64,000 bases of DNA from Anolis carolinensis (Eukaryota), in contig NC_085843.1 in NCBI RefSeq assembly GCF_035594765.1, positions 43,973,955 to 44,037,954 of the forward strand. The letters run 5' to 3'. Within the stretch, counting starts at the first letter, position 1. The number at the start of each line of letters is the position of its first letter. The notes under the pieces were generated by a model that saw only the letters and a program-made list of their open reading frames with translations, was not told the origin of the DNA and made no database searches. The position numbers were made by a program, and so were the translations under genes. Below are positions 1-64,000 of the stretch, piece after piece.

Positions 1-15
1 AGCTATGCTCTAGAG

Positions 16-944
16 CAGGGGTCCCCAAACTAAGGCCCGGGGGCCGGATGCGGCCCTCCAAGGTCATTTACCTGGCCCCTGCTCTCAGTTTTAGACTTAG
101 GCTCATCCAAAATCTAAAATGACTTGAAGGCACACAACAACAACACCAACAACAATCCTACTTAACTTGACTATCTCACTGGCCAGAAGCAGGCCCACAC
201 TTCCCATTGAAATCCTGATAGGTTTACTGTATGTTGGTTAAAATTGTTTTTATTTTTAAATATTGTATTGTTCTTTCATTTACTAATATTGTGCTATGGT
301 AATAATGGAATATATTGTGTATACATATAATATTGATACTAATATTATAATGTCATACAATATAATACTAATAATAGTGCAACATAATAATATTAATTAT
401 ACATTATATATTAAATGTAATATCACTAATAATATTACGGTATAGTCGTATAATACAATATAGTAATATGTAATGCTAATATTGTGCTATTCTAGTAATA
501 TAATATATTGTATGTACATATAATATTGATACTAATATTATAATGCCATACAATATAATACTTATAATAATGCAACATAATAATATTAATTATGCATTAT
601 ATATTAAATGTAATATTACTAATAATATTACAGTATAGTGGTATAATACAATATAGTAATATATAATGCTAATATTGTGCTATAACACTAATATAATACA
701 TGGTATGTACATACAACTTGTAAGCCGCTCTTGAGTCCCCTTCGGGGCAAGATAGGGTGGGGTATAAATGTAGTAAATAAATAAATAAATAATTGTTGTT
801 TGGGGGGAGGTTTGCACCACAAATAAGACATGTGCAGTGTGCATAGGAATTTGTTGGTAATTTTTTTTCAAATGATAATTCGGCCCCTCAACCGTCTCAG
901 GGACTATGAACCGGCCCTCTACTTTAAAAGTTTGAGGACCCCTG
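16..944. mobile_element. Non-autonomous hAT (Charlie-like) element with AT-rich internal duplication and an L2-like 3' tail fragment
   Basis: TIRs CAGGGGTCCCCAAACT / AGTTTGAGGACCCCTG; perfect 8-bp TSD CTCTAGAG at 8-15 and 945-952. Confidence 0.9.
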
Positions 945-952
945 CTCTAGAG

Positions 953-1431
953 CAAGGGTATCAAACTCATTTTCATCGAAGGTCACATCAGCTTTATGGT
1001 TGCCTTCAAACGGCCTTTGAATCCATGGATGAAAAATACAGAGGGTCAACTATAATTTTTTTTAACATAGTGGTCGTGATCTTTAGTTTTTACCCAATTT
1101 GGGTCCCCATATGTCATGGAACGACATCTGCCATGTGGACTGGGGTGGGGATAATGGGAATTGTAACCCAACAATACTTGTAGCTCTGAGGTTAAGGAAA
1201 GGTCAAAGGACATGTGAACGTCAGACATCATAGCCACAAGGCTTGTATCTAAATCCAAACCCCACTATCCGGACTAAACAGAACAAATTGCAGACTTCCA
1301 GACGTTAATGTATCACAACATCAGATCTAATCATGATGTCTAGTGATGAAGTTGTAGTAAAGCATCTGGAGGGTCACATAAAATGACATGGTGGGCCGTA
1401 TTTGGCCTGTGGGCCTTGAATCTGACATGTG
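953..1431. mobile_element. Older degenerate hAT MITE abutting the previous element
   Basis: Starts CAAGGGTATCAAACTC immediately after the TSD; ends with a degenerate TIR GGGCCTTGAATCTGACATGTG. Confidence 0.55.
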
Positions 1432-1974
1432 GTGTAGAACATCAGATGATGCATGATTATTTTGTGGTGGGCTCACTTTCAGTTAAAATACATAAATGTA
1501 TTAATGCATTTATATCAATTTCCAATTTATATGTACAGTTGTGAAAACTGGACAGGGAAGGAACCTTACATGTAAAGAATCAACTCATTTGAAATGCAGT
1601 ACTAGAGGAGAGTCATGTGGATACCATAGACTGCCAAAATTACCAAAAAATGACTCCTAGCTAAAATAAAGCCCAAACTCTCGCTAGAAGCTGAAATGAC
1701 TGAAAGGAGACTATCATATTTCAGTTTCATCACAAAATGACATGATTTGTGGAAAAGACAACAATGTTTGGTAAAGTGAAAAAGAGGAAAAAGAGGGATA
1801 ACACATTAGAGTTGGATTGATCCAGTCAAAGGAAGTCAAGGTCCTGACTTTACAAGACCTGAGCAGGGCAACTGATGACTGAGACTCTTGGATAGCTCTT
1901 ATCCAAAATATACCATAAGTTAAAGTTGCCTCAACAGCAAACAAACAACAAAGAACAATTTAAATACAACTTAC

Positions 1975-2094
1975 GAAAGACTTGGATTTTCCTCTGAGTT
2001 TTTCTCTGTCCTGGTCAGGCACTTATAGAAGAAACTGCTAAATATATGTGAGCGGTCAGCAAGTTCTTTGGGGGCCTTTTCCAATAATAGATAC
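1975..2094 (-). CDS. SENP7: SENP7 exon 17 (catalytic C48 domain start; [28 protein letters not shown])
   Basis: AG/GT boundaries, phase 2-2, 120 nt; matches recalled human [28 protein letters not shown]. Confidence 0.93.
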
Positions 2095-2377
2095 CTAACA
2101 AAACAATAAAAGATGGACAGGTTTCTTACACTGAAACCTTTTCTAAACCAGTTTATTTCATAAACTCATAACTGTACTGATACCACAGATTCTTCAGACT
2201 ATATTACTAGACACTATTTTAAAAGAACATTTTTCTCATAAAGGAAATAAAATCAGTCTCAATGCTAAAACTTCATTTAGCCCCAGTGTCTATTGTCCTG
2301 GCATTCAGTGGTAAAAGACTGCCTTGACATTAAGTGGACAACACTTGAGAATGAAATGAATGTATCATATTACTTAC

Positions 2378-2494
2378 CGAAGGTAAAAGTCAATGATCAC
2401 ATCATTCAGGTATTCTCCATATTCTAAACATTCCAAATCCTCTCTTGTGACACCTAGTCCCCCTTTGGCAGGTGGAGGGGGATAAATGATCAAG
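2378..2494 (-). CDS. SENP7: SENP7 exon 16 ([38 protein letters not shown])
   Basis: AG/GT boundaries, 117 nt; SENP6/7 signature YPPPP..GG..V..EDL.CL...[10 protein letters not shown]. Confidence 0.95.
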
Positions 2495-2867
2495 CTGGAA
2501 GACAAAAATGACAATAAACATGGTGGAATTCCAAGGCTTAAGAGAATCAAAAGGAAAATATGGATCTGCTCCTACTGATGTTTGTGGGCACAATCTAAAC
2601 CGTTTTCTGTAGTGATGAGGTGAGTGTGATCTGGGAAAGGAATAATCGTCTATAGTTCTGCTGTTATGGATAGATCACCAACCAGTGTTTAGTATTTGCT
2701 GGGACTCAGACTCTTTCCAGGATGGGAGACACATTGAGATGGTCTCCACAGGAGACTTGTGGATCCTAATGGGTTCTTGATAGCTCTTGGGGAGCTTACT
2801 GCTGTGCTGACATGTGATTCTGTCTCAGTCTTAGGCTGCTATCACACTAGAGGTGAAAGGGTAGGCA

Positions 2868-3051
2868 AAGAGTATGCATCCTATGTGAAATCCTGTGGCT
2901 GCCTCCTGCAAAATTCAGGGGCTTGTAGCTGGTGGTGGTGGTGGTGGGGGATTAAAATGCTCAGCCAGAGAGATCCTGGGTCTTTCTAAACTACAAGCCC
3001 CAGATTTCTGCAGGAGACACCAACAGGATTTCAGATGGGATGCATACTCTT
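2868..3051. repeat. Degenerate inverted repeat (old MITE) within L2-like remnants
   Basis: 2868-2929 is approximately the reverse complement of 2990-3051. Confidence 0.5.
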
Positions 3052-3652
3052 TATCCACTCTGTCAACTCTAATGTGATAGCCAACTTCTGGAATGAGGAA
3101 GCAGCCAGGATGACTGACATAATCACATGTTTTATTGGAAGAGGAGCCAAGACGATTCCTGGTTTTCCAGGACCTGGTAATGATGAAACAAGTGAGAAGG
3201 CCATTAAGCAATGTTGGCAGAAAACTTGGGAGTAGGTCTAATGAAGCACCAGTCAGAATATCTGGCAGGAAAACAGGAAAGCACCTTCTAAATAGCTGCC
3301 CCGTCTTTGACACTCCTCTTTCAGAAAGGTTAGACTGGCATCTTCCTTCTTCTATTTCTGCAAACAGGTGAAGCCCTTTCTGCTTTAACAGGCCTTTAAA
3401 GACTGATTGTTTAGGTGAGTGGGTCTTATGCAATGGGCTAGATTATGCAATTGTTATTTTTGTTGTGCTACGGCGTTCATTTAGTTTTAATTTTGAATTT
3501 GTATATAGTTTACTCGTTTTTAATTATTTTTAAAATCCGTTGTAGCATTCATATTGCCTTTTGAGCACAAGTACCATGATAATTTAGAGCAATTAATTAA
3601 GTTGTCCTTCAACTTCTGGATATTTCAATATCATGTAAGTAACAAAACATAC

Positions 3653-3786
3653 TTTTTTACAGGACCATTTTCCTTCAGTTCCTTCCATTTGTTCATTTTT
3701 GTCGAAGAAATAGAAAAGGAATATAGTCCACTACTTTGCTTCTGCAGTAGAGTGTAATTGGGTTTGGCAGGGATAGCCTTTGGTTC
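3653..3786 (-). CDS. SENP7: SENP7 exon 15 (EPKAIPAKPNYTLLQKQSSGLYSFSIS...); NAGNAG acceptor, alternative start 3789
   Basis: tagCAG acceptor, GTATGT donor, phase 0-2; similar to human AKPTYTFLQKQSSGCYSLSI. Confidence 0.9.
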
Positions 3787-4994
3787 CTGCTAGAAAGAAA
3801 GAAACCAACCATATGTTCAACCATTAACTGTATAAGAGAATGCAAGTAGGACCACCAAAACTGTAATGCTGACTGCAAGAAACAGCTCGTGATAGTTTAT
3901 TTAAAAAAAAAAATCAGTAAGAGATTTCTTGTCTTTCACAAAATCTGTAATTTGTACTGCAAGATTCATGATAAAATAACCTCTATCACTTGCCTACTTT
4001 TCAACCCTTATTTTAAATTGCTTGTGCGTGTCTTCTGCCTATAACCCCTATCTGTCAATCATGCCAAGTCAAAATATAAATATCTTCAGAAGAAAGATAG
4101 CTTCTCATCTAGACATTTCTAACATTGACATTCAGCAGCCTGAAACAATATCCTACTGTTATTGAGGTATTTTACCAAATAACCTGATGGATTCCCATTT
4201 TGTAAACATTTGATCATGATTTATATATATATATAAAACAAAAAATACAGTTTATTGCCTTTACATGTCACCTCCCCTTGGAAATGGCTTATAAATGTTG
4301 ATGCCTCAACCAGCCATGCAATGTAGAGGGTTATCATCAATTTTATAGAAACTGAAATGGAGTTGAGTAATTGCCAACAATGCTCAGGCCCCAGAGAATT
4401 GGTACCATTAAAAACCTGCCCTAGCCTTTAAGAGACATGTCTGGAGAAAAAGCAATCCAAAGGTAGAAATGAGAACATATCTAGGAATTCCTAACACCTG
4501 GTATTATATTGAACCTTAACTTGGATTTCTCGTTGACTGGAATACACCATTAAAGTGCTAAACAAATTCTTAGAATTGTCAAAATACTATTGTTATCTCA
4601 TCTATATTTACTATACATTCTGCATAACACGTTTTAACAAGAGACGACTGAAATTCTGCTGATGTGCTCAAAATTCTTAGTTTGTTCCTGCAGTCACCAA
4701 TGAAGGTCCACAATAATGAAAACTCTATGCCTTATACCTCCTCATTCAAAAAACAAGAGCTGGGTTGCAATAAGAAAGTAAAACATAAACATCATAATGT
4801 TGGATCAGACCAAAGACTAGCCTAGCAGTTAAGTAATTGCATATGGCAAGACAGAGACAGCACCTCTGTTCAAGTTCCTCAGAAAATGGTGTACCACTGA
4901 AACAAGTGGTACTGGAAGAAGTACATAGCAGTCATGACAAGTAACCACCTCCATCCTCCAGAAATTTATTCAATACTGTTTTAAAGCTGTTTAA

Positions 4995-5180
4995 GTTGGA
5001 CATTAGGAAGAACTTCCTCGCTGTAAGAGCTGTTCAGCAGTGGTACTCTTTGCCTTGGAGTGTGAAGGAAGCTCCTTCCTTGGAGGCTTTTAAACAGAGG
5101 TGGCCATCTGTCAGGGTTACTTTAATTGTGCTTTTCCTGCATGTTCATGTGGTCTCTTCCAACTCTATTATTCTATGATT
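4995..5180 (+). mobile_element. CR1 LINE 3' fragment
   Basis: Residual DIRKNFL.VRAVQQW..LP CR1 ORF2 tail followed by TTCTATGATT 3' repeat. Confidence 0.75.
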
Positions 5181-6000
5181 ATCACTACTACTTCTGGTGG
5201 CAAAATCAACACTTTAACTATGCATTGTGTGGAGAAATACCTCCTTCTATCTGCCCTGAATCTTCCAATGTTCAGATTCAATAGATAGCATTAATTTCTA
5301 CTATTACACACACTAAGCCTCATTTCACACACCTATGTCATATCTTCCCCTACTTCAGTTTTATTTTAAGTTCCTTTTCTATTATGCCCAGTATCAAATC
5401 TGAGTTTCTTGTGTCAGTTGTACATATCCACCACAACTCCAAGGTTTCTTTCCTACTTAGACACTGACATCTTAGTATTAATGTCTATAAAGCTAGATTT
5501 TTTTTTGCCCCAATATGCATAACTTTATACTTGTTTACACTAAATCCGATTTGCAATACACCTATTGTCATGATTTGGAGAAAAGCTTTAGATAAACTGT
5601 ACTTTGCTTTTGTATAATATATAAAAAATTAATTATTCAGAGTCATCAGCAAACTGGCTAACACATTACTAACCCCTTAATTCAAAATAATTTATAATCA
5701 GGGATTAGATCTATAATATCCAAGTTGTAAACACACTAAGGCTAGTGAGAACTTCATATACTACCTAATTTTTAAACAGAGGAAAAATTATGTCCTGAAA
5801 AACTTCTTAATCTGTAATGTGCCTCAAGACGTTTGTTCCAATTCATTAAACAAAGCTATATTTCTAAAATAGTTGTAAAGATTCCAAGCTGTAAACATTA
5901 AAGCTGTTAAAAATGCTCTCACTGGCAAAACGGCGTTTTCATGTAAATTTTTCACAATTATTCTTAACTGAAATGTTTCAGTCGAGATTAATTAATTTAC

Positions 6001-6254
6001 CTGTGATGGCTGCTCTGTCAGAATGGATGCATTATCCTTTTGTAACTGCATATGATATGACTGATAGCAATAATTCATGAAGGAGTTTTCTTCCCATGAA
6101 ATTTCTTTTACGGCTTGCTCCCAAAGTAAGGATTCAGTGAGCTCTGGGGATATGTTTTTCTTGCTCACTTCCACAATTATTTTGTTCAGCATGACAAGCT
6201 CTTTGTCTGTAAGTGGCTCAGGCATTAAAATAAAAATGAACTCAGTGCTTTTAG
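6001..6254 (-). CDS. SENP7: SENP7 exon 14 (KSTEFIFILMPEPL...)
   Basis: AG/GT boundaries, phase 1-0; similar to human SKSSEFIFLEL. Confidence 0.9.
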
Positions 6255-6935
6255 CTGTAAGAAGAATAAACAATGTTTCAGGGGGGGAAACAGTATGCTA
6301 GAATGTTACTCTGGGTTTTATGCAGATACTATATAAAGAAATTATAAAAAAATATTAAAATGTTTAAAAGATTTCAAATTTATCTGATACAAAACCTCCC
6401 ACAGCAAATGCATTATAAGATATACAAAGGTTTGTTCTCTTTAGCATAGACAATTGTTTTATTATCCTATATATCCATTTAACAAGTTTAGAAAGTCAAA
6501 ATGAATCCCCAAAACCTGAACTGGCTTAACCATGGGTCACTGCACTTTAACTTTTATTTTTTTTATTTTTTTAAAAAGGAACCATCCCCATTTGTGAGTA
6601 CAGTGATGAAAGCAAGAAAACTTAAAAGAAGTGCAAACTACTCTCTCTGCTGCAGAGAGAATAGTTTGGCCTTTAAAAATGCCTTGGTTGAGAAATGGTG
6701 GCGATAACTAGGGGTGGCTCACCTCCTGAGGCAGCTTAGGTGCTTTTCCCTCTCCATAAATGACTTATCCATGGTCATCTCAAAATCCATATATTTGGCC
6801 TCCAAACCTGTCCTCAATTTATAAATGAGGTCAATTTATACATTATACAGCTAAATCTAAATGCCGTTAATATATAACTACACATTTCTAAGAAAGCCTA
6901 AATACATTTTAATTATAACTATAGCAAACACACAC

Positions 6936-7106
6936 CTTGCTTGTTTATGGTGGAAGTTTCTCTTTCGTTTTCAATCTGTTCAATATAATCCGATGACAGC
7001 CAAAGGAAAAGAACAGCCCCACTCCCCAGATCACTGTTCATCCACAGTCCAAACCTTCTTAAATGCAGTAAATCAAGAGACAGTTCCATTTTCTCGCCAG
7101 GGTCCA
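6936..7106 (-). CDS. SENP7: SENP7 exon 13 (LHLRRFGLW...VLFLWLSSDY)
   Basis: AG/GT boundaries, phase 1-1; similar to human THLKRFGLW...ILFFWVSSDY. Confidence 0.92.
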
Positions 7107-7464
7107 CTGTGAGGAAGAAAATTTTAAATCAACACCAACATAAAAGATTGAATTGAAACATTACAATTTTTTAAAATAATAACTCTAGGTAGCATCTCAT
7201 TCCCAGATTATTTGGTTGGCGGGATTAGGGAAAAATGAGGAGGATCTTTCCATTGGCAGAGAGAAATTCCTCCACCAAGGGAGTTATATATCGGTCTTTG
7301 ATATACTTATGAAAAGGTCTATAAGTGTAGATCTACTGCAAATATACCTCAAAATGTGACATTCAGGAGGAAGATTGGAAGAAACCTTGGACTTCTTAGG
7401 TTCAAAATCCCATCCCACCCACACACTCACTTTCCTCCTAGTGGCCATTACGCAAACTGAAGTA

Positions 7465-7773
7465 CAGTAGAGTCTCACTTATCCAACATAAATGGGCCGA
7501 CAGAATATGTTGGATAATAAGGAGAGATTAAGGAGAAGCCTATTAAACACCAAATTAGGTTATGATTTTACAAATTAAGCACTAAAACATCATGTTATAC
7601 AAAAAATTTGACAGAAAAAAATAGTTCAATGTGGAGTAATGCTACATAGTAATTACTGTATTTACGAATTTAGCACCAAAATATCACGATGTATTGAACA
7701 CACTGACTACAAAAATGCATTGGATAATCCAGAACGTTGGATAAGCGAATGTTGGATAAGTGAGACTCTACCA
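7465..7773. mobile_element. Tc1/mariner (Tigger-like) MITE
   Basis: TIR CAGTAGAGTCTCACTTATCCAAC and its reverse complement, TA flanks; related copies at 17034 and inside both Helitrons. Confidence 0.8.
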
Positions 7774-7893
7774 TATAAGATAGCAGCCAAAGTATTCTTT
7801 AGCCAGGGAAGGCTAAATTGATTGCATGGATTTTTAATCTATGACTATTTCTGTATTTTATTTTTGTCAATTTTATATGTCTGGCTTTAAGTA

Positions 7894-9303
7894 CCGTGTT
7901 TCCCCGAAAATAAGACCTCCCCAAAGAATAAGACCTAGCAGGGTTTTGGGGGGATTGCCAAATATAAGGCCTCCCCTGAAAGTAAGACCTAGCAACTAAG
8001 GCTGCAGCAGAGTTCCATTGGGAAGCATGGCTGCCGGGCAGAACCAGCACTCATACACACACCGGAGGGAGGGAGGGAGGGAGGGAGGGAGGGAGGGAGG
8101 GAAAGTGCTTGCTTTCTGTGCCTCCCTCCCTGCCTTGCCTTTCTTTGCCTGTCCCCCAGCCGAGGCTTGAAAAACCTTCCGTGGCTGCTACTGCACTGCC
8201 GTTTCTTCCTTCCTTCCGTCTCCCTCCTGGCCATGCTGCCTTGCTTCCCAGAGGCTTCTGATTGGCTCCTGGAGCCAGGGCAAGGGAGGGTGGGAGGGAG
8301 GGAAGGAAGAGGGCTTTCGTCCTGCTGCTTTCGCTCCTTAAAGGTACAGGACGCATTGGGATTCTCCTCTCATCTTCCTATCCTATGCCATGAAACTGAT
8401 TATTTTATACTATTATTCTATTGCCATATTATTATCATCATATTCTGTTACTATTATTATATCCCATTATTATATTATCCTATTAATATATTTTAAATCA
8501 TTATATTATATTTTTCTATTATTATTATTATATCATTATATTATTATTCTATTATTATTCTATTATATTTTCATATTATTATATTATTATTCTGTTATTA
8601 TTAAATTCCATTTTATATTACCCTATTAATATATTTTATATCATTATATTCTATACTATTATTCTATTATATTATCATATTATTATTTTATTATTATTAG
8701 CATATTCTGTTATTATTATTATATCCCATTTTATATTATCCTATTAATATATTTTATATCATTCTATTCCATTCTATTATTCTATTATATTATCCTATTA
8801 TTATTATATTATTATGCTATTCTGTTATTATATCCCATTATTATATTATCCTATTAATACCATATTATTATCATTTTCTGTTATTATTATATCCTATATT
8901 ATATTATCTCATTAATATATTGTATATCATTATATTATTATTATATTATCATATTATTATTATAGTATATTATATTATTCATCATTCATGACTACATTGA
9001 AACTAGAATAGAGAGAAATCAGCATGGAAACCTTGTGAAACCTAAACTGCAAGAGGTACCATAGATTGTTGCACATGTAAATAATGGTAGTAACAAGAAA
9101 TTCTTGATAGGATTCATAGTTTGTTATGCTGGTTTGTGATGACAACTACTTTACAGTATATAATAAATGTTCATTTTGTTGTTCAACAATAAATGTGAGC
9201 TCTTCTTCATGGAAAAATAAGACATCCCCTGAAAATAAGACCTAGTGCATCTTTGGGAGCAAAAATTAATACAAGACCCTGTCTTATTTTCGGGGAAACA
9301 GGG
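7894..9303. mobile_element. Tc1/mariner (pogo-like) non-autonomous element with GGAG and AT-rich simple repeats
   Basis: TIRs CCGTGTTTCCCCGAAAATAAGAC / GTCTTATTTTCGGGGAAACAGG, TA TSD; shorter sibling at 27949-28367. Confidence 0.85.
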
Positions 9304-9423
9304 TATGTTATTGTATTTTTAATATTGATATACTGTATTTTATATGTGGTGTGGCACCATATGTGCTATTTGTAAGCCACCCCAAGTCCCTATGGGAGAT
9401 TGTGGTGGGGTATAAATAAAAGC

Positions 9424-9470
<47 letters not shown>

Positions 9471-9471
9471 T
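9424..9471. repeat. (TTA)n microsatellite tail of an L2-like element
   Basis: Pure TTA run after the GTAAGCCACCC..AGTCCC..GGGGTATAAATAAA motif. Confidence 0.8.
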
Positions 9472-10298
9472 ATAGTGTATAGCTGACAAAAGGAATCCCC
9501 TAATCCTTGAAATCCATGAAAGAGAAACAATAACAAATAAAGCACTTCTGGGGTGGGGAGATATTCCATGACTGTATGACCCAGTAGGGCTTTGAAAATG
9601 CCAGATTATTACTTCATTTACCAAACTCAAACTTTGAACTACTCATAAACAAGTTTAAGATTGTAAATGGAAATTAATCACAACTGTCATATTTGAAATA
9701 TATAGTCTTCTCAACTTGAATACTAAATATCTCAAATAGCATTTCTTTCAAAAAATCAATTAGCCTATTAAGTCAAATTTAATGAGTAGTATTTTACAAC
9801 TGGTGCTTCTTTATACCATTTATTAAGTGCATACATACATACATTTACACCAGGTCAGGCTACTGCTTTATTTAGTCTAGCACTGACTGCTTTGGCTTGC
9901 CAGAATCTTAGGCAAAGAGTTTCTGCTGACTGGTTCATACAACTTGAACTAGAGATACTCAATATTGAACCAGGCAGCTTTTGTAGGTGAAGCATATAAT
10001 CTATCACTATTTCTGCTATAACAGTATTCTACTCTGTTTAGACTACAGTTACTATAGTTTTACTGATAATGCTGGGTAAGGCTATTGCAACTTCTAGGCT
10101 AAAGGTCCAAAAATTCCAATTCCAGCTGTAGAAATAGTTTGGATTAAGTATTCTAATTTTATGGCTCAAAACACCTTCAAGAGCATCCTTTGATTTAATA
10201 CCAACAGCTTACATTAAAACATCAAATACGAATTTTTTTGTGAAAACCTATTTGAAGCAGCCCTTTTTAAGATGCTGTCAATCAGTAAATTTTCTTAC

Positions 10299-10332
10299 CT
10301 TCAAATGGGATCTTGCCATATGTAGGTGTAAA
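10299..10332 (-). CDS. SENP7: SENP7 exon 12 (34-nt micro-exon FTPTYGKIPFE)
   Basis: tttcaag acceptor, GTAAGA donor, phase 0-1 bridging exons 11 and 13; human ITKKYIKIPFQ. Confidence 0.88.
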
Positions 10333-11145
10333 CTTGAAAGTAAAAAAAACAGAACATAAAATTAATATTGTGAAAAGAACTATTGCATTTCATAGTTGAC
10401 CTCACAAAAATGAGATTTTGTTAGAAATGCTAAAATCTGACTTTTCAACATTAGTAATTGCCTATGAATTCGTAGTACAGTCACCTCAAAGTCTTTTCTA
10501 TAATGACCATGCATATCTGGTCAATTTATTTCAAAATCAATTATTAGGATCCAGCACTAAACACCTGTATTCCTGACCCCAGCTTAACAAAGTGACAACT
10601 ATTTTGTGACTAACAGAACTTTCAGTTTATGATTGTATTACATGCAACTAATCATACTTTTATATCATCGTTGTAGTAATCTTGCACTTGTTAGATATAC
10701 CTAGCTCTCAGTAAGTACACTCTGAATTCCATCAGGATATGTATGTAGAGTGCTGAACTAGAAACCTAGGCTAGAATTCAAAGAGCTGCATAGGCTCACA
10801 TAAAAGCCTCTATTCTTAGTCAAGTGAAATACTGGACTTTTGAACAGTCAACCTGAATGCCATATTCACACATTTATTTTGATCTTCTTCCCTCAGTTTC
10901 AAAGGCAGAGTGGACTTGAACAGAGGACTTCTATTAGCAAAATCCAACAGAACCAGAAAAGGAAAACTCTTCTATACAACTAGCTTGGGGAAGAAAATTC
11001 CAAACATCTAACAAGACCTTAGATTTAGCCTGTAGTTTTCTATGCAAAATGAAGAGAGGCTTCTGATCAAACCATACAAGTTTCTTTCAGGTATATCGTT
11101 CAGAGTTCTTTCAATTTTCATTTTAATAAATAAAAATAAACTTAC

Positions 11146-11283
11146 TCTGGCATGGCCTGTTGCTTTTCCTTTATGTCTTCCAAAGAAAACCTTTTCAAAC
11201 TCTATATCTAAGGCAAGATCCATCATTTCACTGGAGGAACTATAGTCTGTGGAGGGCTGATGTTTTAGTGGTTCTTCTGAAAC
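11146..11283 (-). CDS. SENP7: SENP7 exon 11 (...EMMDLALDIEFEKVFFGRHKGKATGHAR)
   Basis: AG/GTAAGT, phase 0-0; human [24 protein letters not shown]. Confidence 0.9.
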
Positions 11284-11906
11284 CTATGAAATATAAAGAT
11301 GTAATACATGTCTTAACTGTTTTTTCTCTATCAATTTGAAATAGCTATAAAGATACTTTTAATTTCTTTTTTCAAATCAAAGTTTGGAAAGGTTGGGGGA
11401 GATTTAAAGCCAATGGTCATACTGTCTAGTAGATTCTGGGAGATGCCATCCAAAACTGATGTTTCCAAACTCTATAAAAAAGAACTTCTCCATATTCCAA
11501 GTTTATATGGATAACAATCAGTTACTATACAATCTATACAAGTAAATATATCACAGTGAGACACTGAACATGCAATTTTACTTTTTAATCACATGGTGAT
11601 GCCATTTACATATTTATTAATCAAGAGAAGTGTGGTCTGCATTCTAATTCTGATGTTAGGAGGGTTTTTACAAATGCAATTCATTATAGGCCCACAATTT
11701 TCTGAAACAGAGTTGCTGAAAGCAACATACACTGAAAACATGCTTGGAACTAATATAGTATTCTTACTGCTCTCAACAAGCAAAACAGAAAAACATCAGT
11801 CATTGGAGTGACATATAAATATAGATTCTTTTTGGTGCATAGAAGTAAACATATAAAACCATCATGATTGCATTACACAGACTGCATATAGAGCAATATG
11901 GTTTAC

Positions 11907-12070
11907 TTGTTCTGTTTTGCCTCCAGGTATGCTCTGTGATAGCTCTTCTGATAAAGGCAGTTCATATTCTTGTTCTGATTCTTTCTTCAGGGGAGCATGG
12001 CCTTTCCCAATTTGCAAATATACTGGCTCTTTTGCTTCAGCACATCCTTCTTCATCACTAGACAGAACAA
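11907..12070 (-). CDS. SENP7: SENP7 exon 10, with SUMO-interacting motif (I)VLSSDEE
   Basis: AG/GT boundaries, phase 1-0; human PIVVSSDEEG. Confidence 0.9.
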
Positions 12071-12176
12071 CTGAAACACAGCAACACAGGAGCATGTTAT
12101 TGCTATAATTTAATTTAATAATATTTATTTTTGTCTAGCTATCTGTTTTCTACACAAAGAGAGAGGAGTTATGTAC

Positions 12177-12516
12177 TTGGATCAATTGAATCTACTGTGT
12201 CTTTATTTCTTTCAGATTCATTTAGAAGCTCTTCTGGAGGCAAAGTTATATTCACTTCCTTCTTTCTAGGAGAATTGGCGACTGGTGAAACCTCCTTGCG
12301 TTTCCTGGTGACAGAATGCTGACATCTGCTGGAAGAAGAGTTTGAGGAATTTTCCTCTGGACTGTTGACATGAATGTCTTGTTTAATGGTCATGATTTTT
12401 TCAGTACTATCCAATTCCACAGGTTTGGGATTATTTTCCTGCTGGGAATTATTCATATGGTTCTTGTTTAAGTCTCTGCAAACAAATGATTGGATTTGAT
12501 CCCTCCTTTCTTCCTT
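12177..12516 (-). CDS. SENP7: SENP7 exon 9 (low-complexity N-terminal region)
   Basis: Strong polypyrimidine AG, open 340-nt frame, phase 0-1 joining into DPIVLSSDEE; donor GTACAT is weak. Confidence 0.8.
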
Positions 12517-13038
12517 CTATCAAAACAGAAAACAAAAACAAAGCATGATGATTTTTTCCCCTTAGTGATGATTTCCTCACATCTTGTTATTAATAAACTT
12601 TAAACAATATAAGCTGCCTTATCAAACCAGATGAAATACAAGTGACAAGTGTAGAGAGGCTCCATTCAAGTTGGGAGGAGAAATACTAAGACCTCTTAGT
12701 ACTAGTATATACACTGGATGTCACTTGGGCGGGGAGACAATGGAACCTCTTAGTCCTGTATAGTGGGTTTTACTCTTGTTACACTCATGTATTCTGATCA
12801 CATTCATTTTTCAAAATATAATAATGATAATAATACTTTTGTTTTTTATGCCTCCTCATGGTTTGAGGCAGGAAATAATTGTTTTTGTTTTTTGCTTCCT
12901 GGGATGCAAACTGTGACCTATCTCAAGTTCTGACTACAGTAATGTGAATTCTGTAGAAAGAAAGATGTCATATCCGCAAATTAGTATATACGGATTATAT
13001 ACAGAATGTATACAAAAAAACATGCACAAGTTACTTAC

Positions 13039-13196
13039 ACTTGGCGGTGGTGAATATGCATTCTGTTGATTTGGGAAAGTATCACTCCTTCTTTTTCTGC
13101 TCTCATTATTCTGAAAGCTTGCTTCCCTGAGACAAAGGCTCTTGGCATCTCTTCTTCCTTTCACTGGCCAATTTCCTTTATTTTTTACACTACAGT
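13039..13196 (-). CDS. SENP7: SENP7 exon 8
   Basis: AG/GTAAGT, open frame, phase 1-0 fits neighbouring exons. Confidence 0.75.
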
Positions 13197-14326
13197 CTTT
13201 ATTTAAAAACAACAATAACAACAAAAATCAATAGTTAAATACAGGCTAACATTTATTTAAGAACAGTTTTACTACTTTAAATCTAAAACTTCTGGAAGAA
13301 AAATCTAAATTAAATAGGACAAAACACTGCAGTCCTTTGCATGTTACCTGGACATAATTCCTGGTGTATTCAGTGATGCTCACTTGTGCTAAGAAGTTAT
13401 AAGATGGTAGCTTAAAAGCAGCTTCCTCACCAGTTCCAAGCTGAATTCTGACTTTGCAACAATGGAAATGGAGGGATGGGGAGGTCCTACTGTTATCTCT
13501 GATTACTGATCAGTAGACATCCTAAGACTTGGTTTACACTGTCAGCCTCACAGTCAAAGAATTTGCCTAATTTTTAGTCTTTTTTCTTTGCTTCTTCTCC
13601 CATTATCTGATTCTAGAGAAGTTCAAGTGTTGCACAGATATGCAGCATTCTTATTGGTCCTAATAGTTATTGTTCAATATTTTTATAACAAATAAGTACT
13701 ATCTTTGTTTTATTGCTGTAATCCTGTTAGAAACAGTGTCTCTATTTGAACACAGGAGAATACTTTCTCAAGAAACCTTATTGGTCTGCTTTATTCAGAT
13801 ATTACAGGTGGCCCTCGACATCTGTAGATTTCACTGGCCATGCTTTTACTCTGTGAAGCTGTGTTGTAGTGAATGTTAATTAATCTGTTGTGATTGTTAT
13901 GTATTTTATATTGTTGTATTTTATACTATGTATTTTATACCGCTGTATTTTATTGTATGTTGTTGGGCTTGGTCCCCATGCGAGCTGCCCCGGGTCCCCT
14001 TGGGCAGATGGGGCGGGATAAAAAATAAAGTTGTTGTTGTTATTATTATTATTATTATTATTATTGCTACTTTGATTGTTCATGGATTAGATTAATAAAT
14101 AATAACCAAGAATCTCTAGGTCCTCCACTACAAATCAATGGTCACTACAGAGTTGCACTGGGGACCTAGAGATTTCTAGAGAGCACACTTTTCAAGGTAT
14201 TTATAGGTCTTCCAGAATGCTTCTATTGGAAGCTGACCACAGAACTCTGCTGGAGGACCTAGGAAAATGGTGGCTTTACCACTTTCACATCTGAATAATT
14301 CGTCAAAAAATTTCTTAATAGCAAAC

Positions 14327-14430
14327 CTTCTAGCACCACATCGCATCTTCGTAGAGAGAACAAAGCATTATTACTTTCGGCATCCTTTGAGTAGTTTTGG
14401 TTGTTTGGCTTTCTCCGATATCTTTCATAT
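14327..14430 (-). CDS. SENP7: SENP7 exon 7
   Basis: ttctgcccag acceptor, GAAG|GTTTGC donor; supplies the required phase 2-1 link between exons 6 and 8; low sequence conservation. Confidence 0.65.
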
Positions 14431-15526
14431 CTGGGCAGAAAAACATCAAAATGTAAATATCCCCCATATTTCAAGCATGATAGTTTTTACAGGTATTCCT
14501 TAATGTCACAACTATCCATTGGACTTGTAGATTTCTAAAGCCTCACTTAATTTAATGTATTTGTCCCCAAACAAATCTCAACAAGACTCCTAGTTCTTGC
14601 CAAAATTCACGTCAGAGTTGTAAAATTAAATGTCAATGTAAATATGTCCAATGGTCAGATCTGTAAGAATTTCGATAATATGAGTCTAACACCCCCCCCC
14701 ACCCCCTTATTTTTGTTTGCACTACAAGGAAAGAATGAAAAGATGACTGGAGATATTTTTCTGCTTTCCTTTATGTTAGTTAGTATATACACAGACATTA
14801 ATGCTTCAATCCCAGTTACTGGTGACTAACCACCTCATTACACAGGGCTAACTTCAGTGGCATGCCCTGGTCACCCACCGAGCCAGCCAGCTCCCATCAC
14901 ATGATGCCATGCTGGCTCCATGGGTGAAGGAGGGCGGAGCCGGTGGATGATGCAGGCAGGGCATACATGGAAGGACTCTTGAGTTGCCATGGCAATGCAT
15001 GGGGGGAAGCCACAAGCTCACGCTTCCCCACATCTGATCGCCCTTGGCTGGAGTTAGGCAATGCAGGGCATGGGGCGTCGGATTACCCACACCCCTATAC
15101 GAAGTGGAGTGACCTCGGCAGCCATCTGATGAGGTCGTAAGTACCATTGGACACATTTATATTGATACCTAGGCCTAATTTTCAAGGAGATAAAAAAAAC
15201 TGAGTTTGAATCATACCTCTTCAGATGATGGATAGCTCATATGACTAAAGGCTCCTCCATTGTAAAATATCTTTTTTAAAGGAAAACAGATATTGGAAGG
15301 TAGATCATATCTTACACTAATTATTAATGTGCATATTTTCCAAATAAAAGAAACAATTCTGGCCTAAATTTTGTTATTAATTTAAAATAAAATGCAGTAA
15401 ATCAATTTGAAATTTGGATTTTGGAGGATGACTAGGACACTTTAAATTAATTCCATCAGATTGTTGGATAACATATTTTCCCTTCATAGAGGCTATGACA
15501 TATTTTAGGTGAACACCTATGATAAA

Positions 15527-15835
15527 AGGTTAAAGGTTTTCCTCTGAAATTAAGTCTAGTCATGTCCGGCTCTGAACCCCCAGTGGCGTAGCGGATTAAA
15601 CCACTGAGCTACTGAACTTGCTGGCCAAAAGGTCAGCGGTTCAAATCTGGGGAGAGGAATGACCTCCCACTGTTAGCCCCAGCTTCTGCTAACCCAGCAG
15701 CTCAAAAACCGCTCTGGCGGAAAGGTAACGGCACTGCATGAGGTCATGCCAACCACATGACCTTGGAGGTGTCTTCGGACAACGCCAACTCTTTGGCTTA
15801 GAAATGGAGATGAGCACCAATCCCCAGAGTCAGAA
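15527..15835. mobile_element. Sauria SINE fragments in opposite orientations
   Basis: tRNA-like head, GGCTTAGAAATGGAGATGAGCACC core and inverted AAGGT tail; homologous to 22380-22710. Confidence 0.7.
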
Positions 15836-17033
15836 CACCTATGATAGCCATTTTTAATGTATTTTAATTATCTTACAGGGTATATGTTTTAATGTTAATG
15901 CATGTTATTAGTGTCATAATGTCTATTGGATTATTTTATATTATTTTAATTCTTTTGCTATAAGTTTGCTTTAGTGGCTTTTTTAGCTCAAAACTTTCCA
16001 TGTTGTACTGTAGTACACAAAATAAGATGGTTCATATGTTCAGTGCATCCAGGCAATGCCTGGATTCTATAGGAGACAACCAAGAATAAGAGTCATAATC
16101 ATGATCACCCAAGTTTTTGTGGCATGTCCAAAGCTATGTTCTGTGCAAATACTTGGTCTGAAAAGTATGTCATTATTCTAGCATTAATAATAACCCAACC
16201 AAAGTTAGCATCTACAAAATACTTTCTTCATCATTGCAAATTATAATTCCGCTCCAAAATGTAAATGCATAGTTTGTGATGGAGTCAAATAGCAAGAGAT
16301 CCATTACAGTAGTGTTAGACAGAACTCTGAATTTTCCTTAACATTCAAATATCACAATTAACAGATACTTTAATATCAAATAAAGAGTATAATTAGCTTT
16401 TTAAAGGAAAGCACCATATTCCCTTTAAAATGTATTTGTTAATATATTTCGTTTTCCTTTCTAAAAATTGCACTGAAAAAAACAGTCCCAAGAAACAAAA
16501 TTGTATTCTTTATTTCAATGTCAATGTTTTCACAATAGATTTATTTGACTCCAGGAAAAAAACATGCTCCACAGGATTTCAAATGTCCCCATAAAGGTTC
16601 AAAAGGAATAGCATCTTCATTTGCTTCCAATTTTGAAGTAGTGCAATACAGGGGGACAAAAGGATGTACAGAAAACTAAACTTGCTATTCAACTCAAATA
16701 AACAAGCTTATGAAAGCTTAAAGTAAGAAGCACTCGTTAAACACATGTTTAATTTTTTACTATGTATCTTCTGTTCTGTTCTGTTCTGTTTTCTATTTTC
16801 TATTCTGTCTGCCCATTTTCACAAATTCTGCAAGCATATTGAACACAAAGCTATTCTTAACTTAATTTAAAATGACAGTTGGGAATCTCTGTATATATTC
16901 TTTGATAATCTTACTCTTAAAACATTTTGATTATCTAGAAACTGTTTTCTCCCAGACATCATACTATTAAAGAAAACCATGGATTCCCATTTTCCGAATA
17001 TTTTATGAAAAAGGAAACCATTATTAAACATTA

Positions 17034-17372
17034 CAGTAAAGTTTCGCTTATCCAACCTTTGCTTATCCAACATTCTATATTATCCAACGCATTCTGCCTT
17101 TTAGTAGTCAGTGTTTTTGTAGTGTTTTCAACACATTGCGATGTTTTTGTGCTAAATTCGTAAATACAGTAATTACTACATATCGTTACTATGTATTGAA
17201 CTGCTCTTTCTGTTGATTTGTTGTAAAACATGATGTTTTGGTGCTTAATTTGTAAAATCATAACATAATTTGACATTTAATAGGCTTTTCCTTAATCCTT
17301 CCTTATTATCCAACATTTTCGCTTATCCAACGTTGTGCTGGCCCTTTATGTTGGATAAGCAAGACTCTACTG
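17034..17372. mobile_element. Tigger-like MITE
   Basis: TIRs CAGTA(A/G)AGT.TCGCTTATCCAAC, TA TSD. Confidence 0.8.
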
Positions 17373-18690
17373 TACTTATTTTGAATGTGGCTAATCCAAA
17401 GTTATGATGAGAACTGAAAGCCCAATTCAACTGCAATATAAAAAAACTCTACATTAATGTTATATCACACAATTAGCAGCATTGCTGGCAGGCATCTGAC
17501 ATAACAGTTCAGGGCTTTAGGTTGATGTCCACTATTGGCCTTCCCTCTTTTCATGCTTTTTTCCCAGTCGGTTGTTATTTTTGACAAGTACTTTCAGAAA
17601 TGTCAAAAACCCTACCCTTTTCAAAGCAATCCATAGACTCCTTTCTGAATTTAAAAAAAAAATGGTTTAAGATTGTAAGACCAAAAAGAAGTGTCATGTA
17701 GGATTAGAAGTCCCACAATGTCCACAAACTTGTCCTTGGAAAACCCATCACCAGAATGTGGCTGTACTTCCAGTAAATGGTGCAGAGGCATACTGATGCA
17801 TAAGCATCCCAGATATTAGCCATTTGCCAGCCCTAACCTGCATAAAGATGTTCGGTACCCTACATGTAGTTTAACTGCATGCTTCCTGAAATATACTGCC
17901 TTCAGCTTCATTTACTTACAAATATTTATTTACTTAGATTCAGGACGTTGTTCATCAATATACAAATACCCAATATTCCAAGAAATAGCTATTAATTTGG
18001 ACTAACAAAGAAGGCTTGTGCCATTTTAGTAGGTGTGTATATTCCAGGTGTAGTAAATGATCCCAACACAAAATGGATAAAGGGAACAGATTTATCTGTT
18101 ATGAATATCCCATGGTACAGTTTCTTCAGATGACTTGATGAGAGAAGAAAAGCTCTTCCCTGTCTCTTTTCCCCAATTATGTGTAATTTCCTTACCTCTA
18201 TTATGTCTCCCTAACTTGTTTTTATTTGATTACTCTTTTCTGAATCTTTCTCCAATTCTACAATATTCTCTTTTATGGTGACCAATACTGCATATAGTTT
18301 TCAAGATAAAATTCAACTATAGGTTTCTATAAGGACAGTATTATATTGACAGTAATATTTCAAAATCCTTTCCTAATCATGTTCAACATAAAATTTCCCC
18401 ATTCATTTGCTTCCAGTTTTGAAGCAGTGCAATACAGGAGGACAAAAGCAGCATACACTGAGTTGACATTTTCACATGGAAATCATCATGAGATTCCTTC
18501 ATGATCAGCTACAGCCAGCTAATACCCCATCAGTGTTTATATTTTCAATTACTGGTTTTGACTGAACGTTAGAAGGAATAGTGAGAGCAGTTCAGCAATG
18601 GAGCTGATTGCCTTAGTGAGATGGTGACGTCCCATCTCTAGATGTCTTCAAAAAGAGGTTGGACAGCTACCTGCTGGGGATGCTATAGCT

Positions 18691-18825
18691 CAGTGGTTCT
18701 CAACCTGGGGTTCCCAGATGTTTTTGGCCTACAATTCCAAGAAATCCCAGCCAGTTTACCAGCTGTTAGGATTTCTGGGAATTGAAGGTCAAAAACATCT
18801 GGGGACCCCAGGTTGAGAACTACTG
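18691..18825. mobile_element. Palindromic hAT MITE inserted in a CR1 3' remnant
   Basis: CAGTGGTTCTCAACC TIRs; 8-bp TSD CTATAGCT. Confidence 0.85.
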
Positions 18826-19879
18826 CTATAGCTGGAGATCCTGCAGACTGGACCCAATGTCTCAAAGAGCCCTTCAGACTCTATAATTTTATAAAGCTGG
18901 CACTGCACCCAACACATACACAATTTACCTCCACTGATTCTCACGTGACATTACACTGCCCATTCTCTTGGTTTGGGGAGATATTCCGATCCCTTTGCAA
19001 TCTATTTCCTAATAATTTAATGTTGTCAGTAACCTTAGCCGACATGTTTGTAATCCCCCTATAAAAGGTCAAATTGTCCTAGTATAAATCTTTTAGGACC
19101 CCCATCCTAACACTGTCCTCTATTTCAAAAACTATTTACACTTGCTTTCTGTTTTTTAACCAGTTTTTGATGCATAGGAGGAGTTGAAGTCTGTTCAGGA
19201 ACTTCTGAGTGGTATTCTAACAAAAGCCTTTCAAAGGTCCTATTAGAAAAACATTCACAAGACCATATCTGTCCACATGCTTATAAGACCTTTTCAAAGA
19301 ACAGTAAAATGTTGGCAAGACAGGACCTATTTTTGCAGAAATCATATTAATTCTATTTCAGCAAGGCTTGCATTTTATGTGCTCAATAAGTAGCTATACA
19401 TATAGTAAGCTGAACTCCGATATTCTTCTTCTTGATATGCTTAAATATAACTTCAGGCCCGGTATATATATGTAGAGACTTAAAGGATTCACATTTATCC
19501 ATATGAAGATACACCTCTGATTTAACCTTTCAAACAAATGCAGATAAAAGATGTTAAATCTGGGCAAATTCTTCAAAACATCCATGTGTTTCACAAAAAT
19601 CACTCTAAAACATGACTATGAATGAAAAGAGGTGCTAAAGGAGCATGCATATCTGCTCGCTGTCAGATATAAATAAAACCAGTTATCTCAAATGCCACTA
19701 ATTTCAGTTATGGAATTAAACATGTTTACACCTTTTTAAATCACTTAAAACTAGAAGTACTGTGGACTGTGCTTTACCATTATCATTCAAAAAATATTCC
19801 TGCATACACCAATTACAATCAGATACCAGTTTTATTTATAAGAATAAAAAAAATAAAAAGACTGTGCTGAACAACATAC

Positions 19880-20074
19880 CTTTTAGATAAAATACGTCTT
19901 TGTTGAGAGCTTATTTTTTTACATGAGTCTAGGCTGGCAATAGATGAGGAGGCTGGTTCACCTGATTGCAGCTTGTTAGCATCAGATAGATTAGCATCAG
20001 TTAAAAGATCCTTTTGCATGTATTTTCTTCCCATTTTCGTCCTCAGAACATTCGTCAACATAACTTTGGGTTGC
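19880..20074 (-). CDS. SENP7: SENP7 exon 6 (HP1-binding PxVxL motif PKVML)
   Basis: AG/GT boundaries, 195 nt, phase 2-2; QPKVMLTNVLRTKMGRKY similar to human RIPRVILTNVLGTELGRKY. Confidence 0.92.
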
Positions 20075-21444
20075 CTGCCGTACATATAATAATTAAAATT
20101 CTGAAATCCATCAAAGGAATGTTTGGTTTGGATGATTATATCACAGCTGTTTAAGGAATTCCAATTTTTATTAAGTGAAACTACCAAGAAGCTGACAACA
20201 ATGAGTGAAAACAGGAGATGACAAGTAAGTGAAGGGTCCCAATGGACAGATGAAGATCAGATCAACTAGAAATGTTAATGTTAATTTTAATTTGCCTTTG
20301 CCATTTTAGCTGTTGGCTTTTCATTTCATATCAAGAAAAACTCCAGCATGCATAAAGTTACATACTAAATAAACTAAGACACTGAATTCTGAAAATTAGA
20401 AAGGTATCTTTAATCAAAGTAGATCTCTATTTTTGCAGCCATCAGTTAAGCAGACTGTGAAATTATCTCAGCTATTATTTTACTTTCCACTTGGATGTAT
20501 TTTAACAGATTCTCCATCAGTATTCATTAAGATGTAGATGAAATCTATAGTTGTAATTTTAATACAAAGAGAAATTGCTCTCCAATTTTCCATATGAATT
20601 TGGGGGATCCTTGACAAGATGCTTTTAGATGCCTCAAAGACAACCTGTTCTCCTCCCTGTGGCCCCCTGCCAAAGTCCCGACTAATCCTAGCCAAGCCTC
20701 TTTGATCTAACTAGCATCCAGCGCTCAAAGGGAGTGTGTAAGGCAAGTAGAAACTGCTGCTCCAATTTCTTGCCACTGCTTCTTTAATTAGAGAGTGGAT
20801 AAAAGGTAAGGAAGAGGACAAGCAGGGCTGAGGCATTTTGAAAGAGGTACATTACAAAGGAATTTCAAGCACTGGTATGAGGCTGCTTTTAATCCTTATC
20901 AACCAATAAATTATTTTCATTCTCTGCACTCTTATAGAGATATCAAATGGCATTTTTAATGAAAAACACAATGTTCAGTTCTATACTGAAAGTCCTATGG
21001 AAGAGGAAAGAGGTTGATAAAAGAATGGGTAAGCCATTGATATGCCTTCTGGGCAAAGAGGAGAACTGAAGTAATAGCCCAAAGAGGATATTAAAAATGA
21101 GAGGAAAAACTGAAGTGTTTCCTTTCCTAGGATACAGAAGGATGTTAATATATACTGCTATTTAAGTGAATAAGAGGAGGAATTCACCAGGAGTGCAAAT
21201 AAATTAGTTTCACTGTTAGAAAGCAACTAATTTTGAGTCTCACAAGATATGCGAGTTGACAAATTCTTTCTCAACTGAAAAAAGATGTTCCAAAGATGCC
21301 TCATAACACTTTACTGAAAGTGAAAAATGGCTAATGACAACAGTGTAATATGGAATACCTATTCACGAAAAACATTAACATGCAATTTCTTTTAACAATA
21401 TTTAGGCAAAGCTGCCTGAAACAGTCAGACTTAGCAAAACATAC

Positions 21445-21642
21445 CTTTTAGATATAAAAAGGCTTTCATGAAGAGGACTGAATATTTGCCATATCTCTAC
21501 AGTGTCAACAGACGATGGGGTTTGTTGATCTGATTGCAACTTGACACCATGAGATAAATTAGCATCAGTTATAAGCTGTGTCTGTGTGTATTTTCTTCCT
21601 ACATCCGTCTTCAGGACATTCGTCAAGATAACTTTGGGTTGC
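21445..21642 (-). CDS. SENP7: SENP7 exon 5 (HP1-binding PxVxL motif PKVIL)
   Basis: AG/GT boundaries, 198 nt, phase 2-2; QPKVILTNVLKTDVGRKY similar to human QLKVMLTNVLWTDLGRKF. Confidence 0.92.
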
Positions 21643-22298
21643 CTGCCATACATATAATAATGATAACGATAAATAATGAAGTCTAAATAAGAGACATGAA
21701 TTCAGTGAAGTTTCCTATACTAATCCAAATGTTATATCCTCATTTTAGAATACTTCAACCAAAAACATGTACTGTATCTTACTATAATGGAAGAAGTTAA
21801 GTTTCTTCTTCATATAATATTTCTGCATATTCATCCTTGAGATAACTTTCCTCACTTCATATTTAGCATTTGGTCACTTCGATTTTCTTTAAAATGATGC
21901 TTGAGAATTATGCCTGAAAGGTTTATCAAGTCTTGTTTGGGCAACATCTGCATTTGTGCCATGTCCATATGCTATGCCTTAATTGAAAAATCATGAACAT
22001 ATAGGAATGTAGTAAAGTAAAGCTTAGACTGTCTGAGACACAAGATCCCTTTGTCATAGATAAATCCTGAAGAAGCCAGAGAAATCAAGAATTTAATGAG
22101 AACTTCCTTCTGTTAAAAAAAAAAAGAGAGGTCATGATGAAGAAAAAAAAAGAACTACAGTTCACAATTGCTGGTGGCTTGTGAACAGGTTGTGAAACAG
22201 TGAGCTTTTTGCTTTTGCTTTTTGGTGTATTTCTTTGCCAAGTACTTTGCATTTTTATATTGCCATTTGTTCAGATTTTTTTCTTTTTTATATAAATA

Positions 22299-24447
22299 CT
22301 AGCTGTGCCCGGCCACGCGTTGCTGTGGCGAAGTATGGTGGTATGGGAAATAAAGTATTGAGGAATTGGTGGTAGTTAAGGTCAAGGGTAAAGGTTTTCC
22401 CCAGACATTAAGTCCAGTCGTGTCTTACTCTGGAGGTTGGTGCTCATCTCCATTTCTAAGCCAAAGAGCCGGCGTTGTCCGTAGACTCCTCCAAGGTCAT
22501 GTGGGATGACTACATGGAGCGGCGTTACCTTCCCGCCGGAGCAGTACCTATTGATGCACTCACATTTGCATGTTTTCGAACTTCTGGGTTGGCAGAAGCT
22601 GGGGCTAACAGTGGGGGCTCTCTCCGCTCCCCCAATTCAAACCTGTGGCCTTTCGGTCCAGAAGTTCAGCAGCTCAGCGCTTTAACACGCTGCGCCATCA
22701 GGGGATATTATTTCCTAAAGGTTGTGAATATACAATATTTCTGATTGGGTTTTTTTGTTTGTTGGAGGCAACTATGAATGCTGCAATTAGGAAAAATGAT
22801 TAGGATGTAATGGCCTTGCAGCTTTAAAGCCTGGCTGTTTCCTCCTTGAGTGAATTTTTTGTTGGGAGGTGTTAGCTGGCCCTGATTGTTTCCTGTCTGG
22901 AATTCCCTTGTTTTCAGAGTGGTGTTGTTTGCGATATTTTATGTGCTTCTACTGTCTGTGGCCCTGAGAAAACAGAGGATTTTCCAGACTTTGATGATGG
23001 GAATACTTTGTTGGGAGGTGTTAGCTGGCCCTGATTGTTTCCTGTCTGGAATTCCCTTGTTTTCAGAGTGGTGATGTTTGCGATATTTTATGTGCTTCTA
23101 CTGTCTGTGGCCCTGAGAAAACAGGATTTGCCAGACTTTGATGATGGGAATACTTTGTTGGGAGGTGTTAGCTGGCCCTGATTGTTTCCTGTGTGGAATT
23201 CCCCTGTTTATTTACTGTCCTGGTTTTAGAGATTATATTGTTCTGCATTATTCTATCCCAGTAATTATTTCATATTAAAGAAGAATCTCACTTATCCAAC
23301 ATTCGCTTATACAATGTTCTGGATTATCCAACGCAGTCTGCCTTTTCATAATCAATGTTTTTGTAGTCAGTATTTTAAATTCATTGTGATATTTTAGTGG
23401 GAAATTTGTAAATACAGTACAGTAGAGTCTCACTTATCCAACATAAACGGGCCGGCAGAACGTTGGATAAGCGAATATGTTGGATAATGAGGAATTAAGG
23501 ATAACCCTATTAAACATCAAATTAAGCTATGATTTTACAAATTAAGCACCAAAACATCATGTTAGACAACAAATTTGTCAGAAAAAGTAGTTCAGTACAC
23601 AGTAATGCTATATAGTAATTACTGTATTTATGAATTTAGCACCAAAATATCACGATATATTGAAAGCATTGACTACAAAAATGCGTTGGATAATCCAGAA
23701 CGTTGGATAAACGAGTGTTGGATAAGTGAGACTCTACTGTAAATACTACATAGCATTACTGCGCATGGAACTACTTTTTCTGTCAAATTTGTTGTATAAT
23801 ATGATGTTTTGGTGCTTAATTTGTATAACGATTACCTAATTTGATGTTTAATTGGCTTTTCCTGAATCCCTTCTTATTATCCAACATATTCACTTATCCT
23901 GCCGGCCTGTTTACGTTGGATAAGTGAGACTCTACTGTATATTTCTAATCTTATATTATCTGCTCAGAACTGGATTATATGAGGCTCCTTCTTCACAGCT
24001 GTATAAAATGCACACTGAAGTGGATTATATGGTAGTGTGGAGTCAAGATAATACAGTGCAAAGCAGATAATATAAGATTATAAATGGGTTATATAGCTGT
24101 GTTGAAGGGCCTTGAGTCTACACTGCCATATAATCCAGTGCAAATTAGATAATCTCTGGAAGAAGTCTAAGTGAGGCCTAAATCTGCCTGTCCCCTAACT
24201 GAAACCTGGCTGTCCCTTGGTTGCTAGGCAACCAAGTGGGCAGAGATTAGCCCTCTAAACTGGCAGCAATTAGATAAAAAAAATTATTGCTCTCCCTCTA
24301 ATTAGGACTTTATTTTTCTTTTCTTTTTGTTGTATCAACCTTGAGGCGTGGATGATGGGTTGTGTTGTCAAATTTTGAGGTTGGGGGGCCTGTACTTTTG
24401 TTGTTTTGTGAATCGCCGTGATGCCATCACTCTTTTATATATATAGA
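22299..24447 (-). mobile_element. Non-autonomous composite Helitron
   Basis: On minus strand: 5' TC(TATATATATAAAAGAGTGATGGC), 3' hairpin GCCACAGCAACGCGTGGC then CTAG; inserted between A and T with no TSD; same termini as 48078-50502. Confidence 0.88.
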
Positions 24448-25444
24448 TGGACATTTTAGCTGTTTTTGGTTTTTGGTTTTCTCTCTCTCCCTTTTTGATC
24501 CTTTTTAAATCTTAGTTTTCCCACTTTCTATACAATCAAATCTTCTCACTCTTTCAATGTTAATTTACTCTATCTTATAAGGCAAAACTTCAATAAAAAA
24601 TATATATTAAAAAAAAAGAATTTAATGAGAACCATCTAGTCCAAAATAATAGCCAGAAGTGGCAAAGCCGGAGTTTCTTCTTCTGGGTCCAGTTCAACAC
24701 AAATGAAGATAAAGGAACTTTTATCTTACCTGTGATAAATTCATTTTCATCTGACAGGGGAGAAATATCCTACAGGATTGGGGGTTCCTTTCACTCACTC
24801 CAGATAGACCGAAAATTATGTGAGAGAACTATGCTTAGAAATGAAGAAATGAATGCTCCAGAGGTAGAGAAAACCTTTAATAATTTATTAGCATATAAAC
24901 CTAAACAGATATGAAGCCAGGTAAGTCTGAGGTATAACTGCTTCTTACGGGCAAGAGCCATGTACAATCTAACATCTTTGCATGTCAGCACCTCAAAGGA
25001 TGGGAAGGACATTAGTTCCTTGTCTGCTGAAAATGTAAGAAAAATGTTCTTTTTCCAGTGGACAAAAGGAGTAATGTCCAAAAATATTGGGATTTGTCAG
25101 AGCTTCCCACATTAGAGTGAATGGTGCTGGATCCCAATATTCTTGGTTTTTACTGCCTACTGTAGGACCCTGTTATCAAAGCCAATATCACCTGATTAAA
25201 GGTAGTTGAGCTTATAGTGATGACAGGCGGCCTACACGTGGCAGCACTGGAGATTTCTGTTAGAAGAACATTAGTGGACAACACTGCTGTTGTAGCCCCA
25301 TTCCTAGTGGAGTGCCTAACTATATTCCTTAGAGGTGGAATTTCCAGGGAGTCATAGCAGGTTATAATGCAGGGTCTGTTCCACCTATGTGGCTTGAAGA
25401 CAAATGGCTTCGGTGAAGCAAAAACTGATTGTCATTTTCAGATA

Positions 25445-26396
25445 TGAGGTATAACAAAAAGTAATGAGACTGATTTTATTTTAACCATGAGTTTTATTCT
25501 GTGTCCAAATCAAGATTATCCCCTTCAAAGTAGTTTTCTTGGGCAGCTACACAGTGAAAGGCATTGTTTCCATTGTTTGTAGAAGAGCTAGGAGGCTTCT
25601 CCTGGAACTCTGAATATTATCCAAAGTATCATAATAGTGCTCTCTCAGGTAATTTTTGAGCTTGGAAAGTAAAAAGAAGTAACAGGGATTGAGGTTTGTC
25701 TAACAAGGAGGCTGGGGAACCATGGGAATGCCTTTTTCTGCCAAAAATTCATTAATAGAGATTGCCATCCAACACAGGGAGTTGTTGTGGTGCAACATCC
25801 AAGTTCATGTAATGCCTGGTTGCACACGTACCACCCTTTTCCTGTGGCTTTCAAGGATTCCTGATAAAAAGTTTGATTGACACTTTGTCTTGGAGGCAAA
25901 AATTCCTTGTTGATGATCCTGTCAAAAAAATGAGTTTGATTGACACTTTGTCAACGATCTTACATCAGAGTCCTCATGCTTTCCACATTGTTGTCCGTTT
26001 TTGAGTTTGAAGATCTCCTTGCACGAGATTCATCTTCCATTTATTCTTTGCCCTCTAAAAAGGCTTTGTTGCATCTGAACTTGTGGCCTGAATGACGAAA
26101 GCCTTCCAGAAACCCTTTGTAATTTTTCAGAAGTCACAACAGCGGATTTGCCAAGCTTTACACAAAATTTGATAGCACAACGTTGCTCTAATTTTTGCCA
26201 GTCCATTTTGTAATGCACCTCACAAACACAAAGTCACATCAGGCACTTTTAACAATTGCATAGCAACTGCAACCAAGTTTAAACTTGTACTGAGTTTACG
26301 GCAGGAGTTACCCTAATTGCCACGTGAAGGGAGAGCTAACAATTCGTTGGTTTGTGCACAACATTGCCAGTCTCATTACTTTTCTGTCGTACCTCT
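25445..26396 (-). mobile_element. Decayed mariner transposon (transposase pseudogene)
   Basis: TIRs TGAGGTATAACAAAAAGTAATGAGACTG and reverse complement, TA flanks; remnant LEQRCAIKFCVKLGKSA helix-turn-helix start. Confidence 0.85.
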
Positions 26397-26673
26397 TATA
26401 TGCAGAGCACCTGCAGGCATTCAAGTTGCACTATATCTTTTTCAATTCTTTCGATGGCCAAGGGCTGAAGGGTGAGAGGACTACTTCCTGTAACCTATGG
26501 AAGGCGAAATATACACTGGGAATGAAAACTGGCCACCACAGAGTCAGAATGAATGATAGAGAGATCTTTGTGCACTGGCAGGGTACCTAGCTGTGGCTGT
26601 CTGTTTAGCAAGGTAACAGCAGTCAGGGGGAAAATCTTACAGAATAGGTGCTTTAGAAAGCATTCCCGTAGAT

Positions 26674-27088
26674 CAGTGGTTCTCAGCCTGTCGGCTACGG
26701 CCCAGCAGTGGGCCGAGAGAATAAAAATCCGGTCCACAAAACTCCTCCCTCTTTATTTGTTTATTTAATTATATTAATTTTATTTACACTCCTTTCTGCA
26801 GAGCTGACCATTGCATTGGATAGACCACATCAGCTCTAGATTAATAAATATGATTTTCTGTGGGCAAGCAGATGGTGACTACTGAATAGCTTATCTTCTA
26901 TATCAGAAACTAGAGCTCATGTTATCCAATGTTATTTTCTGAATCAGCACCCCAAATAGCCAAAACAAATCTAAAGTTGACCAAAAACCGATCTGTAACC
27001 CTTTTGGTACTAATGTTAGAGAGTGGTCCCTGGTCAAAGTGGTCCCGGTCAAAGTGGGTCCTGGTCAAAAAAAGATTGGTAACCACTG
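26674..27088. mobile_element. hAT MITE
   Basis: CAGTGGTT..AACCACTG termini; near-perfect TSD C(C/T)GTAGAT. Confidence 0.8.
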
Positions 27089-27948
27089 CTGTAGATGTTT
27101 AAATGGTGGAATCATCAGAACTGTCAGGATGTGTATAGGTCCCGGGAAGTGACTGATGCTAAAGACAGAGCAAGTAATAACAAACCTTTGAGAAATCTCT
27201 GCACATGTAGAAGGAAACCCTTCAACTATGGAATTTTATAGTATCAAATTTGAGCATATGTGTTAATAGATAGCACAGTGTGTGGGCTAAGTGCTGGAAT
27301 GGGAGACCAGGCATAAATCCCCATTTGGCCAAGAAACCCCACTTGCAAGTCACATTCTACCAATCCATGAGGAAGGAAATGGGGAAAAGCCCTTTCCCTG
27401 AATAAATCTTGCCAAGAAAAAAAAACCTAGTCAGAATGATACGAAGAGGCACAACACCAAGCGGTGTGCTCACAAAATGCTAGCAGAACATTGCTATATG
27501 CTGCATTTCATAGTGAAAGAATAACCAAAACTACATCATAAGAATAGCCCCTCTAAGAAAACACTATGAAATTGATAGGCTTGCTACAACTCAACAGGAG
27601 ACCTGAGGGCACACATATACACCGACTAATCTTATAAAAATAGCCTATAACTTGCAGCAAAATCCATTATGCTAGGATGCACATTCCAGAGCTTCTAAGG
27701 TCCATCTACATTGAACATTTAAATGCAGTTTCGAACCAGTATTAAACAAACTAGCTTTGCTCTGCAGATAATGACATAGGAAATCCTTTAAACCAGGGCC
27801 TGGATGGTGATCGCACAAACCACAGAGCACTGATGCACACTGAAATTTTTCTTATCCGCACTTTTGTGAGTTTGTCTAGCCGCCAGTTTGAAGCTATCTT
27901 TTAACTGAATGAAATGGTCAGTGTAGATGGGGATTAAGACAAGTTCTA

Positions 27949-28367
27949 CCGTGTTTCCCCAAAAATAAGACAGTGTCTTATATTAATTTTTGATCCCAAA
28001 GATGCTCTAGGTCTTATTTTCAGGGAATGTCTTATTTTTCCATGAAGAAGAATTCACTTTTATTGTTGAACAAAAAAATGAACATTTATTATATACTTTA
28101 CAGCAGTTGTCATCATAAGCCAGCATAACCAAACAAACTGTGAATCTTAAAAAGAATTTCTTGTTACTACCATTATTTCCATGTACAATACTCTATGGTA
28201 CGTACATTTACTGATCCTGCATGCTCTGGTGTTCTGTTCGTTGGGCATGCTTCCAAACAAAAACTTTGCTAGGTCTTACTTTCGGGGGAGGCCTTATATT
28301 TAGCAATTCAGCAAAACCTTTACTAGGTCTTATTTTCTGGGGATGTCTTATTTTAGGGGAAACAGGG
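27949..28367. mobile_element. pogo-like MITE, sibling of 7894-9303
   Basis: Same TIRs, TA TSD. Confidence 0.85.
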
Positions 28368-31292
28368 TAATACTTTCAGAACAATTGAGTCCTCTAGGTT
28401 AAAGCTAACTTTTATTTCTGAGCTCTGGAAACCAAAGGCCAAGGACTCGTGTAGTAATAGGCCCATCTGTAGGAATTCTTGTGTAAAATGTAACTTTTTT
28501 TACTAATCAACAATTACTTCTGCTTTTCTCATTGTCGATACCCCTTCAAGGTTCCTCCAGATGGGTGTGTGGCAATGACTCCTTAACAGAACAAACTGCT
28601 CTGATTGTTTTAGTGACTTCAGAAAAAGGAAAGGGATAAAGAGTCTTCCTTTGATAGAGGGAACTCTTTAATTTCTGATAACAAAATCACAACAATCTTT
28701 ATTTATGAGGAGAATATTTCCTTGGCAAAAAAAGAAAAGGATCTGTTTAACTACATTTCTTAAACATATAAATATTTGTGTTGCATGTGTTGATATATGG
28801 CACATACAAAGAAGGTTCTGAGTACTGAAAAGTCACTTGCTTTTCTCACAACTAAATATGTTTTTAAAAAACCCTTCACATATCCAAAAAGTTAATGTCC
28901 CACAGAAAATTAAAACACTTTCAGCTTCTTAGACAAAGCTAATTTTAGGCCACCTACACTGACCATTTAACATAGTTTCAAACCAGTATTGAAAAAAGTG
29001 GTTTCACTGTTGAGATGATTACATAAGAAATCCTGAAACCAATTTGAGGACCAGATGATAATGACACAAACCAGAGCATTAATAAGGTCTTTCTTTCATG
29101 CATTTTAGTTGGCGTCTGCTGTATGGCTGCTGCAGTTTGAAACTATCTTTGAACTGCATTAAATGGTCAGTGAAAATGGGGCTTCTGTGGCCAGAATGAT
29201 GCAAAATTTCACATTTCAGCACTCAACATTTGTATAGCGCATGGTAACAAACTTGGTCAGAATGATATAAGCTAGAGTATATTGTATCTTAAACCTAACA
29301 CCGAATAAAAATGAAAAAGAACCCAATGAAATAAGTATACTGTATTTCCTCGCATAATAGTCACACATTTATGCCTTTTTTACCAAAAAAGGAGGAGACT
29401 CTTTTTTTAAAAACTGCCAAGGATGAGGGATGATCCAGCCCCAAACAAACAGCTCAATTCTGGGTTTTTTTGTTTTTTTTAAAAAACTGTCTTGCCACAG
29501 AGAAGAGGAGGAAGATATGAGCTCCAAAGAACTCCACTTTAGATTTTGGAAACTGCCTTGTCTTCAGAAAAAGAAGGAAATAAGGCAGAATTTGAGCCCC
29601 AAAGGGCTGTGAGACGATTATGCGAAGAAAGACTGTGAGCCAATTTTTGGAGGAAAGGAAAGGGATGAAACTATTATGCGGTGGTGACTAATATGTGGTG
29701 AATTGTGATACTGGTATAGGCACATTCTTTGGTTTTACAATTATACCTAGATAACTGTAAATGATAGTATGCTCGCTTATTATTTGCACTTGTAGTATGC
29801 AGATTGTTATACATGAAAACCACTCCTTAGACAAAAGCTAGAGCAGTGGGGGACTGCCTATGCTGAACTTCTGAAAGTAACCATCTCTGCATGGAGCCAT
29901 AAGCCTCCCTTGGCAGAGGAAGGAGAACTCCCATCTCAGCTGAGAAAATCAATTGAATCCTGGCTGCATTTCTTTCAGAAGAGGAAGGAGATAACCTCCT
30001 TTCTCAGTTGATAAAAATGGAAGAAACAGCTGCACTTCTCTCAGTAGGGGGGAATGAACTCCCTTCTTGGCAGAGAGGTCTATGGCTCCATGCAGCAGGG
30101 CTTCCCACAGGATTTGGCATCTGGGGAAAGGACTGCTTTGAGGAGTTCAGTTTTGAGAGCAGCAAGTGCCTCAATATATGACTTGTCCCTTTGGCTACTC
30201 TCCCATCCATGAAGTAGCAGGCGAGGCAGGAGGATATTCTGGTTATAGAATATTTTCAGCTTTAGTGGAACACCAGCTGTGGGGAAGACCCAACCAGCTA
30301 CATCAGAAAAAAGGGATTCTAGACATTATGTGAAATTCTTATTATGTGACAAATGCAGGCCTACTTTACACAAATAATTGTCAGTGATAAACATACTCAT
30401 TTTAGTCACATTATTTGTCACACTAAATGTGGGGAAATTACACCAAAACCAACAAAAACCATTGTATTCACAAGGATCCTTGTAAAATATAGGTTCTATT
30501 GCTATCATCCATTGACTTTCATAATGAGAGCATTTCACTAGCTGCTAACACAATGCTCTGGGGGATAACTCTGGCAGTATTTTGCTTTAGTTTCTCCCAC
30601 CCGGGGACAGCGCGGATGAGCTCCCTCTATCTGCTCCATGCGGAGACATGAGAGAAGCCTCCCACAAGGATGGTAAAAACATCAAAACATCCGGGTGTCC
30701 TCTGAGCAACGTCCTTGTAGACGCCCAATTCTCTCACTCCAGAAGTGACACAAGTCGCTCCTGACATGAAAAAAAAAAGTTTCTCCCAATTTCAGTTTGC
30801 TTTTGCATGTGAAACAGAGATCATAGCTTATAACAAACTTTGGCTAATTTCTAAACAAGACAGGTGAAAAACATGGTTCTCCAATCTGGCTTATTACACT
30901 GCTTAGCATAAGGCACACCAGTTTGACCACTGCAATGCTACTAACCATGTTATGTTGGCATAACGCTTGAAAAGAACTACACTAGTTGCCCTTTTAAAGA
31001 GAGTTTGTGTAAATATTAATAGGATATTACAGAGAAAAAGAGGATGTTCCACTAAAGCACATTTTAAAAAAATGCAATAACTTAGTGCTACAATAACATA
31101 GTGGCTATAGGGAATTGATTTGCTTGATAAAACTGATAGCACTATCTATACGATGATAGATGAAGAAAAGAAAATCCCACCTTACATTTTGGGGACACAC
31201 ACAACATAAGAAATAGAAGTTTCTGTAATCAAATTGTGTGACTATGAGTTAGTGAGTTGATTGTCCCTGCTTTCTGAAGTCTCATCACTTAC

Positions 31293-31387
31293 CCATATCC
31301 AGATTCTTCATCACTAAAGCCATACTTCTCTGAGTGTCTTTTCTTTTTCCAGTTTGGGTGTAACTTATTTTGTGATCTTGATGTCCA
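31293..31387 (-). CDS. SENP7: SENP7 exon 4 (WTSRSQNKLHPNWKKKRH...)
   Basis: tttcag/GTAAGT, phase 0-2; human WERSLRNKVISLDHKNKKH. Confidence 0.82.
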
Positions 31388-31727
31388 CTGAAATAGGTAG
31401 AGGAAATCGAATAGACAGATATTAAGTATATGAAAAGATAGAAAAGGAAGCAAATAGAAAATTGAAAAAGAAATTACCTTAAAATTGCAAACAAAAAAAA
31501 CCCAACAAATATTAAGATTTCACTGTAATTTTTTCAAATAATACAACATCCTAGTGTAACAATGTAACACTATGACATCAACATGAATGAAAATATGTTG
31601 TTTTCTACTCAGTAGGAATAAACATATTAGTCCAAAATATAAACAAGGATATTAATTCAGGAATTAGACACCATATAATTAATACAGTCTGACACCACTG
31701 TAGCTGGCATGGCTCAATGTTCTAGAA

Positions 31728-32390
31728 CAGGGGTCCTCAAACTTTTTAAGTGGAGGGCCGGATCACGGTCCCTCAGACTGTTGGGGGGCCGGACTATGAT
31801 GAAATAGTCAAAAATTAGGATTGTTTTTGTGTGCCTTCAAGTCATTTCAGACTTAGGTCAACCTAAAAGGCCAGGTAAATGACCTTGGAGAGCTGCATTC
31901 GGCCCATGGGCCTTAGTTTGGTGACCCCTGATCTAGATGATCTCATAAGACCATACGTAAGCAAAGAGACCTCCAAAGACCATCTAGATGGTCTCATAAG
32001 ACCATAGGTAAGGAAAGGGACCCTCAAAAGCCATCTAGATGGTTTCATAGGACTATAGGTAAGGAAAGGGCCCCCCAAAGACCATCTAGACAATCTCATA
32101 AAACCATAGGTAAGGAAAGGGACCCTCAAAGGCCATCTAGATGGTCTCATAGGACCCTAGGTAAGGAAAGTGACTTCCAAAAGCCATCTAGATTGTCTCA
32201 TAAGGCCGTAGCTAAGCAAAGAGACATTCAAAGACCATCTAGATGATCTCGTAAGACCATAGGTAAGCAAAGAGACCTCCAAAGACCAAGTAGACTTAGG
32301 TCAACCTTAAGTCTAAAGTTTAGGATGGGGCCAGGTAAATGACCTTGGAGGGCTGCATCCGGCCCCCGGGCCTTAGTTTGGGGACCCCTG
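31728..32390. mobile_element. hAT MITE with duplicated right end enclosing a 51-bp tandem array
   Basis: TIRs CAGGGGTCC / GGACCCCTG, TSD TTCTAGAA on both sides; extra internal end at 31930. Confidence 0.88.
31931..32288. repeat. Minisatellite, 7 x 51 bp
   Basis: ATCTAGA recurs at 31931, 31982, 32033, 32084, 32135, 32186 and 32237. Confidence 0.9.
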
Positions 32391-32977
32391 TTCTAGAACC
32401 ATGGGAGTTGTCGTTTTATAAGATCTGTAGTCTTCTCTGTAAAAAGTACTGATGCCTCTCCAAATTACAAATCTCAGGATGTTGAAGACTGATCATGCCA
32501 ACAGGCCTGGTAATCTCCCCCATTTCACCACCATAGCTTCCACTAAATCACCAATTCTATCAGCTGAAAAATCTTTCAAAACATTTTTAAATATTTCAGT
32601 TTCTAAGACAAATAATAGTCTCCCATTTTTACAAATGTTGTGTGTCCCAAATATTTCCAATCACTATTATTCCTTTTCTTCCTGACTTGAAAAACCTAGC
32701 TTCATATGTTCATTAACTATAATCCAAAATATGGAAGTAAGTTGCTAATTAGAAGGTTTCCTTCTTCACCATATTTTTAAAATGCTTTTGCCAATGTATC
32801 AATGGTTCACTTGGTTTCAGAAAATTGCAAAATTGTACATTTTCAACAATTATAGAATATTTTTTTTTCAAAAAATTATCAATGCTTATTTAAAAATATT
32901 TCTACTCTACTGAAGTCAGAGTAGAACTGACCATAAATGCTATTTACCCCTAGTAATGAGTTATGTTATGTATTTAC

Positions 32978-33085
32978 CCCTTGAAATGGGTTATCCCACT
33001 GATGAGAATCTGCGAGTCTTGATAATGGAGATTGAGCATGGACATCATCTGATTGTGTTCCTGATACCTTCTTTGGTATTCGATA
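32978..33085 (-). CDS. SENP7: SENP7 exon 3 (...SDDVHAQSPLSRL...)
   Basis: AG/GT boundaries, phase 0-0; human PEDVHVQSPLSKF. Confidence 0.88.
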
Positions 33086-33452
33086 CTGAAACAAGCAAGT
33101 TAATGTACACACATTGCTTATACAAGCAGGAAACAATAGCTCCCAAATTTTAAAGTACAAAAACAAGTTAAGATTCATTATTTGGTGATTTTACAGAACA
33201 CAAGTAAAGTATTCATTAATTACCATTATTTATAAAGCCAATCTTCATTAGATGTATAATTTTAATTTCCCAAATATTTTTGGTATTATAATTCTGCCTT
33301 TGTAGCTACAGACATGCATGTTTAATTTCTAAAAATGTTTCATACATTTTAAAATTTACTTCTATACATTACTTCCTCTATTTGTTAGGAAACCTGCAGA
33401 ATACCATCAGCCATATTGCCAAAATAAGGGATATACCTTAGGAGCCACTTAC

Positions 33453-33494
33453 TTTTTGTTGAACTAAAGATGACTTTTTCTCATGTCCTTCCAT
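33453..33494 (-). CDS. SENP7: SENP7 exon 2 coding part, probable start codon (MEGHEKKSSLVQQK); exon begins at 33502
   Basis: Acceptor at 33503-33504, GTAAGT donor, strong Kozak context ATTATGG; aligns with human IITEGKRKKSS. Confidence 0.75.
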
Positions 33495-33741
33495 AATTGC
33501 TGCTACATGGAAAAGATAAAAAACAAACAATATTCTGCATTTTGCTATAAGAAAGCATTGTCAAAAACAACTAATTAAGAATGATTCAACCTATTAGACA
33601 GAACCTATTTCTAGGTCTTAAAGATACGCACATCCCTTGTGAATAAAAACACTTCTTGGATAATTGCTCTTCTGTACAGAGATAAAAAAGTAGTCAAAAA
33701 ATAAAGAGAAATTCAAGGACTGATCTCTTATGTGGTAGCTA

Positions 33742-35002
33742 CGAGGGTTGAATGAAAAGTAATGCCTCCACCTTCGTAATGCCTCAACAGATGGCAGTAC
33801 TGGTATGTAGCAGGTACTGGCTTGTTCAGGAGACTCTCCTCTACAGTTCCATTTGGCGGGAAGCCTTAGCATTGAACCGTTGTGTTGTTAAAGTGTGAAG
33901 TATGCAACCCTGCGCAGACGGTCAGTCAATGCGACTTAAGCAACGTGCAGTCATTGAATTCTTGACAGCAGAAGGTGTCACCCCAAAGGAGATTCATCAC
34001 AGAATGCAAGCTGTTTATGGTGATTGTGTTGATGTGAGTACTGTGCATCATTGGGCAAGTAAGTTTAAAGATGTTGAGGTGGGAACATCTGACTTGTGTG
34101 ACAAACAAAGAGTTGGACAACCTGTGACAGCAACCACCGAGTTGCATTTCACAAGAACGTGTGGGTCACATTATTGCTTTGCTTGGCTATCGGAAGATCT
34201 GTGCACAATGGGTACCCAGGATGCTGACACCTGAAATGAAATTGCAGACTTGGAATTTGCCAGGAACTCCTCTTGTGTTACAAGAATGAAGGTGACGCCG
34301 TTCTCCATTCAATTGTGACAGGAGATGGAACGTGGGTACACCATTACGACCTGGAGACGAAGCGTCAGTCTATGGAATATCGACACAAAGACTCGCCCAG
34401 AAAAAGAAATTCAAGACACAGCCCTCAGCTCATGGCAACAGTGTTCTGGGATGCAGATGGTGTTATTCATGTTGATTTTCTTGAACGTGGAACAACAATA
34501 AATTCAGAGAATTACATCACAATACTGCGAACTTTGAAATGACGGCTAACAAGGGTCCAAAAGAAAAAGGGAAGTGTTTTCCTTCAGCATGACAATGCCA
34601 GACCATACACTTCACATGCCACCACAGCAGAACTCCACAGATTAGATCTCACCACCGTACAGCATCCTCCATACAGTCCAGATTTAGCACCGTCTGACTT
34701 CCATCTGTTCCCGATAATGAAAGAAGATCTGCAGGGACATCATTATGCTTCTGATGAAGACGTTGAGAGAACTGTGAGACGCTGGTTGCAGAAAAAGAGT
34801 GTCAACTTCTTCTGTGACGGCTTCAGAAAACTTGTTCATCGTTGGCAGAAATGTATCCAATTGTCTGGTAATTATGTGAAATAGTGAATAGTGGTAGTTA
34901 AAGAGCACATTCTAAGGATAATTTCTGCATTTGATTTATTAAAATATTCCTATCCAAACCCAAGTAACGAAGGTGGACGCATTACTTTTCATTCAATCCT
35001 CG
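33742..35002 (+). mobile_element. Near full-length mariner transposon with inactivated DD34D transposase
   Basis: TIRs CGAGG(G/A)TTGAATGAAAAGTAATGC, TA TSD; motifs QRAVIEFL, IVTGD, HDNARP, PPYSPDLAPSDFHLF split by frameshifts and stops. Confidence 0.93.
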
Positions 35003-35745
35003 TAGATTTAATGCTTTGCTGGTGAAACTTTTGGAACTTTCTTCCCCTGTCATCTTGATGGAGAAACATGTTTCGTTTGTATTTTTTCCTGTGATTCTGA
35101 TATTATACCTGTTTCTACAATAAATTGCTTTTTTTAATTGTAAATTACTTGAGGACGTATTGCCTCCGGATCCAAAAAAGAAGAAAATAACACTTTCCTT
35201 TGGCAAAACAGCATGCCATTTAAAAGGGTCTCCAGATGGTTTTAAAGTCTTGTTTTGAGATACATGAGAAGTGATATGGATCAGCCCCCTCCAATGCAAA
35301 ACATTTTTCACTAGTGGCAGTCTATGGGTGGATCCTGCCTCTATTTTTGCTATTTTAAGGTGACTGATTTATTGGCTGTTTGGCAAGTTCTCAGAAAAAC
35401 AAATGAAAGAATACACATTACACGTAAGCTGACTAAAACGGACCCATATTTTCCAATGCATTTGCTTCTCTAAGTGGTTTCTAATGTAGCCCACCAGATC
35501 ATTTTGGTAGTCGAGATTGAAGAGATGATGTGCTGAGTGATATAAATTGTGGTTTGTTGTTCTAGAATCTAGATCTAACAACAAATCATGGGGTGAATCC
35601 AAACAGGATAAAAATTATGTCTACTAGATCTGGTGCTTTTAAAATACGCTTTCATACAACACAAGTTATGATCACCTTCATTAGAAATACGAGAATAGAT
35701 ACTCTGTCTCCTTCTGATTCCTTTGTGGAATGTGTTTCGTTGCCA

Positions 35746-35914
35746 CAGTTTTTGCCTTCTCACATTATTTCCACATCCACTGAGCACATTTTCTGCCCAA
35801 GGTGTGTGGTTGTGTGCGCGCTCCCTCAGTTTTTGCCTTCTCACATTCTCTCCATTTCCACTGAGCACAATTTCTGGCCAAGGTGTGTGTGTGCGCGCGC
35901 GCGCGTGTGTGTGC
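35746..35914. repeat. 81-bp tandem duplication followed by a (GT)n(GC)n(GT)n alternating tract
   Basis: CAGTTTTTGCCTTCTCACATT at 35746 and 35827; alternating purine-pyrimidine run 35883-35914. Confidence 0.8.
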
Positions 35915-36492
35915 TCCCTCACGCCAAAACATCCGTCAAAGGAAAGCAGAAGCACCTCCTAATTCTTCCCAACATAACTTGATCTCTCAGTCTTGCATAT
36001 GTTGTTTCTATTAAGAGGCGAGTACAGTGCTCCTGAATACAGGAGGGAGTCAGTTACACTGACACTTTTGCCTCTCTAGAGATTAAATCAGAATCCTTTC
36101 AACATTTACCTTGAATCAGTCCCACTGAAGTTCATGAAGTTTGCTTCCGAGGCCCCATCTACACTGCCATACAATGTAGTTTAACTCAATGAACTGCATT
36201 ATATGAGTCCACACTGCCATATAATGCAGTTCAATACAATTAAACTGCATTATGCAACTGCATTATATGGGAGTGTAGAGGAGCCCCACGTAAACAGGTA
36301 GCTTTCATATAAAATCAGTGGGTCATTCTTCACAGTAGATATCACAATCAAAAGAGAAATTGAAACTGCTGCCTTGCATGCTTTCATCCAGAATGTTTCT
36401 TTAAAGCTGTTGAAGCATCGAGCACTACAGGAAGTACACCTATATGGGTGTGATTGAGATAATTATCCGTGGTTGGATGCAATGTCTTAAGC

Positions 36493-36979
36493 CAGGGGTC
36501 CCCAAACTTTTTAAACAGGGGCCTAGTTCACGGTCCCTCAGACCATTGGAGGCCAAACTATAGTTTTTTTAAAAAACCATGAATAAATTCCTATGCAGTG
36601 CACATTGCACATATCTTATTTTGAAGGAAATAAAACAAAACAGGAATAAATACAACCTCAATGTTAATCATAATCATAATCAAAATAATAAAGAGGGTTG
36701 GAAGAGACCCCTTGGGCCATTTAGTCCAACCTCCTGCTGCCTTTGTGCACCAAAATCACTAGCAAAGCAGTGCACCCCTTAATAATTAATTATTTATTTA
36801 TTAAATAATAGTTAAAATACCATTATAAACAAGCAAAGCTTTGTAAGGTGCACACCTTTCCCTCCCCCCTCGCGCCGCATGCGCCTTCCTCGGCGGAGGA
36901 GGGAGCTGCCACCGCAAGGACCAAATAAATGGCTTCGATGGCCAAATGTGGCCCCTGGGCCTTAGTTTGGGGACCCCTG
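36493..36979. mobile_element. hAT MITE
   Basis: CAGGGGTCCCCAAACT TIRs; TSD TCTTAAGC. Confidence 0.88.
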
Positions 36980-37461
36980 TCTTAAGCTATACACATGCAA
37001 AGAGAAGAGAGCAAATAAATAAAGTTCAATTTCAAGTCCTATCTAGAATAAACTCATTGACTGAATAGGGTGTATTTCAATGCTAACATTATTTAGCAAC
37101 TGATTCAACACATCTACTCTAGCTAAGTAGGTCAGTATTTCTTTCTTATGCTTCACCTACACTGACCATTTAATGTAGTTTGAAGTTCAAACTGTGGCAG
37201 CCGGACAATTAACTCACACAAAATCACACAGAAAAAAATCTTGATGTGCATCAGTGTTCTGTCATTTGTGCAATCACCATCTAGGCCTCAAACTAAATCT
37301 AAAATTCCCATATGATATTTTGCACTGTGAAACCACTTTTTTCCATAGCTGTTTGAAACCGCATTTATTAGATCAGTGTAGATGCCCCTCCCCTTAAAGC
37401 AACCAAGCCAAAAGCACTGGGAAAGCAGAACCAGAATGAGAAGAATGCAGTGCATCCTTTA

Positions 37462-37659
37462 CATTCCAGACAGGAAACAACCAGAGCCAGCTAACACCTC
37501 CCAACAAAGGAGCCCCCCAGGGAGGAAACAAACACACTTTGAAGCTGCAAGCCCATTCAATGCTAATCAAGGTGACTAATTACAATGTTCATACTTGCCT
37601 CCATAAACAAAAACCCACTAAGGACGACGCCACAGCAACGCGTGGCCGGGCACAGCTAG
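37462..37659 (+). mobile_element. 5'-truncated Helitron end with a Penelope-derived fragment
   Basis: Ends CGCCACAGCAACGCGTGGCCGGGCACAGCTAG|T, identical to the other Helitron 3' termini; left boundary approximate. Confidence 0.7.
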
Positions 37660-37864
37660 TACCTTTATAAATCTAAGCAGGTGCTACCCCCTATATCATC
37701 CTAAAGAGTGCCCACAATTTTATTAGACTTTTATTACCTACTTGAATTTAATATGGTTTCATAATTTCTTCATATTTTAACTTTGCATTTTAAGCCACCC
37801 GAGATGGTACAACATTCTGTAATTTTGAGTTCCCCTGGGGAGGTAGGGTAGGTTACAAATAAAG

Positions 37865-37897
<33 letters not shown>

Positions 37898-38127
37898 GTG
37901 CATCTCCACCTGGCATGGGGAAATCTTGGCCCTTCAGGTGTTTTGGACTTCAAATCCCACAATTCCTAACAGCCAGTAGGAATTGTCCATGGTCGAAGTT
38001 TTCCATGCCTGATCTGCACTGTAGAATTCATACAGTTTGACACTTGAACTGCCACAGCTCAGTGCTATGGAAGCATGGGGTTTGCAGTCTGGTGAGGCAT
38101 CAGTGTTATTTAGTAGAGAATGCTAAA

Positions 38128-38507
38128 ATAAAATCTGAACAAAATCTGGCTACCAGTATTAAAACACCTCTAAAATCAGGACAGTAAATAAAGAACACTC
38201 TGAAAACAGGGGAATTCTAGACATGAAACAATCAGAACCAGCTAACAAATCACAACAAAGGATTCCCAAAGGCAGGAATCATCAGGCCTTGAAGCTGCAA
38301 GGCTTTTCAATGCTAATCAAGGTGATTAATTACAACATTGTCTGCCTCCAACAGACAAGAGTTCATTCTCGCACCCTGGACATTCCACAGATATATAAAC
38401 CTCCCTTGCCTATAAACCTCTGAGGGTGCCTGCCATAAATGTGGGCGAAACGTCAGGAGAAAATGCTTCTGAAACATGGCCATACAACCCGGAAAACTCA
38501 CGGCAAG
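38128..38507. mobile_element. Penelope-like retroelement fragment
   Basis: Same family as the GIY-YIG-bearing copies at 50895 and 61225. Confidence 0.7.
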
Positions 38508-38559
38508 CCAATGCTAAAATACTGTAAAAACTACAACTTTAAAAAGGTATATGGATTGA

Positions 38560-39010
38560 CTCCAACCTTGGCCTTCCTCCTCGAGCCGAGGCCCTCAAAG
38601 CCTCCCGCTCGTCCCCTTTAAGTCCAAACCCTCGGAGGGCTGCCGACGCATTTAAGGAGCGCAGGAGGAAGAAGCGTTTCCGGCTGTTCCGAGGAAGACA
38701 ACAGAGCAGGCAGCGAGGCAAGTCCGCCCCTCGCTTTGGGCCTTCCCCTGCTCACCTGCCCGGCTCTAGCCCGCTCACGCCGCCCCCGCTTTTGTTTACG
38801 CTGACGGCCGCTATTCCTGAAGGACCTTTGCGGGCCGCTTCCGGTACAGACAACGCCCCCTCAGCCCCCACCGCTCTTTTTCAAAACTGCCATGGCAACA
38901 CCGAATGGGGTTCTGGGGTGTGTAGTTTAGAGCGGGGCCATTTACAATGTACATCCGCCGAGCTGTTGAGTCTGATTGAACTACAAGCCCCAGGGATCTA
39001 GAGGGTGGGG
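38560..39010. promoter_or_regulatory. CpG-rich, probably bidirectional promoter for SENP7 (minus) and FAM172B (plus)
   Basis: CpG-dense; ETS-type GCTTCCGGT near 38837; RFX X-box-like ACTGCCATGGCAAC at 38886-38899; ZNF143-like ACTACA..CCCAG motifs near 38910-38928 (minus) and 38980-38995 (plus). Confidence 0.75.
38756..38840 (-). other. SENP7: SENP7 putative non-coding exon 1 (5' end approximate)
   Basis: Strong donor GGCAG|GTGAG at 38755 inside the CpG island. Confidence 0.65.
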
Positions 39011-39130
39011 CCAAGTGGAGTATAGAGCTATAGCTGTGTGCACGATAGAGTTATTTTCGTGGGGATTTAACTCCTCGTTTCAGAGATAGGCCATGAAGAG
39101 CTGTTTATGTTTGGGAGATCCTTCCCCAGC

Positions 39131-40136
39131 TGGGTTGCTGTGAGTTTTCCAGGCTGTATGGCCATGTTCGAGAAGCATTCTCTCCTGATATTTCGCCCAC
39201 AACTATGGCAGGCATCCTGAGAGGTTGAGGGTTCTGTAGAAACTAGGCAAGTGAGGTTTATGTATCTGTGGAATGTCCAGGGTGGGAAAAAGAACTCTTG
39301 TCTGTTGGACGCCAGTGTGAATATTGTAACTGGCCACCTTGATTAGTATTTAATGTCCTTGCAGCTTCAAAGAAATGCTGGACCACTCTAACAACTACCA
39401 TGTTACACTACACAGAGAAGCCGTTGAAATCCACAAGCATGCGGACAGTTTATTTATTTATTTACAGCATTTATATTCCGCCCTTCTCACCCCAAAGGGG
39501 ACTCAGGGCGGATCACATTACACATATAGGCAAACATTCAATGCCTTTTAACATAGAACAAAGACAAACAAACATAGGCTCCGAGCAGCCACAAACTCAT
39601 GACCTCCTGGTCAGAGTGATTCATTGCAGTTAATGGCAGCTGGCTTGCTCTCCCGCCTGCGCCACAGCCCAGGCCCTTTCAACAGAAAGGATGAAACCAT
39701 GAAAATGAACAAAACCTGGCTACCAGTATTAAAAAGCTATAAAATCAGGACAGTATATATATAAAGAACAACACTCGAGAACAGGGGAATTCCAGACAAG
39801 AAACAATTAGGGCCAGCTGACACCTCCCAACAAAGATTCCCCCAGGCAGGAAGCAGCCAGGCTTTGAAGCTTCAAGGCTATTCAGTGCTAATCAAGGTGG
39901 CCAATTGCACCATTTACATTTGCTTCAAGCAGGCAAGAGTTCTTTCTCCCATGCTGAACGTTCCACAAATATATAAACCCCACTTGCCTCCTTTCCAACA
40001 GGCCTAACAACCTCTGAGGATGCCTGCCATAGATGTGGGCGAAATGTCAGGCAAGAATGCTTCTGGAACATGGCCATACAACACGGAAAACTCACAGCAA
40101 CCCAGTGATTCCAGTCATTAAAGCCTTCAACAACAC
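39131..40136. mobile_element. Penelope-like fragments in inverted arrangement with an internal SINE/L2-like insertion
   Basis: GGTTGCTGTGAGTTTTCC at the left end and its reverse complement at the right end. Confidence 0.7.
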
Positions 40137-41088
40137 ACATTCCCCCACTCTTCAATCAGAGGAGAAAGAGACTGAGTTCAGCTGGAAAAAGTGTACTTTA
40201 AAGCAGGCATGAGCTGTTAGGAATTATGGGAGTTGAAGTCCAAAACATCTGGAAGGCCCAAGTTTGTCCATGCTTAATTTAAAGCCATTGTGCAGTCCAG
40301 GCATGTGTTGACAGTGCCAACTATTTATAAGAGCTAACTATTGGATGGTAGTTCCTGAGAAAATGAGAAATCTCCCAGAGGCTCTTCCACACAGACATAT
40401 AACCCAGAATATCAAGGCAGACAATCCACAATATCTGAACTGGGTTATCTGAGTCCACACTGCCATATAACCCAGTTCAAAGCAGATAATGTGGGATTTT
40501 ATACAGCTGTGTGGAAGGGGCCAGATTCCTTGTAAAAGGCCTCTGATATTCAGCAGAAATCCAAAATTGTCCACCTGGGAGGCTGAGATGTTGACACTTT
40601 GCTTTCTAAGGATTCCACCTGCACAAGCACATTTCATGCACATTATGATTATTATTAATACAAAGATATAATGCAGCTGTCAAGTTGCAATTGGCTTATT
40701 AAATTGGTATGTGAACACTTATTATTGATTTCATGTGTCGTCGAAGGCTTTCATGGCCGGAATCACTGGCTTGCTATGTGTTTTCCAGGCTGTATGGCCA
40801 TCTCCCTGAAGCATTCTCTCCTGATGTTTTGCCCACATCTATGGCAAGCATCCTCAGAAGTTGTGAGGTCTGTTGGAAACTAGGCCAGTGGGGTTTATGT
40901 CCAGGGTAGGAGAAAGAACTCTTGTCTGTTTGAGGCAAGTGTGAATGTTTGATTCAGTTGGTGTGCTTTACTTGAGATTGCCACCAAGATAAAACTAAAC
41001 AATTCAACTGTTGAATCTCTTTAGACAGATCTCTGAAGCAAATATAGACTGAATTTTCAAGAAGCCTTTGCTTTTCCTTTCAAGCAAC

Positions 41089-41094
41089 ATGAAT
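41089..41094 (+). CDS. Candidate FAM172B start-codon exon (ATG AAT|gtaagt)
   Basis: Kozak AACATG, consensus donor GTAAGT at 41095; phase 0 matches the acceptor at 43030. Confidence 0.5.
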
Positions 41095-43030
41095 GTAAGT
41101 ATGTTCTAGATATCAAAGTTTATGATAACTGCACTCCCCTTTTTTGGAACAGGGTGACAGAACAATACTATAGAAATAAGTAAGGATGAACAAGTTAATC
41201 ATGTCAACAACAGGAAAAAAAAATTGTCTCAGCCCTTAGATTCCCAGTTCTTGGGGCAAGGAATAGGAATCTCAAGCTCCGAATGCTGCATATTTTTTCT
41301 TAATTCAAGCTTAGTGGGGTTTTTTAATTGAATGGCAGCCCTCTATTCTGGTTGATGCTTAATATAGCATACTTAATAGCATCACCAGAGACTCCCCTTT
41401 GTTGCATCACTAGGCCCCCTTTTCTGTGATGATGGGTCATCCCTAGCTCTCAGGTTTTGGACCTGGCACAGTTCTGACTGGGTAACTCTGGCCTCCACTC
41501 TGAAATTGTCTGTATTTCTATCAGCTGCTTCTGTGCCCAGCTGCCTACAGATAGTACCAGGATATCTAATGGTTCTTAATACTACAGATGTTCCCAGCAT
41601 TCTGGAGTTCTTGGAATCGTTTATTTTTTGAAACAAAGACACTTTCATGAAATGACTGTCATGGGAGGCTTGAATTACTGTCATGGAATATCTGGCCAGT
41701 CACAATCCAGAAGGCAAATTAATATGACTAAAAGGTAGAGTCAAGAGAGGGTGTTCCCCGGCACCAAAGTACTCTTCTGAATTTTCAATCTTCTGATCCA
41801 ACCATGTTTCAGAAGGTCAAGCTCACAATGTCCAGAAATAAGCAACAAATCCCTGAAACTGAGTACAAGATGGGGGTGGGGTTGTTTTTTTAATTGAAAA
41901 TCACATAAAGCGAAATAAAATACCAATTTTACATAAAACGAAAGTAATGAACAAAGAGAAACACATAGGTTAAATATTGATCTCACTGTTAAGGCAGGTT
42001 TTCCTTTTGAATATTTCTGATCTTGTTTCCCAATTCCCAAAATTACAGAAGTTTTATTACTTCAGCAGAAAACTAACGGGTGCTCTCTGGACAGCCAGAT
42101 GTACCACACCCAGCACAAAGAAAATTGTTGCAATTTATAGTTCACAGACAATCATACAGAAATATACTAACATACTTTTCTTCTTGGCCCACCTCTCAAC
42201 TCCTCCCAGTTCCATCTCCTGATTTTGTCTCTCCTAGTTGCTGCACTGAGCATTTTTGCAACTCTTTTTATCTGTTATTTTCCCAAGCCGAATTTAGCCA
42301 GGACTTGAAATCACATTTCAAAATGGCAATACAGAAATTATCCTAAAATTGCTAAAAATTATATTTCAGTCAATTACATCTTCACCTCCACTCTTGAACC
42401 AAAAACAGATGTGCAATGCTACATTTTTCCATTCCCATACCAGATACACACACACACACAACACGTTTGTGAGTTTGACTTTTGGCAATTTGATTATTGG
42501 CAAATTTTATTAAGATGTTATTTCTAGGAATCTTTGAGTCCTCCAGTGAAATTCTGTGGTCTTGGCAGCACTGTGACCACAGCCAAGTTCCCCTACAACG
42601 GAACAATCTTTCAGATACTCTTTCATCTGTGACTGTTGTCCATGGCCTTCAACAATACCCTCAACATTGATTTCACCTTTTAAAAAAATCACTCATCTTC
42701 ATGTATTAATCAATTGCCACTTCACTGTACTTACTTCTGAGCCAAAAAACCACATAATTCCAACAAGGACCCACAAGTAAAACATGCAGAAAAACCAAGC
42801 AAAATATTTATGTCTGCAAAGTAAATCAGCTCTGCATACACACACACAGTCAACACACACAACACACACCAAAACAACAGTAAGACAACTAGACCACACA
42901 CAACACATTTTCACCTATCATTCCTCCTTTTTTAGCCTCATTACCTGAACAGATAAAAGGTGATTTCGTTATCAGAATCTGAAAATACTTCAAAAATTAT
43001 GTTTTTGACATATTTTCCTTGAATTTGCAG

Positions 43031-44077
43031 TGGTTACAACTAAATGAAGACCTGAGCTTGAAGAGGTTTATAAATGATTCAGGGTGTCCAGAAAACCTCA
43101 AATATGACTTTAACAAAAACGGTGAACTCAGACATGAAGATACCAATGAACCTTTTATTTTTAATTATTACCATTCTTATAATGGCAATCACAAACGCTA
43201 TCAAATTCTTGGATATTCGATTACTCAGTATATATATGAACTTCTGGAAAAGGCTTTTAAGCTGCAAAAGACTTATATCCCAATAGATGCTCCGGTCAGT
43301 AACCTTTGCACTTTCTTTTTTATGAGTGAGAATGCATTAACAAATTGCTCCACTCTAGTTGTCCTTCTTCAAGACCAAGGACCATCTCGTGCGGGTCAGT
43401 GGGGACAGAAGACCATAATTCATGAAGGTCTCCAACACGGATCTCAAATACCATTCATTGCAATGGCTCTGCAGTGCTCTTGGGGTGTGATTGTTTTAAA
43501 CCCCAATGACAATTTCATTGATCTAAAAATGGAATCCAAAATCCCAGACTTCTCTGAGGAAGATTCTGCCTCTTCTCTGCAGTTACCTTGGGTAATCCCA
43601 AAGAGGTGCAGCAAAAGCCCTGAAGAACATACAACATATGTTTGGGACCACTTCATTTCAAAAACCACAGCTAGAAATGTGGCTTTCATTGCCCATGGCT
43701 ATGGGGGATTGGTTTTCGTCAACTTGCTTAGGCAGAGATCTTTAGAGGTGATGAACAAAGTATATGCTGTTGCGCTTATTGATTCCAAACACCACATAAT
43801 GCACCAGACGCAAGGTGATTCCCAGCTGCAGGAATGGATACAGAGACACTGTCGAAAGTGGGTAGCAGACAGTAAGCCTTTGGATAAGACAGTTGGCTGC
43901 TTTATGAAAGTCGATTGCCCTAGTGTTTCTGCAGGAACTGAAAAATACAGCTTGGTGCCTTCTTTTAGTCTACAGTCCATCTTCAAGTATTTAAAAAATA
44001 AACTGAAAGTTGGCAGTAGAAAACGTTTTGTTCGTTCGCCTATTGCAACAAGGAGCAGAAAAGTAATGAAAATGTAA
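43031..44077 (+). CDS. FAM172B: FAM172B/ARB2B-like Arb2-domain alpha/beta-hydrolase-fold protein, main exon
   Basis: Uninterrupted ORF with FAM172 motifs (Y.FN..GELR, RAGQW, GSQIPFI, GVIVLNPN.N, SPEEH..YVWDHF, DCP.VSAGT); tttgcag acceptor at 43030; position next to SENP7 and TRMT10C matches human FAM172BP. Confidence 0.88.
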   Translation, partial: WLQLNEDLSLKRFINDSGCPENLKYDFNKNGELRHEDTNEPFIFNYYHSYNGNHKRYQILGYSITQYIYELLEKAFKLQKTYIPIDAPVSNLCTFFFMSENALTNCSTLVVLLQDQGPSRAGQWGQKTIIHEGLQHGSQIPFIAMALQCSWGVIVLNPNDNFIDLKMESKIPDFSEEDSASSLQLPWVIPKRCSKSPEEHTTYVWDHFISKTTARNVAFIAHGYGGLVFVNLLRQRSLEVMNKVYAVALIDSKHHIMHQTQGDSQLQEWIQRHCRKWVADSKPLDKTVGCFMKVDCPSVSAGTEKYSLVPSFSLQSIFKYLKNKLKVGSRKRFVRSPIATRSRKVMKM

Positions 44078-44817
44078 GAGTGTATGTGATTTATGCCTGT
44101 TTTTCTTCTTCTGCGGAAGATGTACACTGCCATAGACTCCTCAAGCCCATTTGCAATGCATATTTTATTTAAGTATGGGAAACTACTTATTTTGAGGAGG
44201 TTTGGTTATAACTAAGTTATGAAATATCTAATTCTGAATTACAGTTGTTTATGTTCTATTTCAGTTGAGTGTATTTCGAAATGTAGCATTCCTTTGTACT
44301 TAACATATTACAAAACACTGTGTCAAGAACCTCAAAAACAGCACTCGTCCTTTCAACTCGCACTGATATGAGATTGTCATTCTGTATGAATATATCAATA
44401 TATGACAGTAATAGATGCAAAACACTGGGTCTGAAAAGTTTGTGAACTGCATGATTTACATGATTGTGGTTTTGGACATAATGTGTTCATTGAATTGCCT
44501 GGAACTAATTTTGTTTTAATAGGATACACAACCAGTAGAATTATTTCTATATATACCAACAAATACCCCTATTGCAGTTTTCCTGATTAAAACTAGTAAG
44601 TATATTGCAATCCTGAACAAGTGAAATTAGAGATTCATCAACTTACTTATGTACATAACTTTATTCAGAGAATGAACAAATGACAGAATGTCTGTCCCCC
44701 TGGAAGATGATCAATATGATCCTCAGGATAAATAAATATAAATATATTCCTTCAAAGGTGATAAAACATTCAATAAAGACTTGAATAAGCAGTCTCTCTT
44801 TTCTTCAGATGAGGCAT

Positions 44818-44983
44818 TTAAATGTCTTGGTAGAGAAGGTCATATTTGGGAATATTCTTTGGATCAATTGGACTTCGTACAATGAGTTTTCCACGCATTG
44901 CTCCACGGTAAATCACCTCAATCAAATCTATGAAGTCTTGTTTTGTTTTGAAACTTCCCACAAATTTTGTGTGATCTGGAGAT
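44818..44983 (-). CDS. TXNL4B: TXNL4B coding exon 3 ([35 protein letters not shown]...DLLYQDI*)
   Basis: AG acceptor at 44984-44985, TAA at 44818-44820; near-identical to the recalled human DIM2 C-terminus. Confidence 0.95.
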
Positions 44984-45488
44984 CTAAGTAGGGGGAAAAA
45001 AACTCAAATGTAAATGAAAGCAATAATAATTTGGAGTGTACATTTTAAATATTTATGATTTGAAATCTGAACTTTAAACTCATCTATTAATCTTTTAAAT
45101 AAAACATTTTGAAAAATCAGGGGATCACTATAAATTAACAGGCAATTTGAAGGCACATATCCACATATATATTTAGGATTGAAGATAAAGTTTCCTGGTA
45201 TTTTGAAGTACATACAATTTAAATTTGTACGTACAGAATACTCCAGGATTGAAATTCACAATGAAATGAGATCTATACACATAGCATAGATGAATGAATG
45301 ACACAAATATTTCCTGCTGTAACAGTTTGGAAATGCAAAGCAATGGGCAGAGGGAATCATAATATGCATACACTTAAGGAACTGACACATAGTTTGATCA
45401 CTGGCACAATTTTAGCATCATAAATTATCTCCCACAAGCAATGAACACCCAATTGAACTACACATGGATTACATACAAGCCAACTTAC

Positions 45489-45640
45489 CCATAATCAACT
45501 TTCATGTGCTGCCCGTTGAAAAAGAAGACTGTTGATGGAATATAGCTGATGTCAAAATATTGTGTGTAAACTGGTACTTTGCTTACATCCACCAAATAAA
45601 TTGTGGCCATTTTGCTTAAGTCATGAGATGTCTTTGCAAG
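45489..45640 (-). CDS. TXNL4B: TXNL4B coding exon 2 (LAKTSHDLSKMATIYLVDV...FFFNGQHMKVDYG)
   Basis: AG/GTAAGT, 152 nt, phase 0-2. Confidence 0.95.
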
Positions 45641-46197
45641 CTGTGGACAAGGAAAAATAGGTGCTGCATAACTAAAGAGAATAAGAAACCAAGTCTTTAA
45701 TTGACAACCCCTTATTTAGTTATTTGGAAAGCAGTAACAACAGATCCCATTGGGATAAAATTCAAAGACATAATAGCCATGTAAGTCTGGAATATCGGTA
45801 CACAAAGGGATTTTGTAGTACCTTAGAGACTTTTTAAAAGAAAGAAATTGGTAACACATGTTTTCAAAGAGTAACTTCCTTTATGCCTTTTCCCCCTCGG
45901 TTACTAAGTTCTATACGATCTATTTGCATAGTTCTTTTTCTCAGTTTCTTAAGGTACTGCAAGATCCCTTTGCATATTTCTTTAAGTTAGGGTGCATCTG
46001 CGCTGTAAAATTACTGCAGTTTGACAGCACTTTATCTACCATGTCTTAATGCTATGGAGTCGCAGAATTTGCAGTTTTACAAAAATTTTAGCCTTCTCTA
46101 ACTCTGGTGCCTTACCAAATGACAAATCCCAGATTCCATGGTATAGACCCATGGCAGTTAAAGTGGTATCAGACTGCATTCATTTTACAACGTAGAT

Positions 46198-47656
46198 CAG
46201 TGGTTCCCAAACTTATTTGGCCTACCTCCCCCTTTCCAGAAAAAATATTACTCAGCGCCCCCTGAAAAGGGGGTGTGTGGCTTAGAGGGGTGGGCGTGGC
46301 TCCTGCTCAAGAGGCCGGGCTGAGCCTCTCCCCTAGCCCAAGATGCAGGGTGGGGAGGGGGAGGTGGGCGGGGCCACAAATGGGCAGCCAGGACTGGGAT
46401 GGGTGGAGTTACGAGCTCTGAGGCAGGGCTGAGCTTCTATCCCTGTCCTGCAGTGCCTGCCAGGACACAGGGGGCAGGGCCTCTTCCCAATTGCCTGACA
46501 GGGCTGAACCTCTATACCCCATCCCGTGTTCTAACAAACGCCTGAGGGGAGGTATACAGAGGCTCAGCCCTGTCTCGCACTCTTGGGAAGAGGCCCCGCC
46601 CTGCCCTTTAGTCCTAAAAGGCCTCTCAGGAGATGTGATGTCTCATGGGCCTTGTAGTCCCCTTCCTAGTACTATTGTGGCAGACGAGGAGGAAAACATG
46701 GGATTTCCACCGGTTCAGCCAGAATCGGAGCCCCTGCACCTGGAGGATGTTTGCCCTCAAGAAGTCAGCCAAACAAGCCTTGGGCAGAATTCTCCCCCGT
46801 TTTCTCGAAAGGACAATTATAATAGAGATAGAGGAGCTAGGGAGGCGAATCGCCGGAGCGCCAGAATCGCAGCCAAACAATTAGCTGATTAGGTCTGCTT
46901 CCCTTGGGAAATTCTAAGGAGTCATGCATCTGGACAGAGTTGGGTTTCACTTCTAGTTCTCCAGGGAAAGTGTTCTTCGGGCGGGAAACGAGACCCTATT
47001 TAGGTGTTTTGCCGCGAAGGAAACCTTGCGGAGTCAACTCGTCAGCTTGAGGAGTGAGATCGTGTGTGGACTTAGTAATCCCAGTTCCTTGTTTCCCGGA
47101 CCAAGTTCCAAGCCTGCCTTGCTTCACGTTTGACCGCGGACCTCGCCACGGACCTTGTTCTTGCTTCTTGTTTGCCTCGTACCAACTCTTGTTTCGCCAA
47201 GAATCTAGTTTGTTTTCCAGCCTTGTTGTCAAGCTTCAATGGACTAAAAGACCTTGTCATCTCCCCACACTATTGCTTGGCAAAGTGTGTGTTTCGGTTA
47301 TTGGATTATAACTTTGGACCTTAATATCGCATATTGGACATTACTTTCCTGGACTATATTTGACCTTTCCTGAAAGGTCTACTTCTGAACTATATTCTTC
47401 ACTTGTTTTTATTGACTTTATATATTCCTACAATAAAGATATTAGATAGAATCCGGCCTCTGTGCATGGTTATTGGTGTTCTGTAGCCTGGGTCCTGACG
47501 GGAGAGGTATAGATTCTCAGCCCTGTCTCGGGCTCTTGGGAAGAAGCCCCGCCCCTCCCCTGGCTCCGCCCCATGCCCTAATAGGTGCCATCACCGCCCC
47601 CCTGTATTGCTGCAGCGCTCACCAGGGGGCAGTAGCGCCCACTTTGGGAATCACTG
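46198..47656. mobile_element. hAT non-autonomous element interrupted by a solo LTR
   Basis: CAGTGGTTCCCAAA / TTTGGGAATCACTG termini, imperfect TSD xxGTAGAT. Confidence 0.75.
46634..47500 (+). mobile_element. Solo LTR (Gypsy-like)
   Basis: TGT...TGACG ends (CA mutated to CG), 5-bp TSD GGAGA, TATTTA box near 46997, AATAAA near 47432. Confidence 0.75.
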
Positions 47657-48077
47657 GTGTAGATGAACCCCCCTAGTATTCTCTAAGGTGCTTCAGATCC
47701 CTTGACAGACTACTATTTATATTACATATTGTATATACTACAACTTTTAATAAAATATATAATACTAATAGTATAATATACTGGTGGTATATTGTATGTT
47801 TTGTGGTATAATAACATATTTATTTATTTATTGTGTCAGAACCAAATTGAGCATACAGCTATAATGTTTAAAAAAACACAAAGATAAAAACTTGGCATTA
47901 CGCTAAATTCCCCTTGACCAGAAGCTGGCCACTTAAGTGCCTCTGGTGTTGCTGTAACAAGATCCTCCATTGTGCATGTCGCAGGGCCCAAACTGCATTG
48001 CGGTAAGTAGTCTGTGGTTTGTTCTTCTCCATACTCACATTGTGTATAATAATATAGTACAATAATATATAATATTA

Positions 48078-50502
48078 CTAGCTGTGCCCGGCCACGCGTT
48101 GCTGTGGCTTTTTTTTAGTGATGTTGGTCAATCTACATTGGGTTTTATTTTTGTTGTGACCGTCAACAAAAATTATACAGTATTATTTATTCATTTATTA
48201 CATTAAAGACATATGATAGGATATTACGCTATAACATATACGACTATTTCACAATATTAGTAGTAATATATATATATATATATATATTGTTTTGTTTTGT
48301 TATTAGTATTATATTGTAGTGTATTATAATATTATTAGCAGTATTATATGTATATACAATGTATTGTATTATATATGTATTGTATTATTATATATATTAA
48401 TATATTGCAAATTGGCCCCAGAGTACGGAATGGCCTTGTAGTTTCAAAGCTTGGGTGGTTCCATGTGTTAGAGGGGGGGAATGCTTTGTTGGGAGGTGCT
48501 AGGTGGTCCTGATTGTTTCCTGGATGGAATTTGTGTGTTTTCAGACTGTTGTTGTTTATTTACTGTGCTGAGATGAGAGAGTGATGAGTACGGAATGGCC
48601 TTGTAGGTTCAAAGTGTGGGTGGTTTCCTGTGTGAAGGGGGGAATCCTTTGGTGGGAGGTGTTAGATGGCCCTGATTGTTTCCTGGATGGAATAGCTGTG
48701 TTTTTAGAGTGTTGATCTTTATTTACTGTCCTGAGATGATATTGTTGTGTATTATTGTACCACAGTAATTATTTCATATTACAGTAGAATCTCACCCAAC
48801 ATTCGTTTATGCAATGTTCTGGATTATGCAATGGAGTCTGCCTTTTAATAGTCAATGTTTTTGGAGTGAGTGTTTTTAATGTATTGTGATATTTTGGTGG
48901 TAAATTTGCAAATACAGTAATTACTACATAGCATTACTGCGCATGGAACTACTTTTTGTGTCAAATTTGTTGTATAACATGATGTTTTGGTGTTTAATTT
49001 GTATAATGATGACCTAATTCGATGTGTAATTGGTTTTCCTGAATCCCTTCTTATTATCCAACATATTTATTTATGCAACGTTCTGCCGGCTTGTTTATGT
49101 TGGATAAGTGAGATTCTAGTGTATATTTATAATGTGATATTATTTGTTTAGAAGTGGATTATATGAGGCGCCTTCTGTTATAACAATAATAATTATTATA
49201 GTCTTGAATGATTATCATTGTGATAAAAATAATAACTACTTATTAGTTGTTATTATATTGTTGAATGATTATCAATGTTATAATAATAATTATTAATTTG
49301 TGAATGATTATTACTATAATAATAATAATAATAATTTTCTATTATTACGATTTGTTAATACATTGTTGAATGATTGTCAGTGTTATAATAATAAGAACTG
49401 ACTATTATTATGAATTATTATGTTCTCGAATGATTATCAGTATTATACTAATAATAAATTAGTATTATTATTGGTGATTATTACATTCTTAACTGATGAT
49501 CAGTTATTATATTAATAATTATTACAGGGAAGGGAAAGGTGAGGGCGATAGGGTTTGAGAGGGGAAAAAGGGGGGCTTCTGAGGCATTGGAGGGGTTGTA
49601 ATTTGTGGGTGAGAACAACAACAACAATAACAACAACAGAAAAGGGGGAAGCTCAGCCTGGGCCAACTGGGGCCTTCCCTTGACTTGTTTTGGGCGCCAA
49701 CTTCCACCCTTCCTGGCCTGAGGCTCTTTCCTTTTCCCCATCAGCCGTTTAACCGGGTGAGGGGGAAAAGGAAGGGCTCTGAGGCCAGGAAGGGCGGGGG
49801 TTGGCGCCCCAAACAACTCGAGGGGAGGTCCAGGCCTGCTCGAGGGCCGTGCCCTCCTCTTCCCCCCTCACCTTGAAGAGCTTGAAGACCTCCGAGAAGA
49901 ACCGAGAAGGGAGGAGGAGGAGAGAGGGTGAGGCGGGGGGGGGGGCTCTGCGGGGCCTTCCTCGCATTGGGGGGAGGGGAGAGGGGCGGGAGGAGGGGGC
50001 CTGAACGGCAACCGGGGCCCTCCATGGGCCCTGAGGGGGGGGAGATTGAGGGGGAGAGGGCAGAGAGCGACGTGAGGCCCGCACGCCTCCCAGCGTGGCC
50101 TCCTCCATCCCGCGCCCAGCAAGGAATCGGCCTTCCTGCCTTCCTTCCTTCAGCTCTGAGGCGAGGTGTGTGTGTGCGCGCGCGGGAAGGGATGGGGGGG
50201 TGCGCGCAGGCGCACATCGCCTGTTGCAGTTTTTGGCCGTTTGTGGCCCTGTGATTGTGTTTGTCATATAAATCTTACTGGAGCCGCGCGAGCGCCATAA
50301 AGGGTTGAAGCATGGTGTTTTTGCGCATGCGTACTTAGTTTTGGCATTTTTTGGTGTTGTGATAGTATTTTATGTGTAAATTTGTTGTATCTTACTGGAG
50401 GCGGGGATGATGGATTGCGTTGCCAATTTTCGAGTTTGGGGGGGCTGTAGATTTGTTGTTTTGTCCATCGCCGTGATGCCATCACTCTTTTATATATATA
50501 GA
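48078..50502 (-). mobile_element. Non-autonomous composite Helitron carrying TE fragments and a GC-rich captured segment
   Basis: 5' TC and 3' hairpin+CTAG identical to 22299-24447; A|T insertion site; no TSD. Confidence 0.88.
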
Positions 50503-50894
50503 TGCAATGCTAATAATATAACATATATTGTAGATACATATATTAATATTGTAATGTAATACAATCTAGTAAGAATACAATATAATATATAATATTGTAA
50601 TATAATACAATATTAATACTGTATATTAATTATAATACTACTGATATAAGATAAACTGATAATACTTTTTATTATTGTAGTAAGTGCCACAAGATCCTTT
50701 TGCAAACAGAACCCAGACTGACTGACATGAAAGAGGGTCATATAATATCTTTATGCCACTGCTATATAATCCAGTTTCTGAATACAGGTTAACTGCATGG
50801 AACTAGTTTTATATGGCAGTGCAGACCCATAGTATCCACTTAAAAGAAGCTAATTTACATCCAGAAACTGGATTACATGGCAGTATAGATCCAA

Positions 50895-51696
50895 TGTGTA
50901 GTCGAAGGCTTTCATGGCAGGAATCAATGGGTTGCGGTGAGTTTTCCGGGCTGTATGGCCATGTTCCAAAAGCATTCTCTCCTGACCTTTCACCCACATC
51001 TATGACAGGCATCTTCAGAGGTTGTGAAGTCTGTTGGAAACTAGGCAAGTGGGGTTTATATATCTGTGGAATGTCTAGGGTGGGAGAGAAAGCTAATGTC
51101 TGCCTGAGGCAATTGAGAATGTTGCAATTGGCCACCCTGATTAGAACTGAATGGCCTTGCAGCTTCAAAGCCTGGGAGAATCCTTTGTTGGGAGGTGTTA
51201 ACTGGTCCTGATTGTTTCCTGTCTGGAATTCCCCTGTTTTCAGAGCGTTGTTCTTTATTTACTGTCCTGATTTTTAGAGTTTTTAAAAATACTGGTAGCC
51301 AGATTTTATTCATTTTCATGGTTTCCTCTTTTCTGTTGAAATTGTCCACGTGCTTGTGGATGTCAATGGCTTCTCTGTGTGTACTCTGGCATGCTAGTTG
51401 TTAAAGTGGTCCAGCATGTTCTCAAATAATATGCTGTGTCTAGGTTGGTTCAGGCAGGAAGCAGCCGGGCTTTGAAGCTGAAGGGCCATTCAATGGTAAT
51501 CCAGCTGGACAATTGCAACGCTCACACTTATCTCAGGCAGACAAGAGTTCTTTCTCCCATCCTGGGCCTTCCATTTGCCTGGTTTCCAACAGACCTCACA
51601 ACCTCTGAGGATGCCTGTCACAGATGTGGGCGAAACGTCAGGAAAGAATGCTTCTGGAACATGGCCATACAGTCCGGAAAACTCACAGCAACCCAG
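50895..51696. mobile_element. Penelope-like element with inverted terminal copy (GIY-YIG remnant)
   Basis: EAIDIHKHVDNFNRKEE on the minus strand; inverted copy of the terminal repeat at 51450-51696. Confidence 0.75.
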
Positions 51697-51776
51697 TATA
51701 GATCCAGCCTGAGGGAAGTGCATCGTTTTTCTCCTCCTGTGGAAAGACATAGAGACAAGAAACAAAAGCTGCTCAC

Positions 51777-51908
51777 GATATCATCCAGCTGCATACAGAC
51801 GAGGTCGTCGTCCTTGCCAAAGCGAAGGACCAGGACTTTCTCCGCCACGGCTTTGATCGCCCCATCGACCTCCTCCTTGTTGGTGAGTTTGGGGAGAAAG
51901 AAACTCAT
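51777..51908 (-). CDS. TXNL4B: TXNL4B coding exon 1 (MSFFLPKLTNKEEVDGAIKAVAEKVLVLRFGKDDDLVCMQLDDI)
   Basis: GCCATG start, GTGAGC donor; the three exons total 450 nt = 149 aa + stop (Dim1/thioredoxin-like). Confidence 0.95.
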
Positions 51909-52135
51909 GGCGAGGTAAACAGGGAAGGCTCCCAAGGAGCTAGTACGCATGCGCCGAAGGAGCTCGTACGCATGCGCCCAAAAATCTTTCCTGGGAAGAA
52001 GCAGCTTCGTCGTCCAACTGCAGTGCCTTCTGATTGGCTAGGAATGTGACCAATCGTCGAAATACAATTTAGCGCCTCACTTTCCCTTCGCCTGTTAACG
52101 GAACTATCGAGCAGCGTACTGACTTCCGGGGAAGG
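51909..52135. promoter_or_regulatory. Bidirectional TXNL4B/TRMT10C promoter
   Basis: Two NRF1-like TACGCATGCGC (51944, 51967), opposed CCAAT boxes (ATTGG near 52033, CCAAT near 52050), ETS ACTTCCGG near 52122; CpG-rich. Confidence 0.8.
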
Positions 52136-52188
52136 TGATTTTGGGCGGACCTAACATGTGTGGAGCCCGCGCGGCCTCAGTTCTTTAG
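52125..52188 (+). other. TRMT10C: TRMT10C putative non-coding exon 1 (5' end approximate)
   Basis: Consensus donor TAG|GTGAGT at 52189; matching acceptor at 55171-55172. Confidence 0.65.
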
Positions 52189-52200
52189 GTGAGTCTTAAC

Positions 52201-52385
52201 CAGGAATGGGCAAACTTGGGCCCTCCAGGTGTTTTGGACTTCAACTCCCACCATTCCTCACAGCCTCAGGCCCTTTCCTTTCCCGCTTAAGCGACTGAGG
52301 GGGAAAAGGAAGGGGCCTGAGGCTGTGAGGAATGGTGGGAGTTGAAGTCCAAAACACCTGGAGGGCCCAAGTTTGCCCATGCCTG
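52201..52385. mobile_element. Fold-back hAT MITE
   Basis: Long near-perfect inverted arms; TSD GTCTTAAC. Confidence 0.9.
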
Positions 52386-53245
52386 GTCTTAACGGTACTC
52401 CTTTCCCACATAGGGGGAGAAGGTACATTACCCCCTTGGTATCCGCTGGGATTGGGTTTTGTATCTTCATTATGTACAATAACAAAAATATGCACAAATA
52501 TTAGGAGCTAATGCTTAAAGATCGCGTTATCAATAAAATGTACGTATCTCTTTCATATATATTTATTATCCCTTTCATTTTTTTTTCCTTTAGATTATTG
52601 ACTGTCATGTTTTCTCCAGTTGGCATGGCTTTTGGACTTCACTTGTGAATTAGACACTGCTTATTTAGCAGATGTAAGTTAAGGAACGTGGTGCATATTT
52701 TGTTTTGTGTGTGTGAAAGTAACCATAACAGGGACTGTTGGCTGGGAGTCTCCGGCGCTTGTGCTTGAATTTCTGCATGTAAATTCCTACACCAAATTTC
52801 CAATTTCGCTTCTGCACCACAATGAATTTTTTATGTTGTATGCTGCTTTGAATCCCACCCACAGAAGAAAAGCAGGATAGAAATGAATTAATAATAACAA
52901 CAACAACACTCACAATTCTTATATCTTAGATTTGCCATTTCTCTCTCTCCTTTTTTAGCCATTATTTTTGGTGTAATACTTCTTCATGTTTGCCATCTGG
53001 CTGTTAGACAGATTCACCCATTCTTTCTTTCTGTATTAGAAGGCTGGAATCCATACTTCAGGTGATCACTTTTGGAGATAGCAACCTTCTCAAGTCTCCT
53101 ATATTTAATGATCGTTTATTTTATAATGTGTCAGTTTATTTCCTGAAGTATATGTCTTATTTGGTTTGCAGTTATCTTGGCTCTATGTACTTAACAGAGT
53201 GGGAAGGCCTGTAGACCATGTGACTGGTTCAGTTACAGTTTAGAA

Positions 53246-53812
53246 TAGGCATGGGAAAACTAAGGCGGGGGGGGGGGAAATCCCCCCCCCCCGAGTGCTT
53301 ATCTCAGGGCCCCCTCTTTTTCCTGTCTTTTTGGCAAAATAACATGGTGGCTCGTCATGTCCTTATGCCAAAAAGATGGGGGAAGGAAGGCATATAATAG
53401 CCGAGAACCCTCTGGAGCGCTCTCGGCCACCATGTGTCTTGTTCTCTTCCCGACATAGGGATGGTGCAACCTCTTTTGTATGTCAGGAGGACGGCTCGAG
53501 GAAGGCACACAGCGGGTGAAAGACCTCCAGAGCACTCTCAGCTGCTGCCTGTGCCAGGAGGACAGCCCAAGAATCAGGAGGGAGGATAGGGTCGGCACTG
53601 CATGTCTTGCCTTTCTCCTGGCATAAGGATGGGGCGAGCAGGCTCCTCCTTGTGCAGGGAGGACAATCTGAGGATGGCCTGGACCTCTCTTGGCCCTGCC
53701 TTCTCCCTGGCCCTCCCCACCCAGCATGTGCCCGGCCCAGCTCCCTTCTTGTCCAGCCCTTCTGGCTGATCCCACAATGTGGCCTCAAGGCAAAGAAGTT
53801 TGCCCATGCCTA
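53246..53812. mobile_element. hAT non-autonomous element
   Basis: TAGGCATGGG..AACT / AAGTTTGCCCATGCCTA termini; imperfect TSD. Confidence 0.7.
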
Positions 53813-54143
53813 GTTTGAAATGTTTAGTTTTTAAAAGATGACAGAAGACAGTTGAGGCTCAAGTCTGTTAGAGTGCAGAAGCCAATGTTAGAAGTTAGAA
53901 GTCAGTTAAGGGTTGGGTTTCTTTAGAAGTAGATTGTTATAAAAGAAAGCTATACAGAGCAATATAGTTTGGAAGAGACTGTTAAAGACAATAAGTTAAA
54001 GGTACAAACTGAAATGTTTTAAAGCTTAACCTGACAAGAAATGTACCTGTATCTTTAAATACATGAAGTTATGAGTAAACAAACATATTATTTTCAAAGA
54101 AGTCTGCTTGAATCTTTGTCTGCTGAAAGCATCAATAGAAACA

Positions 54144-54174
<31 letters not shown>

Positions 54175-54399
54175 CCCAGTGATCATCCATTTCCCAAGAA
54201 ACTAAAAGAACATTCCTGAAACTCTGCTACCCAATAGGTTATGATCCTAACAGGTCATAATCACCATTAAGTTGTGATCCTTACAGGTCATAATCCAATA
54301 GCCCAATAATCACATAGATTGAATGGTATGCATGTTTATTTCTGGAAACATAAGAGATCCCATGGTGGCAATATCTGTTCCTGGCTTTTATGTTGATTA

Positions 54400-55100
54400 A
54401 GATCATAGTTGGAAGAGACCATAAGGGCCACCCAGTCTAATCCCTGCCATGTGAAGGACACACAATGCAAGTACCCTCGACAGATGCACATCCAGTCTCC
54501 TCTTAAAAACCCACAGAGAAGAAGTGACTCCTGTATTCCCAAGCAGCATATTCACTGCTGAAAAGCTCTTACCATCAGGAACGTTTTCATAATGTTTAGG
54601 TGGAATCTCTTTTCCTGCAGCGTGAATTCATTGCTTCATAGCCCAGGGTGTATCTACATTGTAAAATTAACCGCCATGGCTCAATGCTATTAGAATCATG
54701 GGATTTGTAGTTTGGGGTGACACCAACACTTTGATGGAGAAGGCTAAAGACCTTTAAAAGATAAACTCGTGATTCCATAGTATTGAGCCTGGGCCATTAA
54801 AGTGGTGTCAAACTGCATTAATTCTACAGTGTAGATGTACCCTTTGTCTCCACAGCAGCAGAAAGCAAGCTTTCCCCCTCCTCAGTATGATAGCCTCTCA
54901 AATATTTAGGCATGGCTATCATGTCCTTTCTCAACCATCTCTTCTCCAAGCTAAACATACCCAGCTTCCTCAGCTTTGCTTTTAGACCTTTGGCCATTTT
55001 GGTTGCCCTCCTCTGGACATGTTCCAACTTGTCAATATCCTTCTTGAATTGTGGTGCACAGAACTGGACATAGTACTCCAGATGAAGTCTGACCAATACA
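54400..55100 (-). mobile_element. CR1 LINE 3' fragment interrupted by a palindromic MITE (about 54646-54843)
   Basis: [34 protein letters not shown]1 RT C-terminal motif. Confidence 0.85.
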
Positions 55101-55198
55101 GAATAGATCCAATTGCATTTGTGCTTCCATGTACTAATACTGATTTTTTCTTATTTTCTTTCTATATTGCAGAAGTGCTGCACACCATATTTCCTACT

Positions 55199-56497
55199 AT
55201 GAATACTTTAAATATGTATCTATTGAATGTTGTCCGAAGATCTGTACAGTTGGCTATACAAAATAGAATGAAAAAGGATATATTTTTAGTAACACCCAGC
55301 AAGGTGATGACTTGCAGGACATTGTTTTTGTCTGCTTGGTTGAACAAAAATACTGCACCAAGTATAACGGAGAAATTAGACTTGGATGGATGGAAAGATG
55401 TAATGCGAACTACTGTGCAAGAAGAAATCAGGGAAGGAACATCCGAGAGTGAGGAAGACCCCCGTGTTGCAGCTACTAGGGAACTTATTGAGATGTGGAG
55501 GCTTTCAGGTAAAGCTGTTCCAGAAAATATCAGTGAACAGGACTTAAAGATCCTAATAGAATCTCCAACTAAAACTTCCAAAAAGAAATATTTACAATTC
55601 TTGGCTAAAAAAGAAATTCTGAAGAAAGTCAAGAAAGAAAAGAAGGAGAAACAAAAGGCAGAAAAAAGAGAATTAAATCCACCAACTCAGGAAGATGGTG
55701 ATCGTGAACTAAAAAATACATTTCTCTTAAAGTTTTGGTCCAGATCAGAAGATGCTCTCTACAATTGGAGAGCTGCACAGGCTATGATCTTTGGTCAGCC
55801 TCTGGTGTTTGACATGGATTATGAAAACTGTATGTCACGTAGAGAAATGGAAAATGCAGTAAAACAGTTGTTGGAATCTGAAGGCATGAATCGTAGGGCT
55901 CTGGACCCATTTCACTTGCATTATTGCAATTTCAAGACAGATGGTGCCTATCACAAAGAATTGATCAAACGCTATGGTGATGCATGGGACAAGTTATTTG
56001 TGACAGTGACGGAAAAGGCTCATGTTGAGGTCTTCCCACAAGATCAACTTGTGTATTTGACTGCCGATTCTCCCAATGTAATGCAAAGGTTTGAGCATGA
56101 TAAAATCTATATAATTGGATCCCTAGTTGATAAGTCTATACAGACAGGGGTCTCCCTCGCACGTGCAAAACGGCTGAACTTGGCAACAGCCCGACTTCCT
56201 TTGGACAAATACTTGCAGTGGGAGGAAGGAGCGAAAAATCTCACTCTGAATCAGATGGTGTCTATCTTACTAACCCTGAAAGATACTGGAGACTGGAAGA
56301 AAGCTTTGCAGTTTGTTCCAACCAGGAAACATGCAGGCTTCATGGATGTGTCTTTTTCAAAGAATCAGATTGAGGCATGGAAGAAGTCGAAAATACATGA
56401 GAGAAGAGTGAGCCAAGAAAAGTCTCAGAAATCATTTTCAGCAGATTCTTCCAGACAACAAGTACAGAAGAAGTGGTGGGAAGATATATCTGAATAG
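55199..56497 (+). CDS. TRMT10C: Mitochondrial tRNA m1R9 methyltransferase / RNase P protein 1 (MRPP1), 432 aa
   Basis: Single coding exon after acceptor 55171-55172; SPOUT motifs VYLTADSPN, IYIIG..VD, A.LPLDKYL.W, LTLNQM; FGQPLVFDM; basic N-terminal presequence-like region. Confidence 0.95.
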   Translation: MNTLNMYLLNVVRRSVQLAIQNRMKKDIFLVTPSKVMTCRTLFLSAWLNKNTAPSITEKLDLDGWKDVMRTTVQEEIREGTSESEEDPRVAATRELIEMWRLSGKAVPENISEQDLKILIESPTKTSKKKYLQFLAKKEILKKVKKEKKEKQKAEKRELNPPTQEDGDRELKNTFLLKFWSRSEDALYNWRAAQAMIFGQPLVFDMDYENCMSRREMENAVKQLLESEGMNRRALDPFHLHYCNFKTDGAYHKELIKRYGDAWDKLFVTVTEKAHVEVFPQDQLVYLTADSPNVMQRFEHDKIYIIGSLVDKSIQTGVSLARAKRLNLATARLPLDKYLQWEEGAKNLTLNQMVSILLTLKDTGDWKKALQFVPTRKHAGFMDVSFSKNQIEAWKKSKIHERRVSQEKSQKSFSADSSRQQVQKKWWEDISE

Positions 56498-58735
56498 CAT
56501 ATTAGTCAGCCTGTTATGCCTGATTGAAATCTAATTTAAATCATTGTTTAGCTTTTCACTATTTGAAAAGTTTCTCTAGCACTCTCAAGACACCGTGGTT
56601 TTGACAAGAACGTGTTCAACTTTTCTTCAAAAGTTGGAGAAATTCCCTTGAATTGTGCCTAGTGTCATTCACTGTTTAGTGACAGGAGAAAATAAAGAGA
56701 TTGAAAAACCCAATGACAAAAAAATGTGGACGTTATGCCTTTCACTACTGTGTAGCCCCTCTTCCCCGATTTCTAGTGAGGGAATCAATGATTTCTGGCC
56801 CTGGCAGCCATTTTTTTTCTAACAATAATATATGATGGGGCCAGAAAAGATTTGTATTCATAACTGCAAATTTCATGATGCAATAAATAAGTAAATAAAA
56901 ATTTAGAAATCCATAGACATAGAGAAGGAAAAGCAATGTAATGGCCAGTTTCCCACACTTGAGGCAATATAACTTGCAGTTGCTTTAAAATACCTTGTTT
57001 GAGCAATGAGCCCATGATTTGGTAGTTTACAATTCCGCCAATTTTATGGGGTTTATAAATATTGTGGGTATGTATAAGTATTTGTATAGCTGTGATTATG
57101 CTAGAAAATAAAGTCTAGTTTGGCTTATTTTTATTTATTTGCTTTATTTTCCTCCAGCCTTTCTCCAATATTGGGACTCAGGGCAGCTAACAGCAGATAC
57201 GATGCCAGGTCTCTTGACAATGAGGTGGCAGGATTAAGTAAAAACATAGTCAATCTGAAATTCAGAGGTATCCAACTAGATCTTTCAGCATTTTGCTTAC
57301 AACTGTGGTGTCAGTGTTTCTTCATAAGGAGATAGCTGAATATAATATTTGCTCAAAAAATTAGAGGGTTTTTTTTTACTTAAAACCCAGGCCTTGTGAT
57401 TGCTGAGTTTTCTATTGGGATGGTGCTGCTTCAAAGTGCATTCATAGAAATCTTAAGATGAGCACAGAAGCGCTGCTTCTGAACCACACTTTCTATGGAA
57501 CTTAAGTAGTTCTCTCTTTTTCTCCCAGAAACTAGTGCTAATTGGCACTGAATTGATGATAGGCATAATTTACCATGGATGTGGTTTATCCTCTCCTAAG
57601 TCACCTTAATTTGTGTCTGTTATGACATATTGGCCATTTTATGTGCAAAAGCTGTGTCTGTGTATATACGGCATGAGCAAACTGAGACCCTCCAGGTGTT
57701 TTGGACTTCAGCTCCCACAATTGCTAATAGCCTACCCAGTTTGCCCATGCCTGGTGTATATATATAGATTGAGCATTCCCAATCTGGAATTCTGAAATCA
57801 AAACACTCTCAAAATTGAAAACTCCATGTGTGGCTGAGATAGTGACATCTTTGCTGACGATTAAGTGTGCACAAATTTTGTTTCATGCACAAAAATTATT
57901 AAAGCCATTGTATAAATCTACCTTAAAGCTATGTGTATAAGGTATATAAAAATAATATAAAACATAAAGTTTGTGTTTAGATTTGAGTCTCATATCTGAG
58001 ATATCTCATCTGTGTATATACAAATACAGGTATTCCAAAGTCCAAAAAACATCTTGTCCCAAGCACATGGGGATACTCGGTGTGAATGTGTGTATACAAC
58101 TCTGATTAAATTCATGGGGTCAGCATAAGCCAGGTGTATTGCCTTCAAAATGCCTGTCAATTTATGATGACCTCATTAATTTCATAGAGTTTTCTTAGGC
58201 AAAGAATACTTGGAAGTGGTTTTGCCAATTTCTTCCTCTGAAATAAAGCCTACAGCCCCTGGTATTCGTTGGTGGTCTCCCATCCAAGAGGGCAGATCCT
58301 GCTAAGCTTCCAAGATCAGGCAATGTGTAGCTTTGGGATATTTCTTTGTCCAAAACGTACTGCTCATAACTGAGTTCTACAATCATGAGAAAATGAGATT
58401 TCGGTCCCACTTTTGCTTCACCAGATAGAACAGGAAACCACTTTGCAGCTTTTAAGGAGAGTCAATATTGTGTCTAAGGGTGCATACACACTGTAGAAAG
58501 AATGCAGTTTGACACCAATTTTCCATGGCTCAATGCTATGGAATCCTACAAGTTGTGGTTTGGTGAGGTATAGGTATTATATAAATATATTTTTTCTCAA
58601 AGAAGACACACGAAGGGCAACACTAAAAATTCTAAGAAGTGTAAATTGAAACTTAAACATACACTTCTTAAAATATTAAATATAATACAGTACTGTTAAA
58701 ATATATAGTTTAAGCCAATATTTTTTGCAGAGTAT

Positions 58736-59981
58736 TGTCAAGAGTCAGACGCCAGTTAACAAACAAAACAGAGTTTATTCCGAAGATAAGCCAAAAATAA
58801 CATAAACACAGAAAGTAACCTTGAAACACTTCACTTATCAGTGTTTCAAGAGTAGTTTGGACAAAAATAACTCAAAACAAGCCACGCTATTTTCCCATGC
58901 TGGCATTCAAATAAAAACTAAAAGACGCTTCAATTCAGCTTTGGAGAACAAATAGAGTTGACTGCAAGAAAATATGCAAAATAAACAAAGGCTCAGAAGC
59001 TGCAGAGTATAACTGAAAGTGCAAAAGCCTCTTTTGGCTTCAAACCGTTTCTGAAAACAGACAGCCGGCTCTGCAGATTTAAAGGGACAGTTCCCAAAAG
59101 AAAAACAGCAAACTGGCTTGTAAACATACAAACTAGAAGAGCAGTAAACTGCTTCCACGGTGCAGATAAAGCCGAAAGCTTCAAAGGGATGATGAATAGC
59201 CGTTGTCAGGAGAATCCAAGGTCAGGTCAGGAGACAGCAGCAAATTCCGAAAGGCAAACCAGTAGTCAGAAGCCGGGAGTAGTCGTCAGTCAGAGGGCGT
59301 AGACAGAAGCCAGGTCAAATTCAATACAAAGTCCGAAGAGGGTGCAGTCATCCAAATCAGGTCCACGATAAGACACAGCGAGAGCCAAGCCAGATGGTAT
59401 CAGCAGATCCGAATCACAGTCCAAGTCCAGTCTTCACGGAAACACAGAGATCCCAATGGCGCCTCAGCAACACCTTGCCACACGCAAAGTGCAGTGGCCA
59501 AACATTCCCATTTTATTCCCCTTCCTCCTGGGTGACCAAACACTCACACCCAAACACCAGGTGTCCCAAATCGACAGCTAGAGCTCGTGGATCCGGAGTA
59601 CCTAGCAATTCGTCGGAGTCCCAATCATCCTGCCCACACTTAGCCCCATGAACACTTAAAGAACCATCCTCCCTTCTCCAAGCATCCCAAGTGGGATCAG
59701 CTCCTGCAGAAACCCCAGGTTCAGTGGTATCCATAGGCCCCAAATCCCCAGACATCTCCGGTGGCTGTGCCCATTCAGCGCCCACTTCCCCAGCCACCAC
59801 CTGTTCCTCAGCATCCATTTCCCCAAACTCCCCATCTGAATCTTCCTCAGAAGATCCCCCATATAGCTCTCTAAGTCGCTTCCTGCGCAACTCCTCCAGT
59901 GAACCCTCATCACGAGGGTTTTTTCTTCCTCTTCGAATCCCATCACCATCAACCATAATCCCTGAAGGCGCAGTCACAACA
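58736..59981 (-). mobile_element. Solo LTR (Gypsy-like)
   Basis: TG...CA ends, 4-bp TSD GTAT, minus-strand AATAAA near 58775. Confidence 0.75.
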
Positions 59982-60376
59982 GTATTGAATGAGGATATAC
60001 TGTATTGGGTACTTTTTCCTTTATTCCATTTTGTGGATAACAGCACCTTTTTCTTGGAGATACTGTTCAGAATGAAATATGCCCAGAAAAGATAATTTTA
60101 ACTTTTTCATACAACCCCCTTCTAAAAGTTAAAATAATGTAAACATTAAAATATAATTAAATATAGGGCTATGAAAATACATAGTTAAATACTCTTTGGC
60201 AGAAAAGGCTGAAGACTCCCAGGATTCCATAGAACCAAGACATGGCATTTAAAGTGGCATCAAACTGGGTTGCTGTGAGTTTTCTGGGCTGTATGGCCAT
60301 TTTCCAGAAGCATTCTCTCCTGATGTTTCGCCCATATCTATGGGAGGCAGCCTCTTGAGATTGTGGGGTCTGTAAG

Positions 60377-61225
60377 AATCATAGAATAGTAGAGTTGGAA
60401 GAGACTTCATGGGCCATCCAGTCCAACCCCCTGCCAAGAAGCAGGAAATCGCATTGAAAGCACCCCCGACAGATGGCCACCCAGCCTCTGCTTAAAAGCC
60501 TCCAAAGAAGGAGCCTCCATCACAGTTCGGGGGAGAGAGTTCCACTGCTGAACAGCTCTCACAGTGAGGAAGTTCTTCCTAATGTTCAGGTGGAATCTCC
60601 TTTCCTATAGTTTGAAGCCATTGTTCCGCGTCCTAGTCTGCAGGGCAGCAGAAAACAAGCTTGCTCCCTCCTCCCTATGACTTCCCCTCACATAGTTGTA
60701 TATGGCTATCATGTCTCCTCTCAGCCTTCTCTTCTGCAGGCTAAACATACCCAGCTCTTTAAGCCGCTCCTCGTAGGGTTTGTTCTCCAGACCCTTGATC
60801 ATTTTAGTTGCCCTCCTCTGGACGCTTTCCAGCTTGTCAACATCTCCCTTCAACTGTGGTGCCCAGAATTGGACACAGTATTCCAGGTGTGGTCTGACCA
60901 AGGCAGAATAGAGGGGGAGCATGACTTCCCTGGATCTAGATGCTATACCCCTATTTATGCAGGCCAGAATCCCGTTGGCTTTTTTTAGCAGCTGCATCAC
61001 ATTGTTGGCTCATGTTTAACTTGTTGTCCACGAGGACTCCAAGATCTTTTTCACACGTACTGCTGTCGAGCCAGGCATCCCCCATTCTGTATCTTTGCAT
61101 TCCATTTTTTCTGCCAAAGTGAAATACCTTGCATTTGTCCCTGTTGAACTTCATTTTTTTTTAGTTTCGGCCCATCTCTCTAGTCTGTTAAAATCGTTTC
61201 GAATTCTGCTCCTGTCTTCTGGAGT
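60377..61225 (-). mobile_element. Young CR1 LINE 3' fragment nested in Penelope-like sequence
   Basis: Well-preserved RT C-terminus ([19 protein letters not shown]...VQRRATKMI) and ATTCTAT 3' repeat. Confidence 0.9.
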
Positions 61226-61661
61226 GTCCACAGGCTCGTGGATTTCAATGGCTTCTCTGTGTAGATACATGGTAGTTGTTAGAGTGGTCCAGCATTTCTC
61301 GAATAATATGCTGTGTCCAGCTTGGTTCATCAAGTGCTCTGCTATGGCTGACTTCTCTGGTTGACGTTGGCAGTAAGCAGCCAAGCTTTGAAGCTACAAG
61401 GCTATTCAATGCTAATCAGGGTGATCAATTGCAACAGTCACACTTGCCTCAAACAGACAAATGTTCTTTCTGCCATCTTGGACCTTCCACAGATATATAA
61501 AACCCCATTTGCCTAGTTTACAACAAACCTCACAACCTCTGAGGATGCCTGCCATAGATGTGGGTGAAACATCAGGAGGAACGTTTCTAGAAAATGGCCA
61601 TACAACCAGGAAAACTCACAGCAACCCAGTGATCCCGGCCATGAAAGCCTCCGACAACACA
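61225..61661. mobile_element. Penelope-like fragments (other part at 60266-60376)
   Basis: QPEKSAIAEHLMNQAGHSILFE...LHREAIEIH GIY-YIG remnant plus inverted terminal repeat. Confidence 0.75.
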
Positions 61662-61789
61662 TTGGTATTGAACTGCTCAGCCCCCCAGTTGTGGTCCCTT
61701 TATTGGCTCTCTTTGCTTTGAAACCTCAACTCCCAGAAGTCCCAGCCGGTTTGGTCGATTGCCAGGAATGCTGGGAGTTGAAGTCCCAA

Positions 61790-61923
61790 GAACCAACGTT
61801 TCTCAAACCGGAAGTCTCGGCGCCTCAAGGCACAGATCTCAACATACGGAGTAAAGGGACGCTACGGCGCATGCTCAGAACGCGAAGGCAGCGGCGGCGA
61901 GGAGGAGGCGGCGGCGGGGGAAA
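61790..61923 (+). promoter_or_regulatory. PCNP CpG-island promoter / 5' UTR
   Basis: ETS ACCGGAAGT at 61807-61815, NRF1-like GCGCATGCTC near 61867, YY1-like AAAATGGCGG over the ATG. Confidence 0.7.
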
Positions 61924-61978
61924 ATGGCGGACAGCAAGGCAGGCGAGGTGAAGCTGAAACGACCGCGGCTTGACGAAG
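61924..61978 (+). CDS. PCNP: PCNP coding exon 1 (MADSKAGEVKLKRPRLDE)
   Basis: Strong Kozak, AAG|GTAAAA phase-1 donor; resembles human MADGKAGDEK; PCNP follows TRMT10C in human. Confidence 0.75.
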
Positions 61979-62506
61979 GTAAAACTTGCGCCGTTATCTC
62001 GAGCTCCAGAAGCGTTTTTCCTGCCTGTGAGGCTGCGGTGGGAATGTGGGGTGGGATTAGAGCAAGGATTGGGTTTGCAGGGGTTCCAGGCCGGGAGAGC
62101 GGGTCGGCGGGCGGTGGGCTTCAAGCATCCCCGTTCTCCCTCGGGTGGTGGGCCCGCTCTTAAAGGCACCGCGCTCTTATGGACAGCACAAATAACGTCC
62201 GTCCTTTCGCCTTCATGGCCCGAAGGAGTTGGGTGATTGATTGGCGCCTCTGGCTTCCCAAGTCCAGCAACGCATCGCTTCAGGAAAAACGCAGCAATCT
62301 CCTGAAGGATTGCATTGCTGAACTTGGGAAGCCAGGGGCACATATGAATCCATGGATCCATTTAAAGCGCGCTGCCCAGGTTGAGTCGCCCTTCTCCAAA
62401 ATGCTGGGAACCAGAAATATTTTTGATTTCGGTTTTTTGGTTTTGTTTGGGTTTTTCTCGCGGTTTTGGGATGCCCATCTGCGTATCCAAGCGTCGTGAG
62501 ATAAAG

Positions 62507-62670
62507 CAGGCACGGGCAAACTTGGGCCCTCCAGGTGTTTTGGACTTCAACTCCCACCATTCTTAACAGCGCTTAAGCGGCCGAGAGGGAAAGGAAGGGG
62601 GCTGAGGCTGTCAGGAATGGTGGAAGTTGAAGTCCAAAACACCTAGAGGGCTCAAGTTTGCCCGTGCCTG
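62507..62670. mobile_element. Fold-back hAT MITE, same family as 52201
   Basis: CAGGCACGGGCAAACTT inverted arms. Confidence 0.85.
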
Positions 62671-62917
62671 AATTAAAGGATCAGAATAAAAACAATTAGA
62701 ATTATATTATGAGATGAATATCCTTTCACTGAAATGTTTCCGAGTTCAATTTTTGGGTTTTATTTGGAAATACCTGCATTTTCCCTTATGTACATAAACA
62801 GATGTCTTGGAGATGGAACACAAGTCCAAACAAGAAATTCATTCGTATTTCTTTATATACTTTTTACACATACTGTAAAGATAATCTTATACAGTAATTT
62901 TTAATAATTTGAACAAA

Positions 62918-63362
62918 GTGTTGTCAAAGGCTTGCATGGCTGGAATCATTGGGTTGCTATGAGTTTTCCGGGCTGTATGTTCCAGAAGCATTCTCTCTGT
63001 TCTTTCACCCACATCTATGGCCAGCATCCTCAGAGGTTGTGGGGTCTGTTGGAAACTAGGCAGTTGGGGTTTATATATCTGTGGAATGTCCATGGAGGGA
63101 GAAAGAACTCTTATCTGTTTGAGGCAAATGTGAATAGTGCAATTGGCCACCTTGATTAGCATTGAATAGCCTTGCAGCGTCAAAGCTTGGCTGCTTCCTG
63201 CCTGGGGAATCATTTGATGTGTTAGATATCCCTGATTGATTCATGTCTGGAATTCCTCTGTTTTCTGAGTGTTGTTCTTTATTTACTCTCCTGATTTTAG
63301 AGGTTTTTTTTTATTACTGGTAGCCAGATTTTGTTCATTTTCATGGTTTCCTCCTTTCTGCT
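62918..63362. mobile_element. Penelope-like fragment
   Basis: Same family as 50895. Confidence 0.75.
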
Positions 63363-64000
63363 TTTAGGAGTATTTTAAGGTCTACCTATTCAGACTGTAC
63401 TTTGGGATGCAGGGCTAAATCAGGGGTTTTTTTTAGTGTCATGGAGGTGCAGGGACAATTTTAAGGGCCACTAAAGACTTTTATTGGGGTTTCTAGATAA
63501 TTTCCTGTTTTCAGAAAGACATTTCCTGGGCCTAAATTGCCTGGGGGGGGGGGGGGGGGGCTGGAGGAATCACCTCTCATGCACAATACAGGCCTGGGGT
63601 ACCTTTTTGACTTTCTCCCAAAAATGTTTATGTCACAAAAACAGCCATGTTGGACTCCGTGGAGGATGTATATTCCATATCTTTGCTGTCCATAATTGGA
63701 CCATATACTGTTTATGAAAGAATGTTTAATTTTTGTAGAACAAATGCTGGGTTTTTTTTATTTGGAACCAATGAAAAGCAGTTATCCAGAGGATGCAGAG
63801 TTGGCTGGGGTCCAGTAAGGTATAAGAGCTGATATCACTATTTATGTCAGATAAATGGGGTGTGTGTGTGTGTGTGCAATTTCCACTCCTTATTGCATCT
63901 TTTTCTTTGCACCCCAAAACCTTCAGAGCCAATTTTCAGACAAAGCTGAGAGCTGCAGCTTAAGAGGGTCATCTGTTATGCTGGTGTTGCCCTGCTAGTA

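What the first reader, a model, noticed from the sequence alone, without database searches (positions are those of the whole stretch)
49540..50340. Helitron-captured promoter-like exon with a TESK-kinase-like end, in frame with TXNL4B exon 2
Seen: the Helitron at 48078-50502 lies in TXNL4B intron 1 on the same (minus) strand. It holds a GC/CpG-rich block that is absent from the sibling Helitron at 22299-24447. The block has NRF1-like motifs (about 50201-50214 and 50321-50332) and an open frame from ATG 50267 running 132 codons to ...SRFFSEVFK-LFK|GTGAGG, a strong donor at 49871. The donor is phase 0, as is TXNL4B exon 2 (45640), so splicing would give an in-frame chimera. A decayed fold-back MITE (about 49690-49815) follows the donor, as in the first introns of TRMT10C and PCNP here. 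Knowledge: TESK1/TESK2 have the P-loop sequence IG(A/S)GFFSEV(Y/F)K, from recall with an intron right after K, and Helitrons are known to capture host gene fragments. Inference: this is a mobilised, partly deleted promoter, exon 1 and intron 1 start of a TESK-like gene that may give TXNL4B an alternative first exon. The protein match is only 7 aa.
Basis: partly seen in the sequence, partly recalled or inferred. Interest (0 to 1): 0.78.

Follow-up and report, generated by a model that had tools for sequence, protein, structure and literature searches.

The report
Helitron with gene-start cargo in TXNL4B intron
A 2.4-kb rolling-circle transposon (Helitron) in the first intron of the green anole TXNL4B gene carries a many-copy DNA block that looks like the promoter, first exon and splice donor of some host gene; such capture is well known from bats and maize, and I found no sign that this copy is used.

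Summary
The window is Anolis carolinensis. A canonical Helitron (48078-50502, minus) lies in sense orientation in TXNL4B intron 1. It carries a block of about 840 bp (49540-50380) that its sibling at 22299-24447 lacks.

The block has the only two near-consensus NRF1-like sites in the window outside (CG)n runs. It also has CpG-rich DNA, a rare consensus donor (AAG|GTGAGG, G at 49871) and an old fold-back MITE just after the donor. It looks like a gene's 5' end.

- **Open frame:** the 132-codon frame is not evidence of coding. All three frames are open here, and simulations match it in 13-66% of trials.
- **TESK origin:** it rests only on the short P-loop-like peptide next to the donor. Pfam, two word searches, a 1.84-billion-protein phmmer search and PDB gave nothing. 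It stays plausible but unproven.
- **Copy number:** contig depths in four public anole runs put the block at roughly 4-25 times the single-copy flank, at about 99% identity. So this is one copy of an amplified element.
- **Use by TXNL4B:** no RNA run could be reached. The longest annotated TXNL4B product (163 aa) starts at the normal exon 1. The phase-0 match is unremarkable.

The scan had already noted the same cargo on other DNA of this genome (s1-590220, s1-528361, s1-579583, s1-517346). The closest parallel is HelibatN3 with its captured NUBPL promoter.

The parts
48078..50502 (-). Non-autonomous Helitron, 2425 bp, inserted between A (50503) and T (48077), in sense orientation in TXNL4B intron 1
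   Evidence: 5' TC, 3' CTAG, termini shared with the sibling at 22299-24447. No long ORF with a Pfam match.
50381..50502 (-). Helitron 5' terminal backbone shared with the sibling
   Evidence: 50381-50420 matches 24326-24365.
49540..50380 (-). Cargo block absent from the sibling: promoter-like part, exon-like part, donor, fold-back MITE and C/T-rich tail
   Evidence: Contigs of four anole runs cover it at about 4-25 times the depth of the unique flank and at about 99% identity.
50322..50333 (.). NRF1-like palindrome, one mismatch to YGCGCAYGCGCR
50203..50214 (.). Second NRF1-like site, one mismatch
49872..50267 (-). 132-codon open frame. Its ATG at 50267 has a weak context; the internal ATG at 50108 (gggATGg) has a good one and leaves 79 codons. 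Probably not a real coding frame as it stands.
   Evidence: length not significant; no relatives.
49872..49889 (-). Tandem 9-bp duplication (GTCTTCAAG then CTCTTCAAG) just before the donor. Without it the frame would end ...FFSEVFK|GT.
   Evidence: Read directly.
49866..49874 (-). Consensus splice donor AAG|GTGAGG (G of GT at 49871), phase 0 in the open frame
   Evidence: Only 7 MAG|GTRAG sites occur on both strands of the 64-kb window.
49656..49831 (.). Old fold-back MITE 40 nt after the donor
   Evidence: -68 kcal/mol, z = -8.9; 71-81% identity to the MITE at 52199-52387, no strand-specific G loss.
50031..50075 (-). Pyrimidine tract ending in AG (50032-50031). With the donor it would bound a 159-nt, stop-free, in-frame cassette (50030-49872). 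Hypothetical only.
49180..49539 (-). AT-rich tandem-repeat filler (18% G+C) between the cargo and the shared Helitron interior
48078..48108 (-). Helitron 3' end: short hairpin (GCCAC.GC...GCGTGGC) and CTAG
51777..51908 (-). TXNL4B exon 1 coding part (44 codons). The annotation starts 14 codons upstream, at the ATG at 51950.
45489..45640 (-). TXNL4B exon 2 (human residues 45-95), with a phase-0 acceptor
44818..44983 (-). TXNL4B last coding exon, including the stop codon
22299..24447 (-). Sibling Helitron with the same termini and other cargo

Best explanation
This is one copy of an amplified, non-autonomous Helitron of the green anole. At some earlier time its master copy picked up about 0.8 kb from the 5' end of a host gene: promoter-proximal DNA with NRF1-type sites, a CpG-rich first exon ending in a consensus donor, and the start of intron 1 with an old MITE. 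This copy landed in sense orientation in intron 1 of TXNL4B, 1.3 kb downstream of the real exon 1. There it is most likely an inert, methylated passenger that is spliced out with the intron. The open frame and its phase match with exon 2 are by-products of C-rich composition and of the commonness of phase-0 introns. The source gene may be a TESK kinase, but that is not established here.

Shown: Helitron identity, cargo boundaries, motif content, multi-copy state, gene context and frame arithmetic. Inferred: host origin of the cargo, silence of this copy.
For: - Canonical Helitron ends, with a sibling that shares only the ends and interior repeats.
- The cargo is unique in the window except for its MITE.
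- The two best NRF1-like sites of the window are in the cargo. TXNL4B's own promoter has two weaker ones, so such sites mark real promoters here.
- The exon-like part has 69% G+C and CpG o/e 0.63.
- About 0.05 donor motifs of this kind are expected by chance in the block.
- MITEs of the same family sit near the 5' ends of TXNL4B/TRMT10C and in PCNP intron 1.
- Block contigs have 4-25 times the depth of the unique flanks in runs of four studies, with 0-4 differences per 180-415 nt. One contig spans the junction between the block and the AT-rich filler at multi-copy depth.
- The open frame is not significant and has no protein relatives.
- The longest annotated TXNL4B product of 163 aa is explained by 58+51+54 codons from the normal exon 1.
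- Two of the three private changes of this copy in the exon-like part are CpG to TpG.
- The orthologous Sceloporus intron 1 is about 1.7 kb and has no Helitron.
- HelibatN3 in bats has the same anatomy (PMC4778049).
Against: - No parent gene was identified, so capture from a host gene is inferred from anatomy only.
- The block sits right behind the Helitron's 5' end, where an element's own promoter would also sit.
- No RNA, CAGE, ATAC or methylation data could be reached, so silence is not shown.
- The annotation test sees only the longest product.
- The protein collection seems to hold no anole transcript assemblies: the anole TRMT10C cluster is seen on a single contig, the chromosome record. 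The blank word searches therefore say nothing about expression.
- Depth ratios from contigs are rough; the tool itself warns that they are not copy numbers.
Confidence: 0.68

Rival explanations
1. One reading: the cargo is the mobilised promoter, exon 1 and intron-1 start of a TESK1/TESK2-like gene. In this copy it works as an alternative promoter and first exon, giving an in-frame chimeric, N-terminally replaced TXNL4B.
For: - The anatomy fits an exon trap and the orientation is right.
- Donor and exon 2 are both phase 0.
- The peptide before the donor resembles the TESK P-loop as I also recall it (not a test). The 9-bp duplication explains the extra LFK.
- The ATG at 50108 leaves 76 codons before the duplication, close to the length I recall for TESK1's first coding exon (not a test).
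- HelibatN3 proves that the mechanism exists.
- Other scan notes name TESK1 for the same cargo (leads only).
Against: - No significant similarity to any protein in Pfam, two word searches, phmmer against 1.84 billion representatives, or PDB.
- The conserved residues that precede the P-loop in TESKs, as I recall them, are not recognisable.
- No annotated product is longer than 163 aa, whereas a chimera from the ATG at 50108 would have 184.
- Private CpG decay in this copy.
- The chimera would lose residues 1-44 of the DIM1 fold.
- In bats only 3 of the many NUBPL-promoter insertions supplied a TSS.
Confidence: 0.07
2. The block is not a host gene fragment. It is either the Helitron family's own promoter and leader region, kept in this deletion derivative and lost from the sibling, or a patchwork of GC-rich filler plus a MITE that inserted later. 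The TESK-like peptide and the donor would then be coincidences.
For: - The block lies directly behind the 5' terminal 122 nt, where an element's own promoter is expected.
- Both Helitrons hold repeat units about 150-160 nt apart (D3/D4). A scan note (s1-596300; untested) describes leader mini-exons of an autonomous anole Helitron, and these units may correspond to them.
- Every frame is open in this composition and no protein relative exists.
- The MITE shows none of the top-strand G depletion seen in the neighbouring exon-like part, so it could be a later arrival.
Against: - A rare donor, two rare NRF1-like sites, a CpG-rich stretch and a promoter-proximal type of MITE occur in the right order and orientation.
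- The MITE is about 20% diverged while the element's copies are about 99% alike, so it predates amplification.
- The sibling has unrelated DNA at the same position.
Confidence: 0.2

Closest known systems
HelibatN3 of vespertilionid bats (captured NUBPL promoter, six codons and a splice donor; Grabundzija et al. 2016, PMC4778049)
   Same: A non-autonomous Helitron carrying promoter-like DNA, a short first-exon piece and a splice donor in the element's own orientation, amplified to many copies. A sense insertion in an intron could splice to the next acceptor and give an N-terminally truncated product.
   Different: - In bats the parent gene is identified and promoter activity and chimeric transcripts were shown by experiment and RNA-seq. 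Here neither parent nor activity is shown.
- The copy number here is tens, not thousands.
- The host is a lizard.
Maize Helitron gene-fragment capture and chimeric transcripts (for example PMC4528327)
   Same: Helitron cargo made of host gene pieces and other repeats, with exons of disparate origin offered to the splicing machinery.
   Different: Maize elements usually carry internal exons of several genes and are transcribed from their own or read-through promoters. Here there is a single 5' gene-start-like block.
TESK1/TESK2 first coding exon (LIMK/TESK kinase family)
   Same: It is followed by a donor where an intron is recalled to lie.
   Different: - Only 7-8 residues match.
- Nothing upstream is recognisable.
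- No search reached significance.
- No real TESK sequence was compared here.

Membership tests
Helitron (non-autonomous) | 5' end TC and 3' end CTRR | tested here: met
   TC at 50502-50501 and CTAG at 48081-48078. The sibling has identical ends.
Helitron (non-autonomous) | Insertion between host A and T, no target-site duplication, no terminal inverted repeats | tested here: met
   A at 50503 and T at 48077, and likewise for the sibling. No inverted repeat of the ends among the 25 longest pairs listed.
Helitron (non-autonomous) | Short hairpin 10-20 nt upstream of the 3' end | tested here: met
   A 7-bp interrupted stem 13 nt before the CTAG, -5.8 kcal/mol. The z-score is only -1.2, so it is weak by itself but invariant in three copies.
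Helitron (non-autonomous) | No RepHel gene; multi-copy | tested here: met
   No ORF of 130 aa or more in the element other than the two overlapping frames of the GC-rich block, and these have no family match or relatives. Three identical 3' ends in the window. Contig depth well above the unique flank.
Promoter/exon-trap Helitron (HelibatN3 type) | Cargo with promoter-like DNA, a first-exon piece and a splice donor in the element's orientation | tested here: met
   NRF1-like sites, CpG-rich DNA and AAG|GTGAGG in that order on the element's top strand.
Promoter/exon-trap Helitron (HelibatN3 type) | Identified parent gene | tested here: inconclusive
   No protein relative. No tool here searches the anole genome by DNA.
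Promoter/exon-trap Helitron (HelibatN3 type) | Transcripts that start in the cargo and splice to host exons | not testable with these tools
   No RNA run was offered and the laid runs behave as DNA.
TESK1/TESK2 first coding exon | Significant sequence similarity to a TESK protein or gene | tested here: not met
   No kinase family in Pfam at E up to 1. No TESK among phmmer hits against 1.84 billion representatives. Nothing in PDB at E up to 10.
TESK1/TESK2 first coding exon | P-loop motif at the exon end with the intron in the same place and phase | not tested
   Motif and intron position are from recall only. A full-text search for the motif found no paper.
CpG island (Gardiner-Garden and Frommer criteria) | At least 200 bp, G+C at least 50%, CpG observed/expected at least 0.6 | tested here: met
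   50230-49872 is 359 bp with 69% G+C and o/e 0.63. The whole block is borderline (60% G+C, o/e 0.57).

The most novel reading that the evidence does not exclude
The anole Helitron family with this cargo is a working mobile promoter and exon trap, a reptile counterpart of HelibatN3. Its copy in TXNL4B intron 1 is used in one of two ways. It may be an alternative first exon (49872 joined to 45640). Or it may be a 159-nt in-frame cassette (50030-49872) between exons 1 and 2, giving a tissue-specific variant of this DIM1-like splicing-related protein.
Probability: 0.07. Interest if true: 0.55.

Novelty: new member of a known kind. Interest (0 to 1): 0.3.

Why it matters
Helitron capture of promoters and first exons is an established route to new transcripts in bats and maize. 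I found no paper that reports it for anoles or that links TESK1 with Helitrons. If the anole family is active as a promoter, its tens of copies would be a ready-made set of natural exon-trap insertions in a model reptile. This single copy in TXNL4B adds little by itself. The scan has already met the same cargo in at least four other places, and nothing here shows use.

Tried and rejected
- **Protein identity of the open frame.** I tried Pfam, word searches of two frames, phmmer against 1.84 billion representatives and PDB. The only hit (E = 8e-4) is a low-complexity Ser/Arg/Pro-rich protein, which I rejected as spurious.\n- **Significance of the ORF.** Rejected by Markov simulations.\n- **RNA evidence.** The one run search returned no RNA holder. 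The four runs guessed as 'RNA?' gave intron-spanning contigs at even depth, so they are DNA. No joint 49872>45640 was listed, but none is expected in DNA.\n- **Strand-specific G loss in the cargo's MITE.** I tested this to see whether hypermutation could hide a TESK match. Substitutions are symmetric, so it gives no support.\n- **Literature.** A full-text search for the TESK P-loop letters found nothing, and no paper holds both TESK1 and Helitron.\n- **Orthologous loci.** The A. sagrei locus is not on record. I did not build or search the joined Helitron-exon/TXNL4B model; exons were searched one by one by reference.

Full report
**Where we are.** The single-exon TRMT10C protein of the window (55199-56494) is on record exactly once, in Anolis carolinensis assembly GCA_035594765.1, chromosome record CM069369.1. 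The fetched locus is identical to the window over 18,802 bases. The gene order is TXNL4B (minus), TRMT10C (plus), PCNP (plus).

**TXNL4B structure.**
- Exon 1 codes 44 residues (51908-51777) and matches human TXNL4B residues 1-44 (E = 1e-16).
- Exon 2 (45640-45489) matches residues 45-95 (E = 1e-24).
- The last exon is 44983-44818.
- Intron 1 is phase 0 and 6.1 kb long. In Sceloporus undulatus the orthologous intron is about 1.7 kb.

**The Helitron.** The element at 48078-50502 on the minus strand starts with TC after a host A. It ends with CTAG before a host T, and a short hairpin lies 13 nt before the end. The element at 22299-24447 has the same first 120 nt or so and the same last 31 nt. 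Both share interior repeats, and a third identical 3' end lies at 37629-37659.

**The cargo.** From about 50380 down to 49540 the sibling has nothing comparable. Within the window the block matches only itself, apart from its fold-back. Reading along the element's top strand, it contains:
- an A-rich stretch with an NRF1-like palindrome (50322-50333);
- a second NRF1-like site (50203-50214);
- 359 bp with 69% G+C and CpG o/e 0.63;
- a donor AAG|GTGAGG (G at 49871);
- 40 nt later, a 176-nt fold-back (49656-49831; z = -8.9);
- a C/T-rich tail.

Several points show that these features are not background.
- The two NRF1-like sites are the only one-mismatch sites in the 64 kb outside (CG)n runs. 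TXNL4B's own promoter has two two-mismatch sites.
- Only seven MAG|GTRAG motifs occur on both strands of the window, so about 0.05 are expected in the block.
- The fold-back is a 71-81% relative of the palindromic MITE at 52199-52387, just upstream of TXNL4B exon 1. Another relative lies about 530 bp into PCNP intron 1.

The order and orientation of these parts are those of a gene's promoter, first exon and intron start.

**The open frame.** The 132 codons from ATG 50267 are real but carry no weight. All three top-strand frames are open for more than 100 codons here. First-order Markov sequences of the same composition reach the observed stop-free length in 13% of trials for the whole block and 66% for the core. 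The ATG at 50267 has a poor context. The ATG at 50108 has a good one and would leave 79 codons. A 9-bp tandem duplication sits just before the donor, and without it the frame would end in ...FFSEVFK.

**Is it TESK?** I could not test this against a real TESK sequence. No tool here searches the anole genome by DNA. The word search admits only proteins of 0.55-1.75 times the query length.

What I could run was negative.
- No Pfam family at E up to 1.
- No word-search hit at E up to 10 for either long frame.
- One spurious low-complexity hit in 1.84 billion representatives.
- Nothing in PDB.
- No paper holding the motif.

From recall, which is a lead and not a test:
- TESK2 has the seven residues exactly and TESK1 has six of seven.
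- The residue two places before also fits.
- An intron is said to follow the lysine.
- The 76 codons from ATG 50108 are close to the length of TESK1's first coding exon.
- The conserved stretch that precedes the glycine loop in both TESKs is not recognisable.

If the recalled intron position is right, the coincidence of motif, donor and phase would be hard to get by chance. If it is wrong, a 7-mer match means little: a 64-kb six-frame translation is expected to share hundreds of exact 7-mers with a vertebrate proteome. I put TESK origin at about one half. Four earlier notes of this scan describe the same cargo in other Helitron copies and name TESK or TESK1. They are unchecked leads, not support.

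**Many copies.** The run search returned only anole runs that hold about half or more of this mostly intronic stretch. Laid on 45480-51479, the four runs I chose (four studies) give intron-spanning contigs at even depth, so they are DNA.

| Run | Depth of unique-flank contigs | Depth of block contigs |
|---|---|---|
| X3 | 11.6-13.6 | 315 |
| X17 | 4.1 | 60 and 83 |
| X19 | 5.0-5.4 | 21 |
| X20 | 3.3-7 | 41 and 89 |

The block contigs have 0-4 differences per 180-415 nt. One contig spans the junction between the block and the AT-rich filler at multi-copy depth. The tool warns that these depths are not copy numbers, so I read them only as 'several to a few tens of near-identical copies that share the same context'. 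This fits amplification of the whole element after the cargo was acquired. One 368-nt contig in X3 has about half the unique depth and matches 49972-50143 at 88%. It is either a diverged copy or the source gene, and I could not read it.

**Is it used by TXNL4B?** The frame arithmetic is right: the donor and exon 2 are both phase 0. But phase 0 is the commonest intron phase, so the match is unremarkable. No RNA run was reachable.

The annotation on record gives 163 residues as the longest TXNL4B product, with its start at 51950. That is exactly 58+51+54 codons from an in-frame ATG 14 codons upstream of the conserved start. A chimera from ATG 50108 would have 184 residues and would have been the longest. 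So no such coding isoform is annotated, which is weak evidence.

The blank word searches say nothing about expression. The collection appears to hold no anole transcript assemblies, since the anole TRMT10C cluster is seen on only one contig, the chromosome record.

In the exon-like part, three private differences of this copy against the majority of copies were listed. Two of them are C to T in CpG (49949, 50096). That is the signature of germline methylation, not of a protected CpG-island promoter, but the sample is tiny.

A chimera would replace residues 1-44 of a 149-residue DIM1/thioredoxin-like fold, so a working protein is unlikely.

I also note a pyrimidine tract ending in AG at 50031. 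With the donor it would bound a 159-nt, stop-free, in-frame cassette. This is a second hypothetical way in which the element could touch TXNL4B.

I did not build or search any joined exon model.

**Comparison with what is known.** HelibatN3 of bats carries the NUBPL promoter, six codons and a splice donor. Mobilised into introns, it splices to downstream acceptors. In Myotis brandtii three host transcripts start in such insertions (PMC4778049). The anole element has the same anatomy, but its parent gene and activity are not shown. I found no paper on Helitron gene capture in Anolis beyond reviews, and none that holds both TESK1 and Helitron.

**Verdict.** This is a new member of a known kind, already met several times by this scan on other DNA of the same genome. 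Interest is low to moderate.

Noticed in passing
window 37629-37659 (+): A third, identical 31-nt Helitron 3' end (hairpin plus CTAG) on the plus strand, with no matching copy of the 5' terminal pattern in the window. It is probably a 5'-truncated relative or one with different ends.
   Followed up: no
window 51908-51950 (-): The annotated TXNL4B product (163 aa) starts at an in-frame ATG 14 codons upstream of the start conserved with human. That ATG lies inside one of the two GCGCATGCGTA palindromes of the promoter, so the extension is probably an annotation artefact.
   Followed up: partly
window 43019-44077 (+): An intronless 352-aa open frame with a full Arb2 domain (E = 1e-56) just downstream of TXNL4B on the other strand. 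It may be a single-exon gene or a retrocopy.
   Followed up: no
window 48078-50502 (-), whole element: The Helitron's top strand is A>T and C>G skewed throughout (interior: A 0.41, T 0.25, C 0.22, G 0.11; exon-like cargo: C 0.44, G 0.25). The palindromic MITE inside the cargo is not skewed, and its substitutions are symmetric. This bears on the scan's notes on top-strand G loss in Helitron cargo.
   Followed up: partly
window 50481 joined to 48077 in contigs of run X20: A high-depth contig joint links a Helitron 3' end, after one extra letter, to a point 21 nt inside a Helitron 5' end. This suggests head-to-tail Helitron junctions elsewhere in the genome (table 5c).
   Followed up: no
window 48479-48765, 22852-23271, 51178-51301, 63216-63308: Repeat units spaced about 150-160 nt apart (a 124-nt core in family D3) occur twice in this Helitron and three times in the sibling, and single copies lie outside Helitrons. 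They may correspond to the leader mini-exons that another scan note describes for an autonomous anole Helitron.
   Followed up: no
window 49972-50143, run X3 contig of 368 nt: A contig at about half the single-copy depth matches this part of the exon-like cargo at 88% identity and then runs on into sequence unlike the window. It is a diverged copy or possibly the source gene (table 8, record 27).
   Followed up: no
L002 6024-7976 (Sceloporus undulatus): The orthologous DIM1-family gene is annotated with a 95-aa product only (exons 1 and 2). Its intron 1 is about 1.7 kb against 6.1 kb in the anole, so the anole intron has been expanded by repeats.
   Followed up: partly
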